From assembly GCA_030248215.1 (NCBI GenBank), contig JASANG010003092.1, positions 248,001-312,000 of the forward strand: a stretch of 64,000 nt of DNA, read 5' to 3'. Made by a program: the position numbers and the translations under genes. A model generated the notes under the pieces. It did not search any database. It was given only the letters and a program-made list of their open reading frames with translations, and was not told the origin of the DNA. Shown here in pieces: positions 1 through 64,000 of the stretch (position 1 is the stretch's first letter; every line of letters starts with the position of its first letter). The stretch comes from Enoplolaimus lenunculus. Lineage: Eukaryota.

Positions 1-479
1 AAAATTTTAGAACATCATACAAGGATTTGAAATGATTTACATGCAAGATTGAAACTTTTCTAGACGGGCCGAAATTTTTACTAGGAGGGCTAAGCTCCCC
101 TGATCCACTCTACTATGGGCTCGTCAGATTGAAACTTTACCCGCAGGCACCCGTGTGCACCCGCGCCGCGGACAGACGTGTATCAGACGGGTTATAAATT
201 AACAGTTTTTACCCGCGCCAAACCTTTAAGAGTTAAATTGCAAAACATACAGTGTTGAATAAGCAAAAGTCCTGTGCTTTACTAAGTTGGGTTTGAAATT
301 TTGTTTCTAGTAAACATTCATGTGTAAAATTCATTAGAGCTATACCGCAAAACTTCATTAAAGAGCAAATCACTAGAGATCTATAAAATACTGGTTAAAT
401 TCTGGCTCGGGTAAAAAAATGTTATTTGCCTGGGTAAAGTGCGGGTCGGGTAAAAAATCCCTACCCACATCCGACTCTG

Positions 480-1208
480 CACACAAAAAATATTTGCTGG
501 TATTCAAGAAATATTTTCTTAAATTCAACACAATAATGCCTTAATCTAGAATCCATACATAAATGTCTTGAATGCAAGACATTAATACATTAATAGTTTA
601 CGCAATTTTTCAGTAATCTGTGTCTGAAATTTTTAACACTTAAATATGTTAAGAGTGTCATTTAAAAACGATTAAGACAAATAAATATTTCTGAAATACA
701 TGGCAAATATATCTGAAATATAAGACAAATATGTCTGATATAAAAGACTTGTTTTGCTGATCTTTGAGACATATGTCTTAGAAACAAGATTTGCCAGAGA
801 AGTCGCCTTCAAGATTGGGAGTTAAGCTCAAGCAAATTCCCTAATTTTACAACCTAACATACGTCCAAGACATAAACGTATGTTGGAGGAGCCTGAGCTC
901 AACCCGAAATATCTTTCAAATTCGATTTATTTACTCTCTTAAAAATATCAGAGGAAGCAACTTTTTTACATACATAAAAATCAGAAAATAAATTGTTGAA
1001 TGAAAGACAATATTTCTTGAAAGGAAGAAATTTGTCTTATAAATTGTATATAGTAATTTTTTGAATATAAGACATTTAACTTAAACCATTTCAGACACAA
1101 ATTTCTCAGTTGGTTAAGGCCATTAATGTATGAAATACAAGACTTTAATGTGTTGAAAAATTAACAAAAAAGGATTCTTGAAATTTCAAGGTAAACTTAT
1201 TTTGCGTG
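480..1208. mobile_element. AT-rich CAC...GTG-terminated non-autonomous DNA element (CMC-like), degraded
   Basis: Ends CACACAAAAAATA ... TATTTTGCGTG, with internal AAGAC/GTCTT and TTCTTGAA subrepeats in both orientations. TSD not clear. Confidence 0.35.
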
Positions 1209-2496
1209 GGGGTCGTACATATTGTATTTTAACAGCGACTTTTGCTGCTTCATATTTTCTAACACATAGGCGTATTTGCATCAATAATTGAAATTCGGTT
1301 GTTTTTCTTGCTTTTATGAACTCAGGTTATGGTTTGCTGACGTATGGTGATAACCAGGGGCAGATCCTGACCAAACGCAGTTTTGAGATCGACTAATGTT
1401 TCTCAATTCAAGGTGTTGAGCTTTGAAACACTCGGCACGGCCTCGTTGAAGGTGGGTCTTGAAACTGTGGCCTCACTGGCTTCTAAAAGCAAGACCCACT
1501 GAAACAGACGGTAAATGCATCATGTAAATGAAATTTAGAAAAATTGAAATAGCGAAGTTGGAGATTCGAAACAAACAAAAATAAACGAAATACACCTCGT
1601 AATCAAAATATATCTGAGACAAATCGCAAAATTTTGTATAAATACTCTCAGACCCGAAAATGCTCTTCAAATACTCAGTGCCGAGTTTCATTCAGTGAAT
1701 TCATGTTTTCAAACTGCACAAAATAAGTCTGCACACACCACTGATGCATTCAACGTAGAGCCACTCAAGCTAACGCCCCCACTAACAATCAAACTAATAT
1801 TTGGTATTAAAGTTTAGTTATAAAACTGTGCTTGACATCTCGCTCGCTTTGTTGCTGAGTTGTTTTTCATTCTTATATATAGCATAGCCCTACTGGATTA
1901 CGGCTTCAAAAATTAGTTGAAATTGATTACCGTAGCGGCAAACAGTGAAAATTTACGCCTTTTAATATCAACAACGTAACTATCAAATTTCTGAATTAGG
2001 CAGTTAATAAAATACGAGGATCAAGATTCAAGAATTGTGACAACCACGACAAATTTTTTTTCAAATGCATTGGAGACGTCGGCCCTACTGGCCCTCTTCA
2101 GGAACGGCTCTCGCACAGCCATATTTTGGTTAGGTCTGACTTTGTCGTACTAAATAGGCTTAATAATTCAGAACCCAAAAGTGAACATTTGAGGCCGAGT
2201 ATTTTGTTTAAACTTTAAACTTCATTTGTCATTCTAGGTAAAATATCAATGTTTGTCTCTATCGCGAGGTATAACTGAATAACAGTTGCTAAATAGGGGT
2301 GTATGCAACGGGATAAATATTGAACGTATGTATAACTCTAAATCCGTAGTGGGATGTGATAAATGCAGTTTTTATCGTCTTTAAAATTAAGGAAACAAAT
2401 CAAACTATTATAACTCGTTTATATACGTTTCTCACATGCCGCAAGTCTCAAGTTAAGTTGTCCCTTTCGAAATGAAATCAATACTATCCTCACACC

Positions 2497-2786
2497 GGCC
2501 CATGTTACTTTGCAGGGCCTCCAAGTTTCTGGTGGGTCTATAACCGAGTAGATTTAGATTCTAGATTACACTTTTTTTGCTTAGGCTTAGCCTTAGGAAG
2601 TCAATTACACTTTTTTGCTTAGGCTTAGGCTTGGGAACTCATTTTTACAACGCTTAGGCTTAGAAATACGATTAGTCTACTGTTACGCACCTAAAAGTAA
2701 CATTAGCATTAACACCTGTTTTTTACAACGCTTAGGCTTAGAAATACGATTAGTCTACTGTTACGCCTCTAAAAGTAACATTGGCG
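2497..2786. mobile_element. MITE with GG termini and 8-bp TSD (Merlin-like) carrying TTAGGC repeats
   Basis: TIRs GGCCCATGTTACTTT ... AAAGTAACATTGGCG; flanks ctcacacc/ttcacacc; internal CTTAGGCTTAGG. Includes a 78-bp tandem duplication (2642-2797) of the right end. Related copies near 3490-3620, 8678-8839, 26970-27086, 33460-33535, 34541-34699, 34740-34850, 35140-35302, 35620-35760 and 56380-56545. Confidence 0.7.
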
Positions 2787-3030
2787 TTCACACCTGTTTT
2801 TAAAAATTAAGTATTCGAAAGTTTTTGGATGGTAACTTATATATACTTTGCGTTTAAAAGTTTTAATCAAGAAAACAAGCCGTCAGAGTGTAAAACATTG
2901 AAAAATCCGCGTTACGGTCCAAGAACTTGACCAATGTTTTGCAATTTTTCAAGAAATAATGAAATAAACTACTTCAACTAAGGACGCACTTTGAAATGGG
3001 AGGTGTTCAACGGTAAACCACATTTGCAAA

Positions 3031-3324
3031 CAGAGGCGGATAACAAAAAATTCTGACTGCGGGGCTGGGCTGGCAAACGTTATAAATCCCAAAATTTGTA
3101 ATATACGCATTTTATCATTTTATCACCAATAAATTTTGCTAAGGGGAAAAATTTAAGGTTTTGTCACAAAAATTTTTTTGAAAATAAAAATTTTATTTAT
3201 TGCCAAAAAAATTTTCTAGGGCGGAAAATTGTAAGGTGTGCGTGCACCTACCATTTTGTCATAAACAATTCTGACGGGGGAGGGTGTACGCTCCCCCCTC
3301 CCGGCCCATCTGGATCCGCTAGTG
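3031..3324. mobile_element. hAT-like MITE
   Basis: Termini CAGAGGCGGAT ... ATCCGCTAGTG; perfect 8-bp TSD tttgcaaa. Confidence 0.75.
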
Positions 3325-4793
3325 TTTGCAAATTGATCGCCAAGCAATATCCAATAGAATATTCTCTGTCTATATAACTTCGAGTTCATTCGTTATGATT
3401 TCAATGTCAATAAGGTGAAACCAATAATTCGGGACAAAAAGTTTAACACAACACGCGATGGATGTTGCTGGTGATCTTAACACCGTTTTATTATATTTTT
3501 AAGCCTAAGCGTAAGAACGAGCTTTTACCTAAGCCTAAGCAAAAATCTAGTTTAAAGTAGTTTACTCTATTCCAGACCCACGAAAAAATGTTCCGCCCAC
3601 GATCTTTACATAAGCCAGCGTTAGGAATGTATATCGACTTGGTAAATGATACGCATTACGAGCGTACCGTTAGAGTCGCCGGTGGGACCACGCGTCTAAG
3701 CACTCTTGTTTTAGGTATAGCTACCTAGTGCCTTTATTCAGTAACCGTTTAACAATCTGGTAATTTTATTTTAAGATGAAACGCGTATGCAGGGGTGTTT
3801 TCGGGTCAACTACCCTTTGAAATTTTGGTCAACGGTTCTTAAAGAACATTTTTCGGTTGGTAACGCACGAAACATTCCGCCGTAAATTTTATACAATGTA
3901 ACCCATCAGGTTCGAAATGCAAGAGGCTACGCCTACGTTTAACGAGACAATATTTTAACTGTTTTTCAATACATGTCAACATCCACTCAAATTGCTGAGT
4001 CCTTCATTGGTCTCGGAACAGGTACTGAACACCATATAGATAACTTTAAGTTTAGTTGAAGAATACTTGGTATTTCAGGGTTTGCAAATTGAAATATTGA
4101 TTAAAAAATGAGTTATGTCACGCGACTCGCCTTGTTATCATTTGGTTCAACCAAACGAATTACACAACTACTGCTCATCACCACAGCGTTGAGTCAACTG
4201 CTGAATGTTACCGATTCGGACTTAGTGCTCGGAAACGTTCTATATCGTCCTGGCAAGCGGTCTGAGCAGCCGCTGAAGACACTGGATATTTCGTGGCGTT
4301 ACTCTCCGATTGAAAATTTCATCAATGAAATAAATCGAAGCGAGTGGAACGATGCTAACATTGCTCAAAAGCGACAAAACAAATATACCGGTACGCCGAA
4401 CTCCAGGTGTAGCTAAGCTTTCATTTCGTAAGGATATATTCAATTAAGGCCAATGCTGACAAATGATGACTGAGAAAAAAATTTTAATTATAAACACAGA
4501 AAATACGCTAACTCCATTTCTAAATAATAACTGTTTGTTCAGCTTTTGTCGTTTTGTTACAAATATACATAATACAACGAATGACCCGTGCTTTGTTGAG
4601 CTGTATGAAGCTTCGAGCATTTGCAGTACAAGTATTCGCAGAAATTGCAAAAGGTGCAACCGTTGGTTGAAAGACACTATAGACTGAAGGAAATAATAAA
4701 TTTATTGAATACAATTCTTTTAAAAAATAAAAACTTTACAACCGAAATTGCAGGAACCTGCGTCCAAAATTTGTACCAAAACCAAGAAGGAAC

Positions 4794-4907
4794 CAGACCA
4801 ATAGCCAAAGGGGGAGCCAGGGGGCTCATCCCACCTAGAAAAATTTTGCCCCCTCCTGAAAAATTTTTTAGCCAACCCCCCACCAAGGTGAGCTGGCTAC
4901 GAGCCTG
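4794..4907. mobile_element. Short hAT-like MITE
   Basis: Termini CAGACCAATAGCCA ... TGGCTACGAGCCTG; 8-bp TSD gaaggaac/gaaagaac. Confidence 0.6.
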
Positions 4908-6517
4908 GAAAGAACATTTTATGGAAGAACCGCCTGCCGCCCTCCAGTGTTATTTTGAACTGTGGTATCGCATGAGATTATTGTTTGTTGTTGTTATATT
5001 TACTTTATAGATTTGTACAATTGTTGCAGGTCAAAACAACAAAATTTGGTTGAACCGCGTTCGACTTAACCAACCGCTACGAACCGATTGAAGTTTAGAG
5101 GGATTACGCGAGTACAGCTGCCTTGAAATTATATACAATTTGCACGCTTAGCTTGTGTCGTCAAATGTACGAGTTTCTGTTTCCACTGATACCTTTCTCG
5201 TACTGAACGCAGCTTCTTCTTTTAATTCATACAAAATTTAAGTCGACATTTTAAGCAATTCGAAACAGTGTTTTTACGGTTTGGCCAAAAATTATCTTAA
5301 TCTTACAATTTTAACTTATTGAAAATTTACAGAATAGTCTTCTGCCGTTCAAATTAAAAAATGCTAAGCTTGCCATTTTAAGCCAGAGATATAATATATT
5401 TCGCAGTATTATAACGGTGCATGCAGGCAATTTGGTAGTTTTACCATTCAGTTTGTTTACTGTGTTAAACTTTTCGTAAATGATTTCATGGTTTAATCAT
5501 CAACGATAAGTACCATATCATAATAATATGATTACGTTTATTAGCTGAATAAAAAAACCGCAGTAATAGATGCTTAAAACTCAGGGAAGAGTAAACAATC
5601 GTAAAAATAAGGGTGTGGATTTAGGGGTTTCCGTGACCGATAACATCCCAGACCCGCGCAAGATCGTAATTTTTTTGTAGTTGAATACAAAAAAAGCGCC
5701 TGGTTTTTCGTTCGCTTCGCTCGCTAAATATGACTTTAGAGTGAGGTAGCGCAGCAAAACGCTTGAGTACGGCATTGATATAGATACCACATATTACGTA
5801 TATACAGTATAAACGGATAGAAAAATAACGGAAACGGATATGGAAATGCAAAAATTTTGAAAATGTTTTAGTTTTCAGCCAACACAATTTTATAGACGTG
5901 CATATATTCACCGGCCTTTCAAAAATTTTAAAGAAAATAATGACGAATGCATCAAAAATTTTTAATATTCCTCGTGAATTTCGCAATTTTTTTATCTCAT
6001 TTCGAACAATTTCAGCCTGCTTAATATGTACGTAACTTAAAACTTCCGTTGAACTTATAAAATAGCCGAATTTCCCCGTATTTCTGTAACAATAAACGGA
6101 CAAAGATTTTTACGGGAAAACAATATCCAGTTAGACTCTGCATATATACATCTAAAATGCTCAACCTCGCACAGACCCTCATCAGATTATACGAATACCT
6201 GTGAATCCACAGAAAACCTAAATTGTAAAACTTTCGTTTTGTTGTCATGCATGAAACTTCAGTTCGGAGAAGAAAATTTGAAAACGGAAATAACGAGCGA
6301 CAAAAGCCATGCTGTATAAACATTAAACAGACGTCTAATCCGAGATGGTTTGGCAAGTGACAATCCACATTTCGGACGAAATTTTATCACGTTCAACCCA
6401 ATATTCCAGCCATACCCAAACCAAGACGATACTAAATTAGCTGTCACATACTTGAATTGCATTTAGCTTTGTCAAACAAATAACATAGTAAATTTGAACT
6501 GCAAGTTTTCGACTTAC

Positions 6518-9500
6518 CCTTTATGAGGATAAACAGCAAGTGCACGAGGTAGCTTAAATACGCCTGTATACAGGGTTTTCCGTAAAGTTCCGTCCAAATT
6601 TTGAACAATCATATCCGTATGTCGTAGTGAATAGAGTTTTCTGTAATCATTAATGGAAACATTTTCAATTACTTTATAAAATAGGATTTTTAATTATTTT
6701 GTAATTTAACGGTCGTTAAAGTACGTTCCTAACAAGCCAATGGTATTCGTAATTAATTCTGCAATTGTGGGATTATTTCAATATTTTATTGCGATTTTTG
6801 CAAAACGAGTACGACGGCTATGTGTTGCTCGAGTGTCATTGATAAATTTTAATAAATTATTTTTTCAACGTTAAGCCAAGGTCGCAGGCAGCCCGAAAAC
6901 AGGGTCCAGGAGTTACGAACATTTCGTTGTGCGACCAGAAGTTATCGCAAAATTTTTCAGCTGTAACACAAGGAACTACTCTGGAAGTTTATACAGAACG
7001 AAAGTTTGTTTGCTACTCTTCGAAATTTAAATAAAACGTAAACCACATTTCTAACGCACGGGGAACACCCCTGCTATTGCGTTCAAAAACTCTCGACACA
7101 GGAGTTGAAATCTTACCATTTTAACACAAATAAATGCTGACGGGTGGCGCACGCCTCCCCCCAGTTCCCCCTCTCGATCCGCTACTGGAGACACACCTGC
7201 CTATCCAATCTAACGCAATGCCTTCTGTCCCATCTACGTCAAGCTCCTGCAAGGTTTGTGGAAACGCTCCTTCAAAGCGAATGCGCTGAATTTTGTTCGA
7301 GCCAATATCAACATAGTACAGTCGCTTTTCCTAGAAAATTTTAAAAATAATTTAGTGAAAGTACTAAAGTTTTAAACTCTGCGCAAACATGTAGCTTATT
7401 CAATAAATTGCCAGCTTATAATATTTGCGTATGTTGGATTAAAAATGTAATATATATTACAATTGTCCCGGGGCCGGACCCGGCGCCGTAGTTAGAGTGT
7501 ACCGGGGCCGGTGCCATGCGGTATCATGGACGGTGCCAGAAAAACAACGTCCCGTGGTTCAATTTAACCAAAATCCGAACGCAACACAGTAAGTTTGTAC
7601 ATTACCATAGGCAAGATGTTGCGTGACGCGATATACCAAACAACAAATGCATTAATAACACAAACTTCGCAACATTGGAGTATCAACAAAATGTCGCGTA
7701 ACGCGATATGATAATAACGGTACCGTACTCCCAGGTACACGCTTACGTAAAAGGTATTTAACATTTGAAGTTTAGTGTATTTTGATGGCACCGGATAAAA
7801 TCCTGGCCCCGGGTCATCTTTAATATATGTATATAGATATATAAGGTTACTATCCGAAATTTTTAGCCAACCACAATTCTCAAAGGGTGAATCCAAGAAT
7901 TCATTCCGGAAGATATTGAAATTTCAAGCTTCAAATTTTTACTAGCAAGTGCACCGAGCGATAAAAAATTAACCTCAAGCATGCAGTATATGTTTCAAAA
8001 AATTTTTTTCTGTCAGCTTACCCGAACATCAATATCGATCATTGCCGCCTTCTGAAGTCCAGCTCTTAGAAGTTGAAAGTTTTCGCCATCTTCCGAAATG
8101 TTCCATATGCTTTGTCCGTGAGCAAATAAAATTGAAACGGGAGCTGAAAAAAACGATAATTATACGTAAAAAACAACAAAACATGGACATAAGAGCCGTT
8201 AATTAAACTCGAGCTCACAATACACAGATGGAACCAGGAAGCATGGATCAGGATCAATTTCGCCGAAACGTGGAACAAAACTAACATCCTTTATCCTTTC
8301 GTACACAGGATCGATTGGTAAGCGTTTCCAGCGCGTAATACTTATCGTCACAGGCGCATTTATACGATCCCAATGTATTGATGCAAAGTTGACTGCAGAG
8401 TCCAAAATTGTTTACGCATTCATCGAAATCTAAAAATTAAAAATACAACTGTCAAGAATAATATTATAAATGCGTATATATATAGAAATCAGATTTAATT
8501 TTTCGCTAATGAATAAAAACTAATGTGTTTTATACTTATGTAATCAGGTGAACCAGCTGCTTTGAGCTGTGGCATCAGTAAAAATATGCGACAGTTTCGC
8601 AATTAAAACTATTCGAATTATAGCCAAATTTGCAGTAAATGCTAAAACAAAAAATCCGTGATATTAATCATTTCTTCCGCCAATGTTACTTTTAGGGCGT
8701 AGATCACGCATATTCCAAAACCTAAACGTAAACCAATGTGTTTATCCTAAACCTAAGCAAAAAATAGTCTGAAGTTTAACCCTACTCTATTGCATGCAGT
8801 CGCTCAATAAATGGGGCTGCCCTAAAAGTAACATGGACCCTTTCATGTATAGAGTATAATATGCAGCTAATTGCAAACGGTGCACATGCAATTAGTACTC
8901 AGTACATAGTATATAACACAAGTATGTGTAGCACAAAATCTTCACAAGACCTGAGACACCCCTCAGATTTGGGCGTAGTGCCGACGATAGCGTTCCGCAA
9001 ACCCCCCAAATGGAGGTAAGCCGACCCCGGCGGCGCCAATCGTGGAAACTAAAAATTGTATCGCAGACCACTGGAAACTCCGTCGGACCTGTTTCGGAAC
9101 ACTATTCTAACACCAGCGTTGTTCTAGCGTCAAGTTCCTATATTGAATGCGGACGGTAAACGCTGACCAACAGTGAGGATTGCGTTCAAATCCAAGCGAA
9201 ATGAAAAAACAGCAAATTTTCAATTGAAGTATTTCGAACTTTGTTTCGCGTGCTAAATTAACGCAAAAACGCGACAATTAAATATAAACAGAACTTGTAA
9301 ACTTGCTTACCTTCACATTTGGATTTGTCACGACTCAAATTGTACCCGTCACGGCAATGACATTCACCATGTTTATTGCAAATTGGCTCAGACGGATCCA
9401 CTAAAACAAGAAATAGACGTTCACAAAATAGCAATTACACGTCGTAATAAGGAAATGCCAAATAAGTAAAATTAGGTAATTTTTTCAGACAATTTTCATA

Positions 9501-12500
9501 AAACTTGAAATATATATTTGCATCAAACTTTTTAGGACAGCGATTTGTAAGTCAAAAACTACAGCCAAAACAGACGTCACCAGTTAGGTTTGGAGGGGTC
9601 ACCAAAAGTTTTGGGGGAAACCTCGAGCGTGAGCAGGCCTATTACCCCATGGTTGTTTAACATTTGAAACTGTTTTAAGATATAAATATTTAAATAATTT
9701 TAATTTATGTATAAGCAAATAACGCCCATATGCAAATTTGTGGCATATGTTTTTGGTTAAACTTCAACTGGTGTTGATAACTACCTAATCAGCCACTGAA
9801 CGCTATTACAAGATTTTAATTTTAAACAACAAAACCGTCTGTATAAGGATATAAAATCAACAATGGCGTCGAACAATTTCAAAAATTTAAAATATCCCGA
9901 GTTCGTGGTGTACATCTACCGGTGCAAACTATCCTAAATAAATAATCTAAAAACTGCTCTTATTCCTCAAATATTAAAGCTTTGGCTTAGGTTTATTTTT
10001 AAGCTTAATAAGACACTTTTCTACTTCTAAATAGAAAGACATTTAAGAAACGACGGGGAATTAATTCAAACTATAATCCAAAGAGTATCACATTCTAGCT
10101 TTCCAAAACTGTTAAGCTTAAGCCTTTGCTTAACCCTTAATTTTAAATGCGACTAAGTATACAAGAGTACGGAAAACTTCGTAACAAACATACATTCTTC
10201 TAAATTGGTGCAATTTGCAATACCAACAGTTGTTGATCGCACTGTAACTTCACGCTTCACTGACCAACCTTCAGATCCGCACGTTTTCACAAAATGATCC
10301 TAAAAATTATGAATCTAATGTAACCTACAAAAATATTAGAAAATGCAAATTGCAATAATAAAAGCGTTATACCGCAGCCTTTCAAAATTCGATATCTTAG
10401 CATAATGTGTTTCTGAGCTTGCGAAAATCTTATCTATCGAACGCACTAGTGGGACACAAAATTTATCAGCATTGATACAGTTACAAAATTACTTCTCGCT
10501 AATAGGATCATTCGATCGTGATAAAATTTCTGTGGCTCTTGTACATGTCCTCGTCACAAGCTTAAACGTAACGCCTATACCCGAAGCGTTAGCGATGCCA
10601 AAATTTAAAAATTTCAAAAATTGCGCTAAGGAAATGAACAAGAGCAATTCCAGCGTACTTACAAGTGACACTTTTGTCACAGAACTGCGTGTAGGATGTT
10701 GATCTGGCTGCGAGACTGGACCCCATATTAACGTATTAACCAGCGGCACAACAGATTATTAAAAATAGAAAGCACATAAGGGGAGGCGCAATATATAACA
10801 GCGAAAAAAGCTGACCGCTACATGGGGTAAAGGGGTGGTAGCTGCGCTGATGCTTTTCCCCGTTAAAATGACAATAAGTTTCACCTTAACACACTTAAAA
10901 TAGCCCCGAATGGCGTCACACGATGCTTCGTTACGTTCGTCATTGGTGCCGTTCAGTGTATTCAGTGCAATTTCGCGCAAATGCGAAGTAACTTTACGCT
11001 CACAACTAATAATCGACGGATGGCGTTCTTGAGTTGCCAAGCAGCGATAAGTTGAGGTAAAGTTTTGTTTCACTTCTGCACTACAAACGTAGTCGTAGAC
11101 AGATTCAACACTGGCGACAAATCGTCTGAAATGTGCAAAATTGCTATGCTTTTACGGGCCAGGAGCTTCAGCGAATGGAAAGGACGTAAACGTTTTTTGT
11201 TTAAAGCAGGACAAAAATTAGCCGAGTCGACCGTAAACAGCATGGTTAAAATTGATGATGAGGTTCGAAACTGTTTTTATCGCCGTTAATACAAAATTGT
11301 GTTCAGAAAAGTTGGGACTTTAGTGAATGAAAAGCACTCGGTTTTATTATTTGAACCAGGAAAACTTTAGGCTTGCCGACCGTAATCAACTTGCTTACAG
11401 AGTTGGCGATGTAGTTCGAAATTGCTATTTATCACCACCCTTCGCCGATGTTTAACAAAAAAATCACTGGAAGAGTTTTATAGACCGCGACTGTCTCGTG
11501 CCTGGATTGTAACCCTCTCATTTTTCAGGTTCAAGCTCTGAAATTTAATGAGAGTTAAATAAATTATTTTGTAACATTCCATGGTTTCATCAACTGTTTA
11601 CTGCACAGTCTGATACAAAACGAATCCGAACAGTTTATGCGCTCGTTCGCCTAGAAAGAAGTATAACGACTAATATTTGAAATTAGGCGTCATGTAGATG
11701 TACTGGAAAACCGTGGTTTAGATACAAATTAACTTCGAAAAGGTATAACCATTATTCAGTGGCAAAATTTGCGAGCGAAATGTTTTTAACACTGAAATTT
11801 CAGCAGCATATATTTAACTCCCTATATACATCTCGTATATTTCCATATTTTGAAATACTGCTGACATTATCCCATAAGCCCTTTATGTTGTTGTGAAGCG
11901 CTTTTTAAAATGCACCCGGTCAAATTTTGCAATCAACACTTTTTGAAAATGTTTCAAAAGAAAAATATCGAGGGCGTTTCAAAGCATTTGACCATGGATG
12001 ATTACTGTGAAATGTTATTTTATTTCAGGCTCAAGCAAGCGGCGTCAAACCACCAAATGGTGTCTTACTTGCATGCCCTGCGAATTGATAACGGAGCACA
12101 ATTTTTATAATCGCTGTAAAGTGAACAAATTAAATTCGGATCCGCTGTTGGACCACTTCGAGAATACTGTTTGGTGTATCTATAACAAATATATTTGATA
12201 TGTTTATATGAAGCGAACTGAAGAGTCCTCAAATTTATGCTAGCGCTGACTTGAAGAATAAGCAACTTAAAAAAAACAACACAGGCCTACTGGCATACTG
12301 TTTGTATTGCCAGCTTAAGGCCTAAGCTTATATAAGCCTAAGCTTCTTTCTTTGTTTATGTTAACAAAAACTTTGAAAATTTCAAAAATTAAAAATTTCA
12401 ACAGAAATATTTACCCTACCGGGATGACTTTCAAATTTCGATCTGTAGGGTTGTTTTTGGATTGAATATAGCAACAGTTTACGTTTTAACTCTGGACTTC

Positions 12501-13845
12501 GACTTGAGGCTTAAATTCATGCTTAGGCTTAGGTGTAGTTTTATCTAAGCTTAAGTCTATGTAGCCTAAGCTTTTAGCAAACCTTTTAGTCTTACTCCTA
12601 AATGTGGAGGGAACACGCAAGAGCCAACGTTTTTGGTAAAATTTTCTCGAATGCTATTTCCAACCGTAAACATGTCAACTTGTTACAAAATGTCAAAATT
12701 ATTAATACAAAAACAAAAAAAGCGTCGAAAATTTTAACAAATTTTGCTCGAAATTTCAACTGAGAATTTTACTCGATTAATGGAGAAACACAACGCAACA
12801 CCAAAATTGAACTGAAATGATCGCAAGCTTCATCGTTGATTTCAAATGGACTGAACGGATCGTCACCAGTCGCTGCTGATAGTATTGAGTTGGCCGATTG
12901 ACCGTCTAAAATGTCGGTGTCAAATTTTGAAATCAGGCGATATTTTTCTTTTAATGGCACACTTGAGCATGGACGTAGCCAGGAGTTCGGAAAAAGGGGG
13001 TTACGTTATATAAAAATTTCAAAGGTGTGGGGCGTTTCTTGTGTTACAGGCTTAAAAAGTGTCAGAAAACCCCATTACAAAAATCCCAAATGAATTTGAT
13101 TTCTGGATCCCTCCTAGCTACGGCCTTCGACCATAATGAAAACTTCCAATACCCCTCTGATTAGCAAAGATAACAGTGGTGAATCCAAAAATTTCTTTAA
13201 GATGGGGCAGCACGATATATAATAGCGGAAAAAATTCGCGAGCGAAGCGAGCCAGAATCCAACCGACATTTAATTAACAAACCTTAATATCTTGGTCATG
13301 ATTGCTGTTGTGCAATGAAGCCGGTGTTGCTTGATTTAAAAAACAACGAGATAAATTCTTATTATTTTATAACATTTATTTGCCAATTATACGCTCAAAA
13401 AGTGCTTGTTGCAAATACATGTTATTGTATTTTTGCACGAATTTGAAGCGGTCGGCATATTTTTTTAAGAAGCATATTAAGCATCGATCAAGAATTTCGG
13501 TTGGTCTGAGTGAAAATCTCCAGCGGATAGAACGTATACCTGTTATGTTTTTACGTTTTCAAATACCTTACCCCACCAAAAAATATAAGTTTTATTAATT
13601 GGTTAAGTTGTGAATGTTGTGAAAAATCTCTGGTCAAAAATTCTGAGTCGGTATAAAACGAAAAGTTATTACAAATTTTACCGTACACGACTGTTAATAG
13701 GTCTGGTGAGAGCTATCAAGCAATAAATATCAGTTTATAAAATAGGTGAATTTTACCATTTTTAGACATGGACAGTCCGAAACTTACTTGATCCAAGTAC
13801 AAGCAACAACGTGAGCACTAACAAAATGAACTGGCGATGCTGCAT
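6518..13845 (-). CDS. LDL-receptor-like protein, 3'-incomplete: signal peptide + Cys-rich helical (DUF19/T20D4.11-like) domain + EGF + calcium-binding EGF + YWTD beta-propeller
   Basis: Ten phase-consistent GT-AG exons: 13845-13788, 12905-12773, 12179-12069, 11125-10885, 10299-10194, 9400-9311, 8429-8286, 8143-8022, 7330-7197, 6640-6518 (about 420 aa). Signal peptide MQHRQFILLVLTLLLVLGSNG. EGF: CNKHGECHCRDGYNLSRDKSKC. cbEGF: DFDECVNNFGLCSQLCINTLGSYKCAC. YWTD-type repeats: ILFAHGQSIWNI, RLYYVDIGSNKIQRI, EGIALDWIGRKLY, LPRALAVYPHKG. Next exon not found in 1-6517. Confidence 0.9.
7465..7815. repeat. Dispersed repeat (MITE-like) in an intron of the LDLR-like gene
   Basis: An inverted copy of the core (ATGTCGCGTAACGCGATAT...TACTCCCAGG, GTACCGGGGCC) lies at about 44350-44620, in C8orf82 intron 1. 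Confidence 0.6.
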
Positions 13846-15080
13846 CTCGGTTAAAAGGTAAAATAGTCGAAAATAGATTACAATAACAGTTTTGGAAATA
13901 TTAATGTATAAAAAAATTAATAAAATACCTACGTAAAAATGAACAGATTTATAATCAAACTGTTTCAAATGTTAACGAAAATTTTTTAAACAAAATTTCA
14001 AGATTGTATGCTATGTTCCAACTGCTATGCACAATTTTTCAAAGGTTAACGAAAATTTTGCAACAAAATTTCACAATTAATGAAGTGAGTTGCACATTTT
14101 TAAGTTTGTTTGCGATGTTCCAACTGCTATGCACCCGTCTGAGCTCCAGGGGCGTACAACGGATAGGATAACAAAGATAAATCTGTACCTCACTAAATGC
14201 TTAAGCATACGTACACAAAAACGGTTTTATACATGAATATGTGAAAGTTTAATCCTAATCCTTTGCCGAATCGTTAACCTTTAAATGTGGATGGGAAATG
14301 TGCAAGCGCCGTTTTAACTATTCGACACAGCGCCGGATTAAAGGGCGGGCCTAAGCTGCCGGGCCTCACATGACAAGGGTCCTACCACTAACCGAAAACC
14401 GACAATATGTTTCAATAGATAACAAGACATCAAAACCGCTATGCGATTTGTGGAGAGCACTTATTGCGTACTTCGGCCCGGTTATGCACAAGGGTGTGCA
14501 AAGTACTTTTCCAAACATTGGTAAAGAACTTCGAATTTTTGATGGTTTCTATACAAGGTTAAGACCTGGCGGAACAGAAAAGTAAAATTCTCCAGTCTTC
14601 CACTACGCTGGTCCGAAACCAACCTAAATCGCCTTAGCCCGAACTAAGTCTACTTGGGTTGGACGTAACAAAAACCCTGTCCAGCGGAAATAGTCGCCAG
14701 GAGCTTTGGCCCTATGCCCACACACTCCGCGATAAGCGGGAAAATTTTGCAGAATATGATAACCTCAAGACCACGTACTCTGAAGCATTTCTGCAGTTTT
14801 CAATTGCAGTAGCGAGTGTTCTGTCTGAAAAGTCAAATTAATTGAGAATCGATTGCGAACATTCCATAAAGCAAGATCGACTTGTAAATTTTGTTATCAT
14901 GTGCATTGCATCAGATGTTCTTCGTGAATTTAGACCTTGTTAGTATAATGAGTGACTTCTCTAAGTGAAGCCCTGATTTGACAAATGCCTTTTGTTGCGG
15001 AAAACAATTAACCGGAGGGCCTGTAGCGAGACGTTTTGCAAGGAATAACTATCACTAATCACATTGTGTGCCGTTGGTAT

Positions 15081-15545
15081 AAGAGTGGGACATTACCCGC
15101 GGGTAACCGCGCTTACCCGCGGGTAAACGCGGGTCGGGTTAAGAATTTCAGGCGCGGGTATACCCGTGGGTACACATTTTTATCACGCGGGTGAGAAAAA
15201 TTCACAGGATATCCGCGGTAAACTTTTAAGTTTTACGGTGGAAAACTTACGCTATTGTCTGTTTTATTTCTGGTTGAGTGCGGCCCGTGCTTTATTTAGC
15301 TGGGTTTGAAATTTTGTTGTTTCTAGTAAAATTCATTTGTAAAATTGATTTAAGCTATTTCACAAACCTTCAATAAAGCGCTAATCACCAGCGATCTTTA
15401 AAATACTGGTTTGACTTCAGGCGTGGGTAAAAGGTAGGTCGTAGATAGATCTTTTTTTGCGCGGGTATACCCGCGGGTAAAAAATTCTTGTTTGCGTGGG
15501 TAAAGTGCGAGTCGAGTAAAAATCCTTACCTAGTTCCCCACTCTG
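15081..15545. mobile_element. hAT-like MITE with CGGGTA subterminal repeats
   Basis: Termini (A)AGAGTGGGA ... TCCCCACTCTG; perfect 8-bp TSD gttggtat. Related partial copies at about 138-478 and 61150-61443. Confidence 0.8.
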
Positions 15546-16987
15546 GTTGGTATGACCTACCATTTCCAGTTCTGAAAGAAAAAAATTCCAAAAAATACGA
15601 CTAAATTTGCTCGAGTAGTATCAAGTCAAAAACCCCGCCTTATGCGATCATTCAAACGCCTCCGTATTGAAGGCCTTGCCTGGTGCCACTCCTCAAACCG
15701 TCTTGACCGCCTTGCATATTCAGCTGGACTACGGGCGTTGAAATAATTCTTTGCAATTATGTCTATAAACTAAAGTCCTTTAAAAATTATACGAACATTA
15801 AATATTTCTCAAACCGCACATCAATTGAAAACGTTTTATAAAGAAAGTGAAAATACAACAAATACCAAAACAGATGGTAAAACTTGAACAGTCATGCACT
15901 CTCTTTGTCTATTACTAAAGTTCACATTTCATAAAGCGTGTCCCCTCCGAGAGATGGGACTATGCACACAGAGTGCACGCGCATGAGACACAGCCAATCG
16001 TATTGGGGGGCACTAACACCGTGAAATAAATATGTTTAAACAATACTCTTCTCTATCTTCTACAATTTTCTATATAACCTGCCTTTTACGATATTTATAA
16101 ACACATTTTTAGTTTTACGGCAATTCTAAAATATGTCTATAGAAATTTTCTCACATTAATTCGTTCAGTGACACCAAATACAATAACAGCATTGGCGGAT
16201 TGAATGAAATGGGGGCTATCTGATCATAGTCCCTTCAAACCGGGATTTAATACAAAAGTGTGTGTTACGATTTAGTACTAAAATTGTGTCTGGCTTTTCG
16301 CTCGATCTACTCGTGAATTTTTTTTCAGCATTATATATAGCGCATCTCCGGTCGGAAATTTCTAAATCCATTACTGCAACACGTCTATAGTAGTTGTTGG
16401 GGTGTTGTTGACCTTAGTTGCGCACCCCCGAGGCCAGCCTTACCGTATTTATGTCAATTTAATACGATTTTCCTGTTTCGCAGGCGAAGGACGATGTGCT
16501 TGGCTGAGGGTCTGCGTATTTCACGTTGATGAGCAGAAACGGAGTTTTTTGAACGAACAGCGGATAACAAAATCCATTTCTTCACCCCACTGCCGGATAC
16601 AGGAAACTTCCGACTTTGGGCAGCGCGATATATAATGCAAAACAAATCTCGCGAGCGAGAAGTCAAACACAATTGTAGTACTAAATCTTAATACAAAATT
16701 TTTTGTTTTAATGCACATTAGAGGCCCAGGCGATTGTGGGCCCCCTTTACACAGCCAATACTTCCCAAGATACACTATTTTCGATGAAAAAAGTTAACAA
16801 ACTCTATATGAACAATGATGACCTGAGAATACAAAGCAATTTTGCAGTAAACAAGTGAAAAACAACTGCAATCGCTTCTTGCATATTTTAGAAGGACTGC
16901 GTATTCTGCAATATTGCATGCGTAATTGTAAAATTGTAAATTGCGCAATGCAACACGCAACATAGAGCTTATAAAGTATAGGAGACG

Positions 16988-17600
16988 TAGTAGTAATAGT
17001 AGTAGTAGTAGTATTTAGAATAGTGGAGAAAGTTGATCATCAAAATTTTAACTAAACAACGAGGCATACTCGAAAACAGATGACTTTACACATTAATATC
17101 GACATGAGGGCTCCTGATAAACGCTCCCATGAATAATTAGCCGGTAAAGTATTCTTAGAAAAACCTGGACCTTGAAACGATATTTGGAATTACGGATAAT
17201 AAAGCCTTTTTGAGAACTGATAAGCTATGCCCTGATCTAAGAGCATTAGTTTTGGATCGGTCGTTTTCAACAGCATTATGCGTATGCCAACGTGAATTGT
17301 TCAGACAAGCTTCCGCCAGCTCTCTTTAACACTGTATATGCTTCGTGGGTATGTGACAATTCCAAACGGACCGGTGTATCCGTAATAGCCACAGTTTAGC
17401 CAGTCTACTAAGTTAAGTTGGCGGTGAACACATAAGTGGTTATACTAAATGTGATTCACGCAAAATATATCAGCCACGTCACCACTGCATACTGAGCGTA
17501 AAAATTTCCTTGATACATAAATATTTATTTGATTGCAAATGGCGGTACGTTATACTTGATGTCTTACGGGGGTAATCCTCAAAATGTTCTTTTGAAGTGC
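16988..17600 (-). mobile_element. Degraded non-LTR retrotransposon 3' end (CR1/L2-like)
   Basis: Frameshifted LRSGHSLSVLK...RSRFF...WERL resembles the CR1/L2 ORF2 C-terminal RGH...RxxFF...WN motif, and ends in a (TAC)n tail. Possible endonuclease remnant (AVTGTW...SIRGF) on the same strand near 20480-20600. Confidence 0.35.
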
Positions 17601-17717
17601 TTTTTTTACTCTTTTCCTACATTTACTTAGGCCCGTTAAACCTATGGCACAAAAAAGTGCACCTATTCCAAAGCATAAACATTTACCTATCTCTTCATCC
17701 TTTACTGTTTCACATTT

Positions 17718-17829
17718 TAATAATAATAATAATAATAATATAATAATAATAATAATAATAATAATAGTAATATAATAATAATAATAGTAATAATAGTAAT
17801 AATAATAATATAATAATAATAACAACAAT
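17718..17829. repeat. (AAT)n microsatellite
   Basis: About 35 TAA units with occasional TAG variants, grading into AAC. Confidence 0.95.
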
Positions 17830-18214
17830 TTCTTAACCAATGAATGGATACGGTATACTCCGTCAAAATGGTATTCGTAGACTCAACTGACTGCTAAACA
17901 TTCATTCATTGAAATTTCTCTAAAATTATACTAAACTATAAATTTGAAGGTCGTGCGAATGTTGTGCACCATTGTTCTCTAATGCCGATTATAAAATGCA
18001 GTAACTTTCAAAACACTTCACATTAAAGCAGACACAATTCTTATACACTGAACACTTCAGACTGCATACTTATTTACGTCTGACCTAATACAGCAATTAT
18101 AGCTTCTATCAGCAGCGTATACAGGCGGAGAGAAATATTTCCCTGAAAAACTTATGGAAAGACTCGAAAAAACGTACATTTAAACGGTGAAAAAACCAAA
18201 AGAGGTGGAGAATA

Positions 18215-18412
18215 CACTGTAAAAATAGGGAGTCAAATTGACTCTCTCGGAAACAGGCTTTTCCTGACTACACAAACTGAGTCAAATTTGACTCCGCCAC
18301 AGTCTACAGTGAATCGAATTGGACTCTGGCGGAATCAAATTTGACTCAGTTTGTGTAGTCAGGAAAAGCCTGTTTCCGAGAGAGTCAATTTGACTGCCAT
18401 TTTTTTACAGTG
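18215..18412. mobile_element. Foldback CACTG MITE (CMC/EnSpm-like), copy 1
   Basis: Near-perfect palindrome CACTGTAAAAA...TTTTTACAGTG; 2-bp TSD TA; repeated GAGTCAAATT(T)GACTC. Confidence 0.85.
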
Positions 18413-19480
18413 TATACCTCATTTGCTATGCTCGATCACAGAAAACATTAAGACGCATTATTCTGTCCCGAAATGAAATCCTTGCTAGAATTCTTCTGCT
18501 CTACAGCTTCAATAACAAAAATATCTTGGGGCTCAGCAAATGTGTTCAGCTTTAGCGGCTTTTAAATTTTTGGACGCAATAAATTTAACTTTACCTTTCA
18601 AGATCAACATGTTCCCATATGACAATTTTTTAGCTAACAAAACGACACATTCATTTACAGCGAAGGTGTAGCTAACGAGAGCTTTTAGGGTTCAACTTCC
18701 GTTTACGATATTTCCTGGGCAGTTATTTTTAATTTATAAATTAGGAACACAACAAACGGCACCAGTCTAACAACATTTTAGCTGTAATGCGGATTCAACC
18801 TGGTACCAAAGTCAATTACGCAATCAGCATATAATACGGGATCAGTTTGCAGCCTATACATTATTCAGTTCAGTGTTGATTTTGCATAAAACAGTCATCA
18901 AAACGTTCTGAAATTAAAAACCCCGAAAGAAAAATTGCAATTGCGTACAATACATTTTGCGTCAAACGTGTATACGAAACCTTCGACAGCTTTAGAACAA
19001 ATCAATCAGTTTTCTGAAAAAATGTTTAAAATGAGTATTTTAAACTGTGTCAATTTCAAGGAAAATACGCATTTTTCGGTAAAGATAAATTGTCAGGAGT
19101 ATTACGTCATTAATTTTCCGTTCGGTTCAGTGTATTTTTTTCAAATCTGTACATTAAAACGTGAGTTTAGTGGTGACGAAAATTCTAGTTCATTTTAACG
19201 GTTAAATAATTTTTCACAGTACGACAGTTTTTGTTTTAGAGTATGGAATTCGATAGTAAACATAACGGATAAAACGAATATTTAAGTAAAAGTTTCAAAT
19301 TTACCATGATATAAACTGTGCAATTTGAACAAATAACATTTGTTCGCTAAATCAATCATTATTGGAATCGAATGGATTTTTAGCTATCGCATTGTTACCA
19401 GTAAAATTTCCAGCACCTTACTGCTCATCACGGGTTTGCATAAGTTTACCTAAAGTTGAGAGCACATTCTTCTCCGAGTA

Positions 19481-19924
19481 CTGCAGTGACCCGAATAAGA
19501 GGGGGGCTGATATTTCTTTAGCCTCTCCAGAGGGTACCCTCCTTGTTATTCGGTTACGGACTGTTAGTTATTTTCAACCCTCGATCCGCCACCCTTCGTT
19601 ACTGACATATATCCGGTATTGCAACTATCCGTTCAATTAAACGTATATTTGTCTCGTTTCAATAGTTTGAGCGATAATGTAAGGTTGTACCTAGGAATTA
19701 CTTTCAAAACTTGAGTACGCTTTAAAGTTTCGAACTCACCTTTATTTGGTCCGGCAGTCATTTATGCGCTACAACTAGGAATAATTGACATTTATGGGCT
19801 CTAATTAGGGTTTAGGGACTCTATCCGCTTACGGACTCTTATTAAGGATACGAATTCCTACTGATTGGCCCTCAAAATGGGGACCCCCTCTCTTATTACC
19901 CCCCTCTTATTCGGGTCACTACAG
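19481..19924. mobile_element. TA-flanked MITE (Tc1/mariner-like), copy 1
   Basis: TIRs CTG(C/T)AGTGACCCGAATAAGAGGGGG / CCCCCTCTTATTCGGGTCACTACAG; TA flanks. Inverted copies at 57506-57936 and 59680-60353. Confidence 0.85.
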
Positions 19925-21154
19925 TACCAAAATCAAGGAAATTAAAAGTATACTACACATGTAATTAACTTTTTCTGCGTAAAATAAACTTTTGTAGAAG
20001 ATATCTTAACCGTAGTTTACATGGAAACTCTGATGCTCGATGCATCATATTCAGGCCATACACCAATCATCCATCATAAGCAGATGTGAACAGGAAATAC
20101 GCCTTAACACCGTCTTGTTATCGTCTCCGTAGAATACGTAACGCTGAAGCGAGGCATCAGCTACCTTTGCGTTTATTAAAATACTTTCCATGCATTAATT
20201 GATAATTGCAAATTGTTGCGGCTTATGCTGAAACCCCCATTTTTCTACTACTTTATCATCATCGAGTAGCCGTGGAAGCTTGACACTCGACTCTGAAGGG
20301 GTCTCAAGTCTTGTGGAGATTTTGCACTACACATTACGCTTTGCAGTTGTTAAATACTGCACCTTACATATTTGTTCACGTATACACGTTGCACAGAGTT
20401 GCTCATAGTCAACTGTACGTGAGAATAAAGTTATTAAGTTTCCACTTCCGCAATGTTGATTACTATCCGTTTTTGTTTTCGATATCTTTATTCACCATCC
20501 GTTTGTTCTCTGGCAACGGGACATTTGAATCCACGTATAGACATACGCGACTTGCTTAATCCAAGTTCCTGTCACTGCAGTACCGAGTTTTCTGCGCTAT
20601 TAAACATATTACTAACCATATACAGACTTATATTTAAGCGCATGAGATGTGCAGGAAAAAAATGTGTATTAATTTAATCGGAAACGACACAAAACAACGT
20701 TTCTAAAACGCGAAAAAAATTTGTTTTCGCAACAGCAAAAAAATCAGAACAAGGAAGGTGTTCCTCTGTTCTCTCTCTTTCGTACACTCAAACACAGATG
20801 TGGAATTGCAGTCGCTATTTGTGTTTGCAAAATCAACTACACTGAGTGTCTGTATAGCATCCAGTAAAAATATATACGATGAGCTCTGTCCTAAAAAGCA
20901 TACTTTACTGAAAACGGGGTCAACGTATTTAATAAAAACATCCATAACGTTTGAATGAGAGAGAGAGAAGGAAACGTTTTCCGTGAATGTTTTAGAATTT
21001 CTCCGGGGTGGGGGCAGCAAATGTCGGGTTCTTCACCCGAGGATACATACTAAATTTGACAACGTCTGAAAGGAGACAAACGTTTGATCGATGGATAAAC
21101 TCGCTCTTGGAATTCACTATTTCCGAGCCTACCGCAAAAAAATTAATTTAGCCA

Positions 21155-21400
21155 CACTGCGAAAAATGGTGTGAAATTGACTCTCTCCGAAATAGGATTT
21201 TCCGGACTACACAAACTGAGTCAAATTCGACTCAGCCAGAGTCAAATTCAACTCACCACTCAGCCAGAGTCAAGTTCGACTCACAGAGCGATTCGGGTGA
21301 GTTGAATTTGACTCGGTCGGAGTCGAATTTGACTCAGTTTGTGTAGTCCGGAAGTGCCCAATTCGGAGACAGTCAATTTGACTAACCATTTTTTGCAGTG
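21155..21400. mobile_element. Foldback CACTG MITE, copy 2
   Basis: CACTGCGAAAAATGG...CCATTTTTTGCAGTG, with more internal GAGTCAAATT units than copy 1. Confidence 0.85.
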
Positions 21401-24180
21401 TATATATAGGGTTGAAAAATTGTTTTCTCCGAGGTTAGTCACTTATACGTTTTTAGTATATATTAATTTTCGTATAAAATTTTCGTGCTGAGTACCAAAG
21501 CAGTTTAGTCTGGAAGATAACAAAAATATAAGACAATTCAACCAAGAGTTCAACAGAGGCAGAACAATGCAGCAAAACGTGCGCGGGAAGCGAGCGAGAA
21601 ACCAGACACAATTTTAGCATCAAATGCCGGTGCAAAACTTTATACGTTGAGTAGATTCAGTCGGGACACCCGATCCCTAGGTCTACACTCGAGTGCGGTG
21701 ACCCACGTACAAACCGCAGCGGAAAAGCGAAGCATGTTAGAGAATGGTGATGTTGCTCAGCTGTTTTGCAACTCGCTGCCGTGCTTAAGGTTGCCGGCCC
21801 TTGGAAAACAAACGTCCGGCCTTTTTAAATTAAAATATACTTAGGTAGAGAGCAATGTTGACGGGTCAACCTAAATGCATAATATGTTGTGCGAACATCA
21901 ATTAAAGTTACGCAAGCGATGTGAGCGAGATGCTAGACTCATGTTGTTTAACTAAAAATCTTTAAGTGTAAGATCCAGCGCGGTTCTAAATCCCATTTAT
22001 TGCGTTTCACAGCGCCAGGCGCTTTCTAGCTCGGACACCGCTCTAATAGGGGCTTGATTCTAACTCGGCACTATGTGCCGTTCTCAAATCGTAAGTTTAA
22101 GAAAATTACCCATGCACTGCTGCGAAGTTCTTTCTGAGCGTGTTTCTGGACAATCACAGCATCAGGAACTACAGACAGGTAACACTGTCGGAAAAATATG
22201 CAAATAAAACCACGGAACAAAAATATGAAAAATTTTGCTGCCAAAATTTAGTATTTCATTAAGTATCATCATTTGATAACACACAATTAAAGAAGTATAT
22301 AGTAGCAGGGATGCAACAGAAATTCCGGTTTGATTAGGGAACCATTTGTATAGCATGCTTTTTAGCATCGTAGGACTGCTGGTGCGAGAGGAGACAACTC
22401 TACTCACCCAGCATGCAACTCTGACGCACCACCGTAGCTTTAATAAAGTGCTGTTGAATTTAGGACCTGTAAACATGTGTTCACTGATCTTTCGAGAAGC
22501 ACAGAGGAGGCATATATCCCCCTATTCCTCCCACTGGTAGATCCAATGCATGGGGAAGTAAGATTTTGTATTTAAAGGTTTAGCACTTAAAATGGGGTCC
22601 CACATTTGTAGAGATTACTGGATCCGCACTGATTCCTCCTCAGTCCTGAGATTATAATAAAAAGTTTTTCCGTTTTTCCACCCCGTCGGAAAAAAAACGA
22701 AAAAAAAACCGTTTTTTCCGTTGGTTTATTCTGGTGCGCAACAATGCTTGTGTGGGATTCATGTTTGTAATTTTTTCTTCGTTCGTTCGGCGTGTGCCTT
22801 GTCTATATTTCTAAGCCATACTTTCTGTTATGTAATTAGCGAATATTAACGTCTTCCTTAAATCATTCACACGTGTGTACAATTAACAAATATAACAATC
22901 GAAAAATATCCACCTGTCAGATTGCTAAAGCTATTTCGTTCCATATACGAGGAAACAATAAAGTTTACTTTCTGTAAGTGAGAAAATTAAACAAACAGGT
23001 TCCTGGCCGTGATACAAACATAGAACAAATCTTTTTAAGTAATAAGTAAGAAATATGCGTAGGCAAAAATACCGGAGCTGGACGTCAAGCAAAAAGTTGC
23101 AATAAAATCCTGTACAATTAACTGAAATTAACAATAATCTGTAAACAGTTTACTACTGAGCTTTACAAAATTGAACCAAAAAAATTTGATTACGCAGAAA
23201 AGCACTAAATTGAAAAAAATAAATTTCAATAAAAAAGTCAATTTCAAATCGAACCACGCAAAAACAAAAAAAAACTACATGTGACAGTTTATTCACTGCC
23301 ACACAACAATAAATATGCAAACGAACTATAAATTGAAAACAAGACGCACAGAAGCGACCATGCAACACTCAAAACAAGCAGAAGTAAACAAAAACAAACA
23401 AAACAAACAACAAGTGAATGAATGATGTAAGATCTGCGAGTAGCAATGCACAATATGTGTTTCGTATTCCCAGGTATAAAACGAAATTGCAATTTTGTGT
23501 GCCTAATTTGCAAGATGTGAAAAGAATTCAACTTTTAGACAAGTAATTAACTGGGTCAGGGTGCGACCAATTTCCGGACGCGGTTTAATATCCGGCAAAA
23601 AAGGATATCTGTATCCAGTACAAACCTACCGGATGCCTGATGTTCACGGTGGTAGTCGCGAATTTCATGAAACTGCTTTTAACATGTGCGCGTCTTTAAT
23701 GCTTGCTGCGATGGCATTCTATACAAGTCAAAGGTTCACGTTTTGATACGCTGTGTCAAAAACGAAAAATTCAAGCAAACAATTAATTGTAATTCAGTAA
23801 ACATATATTTTGTGCGACTCATCCGATTAATATCCGGTTTCAGTTTCGTTAAAAAATTCAGCATCCGTATCCGGTATCCGGGTAAATAAAATGATCTTGT
23901 TTCGTCAAAAGCATCGCCAGACATTTTAATTGAAAATACACCCGAAACAAAAAACAAACTTGAATGTTTAGTTCTACACGTTTTTATCGATATCACATTT
24001 GGCTTTGTGCACACCCACAGATTTAAAAATAACGCCACACTTAGGCTCAAGTTAGGCTTAGAAAACGTTTAAGCTAAGAAAAATGTGTCCCAAACCTAAG
24101 CCTAAGCTTAAGCGCTATACCTGTGGGGGAAAATGCACAAAAGCTATTATAATATTAGCACCGGCGTATATATCCAATTA

Positions 24181-27100
24181 TCACGATTGAACTTCATCAC
24201 TATTAACCCCGTTTGGTTCCAGTTTGGCCCTTGCACAATCCAAGCATACTTTATCGTCCGCCCCATCCGGCTCAGATCGGGACCTACACGTTTCCAAGAC
24301 GCATGCAGCAGAGTCTGTCTCATCATCCGTTGGGTCCAACAAACTGATAACTACTGATTTTTGTCTAGTAGCGGTCGTAGCATTGCCACCGGTCCCACCC
24401 TCCAAGGGCAACAACCGTGACCCGTCGGTCGCGTTTCGATCCACCCCCTGCCGTTGTGATTCATTTCCCACTGACGCTCTACCCCCACTCAACGATGTCC
24501 TTGGTCCTGTTGCCGTCCCTGAGGGCAGTAGACTGGGTCGACCAGCAGGAACCGAAAAACTTGCTGTAGACGCCGCCGCAGCTAAATTCAACGCACGAGA
24601 CGCCGAACTACTTACCACACCGCTCGCGTCTGTAATATCTTGACCATCGTCAAGCGTTAACAATAACAAAAATGACAAAAACAAGCTAAACGCCGACCCT
24701 AAATGCCACACATCATGATCATCAAAAAATTCCAAAAATACACACGGTTGGTTTAACGACCGAGACCGGGCGGCAGTCAATTGCCAATTTGATACGCGAA
24801 CATTATAAAAGTATAAACTTGACGCCCAAGAACACAACGATAACACAGAACAAACAATTGGGGCGGCGACGATAACTTCTTTTTCGGCAATTTTTACAGC
24901 AAAATAAAATACAGTAAACAAGAACAAGTTGACAATAAACATATTCAGTAGCGCAGATGGAAACTGATCCGGAGACCGTAACAACGACCACGCTGCGTAC
25001 GCAATGAACGCTAAATTCAACGCAAGTTGAATGGAACCAAACACTGTTCGTACGTGTGTATGTGCTCGCGCGGCATAATTTTTCCAGTACAATATACGCA
25101 TCACTAAAAATCCGACAACACCCGAAATCAGTACAAACGCGACTGCAATTACAATCTGAGCGGCCAAAATTTCTTGACTCACAATTCCGACGACAACAAA
25201 CAGCGCTGCAAGTGCAAATATGGCGTAGAATTTATACAAATGCCCGGCGTTCGGAGGATTACGAATTTGATACAAGTGATATACGCACAACCCGGCAATA
25301 ACGTACATAAACGTTGTATCGAATTGAAAATTTTGTTCCGTCGGACATATATGATACCCAGCCGACAAAATTCCCTCTAACATTAACGCCACGCCCATCG
25401 CGTAAAATACTTCAACGTAGCGCCACGGGAATCGATCAGAATGATACCGAACGATTACAATAAAAAATCCTCCAAAACCAACATAGCCTAAATTTGACCA
25501 AATATTATTGAACGCAACAAACGGACCGAGAGGATTGGCGCAGAAAAAATTATAATAGCACGTATCTTGTGAGCTTTGTTTGCGTGTATAACGAAAAAAT
25601 GTTATTAACAGCTGAATTGCCGGCAGAGTATAAAACACGGCAATAATGAGTAGATTGAACAGAAAAGACCCAGCGGCGAACGTAGGCTTTCGCGATCTTG
25701 TTGTGGCGGGCATTTTTGTCGCAGCCACAGCTACAGCAGTGGCTGACGAAGTCCCGGGTCGGTGACCAGCGATCGTACCCCCAAACGCAGACGCAGTCGC
25801 ATGCAACGCACTGAACGATGGAGATTTCGGGGGTAGATCCCTGTCGGAAGGATATTGTAGTATGCGTCGCATCGGCGGAACGGTACAACATACAGTAACT
25901 GCTGATCCCAGCATAGCAACAATCGCGGCGAACCACGCGAGCGCAAAATACGTTTCGTGCTCGTGTGGTTCGATATGAAACGCGATATATTTCGCAACGG
26001 AGGGCATTGTTAGCGACGGCATGCTAACATTGCCAACAGCTGCAGTCGCCGCTATCGTGACGTCACCGGAAATTGCTGAGCTAGCTGCGGTCACCGCCGT
26101 TGGATTCAGCGATCCAGCAAGCGCTCCAGCAACTGCCGTCACACCATCGATAGGACGATGACGCGCAAAATACTGTTCCCAGCAAGGATCGTCGTAATCC
26201 GCGAGTTCAAACACTACATCGAATTCCGTAAACCCTCTTCGTCTTGGAATACTCAACGACCCACGTGTGGTCATACTTAGATCTAGCGAATGTAGCTCGC
26301 CAGGTATGCCTTGATACTTGTTGGCTGGCTGTTTAGTCGGATTACTAGTCGAAGATCTTGGAGGGCTCGCTTCAGTAGCGGATGCGGCCCCTACTCTAGA
26401 CTGTTGTCCACCTGGCCTGCCAGGTGTTGCCTCACCGTTACTGCACGTAAACGACTGAATTGTGACACGAATGCACGCTGAATCGTTACTAAGAATTTTG
26501 AGCCAAACCCGATTAACTCCTGCAGGAAATACAAAATGAGAATACTGAGGTTCTTCAGGAAGGATAACTGCAGTGCGAATATGTTCGACGCGTAGAATGT
26601 AACGATAAATTTCATCAAATTGAAACTGATATTGAATTGGCTGTGGACTATATGTAGATAGTTCGACTACCAGTTGACCTTGATTTGCACAGATTGTTTT
26701 CGAGAACCTACAAACAACAGCTGTAACGTATGTATTTGTTTTTTACCGCATAAATGCGCAATTTCCACAATTTTTTCACATTTAATTATGAAGCCGTCAT
26801 CATGAGCCGAATTCTCAACTGCGTTTAGCACCTATCTCCAGTTAACAGAGTTACAAACTGGCGAAGTACGGCGTCTTGCTAATCTAAATCTTTGTTCACA
26901 AGTCAAACAAATCAAATTCGAAATAAGTGCAACTTTGAGTCTATGTTTGGATTAATTTCCGCGAAAGTTACACTTAATTTTTGCTTAGGCTTCGACTTAG
27001 AAATATGTTTATTCTTACGCTGAGGCTTTGGCTTAGGCTTTGGAATTTGCTTATACACTGTTACGGCCCTGATCTATACATTGGCCCAACTTTCGAACCC

Positions 27101-38705: not shown

Positions 38706-41342
38706 TTAACCGCAGCATGATACATGAATGGTTTCCTTCGAAATTCCAGGCTGAATATTTCGAGGCGTTGTTGATTGAGCATCCGAATCGGGTTTCGGTA
38801 ACTTTTGCGCTAAAAACCACAATGCAATATTAGTACCAATAACGTACAATATTGTAGCTTAAAACTACCAAGTTTTTAGCGACCAATGTTTAAATGTATT
38901 CAGTGAAATTATACTTGTTATAAATAAATAGTAATTAATAAAAAAAGATTTCCAGCATATGAAATGCGTAATATATTCCAGAAAATAAAACAAAGATTGA
39001 ATTACATTGACTAAACGACAAACATTGATTGACAAGATGCTACACGTGATGTTTCAGCAATTTTTGGGTAATCTGTATTTATTATAGCATAGGAAATTTA
39101 AAAACAGCTCACCGACTTCCAAAAATACATCAGTTACATTCTGACCCGTCTTCGCAGAAGTCTCCAAGAAAATAAGGTCACAGTCGTTTGCATGTAGTTC
39201 TGCTTCCTGTATTGAAATGTAACTGTGAATCATAGGTTTACCATCGCAATTTTGATTTACACAGCAAACTTTCATCACCTGATTCTCAGTTTATCTTCAA
39301 AACAACTATATTTGTACTAAGTAATTGGTACTTTTAAAGACAGCTGCAATACCACTTAATTAGACACCACCTATGACGTTTTAAAAAACTGTTACTTTAC
39401 ATACCAATCTTCACCTCGGGCACTAGAAGTATTATGTTCCTAAGAGAACCCAGAAATCACTTACAATACTAATTATTGTTCATACCTCATATTCTACCAT
39501 TCGTTTGTGCGCAAGATCAACTTTATTCCCAACCAAGGCAATCACAATATCAGGACTTGCTTGTCGGTTCAACTCCTTTATCCATTCTTTTGCACGACGG
39601 TAAGAATTCTGAAACAATACATACAGGTACTTAGAACTAAAGCTCAGTGTATAAAACAGAAATTAAACCTATTCAAATCACCCATACGACACGCTTGGAG
39701 TAAACATATTGCTCACTAACTTGGTGATTTCTTTTCTAAAATCACTTTGATTGCAAGAAACACTTAAAACGTTAATTTAATACAAGTCAAAAACAAGAAC
39801 TACAAAACTGAATATAAGGCGCAACTGAATAATATATACATACTGTATTTGTAATATCGTACACAACCACGGCTGCTTGAGCACCACGGTAGTACATTGG
39901 AGCAAGTGAATTGTACCGCTCTTGTCCAGCAGTGTCCCAAATTTCAAATTTAACTGCTGAACAATCATCAAGGCTAACCGATTGTGTTAAAAACGCAGCT
40001 TAAAAAAGTAAGATCACTCACTGTATAGTTAGTTAAATAGGACGCGAAATCGAGATCCGACCAACAATCGTTGCCAATTTATAGACAACAATTAAATATG
40101 TCTCGGGCCTGTCCCTGGCACTGGTACCGGACGACCACTTAATTTGTTGGGGCCCAATCATGCCAAATTTTAAATGCAATCTTTACACGTCTCTATGCGC
40201 CTCGAAGAACTGAATAAAAATCTGGAGTTTCGGTTATGCGAAACCTTTATATAACGTGTACTTATACAGATATATTCATTTTTATTTTAACTTGCAATAC
40301 CGCATATTAAATAGAAAACACTGTTTCGACTTAACGCTCTATTTCTCGCCAAAATGTGTCAAAATACATTTTTGCAAAAATATCAATTAGCCCACGCTGC
40401 TACTGGCTTCTGGCTCAGCAAGCCTCCTGGCACAGAGAAAAGTTTCATACAATTTGCTGTATGTAAGGCAAGATATAAAACATCGTCTGAACTAATAATT
40501 TCGTCATTTGTTATACCACTGAACTATTTTGAGACAACTATCAGCCTGCTTTACCGTTACTTGATAAAAACATTTCGACATACCTCCAATTGTTGATTCT
40601 TGATTTTCATGAAATTGTCCTTTAACGAATCTCAACACCAAAGAGGATTTGCCCACAGCGGACTCTCCCAGAAGTACGAGCTAAAATAATATAACACAAC
40701 TTGAATATATATCACAGTGCAATGCAGTGCATTGTAACGTATGCTTGCCGACAGCATAAGTGTCGACAATATAACGGACGATAAAAGCATTTGGAGAAGC
40801 GGTCAATGTTTTTCCGTGTATTCTGGGTTCTGAGGATCCGCAGGTTTAAGAATTCGAGCCCAACCTGCGCTTGCTTTCCTAGTTGAATGGTGACAAGGTC
40901 GGAAATTGGGCGCACGATCGTACAATCTAAACTAACATGGTGGCTACGCCATGAACGCAACAGGAACAGTTGCGCTTTGAAGACGGTATGCAATCGCAAA
41001 TAGGATGAATGGAACCGCCGAATAAGAACCTTGTTAAAAATTGAGCACTAAGAATATATGAAAATATTATATAAATGCTTGTCCGTTGAGTACAAAAGCA
41101 GTATATGTAATGCGCGGTAAACGCAGTTAAAGCGGTGGGCTGCACGGTTAATGGCAGGGCGTTCGTTAATAAATCTGTGGCTTGAGAGATTAAATCTGAC
41201 CCGTGCCTGCTTTTTATGCTGCTACTTAAAGATATCTGACGTGACGATCAATGCAACCTTATATATTACAGTAACTAACCTTAAATTGACTGTTGCGTTT
41301 GGCGAAGTCATTTCTATCAACAGCAGTTGGCTGTCTAGTCAT
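38706..41342 (-). CDS. RAB5: Rab5 small GTPase, 211 aa
   Basis: Six exons: 41342-41280, 40680-40584, 39998-39844, 39608-39486, 39206-39113, 38809-38706 (636 nt). Motifs: [69 protein letters not shown]-terminal prenylation motif SCCG*. Confidence 0.96.
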
Positions 41343-42486
41343 ATCACAAAAAATTATACTTAAAATAATAAATATATATATATCAATAGAGTGGAATGAC
41401 CTAAAATTATATAAATACCTTAATAATTTCAAGCTGCTACAGAACATATTGTGTTAAGCCGTCATCACAGGCGTAAGTTTTTGTAGAAAAAACTTTCACG
41501 TGCAACTTGTATGTGTAAGTTTGGTCACAAAACAGCTTTGAAGTACTTGCATTTGCAAATTACTCAATTGAATTCGTGCTAGGTATTAAAACGAATTTGC
41601 ACTTGTGAGCGCAGCTGCAAGTTGCTTGAATTTCTTACACCTGCACTTTGTTTGGCCAATATGTGAATATGTTTTTGAGCGCTTCTTAATTAATTCAGAC
41701 ATTTTGAATTTAATCAAAAAACTTGAATTAATTCAAATATCAAACCTGTTTGAATTTTCGCTGGTTATGACGTGGCTGGCTGGACTGGTTTTCAAGTACT
41801 GAGTACTAAACAGACATTGTAGGCTTTGAAAGCGGTTTAAACCGCAGCAAATTTTTATCGAAAAATGATTCAGACAACTTACAATTATTCGTGATGATTA
41901 TATACAACACAAAACAGCTTTGAAGTTTTCGTAGTTGCAAGTAATTCACTGGAATTCAAAGTATTAAATATGATTCGCAAGAATGAACGCAGCTGCATGT
42001 CGGTTGTATTCATTGAACTTGCATTTTGAGTGGTCAATCGGAAACAGTGTAGCTGTGTGCTTCTTGAATTATTTCAAACTTTTAAAATATACGAAAAGAT
42101 CTTGAAATCGAATGCCAACCTTGTTTGGTATTTCGCAGCCTAGTTGCAGCTGGTAGTTCTCGCTATCGGGTATTGCACGATGGAATGCTCGAATTGAATA
42201 AATGTAAAAACTCAACATGTAATAAACATTGCATACATAGTAGCTATGCAGTCAGCATAGTGCACTGGTAAACAACGCATATATTAGCACAGAAATTAGC
42301 ACTTTGCAGTCGCGTCCCGGTACCGACCCAAAATTGTGTGTAATTTGTTGTAAAAGTGCAACATTGGCCGTTGCGTTGTATAAAATTGTGCAGTGTGTCG
42401 CGCGTATCGTTGTTAGGGCTGTGATAAGTTGGGTAGGCTAGGGTACAACGGTTTTTAATTCTGACTGCTCAGCAGCTTAACAAGAG

Positions 42487-42559
42487 GGACGCTCCCAGGA
42501 GGTTTCGAACTCGGCGACAGATTATCAGTCCACCGCGCTAGCCACTGAGCCACGCCGCC
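42487..42559 (-). mobile_element. tRNA-derived SINE head (or tRNA pseudogene)
   Basis: GGCGGCG-TGGCTCAGTGG (A box)-CTAGCGCGGTGGACTGATAATCTG-TCGCC-GAGTTCGAAAC (B box). The acceptor stem does not pair, so it is not a functional tRNA. Confidence 0.6.
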
Positions 42560-44173
42560 TCACAATCAACTGCTGAGTTTTTGTTTGCATGCCTTACAAG
42601 AACCTCAACATACACATTTGTTTACCGCTTTTGCATATGAAGACACTACATATGCATCAACGTTTTACCGATGTGCAGCATTAGCATGAGGATTCATTTT
42701 GCCCCGATGCGTCCGCACGTCACAGGGGCAAAAACTGCCGTGATTTACCGGATATAGACTGTTTATAGACGGATTTGACGTAAAACCTGAACTTAACCCC
42801 GATTTTGATAGTTTCGAGTTGTCCCCGAATTTCGTAAAAATACGTTTTGTGAGTCAAGTTAGCGTTAATCTTGCTTGTCTTATGTCTGTCAGAATTTTAT
42901 TTGCTCGAATTGTTTGAAATAGCCCTGCAAAATTTTGTGTTAACACTCCAGAGCGTACTAACCCAAAATAAAATCATATACGATAGCACGTGCCAAGAAC
43001 TCACATTTTCAGATTTTTTAGGCTCAAAGCTGGGCCAAATTACGGATTCCATTCCCAACAGTCTTCTTGTCTATTGTTTCGACAACTTTACACTGACATA
43101 ACACTTACAAACGAAAGCAGCTAGAGTTCAATATATCACACAATAAGTATTTAAAAGGTCCATAACTTTTCAAACCCTCCAATACGTCACATATTACTGG
43201 GATGTCAAACACTACTAGCTAGCTGTTTACCAGCAATAAAGTTCACTGTAGCGTATTTGCTATATCAAAACTGTTCTATCGTGTTTGCGTTAAAATAATA
43301 CCGGAGCAGCGCCCCGTGTTAACGTTAAATATAAAGCATCTGTTCACTTCATTAACAAATGGTGTTGAATCTAGCCACGTTTGGTTCTGCAGCGCAATCC
43401 TAATCATTTGAAACCTGATTTTGTGCGTGTAATTTGCGAAGCTTAAAGGACACTTCGTTTACTGTGGACCGAAAGTATAGCGATACTTAAATTTGTCTGG
43501 ATAGTACTGATGGTTTGATAATACTGCTAGTAGTTCGTGAGTTAATATAACTAGCAATGGTTATACGCGTTTAATTAACTGCCTAGGTAGTTATAGGTCG
43601 CTCTACTGGACGAATTGTTGGCCAGCTGTTCTTTCTGATATATATTTTTTGACCTGGTTACGTGTTTGGTGGTTCTAATTGAAAGATTAATTTTGGATTC
43701 CGCTTTGAAAAAATCGAATTTGCAAAGACTTCAACAACTGTACTAATTCCGTTTCCGCCAGACATCGGTCATCAGACAACAGTGCAAGGCGTGTGATTTT
43801 TTTATACATGTTACGTACGTTATACAAAACAATTGAACCACCATTCGAAAACCTTTTAGTTTTAAGGGGTTCTGTACCTGTATGCATTTTTCGGCTCTCC
43901 TTTGTTAAGTCAAAGTCAAAGTTTCTGCAGCGCAATATACCTTCATCTTTTTGTTTGTACAGTCTGTGCGGAAGAGCGAAATATTTCACATTGTGATACA
44001 GATTATTCATAGTAAATGATATGAAATTTTTATCAACAAACGGTTTGACTGTGCACAATTCGCATCGTGATCTACAAATTTTTGTAATCGCAGCGATAGA
44101 AATTAAAAAAATGTTTTAGAAGCTATGACGATACATCTACTGTTTGTTGTATTATAATTTTGTAATTACCAAC

Positions 44174-47100
44174 ATGACAAAACTACAGTCCCTTATGTTG
44201 CGGTCGACTGACGTCATTAGTTTTCATAGAAGGACAGTCGTTCAGTATGTTCAAGGACAGTCCCCAGCACCAAAAATCCGAGAGTATTTCTATTATATTG
44301 ATCACCACGGCCAGGTATGCGGGCTATTAAAAATTACCTTACACTACGGATGTACCGGGGCCAGAAAATATACTACATATCAATTTGTTATTTTATATAC
44401 CTTTGCGTAACCATGTGCCTGGGAGTACGATACCATTTTTATGATATCGCGTCACGCGACATTTTGTTGATACTCCCATGTTGTGAAGTTAGTTTTATGC
44501 ATTTGTTACCTGTCATATCGCTTCAAGCAACATTTTGCCTATAGTAATTTAAGCTGGGTTCCGATCATTAAATTGTGCCACGGAAGATTGTTTGTCCGGT
44601 ACGGTATGACCTCGGGACATCTCTAGCTAACACGATTTGTGGAGCGGTTTGTGTGAATTTTTCTGTTTTGAAATGACTACTGCAGCAGTACTTGTACTTC
44701 AACAAGAACAGAACGGAATTGATTATGTTGAATGCTGTTTGTGATCACGATAGTCCTCGCTCCTGAGCGATACGTTAATTGTTTCAGCTATTTTTGGATG
44801 ATGCAAAAATGAAAAATTTCACTTCGTGTTTCAAAGGTATATGTTTTAATGTTTAGCGAGAACAAGAACTATATTAAACTTTGCATCGCAACTTTATGTG
44901 TATTGTTATCTATAACTTCCTCGCATATATCTATGTTTTTTGCATGCTTCAATCGTTATACGTAAAGTGTTACCGTGTATATATTATTTTATACTGCTGA
45001 TAGCTAACAATATTTTTGTTTCAGAAAAAGACTTCCTTGTGTTCTTTTTTCGGCGTCTGCGATATAATAATTTTGTTAGATATAGAAACGCGTTTCCTTT
45101 CGTGAGCTTGTGTGGTCGCGAAAGAAATTTCATTCGCTGCGATGATCTGCCAATAGTTTTTACGCATTTGCTCACTGCCGACGAAGTTCACAGGTTTAAA
45201 GAAGGTTATAACTAGAGCAACTTTTTTCAATTTTATATTAAAGCGTTCAAAATTGTTTTGCTACATTCTTATGGAGCATCCACGTTATAACGCTTGCGCA
45301 GATGCAAAAAATGTCCAGTTTACCCCTACAAACTGGCTTCTCCACAGCTTGAAAATTTCTGCCGGGGGGCGTTTCCTGGGGGCCCCCAGGAGTTTCCTGG
45401 GGGGCAGCTAATTTTGCTGGGGGGCAGTTTTCCTGGGGGCCCCCAGATGATCTGGGGGTCCTGGGGGCAGGTCAAAATTTTGCAAGCCGACTTTTTGGAC
45501 CGTTTTTTATTCTAGATCGTGTTTCCAACTCAACTGAAGATTACTCATCGCTCAACATGACAAAAATTCCCCGTAAACGCTAATAACAATAATTTTAACT
45601 AATATTACTGACAACATTACCAGAAGTTGAAAGAAGCACAATTATATAAAATAGAGATAATCTATAATTGAAACTGTGATTAACTTATATTTTATATATT
45701 GGTCACAGCTTCAGTTTATCATAAGGATCAGGCGGGTTGAACTTGTTGCTGCAAGGTACTTTCGAATGCTGTATGCCCTGAAACGGTCTTTATATAATTG
45801 TGCTTTTTTTCAGTTCATTATTGAATTGTACTAGTTACTACCGGTATTTGTAACCCTATTAAACAATTATGAGTACTCAGCGTAATATAAAATCACATTT
45901 TGCCGAATGTCCGCCTCAAAAAAAGTCCAGGTCTATGTTTTAACATTGAAAATTTTTGGCTTAGAAAAGTCCTGGGGGCCCCCAGCAAAAAAATTTGCTG
46001 GGGGGCGGCCGAAAATTCGCCGGAGGGCCTTTCCTGGGGGCGGCAAAATTTTCGCCGGGGGGAAAATGAAAATTTCGAAAAGTGCTGGGGCCCCCCGCCC
46101 CCCCGCTGTGGAGAAGCCAGACAAAGAGAGTACGTTTCACAATTGTAGCTAGAGTGAGTGTCTGGACATAAATAATGGTGTGCTTAGATAGTGGTGTTTG
46201 TCCGCAGTCTTTTGTAAGGGACTCGGACAAAACACATGGCGTTTTTTGGGCTGTATGGACATTTTAAGGTATGTGCAGTAATGCAGATATTGTTATAGCG
46301 TTTTATTTGAAATGTGTGAAGTTTGCGTATATACACGCACACAGTTTTGTTTAAATAGTCCCTTCGGAGGGACTCAGTAAATTTGTACACTGTGCATATG
46401 GCATAGGGACAAAAACATGTTATTGCCGTAAGGTTAAGACAAATATAAGCTTCCAAACTGGCTATGTTTATTGTCGGTACTCTGTAAGAATAAGTTATTC
46501 GCGTAAGACATACTGTCTTAGCCCACTCTGTTCACACAACGTTGATCCTCGGAGGGACACGACAATTTTTTACTTTTTCGCGAGCGTTATAACGTGGATG
46601 CTCCATTAATAATATAATGTGTTTTAACTGTATCTTCTAATAACGTACGTATTTTACTACTAAGTAAATTTTCCGCTGCAATAACTCCTCATTTTCTAAC
46701 TACCTACTTTGTATTTCATGCGGATATTATGTTGTCAGGAAATGTTTGACAGTATTTTTTATTTTTAGGATCTCGAAAATTTGATCACAAAAGCAGATTC
46801 AATGTGGACAGTTCTCATAGCGCGACACATTACCTAGTCTATGGCAATGCTGACCCAAGACTGTGCGTACCTTTTCGTCCTGAACTTGTGTCTATGTCCG
46901 CCGTGAACGGACGAGTATATCATGCCGGACCTGCGTTTCCCGGGTTGATGAATTTTGCTGAACGCGAGCCCGAAAAGAAAATAACACCTGGTGAGAATTC
47001 TTGTGCTGCAGACATAGAAGACGCCGAGCATGAAAGTACCATTGGGTTAGATACTGACATACCACCACTTGACTATGTGGGCCTGGTTAGCTCAGCTCTT

Positions 47101-47295
47101 GCTCTTAAATTGGCTCGTAATTTTGAATTTGAACACAGTGCCGCGGAATCTGATTGTTCCGCCAATGCCAAATATCCAGTACCATCGCACATGTTGTGGG
47201 ATGGGGTAAAGTATCATCTAAAGCATACAGTGGGACCAGTGATAGCTCAAATGCACAAGTTTTGCGGGTATGAGCCTAAAGCGTGGAAGGATTGA
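44174..47295 (+). CDS. C8orf82: UPF0598 / C8orf82 homolog, 298 aa
   Basis: Four exons: 44174-44314, 44788-44836, 45025-45204, 46769-47295 (897 nt). Motifs: YVQGQSPAPKIREYFYYIDHHGQLFLDDAKMKNFTSCFK, FPFVSLCGRERNFIRCDDLPIVFTHLL, NGRVYH, VGLVSSALAL, PSHMLW. Confidence 0.92.
45272..46605. mobile_element. PIF/Harbinger-like non-autonomous element in C8orf82 intron 3
   Basis: Perfect 23-bp TIR TGGAGCATCCACGTTATAACGCT / AGCGTTATAACGTGGATGCTCCA; 3-bp TSD TTA. Confidence 0.8.
45333..46120. mobile_element. Nested MITE with 5-bp TSD and CCTGGGGGCCCCC subterminal repeats
   Basis: Perfect 16-bp TIR CTGGCTTCTCCACAGC / GCTGTGGAGAAGCCAG; both flanks read acaaa. Confidence 0.8.
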
Positions 47296-47449
47296 TTTAT
47301 TAACATTTTAATTATATAAACATGTTCCTTAATGAAGTACGACAAAGATAATAACAACTTGGTAGGCGTTACGAAAATGTATATTTTCCATTCCGCTACA
47401 TTATTGTAATAATGGTATTATGTGTTATTTCTGTATTTCTTTGTGATAA

Positions 47450-47455
47450 AATAAA
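47450..47455 (+). promoter_or_regulatory. Probable poly(A) signal of C8orf82
   Basis: AATAAA 155 nt after the stop codon, followed by a T-rich tract. Confidence 0.45.
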
Positions 47456-48330
47456 TTTTTAGCTTTGTCTATCGATTGTGTATGGTAACGAGCGTTGTCT
47501 GAGATACAACTTGTCTGCAATAATGAGGCTTTGTGTTGTGTGGGACAGTTCTATTTCAACTCCTAAACAATTAGTGTTCATATTCTCTGTATTAGGTTGA
47601 ACCTGTACATTTTCTTTTTTTAGCTGCAGGTAATCGGCGTTGCAAAATTTTAATTTGCTGTATGCACTGGACATTCGCGGTGAAGTAGGGGGCATTAACC
47701 GGGATTTATCTAGTTGGGAGTTGCAGAATTTTCAATAAATCGTCAGTTGCGCTAGCCAGTGATTAGTTACGCCTACAAATAACACATAGTCAAAAGCAAC
47801 CGTATAAATAATTAGGGATGTGCCGATAGCAAAATTTTTGCCGACACCTCTTCTTATTTTGATATTTTGCCGAAACATAAATCAAATATATAAAGACATG
47901 ATCGAGAGGACCGGGTACCTTTAATTCGTACTAATAACATTTTAACGTAAAATTACCGGGGGAGAAAACTTTGTTGGGGAGGCCGATCAGGGGGAAAATC
48001 TTAGGTGGGACATGGCTTTTGGTAAGTTGAGGGGCCCACCTCCCCGTACCACATCCCCCAGCAAATTGGTTTCTCATGTGGGCTGTATGGGACTGCCATG
48101 TAAACCTAATCTTCGTAGTCTGTCTGGAATTTTTTGTGTCGAGAAAACTGCTAAAACTACGCTACAGTAGTTTTTCATTTGAATTAATTAATTTGGCTCG
48201 GTTGGTCACGTATTTATTGTTATTTTATAATTTTGACACACTCAAAATATGTAAAAATAGTAGAATACAACTGTAGGTCCTATAAATAGAATTGCATTTC
48301 AGATTTTTTTCCTATTTATTGTGTTTTATA

Positions 48331-49052
48331 ATGTCGCGTGATAGTCACGTTGACAATAATTTATTAATCGATCGTTTAAAATCTGTTTTGCTAGATTTGG
48401 GTAGCAATGGTGCGTCCAGTGTTCAGGAATTGCAAGCTACATTTGAGTAAGTATAAGCTGAATCTAGAACGAGGATGGCTATAGGGTCCGTTCTGGATTG
48501 ATGTTTGCAGGGATTTGCACGTAACCGAACGTTCCTTGAATTTATCGATGCTTTTGTGTGCAAAGTCCATGGTCATGAGGCAGTTAATGCAGCCTATGTA
48601 AGTTACGTTGTGATACGGAATAAGAGGGATTTTTCAAACCAGTAAAAAACTGTTGAAGAACGTGAAAACACAATCACTTAGACTGTAAAATAGTTCTGAA
48701 TAAAGCTTGGCACAAAAATGACCTAGTGACTGACACAATCTGTGCAAATACAGTGTGTATTAGTTAGACAATGATAAAGTTTAGTAGTCGCCTGTTTGTT
48801 GCAAGATATTTTATTTGTTCAGTTTATTTTCGGATTTGTTCAACTGCGAGCTTTATAGCGCAATGCATTCTGTATTATTTTAGAGCGAGATATTCCTGTC
48901 GCCTAAGTTTGCCCGAAGAAACGTGTGATCTAGGCGATTTCATCATTCATCATCCAGATATTGGTTATGTAACTAATTCAGGTCGTATTGTCTCTAACAA
49001 TGTGCAAATTTTGTCGGATGTCTTAGAATCACAGCTCGCGTATTCGACAAAG
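48331..49052 (+). other. Putative extended LOTUS (OST-HTH) domain encoded by the first two exons of the aminopeptidase gene
   Basis: MSRDSHVDNNLLIDRLKSVLLDLGSNGASSVQELQATFE|ARYSCRLSLPEETCDLGDFIIHHPDIGYVTNSGRIVSNNVQILSDVLESQLAYSTK. The hydrophobic pattern matches a LOTUS winged helix (L..VL...NG....LQ..F.......L.DF....P.....SG.I) followed by an eLOTUS-type C-terminal helix ending in Q. Confidence 0.7.
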
Positions 49053-52000
49053 GTGTGTTTCTTTGTTTTTGGTTTTACGGCATAACATTAAATATCCGGA
49101 TCTTTGTGAACTGAAAATCACGTATGTTTTTTCATGCATTCATTGAGAATTTCGGGTTTTGTATTCATAATTCATATTATGGCATTTTCTGTCGAGAAAT
49201 TATCAATTTTAAATGTTGACATCCAGCAGTTATATATTGCTGTATAAAAAATTTGGAAAAAGCTATCTCAGGTTTAAAATTACCAACATTTTCATTATTT
49301 ATTTGCTTTTGAAATTTTAGCCAATGTATTCACCGATAGTGGTTCAACCATTTCCACGAAATTCACATCCTGCCCTTCCTGATGAAGAATTTGTGATTAT
49401 CGGTAAATGTCAGGTTTTTCGGTTTGGTTTTATTTTTATCGCGGGTTTGTGACAATGCGACAAATTGACTGTGTCAATAAAAAATAACAGACATAAGAAA
49501 AAATTGTGGATGAGAATAGGTTGAGTTATTGGACGAAAGGCTGTGATTGAGATGAAAAGTACTTTAGTTGAAATTTTGGTTTGATATACACATGCGTAGA
49601 AACTCTGAATTCATCAAGTTTGATTAAATGGGAGCTTTTATCGTTGTCATCATCGTCTGACTGTTTTGAATTTCTTGCTTCCCCATATTGAAATCAGTTT
49701 AGTTGATTAATGGAACAGCTTGGAGTTTTATTTTTTGACAATTCCAAGTTTGCATACAACTGTGTTTGTTTCTTACCTGAAATCGTAGTATTAATTTAGA
49801 TATTGTTTTAATTTTTGCTAGTGGAACCAGGTTAAATTTGTTAAATAATATCGGTAAAAGTTTTTTGTTTGGGTTTGATTGTTAGAAATGTTTGTAAGGA
49901 AATAGCAACGTTTTTTGTTTGTTCATTTTAATATGTTTTATTAGGTAAATACAAAGACTTAGCTGCCGTGCAGTTTTCAAGCGTTCTAGCACCACGAATA
50001 GGAAAATGTGTTACTGAAGAGTTGTGGTTAATTGCTCTGAAACAGGTAATGTTATTTAATTTTGAAGTGGATAACTTTAAGTTGTAGGCTACCACATGTT
50101 CGATGTTGTGTCTAACAGATGTATTATTAGTTTATTTATTGTGATTTTTTGCCGGCAATCACTTGTTTTCTTCCCTTCTCACAAAATGCCCCCCCTGCAT
50201 GGCGTCGTGATTATTAACATAGGTTTAAACTTAGGCGTTAGGGTTAGGTCGAAACTTTGGCTTACGAAAGTAATAAACTGTAATGTGGAACAACTTTTGC
50301 GTTCTATCATATGAATACTTGTGGGGTGTGGGTGGGTGGAGTAAATCGTTTCTGTTATATTATTTTCTAGTAGTCAACGGGACGCTAAATGTTTCTATTT
50401 AGGTGAGCATGCTGTGTGCTTATCGGTTTTTATTCAATTAATATCACGAGTATATTATGTAATTGTGTTTTGATAAAACAAATTGTTATTTGTTCTGTAT
50501 TTTCCAGTTAGATCCACATTCCAAATCCAAAGAACGCGCGGACAAAGCATCAACGGCTTCAGCGAATATACTGAGAGCTGCACGCTCTGCCATTGTACCA
50601 TTGTACATTAATCGATGCAGTGTTATTACACTCCCAGCGCAGTGCACACGGCAAAATGCACCTAGTGGTTCAGTGGCTTTGTTTCGGGTAAGTGGCCCTA
50701 TCCTGTGGTCGTTTTTGTTGCTGCTGTTAAAATAAAATGCTAAAACGAACTGTAGTATGGAATGGATTAGCCAAGTATTTGTGCAACAGTATACTATTGG
50801 TTTTCGTTATATGTTGCAGCTTTTCAAATAAATTGAGTTAGCCAGCGTACCTGTTGTTGTGCTGCAATATTCTGGATAGCGTTCAAATATTATGCGAATT
50901 TAAAGCGTTTTTCACAAATACTGAGTAAGCTGTGTAACGAATTGTCTTTGGAAAGATCATTAGCTTGAACTGCTGCGAATCTGCCTTTAATTTTGCTAGG
51001 AATTAAAACAGTGTAATTTAAATAACTGGAACATTTAGTTGTTGGAAATATGCGTTTTTGGCTCAAATCTCAGTGAAATGTTGAAATACGTAGCAGGTTC
51101 GCCGCAGTTAGATTGTTAGCGTATTAAGCTAGAAAAGATTGTACTCTGATTTTAAAAACTCATTTTTTGAATCTTTTTAAATAAAATTCTTTACCATAAA
51201 AACTGTTTGATATGATATTTAGAGTCTTCGTTCCGTTGGCATTGGAGGCAGTTCAGCCACTGCGGCAACGCTATTGATTTTTGCTCCAAAAATTGATGTT
51301 ATGCCGTTATTGGCTGCTATTGCCCGATGTTTTCCGAAATTTAATCTTCGAAGTGGTCTGAAGCCATCGCCTGTAATTAATGTGGAATTCACTTTTGCTA
51401 TATCGTCTCGTGAGGACTTACAGCCAAATAGCGAGGAACACTTGAACGGTTAGTTTTTTCGCGGTTTAAATTTCAGCCTTCGTGTGTCAGATGATTTACA
51501 TGGATTGTTGTATTGTTTTAGAATATAGTGGTACTGTAATGCATTTTACTTTTTGCCGCACAATACGAGATATGGGGATTTTTTGGGATCTTGGTTTTAT
51601 TTTATATATCAATATTGGTTTATTTTCTCAGTCACATTGACTTGGTCTTTAATATCTGGTTTTTGCATGAAGTTTGATGGTAAAAATAAACAAAATAACC
51701 AACAATACTGGTCACATGTAAAATAGTAAAAAAATTCTCCATTTCGCTTCCATTTGACAGTTGGTTACAGGTTGTAATACAAACCCAGTACTATGTCAAT
51801 ATAGAGGCTTGGACAGTTTTTCTCGATTATTCTAATTTTCTATACTTGGATTATGTTTGTAAAGTAAATTGCTTTCAGATACTGGGTTTCTGGCTTCGGA
51901 TGGTAGTTTCTCCAATTTTGAGGTGGAATGGCTTCAACAATTTGTCGATTGTATTCGAGGTACTGCTCGTATTGTTGATTGCCCTGCGAATATAATGACA

Positions 52001-55000
52001 ACTACGCGATTTGCTAGTGAAGCTCAAGCTGTTGCGAGGACACTTCCATCTGTACAATGCTCGGTTGTATCAGGTACAAGCCAGATTATGGCGGGATGTT
52101 AAAACTTAAAATATACGCAAATCGGATCCATATAGAAACGCTTTACTTTAATTTTTATACGGTTTTTGCCGGAAGTAAAATATGAGCGGTGTATATGTGG
52201 CCGCGGCTTGGTACCTACTGTGGCATTGCGCTTGTCTGATTGCGAACTTCGATATCACAAGCTTAATTCGTAACTTGTGACGTGCTGATATTTTTCGTCC
52301 AAGACTATGTGTATGGGTTGACTTTGTATGGGTTTAATCAAAATTCTAATATTACCGATTCATGGCTTCGAAATTATTGTTTTATGTTCTTTTTAGGAGA
52401 AGAGCTAAAAAGTCAAGGGTTCAATGGTCTTTATAGCGTTGGACAAGCAAGTCTGTGCCCACCCGCGCTTGTGACGTTAAGCTATCGGCCGGAAGGTGCC
52501 ACAAAGACAGTAGCGTGGATAGGCAAGGGCATTGTATACGATACTGGTGGTATGCAAATGAAAACCAAAACAACTATGCCTGGTAAGGACAAAAATAGTT
52601 TGGCTAGTGTATTTTCAATAAAGGATTAAAGTCTTGGTAACGGGCGTAGGCAAAAAATGTTGGGGGCATGACATTGTTTTATGCATACGTAATAGAGTTG
52701 TAAAGTAAATGTTTGAGTTTAGTTCCTTATGTTATACACCCGTGGTCTTGGTTAACTTAACATAAAGCAGGCGTTGTTGTTAAATTAAAACTACTGGTCT
52801 CTTTATGTGTCCTGGTGTTCTTGTTGACTTTTGTAACTTTGTTTTATATCGTTTTATTTTTGAGGTATGAAGAAAGATTGTGGTGGGGCCGCCGCAATTC
52901 TGTATGCATTTCGTGCTGCCGTATTAGCGGGGTTCAAAGAAAATTTGCATGCAGTTTTGTGTCTTGCCGAAAACAACGTTGGAGCACGTGCTAGCCGACC
53001 TGATGATGTGATTGTTATGAAAAGTGGTAAAAGTGTTGAAATTAATAATACAGGTATGTGAGATTACTTTTCGTAATTAAGGGCTTCGTCCAATCTTGTG
53101 TTAGTTCCTATATTTGCTAACATAACTTTGCATTATGATTAAGCACTTGCTCGAAACTGTTGAATTATATTATAGGTTCGTATAATAGTGTTTTTGCGTG
53201 ACTAAACTCTTGATATAACAACGCGTGGAGGATTTCGTTGAGGAAAGCAAAGGCGTGCAGCGGTCAGATTTTCGTGTCACTTTTGGGACATTGGGTAAAA
53301 TTGGCTAAAAAAAATTTACACTAATTGCAAAATTTTGGGTGTCTTACGTAAGGCATCAGGACTGTTAAAACAGGTGGTAAATAGTGTCCAGAAGCCTCTA
53401 ACCTAGAACTTTCTTTATTACTAGTACAGATGCTGAAGGTCGTCTTGTTCTCGGCGACGGAGTGTTTTACGCAGCAAAAACACTGAACGCAGATGTTATA
53501 TTTGATATGGCAACACTGACAGGGGCTCAACGATCAGCAACTGGTGATTATCATGGAGCGGTTGTGACAAATAGGTTAGAAAGGAGAAAGGTGGTTCGCG
53601 ACTTGGGGTACACTAGACTTACCGTGCGGCGCGAGCGGCACTACAAGAAGCGAAAAAAGTTTTATTTATAAATTGATTTGTAGAGCCGTCCGACACCGTT
53701 CGGAAGCATAGCGCCAGTATTAATGTAGTCTTGCAGGCGAGTAAGTATAAATCATGCCAACCTCAGTTTTATTGTACTTTTTTATTTAGAAGATGGCTTG
53801 TGTTAGTTGTACCTGCACCTAATCGAATTCAATTTCTTAAATTTTGTTACTACTATAAGCAATTGATTGTTATTTCCACTATTATTTTAGCGATTATTGG
53901 GAAAGTCTTGTGTGTGATGCAGGAATCGCCAGCGGTGATCTCGTTCATCCATTACCCTACTGTCCGGAACTGCATTATCCGGAACTTGCTTGCAGTCCCA
54001 TTGCCGATATGAAAAACTCGTTGGTCGGCCGGGCGTCTACTGCAGCGTCATCTGTGGCAGCGTTGTTCATTCATGCTCAGGTAAAAATTGTGTAAGATAC
54101 GCACGAGCTGAAACTAAGGTTGTGTAAAAAACTGAACCCCTGAGTTTTTGGCTGGGTTTAATAAAATTTGAAAAAACCTAACTATGGTTACAAAGGTCTG
54201 TTGTGCATTTTTTAGTTTACAAGCAAAATTTCAAGCAGTAACGATTATCTCATTATATTATAATCCGCAGCCCAAATGTTCAATTTTTTTCTTTGACTTA
54301 AATATTTTTTAGTTTGTTATAACTGCTCCTGGAAAACTGGAAATGTGAAAGTCGTTTTCATTTTCGCGTCTTGTACACTCAGAACTAATTATAATTTGAA
54401 TAATTGCATACGGTTTGAGAATTTATGTACCTGGTGTTATGAGTGATAGTTGTTCCAGTAACATTTCCACCTGATTTGCAATGCTGCAACCTACTACGTG
54501 TCTCTTTATTTCGGTGCGAGGCAGTTGTATTACCAGGTACTGATATGTTAGTCCGTGGCAAGTGTCCATGTAAGGTACAAACATTTAAAATGGGCGTTAA
54601 AAGTTTTGTCCTAAAGATAGACCTATAGCTGAGATTGTTGGCGGACTATACTATCACCTGATGTGAAAATTTACGCAAAAGTAGGCGAAGCCATGTGTTA
54701 AATCTATCGGCTGATAATTCGCTGCTGCTTAACATACAAGGCTATCATTTGCTGGTGATAGATGCTACACACATTTTAGAATGCCGGCACTGGATGCTGT
54801 ATTTTTATATTAGGGCCTTGTTCGTACCGAAAGGTGCGCTGAGTAGGTGTTCATTAGGTATCTCTTAATTTCAGTTAAGCTTTGATGCTAAAATTCCATG
54901 GATACACGTAGATATGGCGCAGCCGGTCCAGTCTGGTGAAAGAGCAACTGGTTATGGCGTTGCCTTACTATGTGTATTATTCGCGCGATGGACTAAATTG

Positions 55001-55036
55001 AACTTTCCAGTATACAGCAAGCCAACAAACGCGTGA
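48331..55036 (+). CDS. NPEPL1: M17 aminopeptidase-like 1 (NPEPL1) with N-terminal LOTUS-like extension, about 646 aa
   Basis: Twelve phase-consistent exons: 48331-48446, 48884-49052, 49321-49402, 49945-50045, 50508-50687, 51223-51448, 51879-52073, 52397-52582, 52865-53053, 53430-53574, 53891-54080, 54875-55036 (1941 nt). Motifs: VTEELW, ARIVDCPANIM, GKGIVYDTGGMQMK, MPGMKKDCGG, NNTDAEGRLVL, DMATLTGAQ, LPYCPELH, GERATGYGVALL. M17 metal ligands are intact. Exons 3-12 are firm; joining exons 1-2 to them is inferred from splice phase. Confidence 0.92.
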
Positions 55037-57505
55037 TTTTGGGATTGAAAATGATTTTTAACGTTTTTAATGACCGTAGCTGTTTTATTTTTGATTTTAC
55101 TTCCATTGCGTATTGAATAAGCCTGTTTCAGATTTTCTAGTGATTTTGGTATGTGTGCTGGATAGGAGATGATTTATTCTGGTTCCGTGAGATTTTCAAT
55201 CTTAAGATTGAACTGGTTTCGTTATTGCTGTTTTTCGGGTACCATGACTATAATGGTGATGATTTTTTGACCTTCGAACGCAAATGTGTGTTTAATTATT
55301 TTCAAACAACCCGAGTCTCGTTCAACATTCTGATGTAATTTCTTGTATTTAAGTTTTTATTTTGTACTTATTTATAAAGTAAACGTTTTAATCCTTTACC
55401 TGTCATCTTGGGCGTTTAGCATCAAGTTTTAAATGACATGTTATCAGTATTATGTGCTTTGTTATTGAATCTGCTATATACTGTAGTCCTAAATCTCAGT
55501 GATTATGACTAGACTGCAGTTACTTCGAGTGGGAGATATTTGCACATATCTTGAATCCCACCAAGTTTCCGACTGTTGCATTTGTTTTACACTAAAATGG
55601 TGACCAAATATAGAGGTGCTAAATAACACGGGGGCAAAGTGTCATACGTAGGGGAACAAAATAATCTGTATTGCAGAGTTCAAGTGGTAGGAGAAAATAG
55701 GTGACGGTCTGGGCCAACTGCCATATGCACTGGAGTAATGGTAGCTAAAGTAAAACATATCGAAGTTAGTAGTTTGAACGACTGTTGTAATCATGTTCAT
55801 CGATCCAATCTGAACCTAAAACGAGTAAAAACCGGAACTAAAACGATTGTACCGAAAATATTGCCCTTTTCAGGTTTGCCAGACGAAGGGTGTGCCTACA
55901 TTTCAACTCCATTGCCAGATGATTTTTTTGTCATTGAAGTAAACACGTGACGATAATTGAATTAAAGAAAAAAACCACATTTTTGGAAACACGAGCCACA
56001 ACAACACAAGTTATTTTGGAAAAAGGTGCAATTTGTAATATCATTAAGGAAAGTAGAAAAAGCTCTATTTTGGGGCATTGAAATGTTTCATCTGTGGCTA
56101 ATAAATGCATAACGTGTGTCCTGCAGTTAAAATCATCTATACGGTCGACTGACGAACCTTTTTGTGTCAGAAAACCACGAGGTACAGCAAAACTTGTAAA
56201 CAGTTTGTATCTATTTTTGTGACAACTGCATTTGCATTTCGTCAGCAGTTGCCTTTTAAAAGTGTAAAAGTGTTTTAAATGTTTTAACTCAATATTGTTG
56301 CATTGCGTTTTTTACCTTCTATAAAACTGTGTTTTTCACTGTCTTTGGTTTTATTTGTTACACTTCTCAGCCAATAATGGAACTTATTGGGGCAGTAAAA
56401 GTAGTATAAGCATATTCCTAAGCCTAAGCTTGAGCTTCAATGCAAGATAAATCTATTATTAAGCCTAAGTCCAAGCCTAAGCACAAAAATTAGTGTAAAG
56501 CATGAGCTTGCTGTATAATAGTCACTTCGTAAAAATGGTTGGCCCTCAATGTTACATGAAACGACCTCTGGATATAGAAAGAAATATTTCATATTCGTTT
56601 AGTAATTGTTGTTTCTTCGTTAAGGCATTGTGTTTCAACTGCGAGCACGTCCTTACTAGAGGGAGGCTTGGCCGCAACTGGCAAAATTTTGCGCTCCCTA
56701 GAAAAGTTTTAGCTCCACTTGTACGACATGTGAATTTCTTGTAGTTGGTTTTAACCCCACTAGCATGCCACGCTGGCTATTCGCTTGATGGTTATGAGAT
56801 CTAAGCTTCTGAGCACCTTCTACGAATATTGTAAACCCATCCTAAAAATATGTTAAGTCCGAAATTCCGTGATAATATCACATGATCCCTGATTCGCTTT
56901 TGGTCAAAGTTGACTGGTTCCTTTAGCGACGCGCATTTCGTGTTTTTCAATTTTTGAACCAGTTAGATTAAATCATTTTAATATATTTTAAAGCCAGGCC
57001 ATCTCTAAAGCTGTATTAAATTGTGTTGCCGCTTACCAGATGGCGTGGAATATTATTTAAAAACACAAAACATACATTTATCAGAGCGTAAACAAATGGT
57101 GAAAACGACTAATTTTGACTTAAATTTGGGTCACCGCGAGTCCAAGCGGTTGATAACGAACCAGGAACAAAAAAGTTGCAAATCGCTAGGAATTACTAAC
57201 GTTAATTTAAAAATACTGGCATAATTGTCTCATGCTAGTAAAATACAAGTTTTTCGCGAGCTTGCAAAGAAATTAGAACTAAAAACTATGAAACTTTAAA
57301 GGTAAATCATTGTTTAATACATTATGAAAGCTAACTATTAAACCAAATCCAGCACTTTTTCGCAACTCCGTTAGCAGTTTAAAACTATAAGTACGGAATG
57401 GCTTTGTTTTGTGTGTTTGAATATTGAAGTGACGTAAATTTCACATGAAACCCATACGTTCAGATTCAATTGAAAAAAGTCTGTGCACCCTAACTTGCGC
57501 TAAGA

Positions 57506-57936
57506 CTGTAGTGACCCGAATAAGAGGGTGTGGGGTAATAAGAGGGGGTCCCCATTTTGAGCCCCAATCAATAGGAGTCCGTATCCCTAATAAGAGTCCG
57601 TAAGCGGATAGAGCCTTTAAATCCTAATTAGAGTCCATGAAGGTCAGTTAGTGCACAAATGACTCCAGGACGAAATAAAATTGAGTTCGAATCTTTAAGG
57701 CGTACTTAAATTTTGAATGTACATTCCTAAGTATAATCTTGCGTGATCGCTCAAGCTATTGACGCAGGACAAATAAACGTTCAATTCAACATATAGTTGC
57801 AATACCGGATATACATCAGTAAGGGTGGCGGAGCGCGGGTTAAAAATAAATAACAGTCCGCAACCGAATAACAAGGGGGTACCCTCTGGAGAGGCCAAAT
57901 AAATATCACTCCCCCCTCTTATTCGGGTCACTACAG
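57506..57936. mobile_element. TA-flanked MITE, copy 2
   Basis: CTGTAGTGACCCGAATAAGAG ... CTCTTATTCGGGTCACTACAG; reverse-orientation homolog of 19481-19924. Confidence 0.85.
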
Positions 57937-59679
57937 TACCAGTTCGTTCGCCATAACTGCTTGTCTATACATTTTTATTACCGTGGGCTTGTCTGCTAAG
58001 TCAGATAATAAATTTTTTCCCCAGGTTTTAATATTAACCTTTGGTTCAGCCTACAGCAAGCAAAGCTGCAAGTAATGCTTCAAAAACGGTCAAAGCTGCA
58101 GTCGTACAACTTTCGGCACAGTGGATAGCAAAGTGCTGTTGGATTGAGGTACCGGAGTAGAGTTCCTGATTGGTTGTACGAATGTGCTACGCGCCTACTT
58201 AAAACAATATTCAGTATTACTAACTAAACATTCAAAACACTTCAGTTGCAATTAAATCTGTAACCCTCTTAATCTCTGAACTGTAATTATTCTTGACGTT
58301 AAATGGGTTTACATAAAAATATCAGGGCCATAGTATTTTAAAAGGTTGAGCTACATATATATTAGATTATATGAAATTTAAATAGTATATTGCATTTTAA
58401 GTCTAAGCGCCTTAATGGTTTTAGAAAATTTCGATCAGGCGTATTGAGTTTTGTAATGTTTTTAACGACACTTGTTTTGGCAACATTCCAGCATTACTTT
58501 GTTTACAATATTTTCGTAGAATCGAAACGTAATATTAATTCTGTGAAAAGAAAATTTGCATGGAGATTGTTGTGCATTCGCTAACTTTTGCGCATTGCGC
58601 CAGACTGGCTGACTAGTGTAATGTATAAACGCTGATGATGCAAAAGTAATGTGTGAGTAAAATTTCTGTCTGCAATTTTGGAAAAATTGTATTATAAGCT
58701 GTTTTAACCTACCCACAACACACATTTCTTTGAAAACTGCTGCAAGCGAAAACAAGAGTCACCGACCAACGGAAACGGAAACGGATATTTAAGTATATAA
58801 GTGTTTAAAAACAAGTTTAATCAAAACACTCGAAATAAGTAAGTCAATGTACCATCGGTTAGTGTAAACCTAACTCTTAGTGTAAACGCAAAAATATAGT
58901 ATATGATCTAAAATCTAAGCCTACTCCTTTGCAGTCGCAGCAGAGAACGGCACGGCCCTAAACGTATTACAATGACCAGATTATGGAAGAATTTTGTTAC
59001 TTTAAATCTAACTGTTGCGGCATATCTGTATTAAAAAAAACTGATTTGATTTTAAAATAGTTTCGGACATTTGTATGACGGAAACGGACACAGATTTTGA
59101 CCGGAAACGTTAACAGATAGACATCCGATTACAACCTGACATTTATGCATGCTAAGCTGGCGATTCTGTTTGTTTATGCCAGAGTCAAAATCTTCAAGTA
59201 ACCATTGTATGTATATTTTTTAAAACGAAATTTATCCCTCATTTATTTGAAGCTACGCTCACGGTATTGTTTTTGCTAAACTATTTTTAGTTCCGGTCTG
59301 CTAGGCTAAATAACTGTTTTTGTTTTTGTTTTTGTTTGTATTTTTGTGTCCATGGTTAAGGACAGCAAACTGAAACTTTTCCATCGTAGACAGTAAATTG
59401 AAAATTTTTGCACTTTAGAAAGAAAATGACAGCTTTTCCATTCAACCTATTTATGGGTATTTTTCAAATTTCACATATTTAATTTCAAACTAAGGATCGA
59501 AATCTGGGCCTTTCGGTATGGACCGATTTATTATCAGCAATCGAGGTTTCACGGCAATAGCGTGCTTGAACCCGAATGCACTTTCAAGTCTGATAAAGAT
59601 TTTGTACTAGGAATACGTGTACACACAGTTTGCAGTTTTTATTGGTCATTGTACGTTATGCGAACGCGGAAAAGGGAAA

Positions 59680-60353
59680 CTGGAGTATAACGCGAATAAG
59701 ATGGGAGTAATAAGATGGGTTCTTTGTTTTGAGTCCCAATCAATAGGAGTTCGTATCCGTAATAAGATTCGAAAACCAGTACCGAACAGACAGGGTGTGG
59801 GGGCGCCCCCAAACTATAGGGTAGTGGGTCCCAAACTCTCGGGTAGTGGGCCCCAAACTCGCACGCGAGGCGAGCGAGAAGCCAGACGCATTTTAAAACT
59901 TCGGCCGGTTTTTTCAATCGGTTAGAATGGAGTTACTTGAAGGGTGGCCCTTCGAAAATGGGGGTATGGGTGGTGGCTGCTGCGGCTCTGCCGTAAGCTG
60001 ATAGAGTCCCGAAACCCTGATTAGAGTCCGTAAATGTCAATTATCTCTAATTCCTGATGCATAAATGACTCCAGGACCAAATGAAGTTGACTTCGAAACG
60101 TTAAAGCATATATACTTAAGTTTCGAAAGTACATTCCTAAGTATAACCATGCATTAATATCGCTCAAGTTTTTGATACAATACAAATAACGTAATACATA
60201 TTCAACGGATAGTTGCAATACCGGATATGTATCAGTAACGAAGATCGGCTGGGTTCGGATTAAAAATATATAACAGTTCATAACCGAATAATAGATGGTA
60301 CCCTCTGTAGAGGCCAAAAAATATCAGTCTCACTCTTATTCGAGTCACTACAG
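59680..60353. mobile_element. TA-flanked MITE, copy 3, interrupted by a nested ~220-bp GC-rich MITE (~59770-59990)
   Basis: Colinear with 57506-57936 except for an insertion homologous to 62800-62996 (CAGACAGGG...CCCCAAACTCGC...CGAGCGAGAA). Confidence 0.75.
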
Positions 60354-62217
60354 TAAAGGCTTCGCTCTTTCCAGCTGTTTTGCGTGTTAGGCTTACGATT
60401 TATACATGCCCCTGTAATTAACATGGGTCAGAAAATGCATCCCTGTATCTTATTAAAAAAAACTAATATATTATGATTTTATTTAATACTTACTTCGCTT
60501 AGATATTCGCTGAAATTTCGTTATTTTATTCGCCGCTAGTATATAGGCACGTTTAGGCTTAACTTACCCGATATTGTAATATAAAAACAAAATGTGATGC
60601 GAGCTGTACCAAGAATAGATTTGCCGTATAGCTAGCTCAATATACTAGAGGTGGGTAAACTATATTTCAGGAGGAACACGTGGTTTATTGTACATATCTT
60701 GTAAGGACAGCTAAACAGAACTGCGGCAGTGGTAATCTATGCCTCTTTTCGCTTGTGACATGGGGGCCACTTACCAGATTATCCAAAATTTAAGGGCATA
60801 TATCAGCAATGTAATATATTGACAAAACTTGTGAGCGATGAGAGCGAGAAGCAAAATAGGCGTAACGAACGCAATATTAACCCTGAATGGCGCCGATGGT
60901 GCAAATGCAAAATGTTAGAAATCGTACGGCGGATCGATTTTGGCGGATGGCACACCAGGGCCCGCTTCTTTTTGGGGGTAAAAGGGTGGTAGCCGCGCGT
61001 TGTAGTAAAAGATTTTTCAAATGCAACCAAACATTTTTCTATTTTTAAAGTTGTTGGTTAACACAAATATATACGAAGAATTCTCATTCGAAACCGGATA
61101 AACATAGAAAACCTTTGCATTTTTAAACTCTTTTTACCGTTTGAATGAAAAATAAGAAACAAGTAAAATATCAGTGCACTGTAAAATTTACACAATTGCA
61201 TTTGAACGCAGAAGAAAAATAAGGACGGGTAAAGGCAAGTAAGGGTAAATGAATTTTGCGTGGGTAAAGGCGGGTAACGGGTAAAAAGTTTTGCGCGGGT
61301 ATAGAGACGGCTAAAAAATTTCAGCGGGTAAACGGCAGCGCTGGTAAAATAATCTTTACCCACAAACACGCGGATAAACAAATTTCAGCGGGTAAAGGGC
61401 AGCGCGGGTATAAAAACCTTTACCTTACCCACTTACACCTCTGGGTGGCAACCAACTTGACAAACATGACGCAAAATTGACGCAAAATTTTCGCACTAGA
61501 AACTGGTTTTTGAAACAGGAAAACACAATGTTCTATGTTACAAGTGAAAACGTTTCCCGACACATTTGTGTTGTGCGGTGGAACTACAAGAGCCATGCAT
61601 TCGTTAGGGATAAGGTTGTTTTAGATAATAAATATTCTTTAACATTGCCATGGTATTGGCAAATGAATGGTCTGAGCTGACAGGGGTACAGCATCTTAAC
61701 CCACAATGGGGCGAACACTAACGTTCGTAGAGCGAAGCGAGCAAGAACCCACAAGCAAACATTAAATGTTAATATACAATGTTTTGGTTTTGAAATTTGT
61801 GGCAAGTCCACCTCCTTTTACTGCGCTCCTGTGAGTTGCTGCCCGTTATGCCTGTCGGGTTACTCTCATTCGAGAAAACCACAATTGCCAGTTTGAGATG
61901 AACCGGAGCATAAGTGGCAATCACCAGCACTGTTTAGTTTTGCGAGATATCAAATTTCGCAATTTTAGAGCTTTTTTCATAGTTTTGCTGTTAAGCTCCA
62001 TTTTCAAAATATTTTTAGCCATAATCTTGTCTGAATATTACAAGATTGAGAGCCGGAAACGCATTTTTAACGAATGCAATTTCTCTCGATTACGCTCAGC
62101 CTAAGCCTAATGATGTAATGATATTTGTAAGCTTTTAGACCTCAGCCGTAGGCTTACTTCAATAAGTTAACAACTTTTGGCTTACGCACAGCTTAAACTT
62201 ATGGCTTTAGTTAGACA

Positions 62218-62437
62218 CACTGCAAAAAATGGTGAGTCAAATAGACTCTCTCCGAAATAGGCTTTTCCTGACTACCCAAACTGAGTCAAAATTCGACTCC
62301 GCATGAGTCAAATTAGACTCAATGAATCACTAAGTAAGCCAAATTTGACTCTGGTGGAGTTGAATTTGACTCAGTTTGTGTAGTCCGGAAAAGCCTATTT
62401 CGGAGAAAGTCAATTTGACTCACCATTTTTTGCAGTG
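62218..62437. mobile_element. Foldback CACTG MITE, copy 3
   Basis: CACTGCAAAAAATGG...CCATTTTTTGCAGTG; 2-bp TSD CA. Confidence 0.85.
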
Positions 62438-63420
62438 CATTTAGGCATTGACTCATGCATATATTTAGGTTTTTCCAAATTTTATTTGAACGTTAACCAT
62501 GCATGCATCCAGCAAGCTATATATATACTATATCCAATGTTTTAGTATTATCGCCAATTTTGTATCTAAAAACAAAATAATTTTATAATTCGCGAATATG
62601 CATAGTTCGTTTCCAAAACGGTATACATTGACGTTGCCATCGACTGAAACTCACTCTAGTCACCGATCGTGTTCACTACCGACTTCGACTCCAGTTCGCA
62701 CCCCTGTTACTCGGTCGCATAATACGAATGCATGCACGCCGAAAAGTTTACCCCCACGACTGGAAGTGCCCACGGAAAAGTAAGTCTTTTACATTAGGTC
62801 AGTGCTGGAGCAGACAGGGGTGGGGTTTTTTCAAAATTCAGGGTGAGGACCCCCAAACTCGCGAGCAGAACGAGCGAGAAACCACACGCGTTTTAAAACC
62901 TTGGCGGTTTTTCTTTCAACAGGTTTACGATGGGACCCCTTTACCAGTAGAGACCCCCAAAATGGGGGCATTGGGGGTGGCCGTTCCGTCTCTGCTTTAG
63001 GTTTCGACCATAATTTCGGGCAGCTATCAAGATACTTTTATTCCTGGTTAACGTGACATGTGATCTAAGACTGAGTCCAAGCGTGAAGCAACGTTTAAGC
63101 GTAATCGTGCGATAAATTGTCAAACCCTCAAGGATTCTGATTATAATTTATCAGTAGAAAAGTTGTCTGGCGACGAATTCTCGTTATACCGTTTGCATGC
63201 GTTTCTAAACCTTGAGTTTAAATATTTGAGAAAGTGTCAGCCTAAACAGTTTGCAATATTTGAAACAAGAATGGAGAGGGTAAAGGATAATTTTGCTAGG
63301 CAAATTGCTTTGGCAATTAAGCGATAAGGATGACCATAGGTGTACCCACGAGCGGTATCCCTCCGGCCCAGCATAATTGTGACTTAAAGATGCTTCTGTC
63401 TTCTGCTATAGGATATATAT

Positions 63421-63899
63421 CAGAGTGCGACCGGATATCCGGCTCCGGTTCCTGCAGAAAATCGACATCCGACTCCGGATCCGGTATTTTAACTTGCCAG
63501 ATGTTTTTAAAAACTTCAAAAGATTGAAACCAACATTTGTATTTATGCCAACTTTTTCTATCGTAAAATGTATTTTCTGTCGTACAATGTAAATGTTTGC
63601 ATGTACCCGTGTACGCTCACCAGATTTATTGGGTTTTAATAACGCTGGACTACCTGATAAAGATGACCAGTGTTACTTGATTGGCGTAAAAGTATATTTA
63701 CTGTTATTCGTAATTCTAAGTCTAAACTTCACCCTAAAAATATGTCTATGTCTAAGCTTAAGCCTTAGTATATGTAAATAATAGCCTTAATCCAAACCAT
63801 GGATGGACGGTCTCGGTCAATTTTTGGTCATCACCGAAACAACCAAAATTTTATTAGACTAGCGGCTCAGGCATTTTTTTGGTATCTGGTCGCACCCTG
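63421..63899. mobile_element. hAT-like MITE
   Basis: Termini CAGAGTGCGACCGGATA ... TATCTGGTCGCACCCTG; 8-bp TSD atatatat/atatatct. Confidence 0.75.
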
Positions 63900-64000
63900 A
63901 TATATCTTTTGACTGTTGTAGGACAAAATGATAAAACTACGGGCAATACAAAGTAAGCGTGATTGCAAATCTGGGCCATTTAAAAATGTCTGATTGTCTT

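What the first reader, a model, noticed from the sequence alone, without database searches (positions are those of the whole stretch)
48331..55036. Extended LOTUS (OST-HTH) domain fused to an M17 aminopeptidase (LOTUS-NPEPL1)
Seen: two small exons (48331-48446 ending GA|GTAAGT; 48884-49052, TTTTAG|A ... AAG|GTGTGT) splice in phase, with no stop, onto the exon where NPEPL1 homology starts. They add about 95 aa: NLLIDRLKSVLLDLGSNGASSVQELQATFEARYSCRLSLPEETCDLGDFIIHHPDIGYVTNSGRIVSNNVQILSDVLESQ. This tracks the LOTUS pattern as I recall it from TDRD7 LOTUS1 (DLVSKMLRAVLQSHKNG..LPRLQGEY....TLEAYLRSVP...SGEI...IAQLVARQ). It also includes the extra C-terminal helix ending in Q that defines extended LOTUS (Oskar HLLDMVLNQ). 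Established: eLOTUS domains of Oskar/TDRD5/TDRD7 bind and stimulate the Vasa DEAD-box helicase in germ granules; M17 peptidases are typically hexamers; known NPEPL1 proteins have no LOTUS domain that I am aware of. The catalytic ligands (GKG, YDTGG, MKKD, NTDAEGR) are intact here. Inference: a hexamer displaying six Vasa-binding domains could be a multivalent germ-granule or small-RNA scaffold with peptidase activity. Caveat: the Gly of the typical 'lGf' turn is missing, so the domain is divergent.
Basis: partly seen in the sequence, partly recalled or inferred. Interest (0 to 1): 0.88.

Follow-up and report, generated by a model that had tools for sequence, protein, structure and literature searches.

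The report
Aminopeptidase with added LOTUS-like head
An animal gene for the peptide-trimming enzyme NPEPL1 has two extra in-frame exons ahead of its usual start, which likely add a small winged-helix domain, possibly a worn LOTUS domain of the kind that docks on germline RNA helicases; neither the splice join nor the LOTUS identity could be confirmed.

Summary
The anatomy is real. A 12-exon, all GT-AG model (48331-55036) gives one open 646-aa protein, and residues 97-646 are an NPEPL1-type M17 aminopeptidase with all seven catalytic positions intact. Met97, three bases into exon 3, lines up with the start of ordinary NPEPL1. Exons 1-2 score as coding only in the spliced frame and have normal splice sites, so they are probably real. 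The join to exon 3 has no RNA support; a separate small gene ahead of an independently started NPEPL1 remains possible.

The LOTUS call is weak. Neither exon matches Pfam or PDB. The 73-residue core aligns end to end, almost without gaps, to a mostly bacterial LOTUS profile (1 of 150 shuffles as good). But its score of 10.6 is below distant true LOTUS repeats (18-57) and is reached by 4 of 70 unrelated winged helices. The defining Ghxph motif is absent. No animal LOTUS profile, joined-domain fold or Vasa test could be run.

Best reading: an active peptidase hexamer with an acidic, probably winged-helix, possibly degenerate eLOTUS docking domain. No such fusion was found among 120 listed relatives or in the paper searches. 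Host phylum unknown; 'nematode' is unverified.

The parts
48297..48302 (+). Acceptor-like site (TTTCAG) 28 nt before the first ATG: a 5'UTR intron end or a trans-splice site
   Evidence: Acceptor score 9.0, among the best in the region
48331..48446 (+). Exon 1, ATG plus 38 codons; inferred helices 1 and 2 of a winged helix
   Evidence: Coding score in spliced frame only; ESM Atlas feature hits include ArgR-type (0.91) and DeoR-type (0.89) HTH clusters, weak
48884..49052 (+). Exon 2, 56 codons; inferred helix 3, wing and C-terminal helix (about residues 79-92)
   Evidence: Coding score; splice scores 9.1 and 6.7; single-sequence AlphaFold2 helix at pLDDT about 53
49321..49402 (+). Exon 3; ATG at 49324 (Met97) is the ancestral NPEPL1 start position
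   Evidence: 26 residues from Met97 to the conserved Gly123; 30 of 46 relatives have 24-26 residues before that column
49945..50045 (+). Exon 4, NPEPL1 N-terminal domain
50508..50687 (+). Exon 5, NPEPL1 N-terminal domain
51223..51448 (+). Exon 6, NPEPL1 N-terminal domain
51879..52073 (+). Exon 7, linker and start of the M17 catalytic domain
   Evidence: PF00883 positions 4-40, E 0.089
52397..52582 (+). Exon 8, M17 domain; K400, D405, K412
   Evidence: PF00883 E 3.8e-18
52865..53053 (+). Exon 9, M17 domain; D423
   Evidence: PF00883 E 3.4e-19
53430..53574 (+). Exon 10, M17 domain; D482, E484, R486
   Evidence: PF00883 E 1.1e-17
53891..54080 (+). Exon 11, M17 domain
   Evidence: PF00883 E 6.8e-6
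54875..55036 (+). Exon 12, end of the M17 domain and stop codon
   Evidence: PF00883 E 0.016

Best explanation
This is an NPEPL1-type M17 aminopeptidase gene with intact catalytic residues, and two upstream in-frame exons likely splice onto it to add an acidic domain of about 85 residues that is predicted to be a winged helix, possibly a degenerate extended-LOTUS domain, which would act as a protein-docking tag. Shown: the open reading, the ancestral start at Met97 and the conserved active site. Inferred: the two exons came from the 5' end of a LOTUS-type gene and were joined by an in-phase donor to the acceptor three bases before the old start codon. M17 enzymes form hexamers with a buried catalytic core and solvent-exposed N-terminal domains (PMC7948507), so up to six heads would be displayed. 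The head has a net charge near -6, so protein binding (a Vasa-type DEAD-box helicase if it is eLOTUS) is more likely than direct RNA binding. A short isoform starting at Met97 may coexist.
For: Open 646-aa model with GT-AG introns. Coding signal in the spliced frame only. Top-ranked parse, with 1 of 60 simulated regions as good. Donor 2 scores 6.7 against a leave-one-out range of 2.9-10.7 for 15 real donors, and is followed by the T-rich run seen after several other donors of this gene. End-to-end, nearly gap-free global alignment of residues 8-80 to a 420-domain LOTUS profile: score 10.55, reached by 1 of 150 shuffles and 0 of 40 windows of the peptidase part. LOTUS scored best of four winged-helix profiles (DeoR 8.2, ArgR 1.3, FUR 1.0; raw scores on different profiles are only roughly comparable). 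Atlas feature hits to HTH clusters for exon 1. C-terminal helix predicted at 79-92, where eLOTUS has its defining extra helix (PMC5458760). LOTUS domains share only 10-16% identity across species (PMC8331183), so low scores are expected. The Drosophila orthologue Grsm is an active leucyl aminopeptidase (PMC6388916).
Against: No spliced reads seen. No Pfam hit for either exon at E up to 10, apart from a weak DUF5669 match for exon 2; no relevant PDB sequence hit. Local profile tests are null: 248 of 2000 shuffles as good by HMMER and 9 of 100 by hhalign. The global test was a second look, with boundaries chosen by me after the local tests failed. 4 of 70 non-LOTUS winged helices score as high on the LOTUS profile, while 26 of 26 distant LOTUS repeats score 18-57 (these were themselves picked by profile). 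The Ghxph motif, present in 349 of 420 control domains, is absent from the helix 2-3 insert. The low-confidence model of exon 2 puts a strand where helix 3 should be. The ancestral ATG is retained, and ATTAAA (49087) and TATAAA (49243) lie in intron 2. No relative with the same head was found.
Confidence: 0.4

Rival explanations
1. The fusion is real but the head is another or generic winged helix (for example Egalitarian-type or transcription-factor-like), or an unrelated small fold, and has nothing to do with Vasa; it would target the peptidase to some other partner.
For: The global score lies within the upper tail of non-LOTUS winged helices (4 of 70). DeoR also beats shuffles (1 of 60). 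Atlas family hits are ArgR and DeoR, not LOTUS. The Ghxph motif is missing. Egl domains are LOTUS-like winged helices of a separate family (PMC13186709).
Against: The DeoR alignment needs two 8-residue gaps whereas LOTUS aligns almost without gaps, so the long helix 2-3 insert typical of LOTUS is present in length. The domain sits at the extreme N-terminus with a trailing helix, as N-terminal eLOTUS does.
Confidence: 0.28
2. Two genes: exons 1-2 are a stand-alone small protein of about 105 aa (reading 10 codons past 49052 to the stop at 49085), and NPEPL1 starts at its ancestral Met97 after trans-splicing or an untranslated first exon at the 49320 acceptor.
For: Met97 is the ancestral start and lies three bases after the acceptor. 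ATTAAA begins right after the read-through stop. 3 of 4 gene starts in the window have an acceptor-like site within 60 nt upstream of the ATG, against 65 of 366 random 70-nt stretches, as expected with spliced-leader trans-splicing or 5'UTR introns. In C. elegans, trans-splice sites can also be used in cis by an upstream exon (PMC11347140 passages).
Against: The donor at 49053 scores near the median of real donors, the 30 nt after it are T-rich like several intron starts, and its phase matches exon 3 (1 in 3 by chance). The read-through tail is a low-complexity hydrophobic run. Spliced leaders are not shown for this organism.
Confidence: 0.17
3. Exons 1-2 are chance open frames or untranslated exons; the protein is an ordinary NPEPL1 starting at Met97 and the LOTUS likeness is pattern-seeing.
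For: No homologue of either exon peptide was found. Each exon is only at about the 5% level against stop-free background. 5 of 58 real regions give an equally good parse. Earlier scan notes record similar unconfirmed LOTUS-like calls on small exons.
Against: Two independent exons each carry frame-specific coding signal, good splice sites and matching phases. The joined peptide also beats 149 of 150 shuffles on a winged-helix profile. The host is so divergent (SID-1 at 35-41% to its best full-coverage relatives; long NPEPL1 branch) that missing homologues are expected.
Confidence: 0.12

Closest known systems
NPEPL1 / Drosophila granny smith / C. elegans LAP-1 (PDB 2hb6); M17 family, Pfam PF00883 + PF18295
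   Same: About 44-48% identity over 510-550 columns to full-length animal NPEPL1; falls in the 40-row, mostly animal clade of a quick tree; catalytic K400, D405, K412, D423, D482, E484, R486 present (roles recalled from bovine LAP).
   Different: 96 extra N-terminal residues, an insertion in the N-terminal domain and a very long branch. Extensions in listed relatives are internal duplications or unrelated peptides of up to 60 aa, several looking like targeting peptides by eye; none resembles this head (best E 2.1).
[quoted passage not shown]
   Same: N-terminal position, length, gap-free fit to the LOTUS layout and a predicted trailing helix.
   Different: No Ghxph motif, profile scores at generic winged-helix level, net charge near -6 (median about 0 in the control set). 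The partner is a peptidase, not a Tudor, SGNH, nuclease or ubiquitin-system domain as listed in PMC2848206.
Egalitarian ED1-ED3 winged-helix domains
   Same: LOTUS-like winged helices at the N-terminus of an enzyme-fold protein (PMC13186709).
   Different: Not compared directly here; Egl has three such domains and an exonuclease-homology module that binds RNA.
Moonlighting M17 enzymes (E. coli PepA in DNA recombination; inactive Drosophila S-Lap proteins as sperm structural proteins)
   Same: M17 hexamers used as scaffolds (PMC7948507, PMC6388916).
   Different: Those have no added winged-helix domain that I know of (recalled); S-Laps are inactive whereas this one keeps its active site.

Membership tests
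M17 aminopeptidase, NPEPL1 group | Peptidase_M17 catalytic domain | tested here: met
   PF00883 on six exon frames, E down to 3.4e-19
M17 aminopeptidase, NPEPL1 group | Metal ligands and catalytic Lys/Arg | tested here: met
   K400, D405, K412, D423, D482, E484, R486; roles recalled
M17 aminopeptidase, NPEPL1 group | Closest relatives are NPEPL1 over both domains | tested here: met
M17 aminopeptidase, NPEPL1 group | Active homohexamer | not testable with these tools
   Inferred from the family (PMC7948507, PMC6388916)
LOTUS / OST-HTH (PF12872) | Significant match to a LOTUS profile | tested here: inconclusive
   Pfam on single exons: none. Own mostly bacterial profile: local null, global 1 of 150 shuffles but not above other winged helices. 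The 40-row version finds TDRD7 only at E 0.6 and lists no Oskar, TDRD5 or MARF1 chain at E up to 5; bacterial and eukaryotic forms are distinct families.
LOTUS / OST-HTH (PF12872) | Ghxph motif in the insert between helices 2 and 3 (PMC2848206) | tested here: not met
   Absent from the insert; the only match in residues 1-97 is at 27, before helix 2. Present in 349 of 420 control domains.
LOTUS / OST-HTH (PF12872) | Winged helix-turn-helix fold (three helices, two-strand wing) | tested here: inconclusive
   Only single exons could be folded: exon 1 as one long helix, exon 2 at pLDDT 53; fold searches gave nothing clear. Weak HTH signal from the Atlas.
extended LOTUS (eLOTUS) | Extra C-terminal helix (alpha 5) | tested here: inconclusive
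   Helix predicted at residues 79-92 at low confidence; packing on the core not modelled
extended LOTUS (eLOTUS) | Vasa-contact residues: small residue at Oskar A162, Leu/Ile at L228 (PMC5458760) | not testable with these tools
No animal eLOTUS sequence was available to align.
extended LOTUS (eLOTUS) | Binds and stimulates Vasa | not testable with these tools
   No Vasa sequence of this organism is held (no genome)
Egalitarian-type winged helix | Match to Egl ED1-3 | not tested
   No Egl sequences fetched; Pfam scan of single exons gave no such family

The most novel reading that the evidence does not exclude
A lineage-specific fusion in which a degenerate extended-LOTUS domain puts an active hexameric aminopeptidase into germ granules: six Vasa-binding heads on one rigid core would make a folded, multivalent condensate scaffold that also trims peptides.
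Probability: 0.2. Interest if true: 0.8.

Novelty: new variant of a known kind. Interest (0 to 1): 0.52.

Why it matters
LOTUS domains are known in fusion with Tudor, RNA-binding, nuclease, lipid-binding and ubiquitin-system domains (PMC2848206). I found no paper holding both 'LOTUS domain' and 'aminopeptidase' (0 hits), none holding 'leucine aminopeptidase', 'M17' and 'germ granule' (0 hits), and nothing relevant by title or abstract start; subscription papers are not covered. If the fusion and Vasa binding hold, it would bring proteolysis into germ-granule biology and give a natural test of whether multivalency on a rigid hexamer can stand in for disordered scaffolds. If only the fusion holds, it is still an NPEPL1 with an added folded head not seen among 120 listed relatives, and a clean example of exon capture ahead of an ancestral start codon. 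If the two-gene reading holds, the interest shifts to a small orphan winged-helix protein.

Full report
Observation. The window is intron-rich animal DNA, and no genome is held for it. After correcting my own boundary slips, a 12-exon model from ATG 48331 to the stop at 55036 gives 646 codons with no internal stop and GT-AG at all 11 introns. Six later exon frames match Pfam Peptidase_M17. A search with exon 9 returned 151 proteins among 372 candidates, 120 listed, led by NPEPL1. The model is about 44-48% identical to full-length animal NPEPL1 over 510-550 columns. K400, D405, K412, D423, D482, E484 and R486 are present; their roles as metal ligands and catalytic residues are recalled from bovine LAP.

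Where NPEPL1 starts. In an alignment with 46 relatives, 30 have 24-26 residues before a conserved glycine. Here Met97 lies 26 residues before it, three bases after the acceptor at 49320. So the extension was added in front of an intact ancestral start. None of the 120 relatives resembles residues 1-97 (best E 2.1). Among the 61 whose alignment reaches the N-terminus, the extensions are internal duplications or unrelated peptides of up to 60 aa.

Are exons 1-2 real? A three-periodic model trained on exons 3-12 and the SID-1 frame scores them 6.5 and 5.6 bits in the spliced frame and -20 to -28 in the other frames; true exons, left out in turn, score -1.3 to 23.8. Against stop-free background, 21 of 481 and 11 of 223 windows do as well. 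The new donors score 4.1 and 6.7 (15 real donors: 2.9-10.7) and the acceptors 9.1 and 7.9 (15 real acceptors: 0.4-9.7). An unguided chain search over 47460-49320 ranks these exons first, with (26.3) or without (25.6) a 42-nt extra exon; 1 of 60 simulated regions and 5 of 58 real regions reach the top score, and the real regions may hold unannotated exons. I put real coding exons at about 85% and the join to exon 3 at about 80% of that. No reads could be examined.

The two-gene rival. Without the donor at 49053, exon 2 reads on 10 codons to a stop at 49085, with ATTAAA at 49087. Three of four gene starts in the window (this gene, DUF4505, Rab5; not SID-1; starts set by eye) have an acceptor-like site within 60 nt before the ATG, against 65 of 366 random 70-nt stretches. 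That fits spliced-leader trans-splicing or 5'UTR introns. In C. elegans a trans-splice site can also be used in cis (PMC11347140, passages). The host phylum is unknown: the quick tree leaves a long branch inside the mostly animal clade and SID-1 has no close relative, so 'nematode' is unverified.

Is the head LOTUS? Single exons gave no LOTUS hit in Pfam, the PDB, the protein database or metagenomes. I built LOTUS profiles from genome hits to PF12872 and from 150 library proteins. Local tests are null: 248 of 2000 shuffles by HMMER and 9 of 100 by hhalign, although the short hit falls on helix 3 in the expected register. The 40-row profile gives the head -1.5 bits and TDRD7 LOTUS 13 bits, and lists no Oskar, TDRD5 or MARF1 chain at E up to 5, so it is a weak probe for animal domains; the defining paper treats bacterial and eukaryotic forms as separate families (PMC2848206, parts 1-2 of 4 read). 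As a second look, a global alignment of residues 8-80 ran end to end with two one-residue gaps and scored 10.55, reached by 1 of 150 shuffles and 0 of 40 windows from the peptidase part. Controls limit this: 4 of 70 ArgR, DeoR and FUR domains score as high on the same profile, and 26 of 26 distant LOTUS repeats, with their own protein left out, score 18-57. Against other winged-helix profiles the head scored 8.2 on DeoR (1 of 60 shuffles, two long gaps), 1.3 on ArgR and 1.0 on FUR. The Atlas gave exon 1 feature hits at 0.91 to unnamed clusters and to one with 14% ArgR members, and at 0.89 to a DeoR-like cluster, with recognition under the tool's mark. The Ghxph motif that the defining paper names is absent from the insert, while 349 of 420 controls have it. 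A single-sequence model of exon 2 has a helix at 79-92 but a strand where helix 3 is expected, at pLDDT 53; exon 1 alone folds as one helix. In sum, a winged helix is weakly supported, and LOTUS is the best-fitting layout but is not established. I put LOTUS ancestry at about even odds, given real exons.

How it likely works. M17 enzymes are hexamers with a buried catalytic core and exposed N-terminal domains, and some act as scaffolds (PMC7948507, passages). The fly orthologue Grsm is active, while its S-Lap paralogues are inactive structural proteins (PMC6388916, passages). A head on each subunit would be displayed six times (inferred). eLOTUS domains bind and stimulate Vasa through helices 2 and 5 (PMC5458760, passages), LOTUS domains also bind G-rich RNA (PMC7498356, passages), and multivalent LOTUS proteins organise P granules (PMC8331183, passages). 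This head is acidic, with net charge -6 to -7 against a control median near 0, and lacks the motif proposed to contact RNA, so I favour protein docking over RNA binding. Vasa as the partner is conjecture. Egalitarian domains show that LOTUS-like winged helices outside the family exist (PMC13186709, passages). No supplements were read; the eLOTUS alignment in the supplement of PMC5458760 would bear on the residue mapping.

Novelty. Searches for 'LOTUS domain' with 'aminopeptidase' and for 'leucine aminopeptidase', 'M17' and 'germ granule' gave 0 papers; listings for NPEPL1 (30 of 196 seen), for LAP-1 with P granule and for OST-HTH architectures with peptidase showed nothing relevant. The scan's earlier notes hold no such fusion but do hold several other LOTUS-like calls, some unconfirmed. 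Verdict: a probably real, apparently undescribed N-terminal addition to NPEPL1; its LOTUS identity and germ-granule role are open. New variant of a known kind; interest 0.52; the boldest reading has probability 0.2 and would deserve 0.8.

Noticed in passing
window 24184-26742 and 27168-27821, minus strand: SID-1 family dsRNA/sterol channel gene with most of its coding region in one 853-codon frame (PF13965, E 2e-100), very divergent from all relatives.
   Followed up: partly
window 38705-41342, minus strand: Six-exon Rab5-like GTPase gene (name from sequence likeness, recalled; Ras family hit), open model, head to head with the DUF4505 gene.
   Followed up: partly
window 44174-47295, plus strand: DUF4505 gene directly upstream, with AATAAA at 47450, about 880 nt before the finding's first ATG. 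Exon boundaries not fully resolved.
   Followed up: partly
window 45271-46606: Nested inverted repeats (42-nt outer arms, 88% complementary) with G/C-run units inside a DUF4505 intron, resembling a MITE.
   Followed up: no
window about 42497-42560, minus strand: Short tRNA-like stretch with A-box and B-box-like motifs, seen by eye; possibly a SINE head.
   Followed up: no
window about 31700-38000 minus, 6700-8560 minus, 4113-4406 plus, 63424-63483 plus: Exon-like scores without a Pfam hit in the frames scanned; probably further unannotated genes.
   Followed up: no
P0026, P0033, P0034, P0075: Several arthropod NPEPL1 records carry 44-60 extra N-terminal residues that look by eye like mitochondrial targeting peptides, so an upstream in-frame exon slot may recur in this family.
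   Followed up: no
L001-L046: NPEPL1-like M17 enzymes occur in Planctomycetota and Myxococcota genomes.
   Followed up: no
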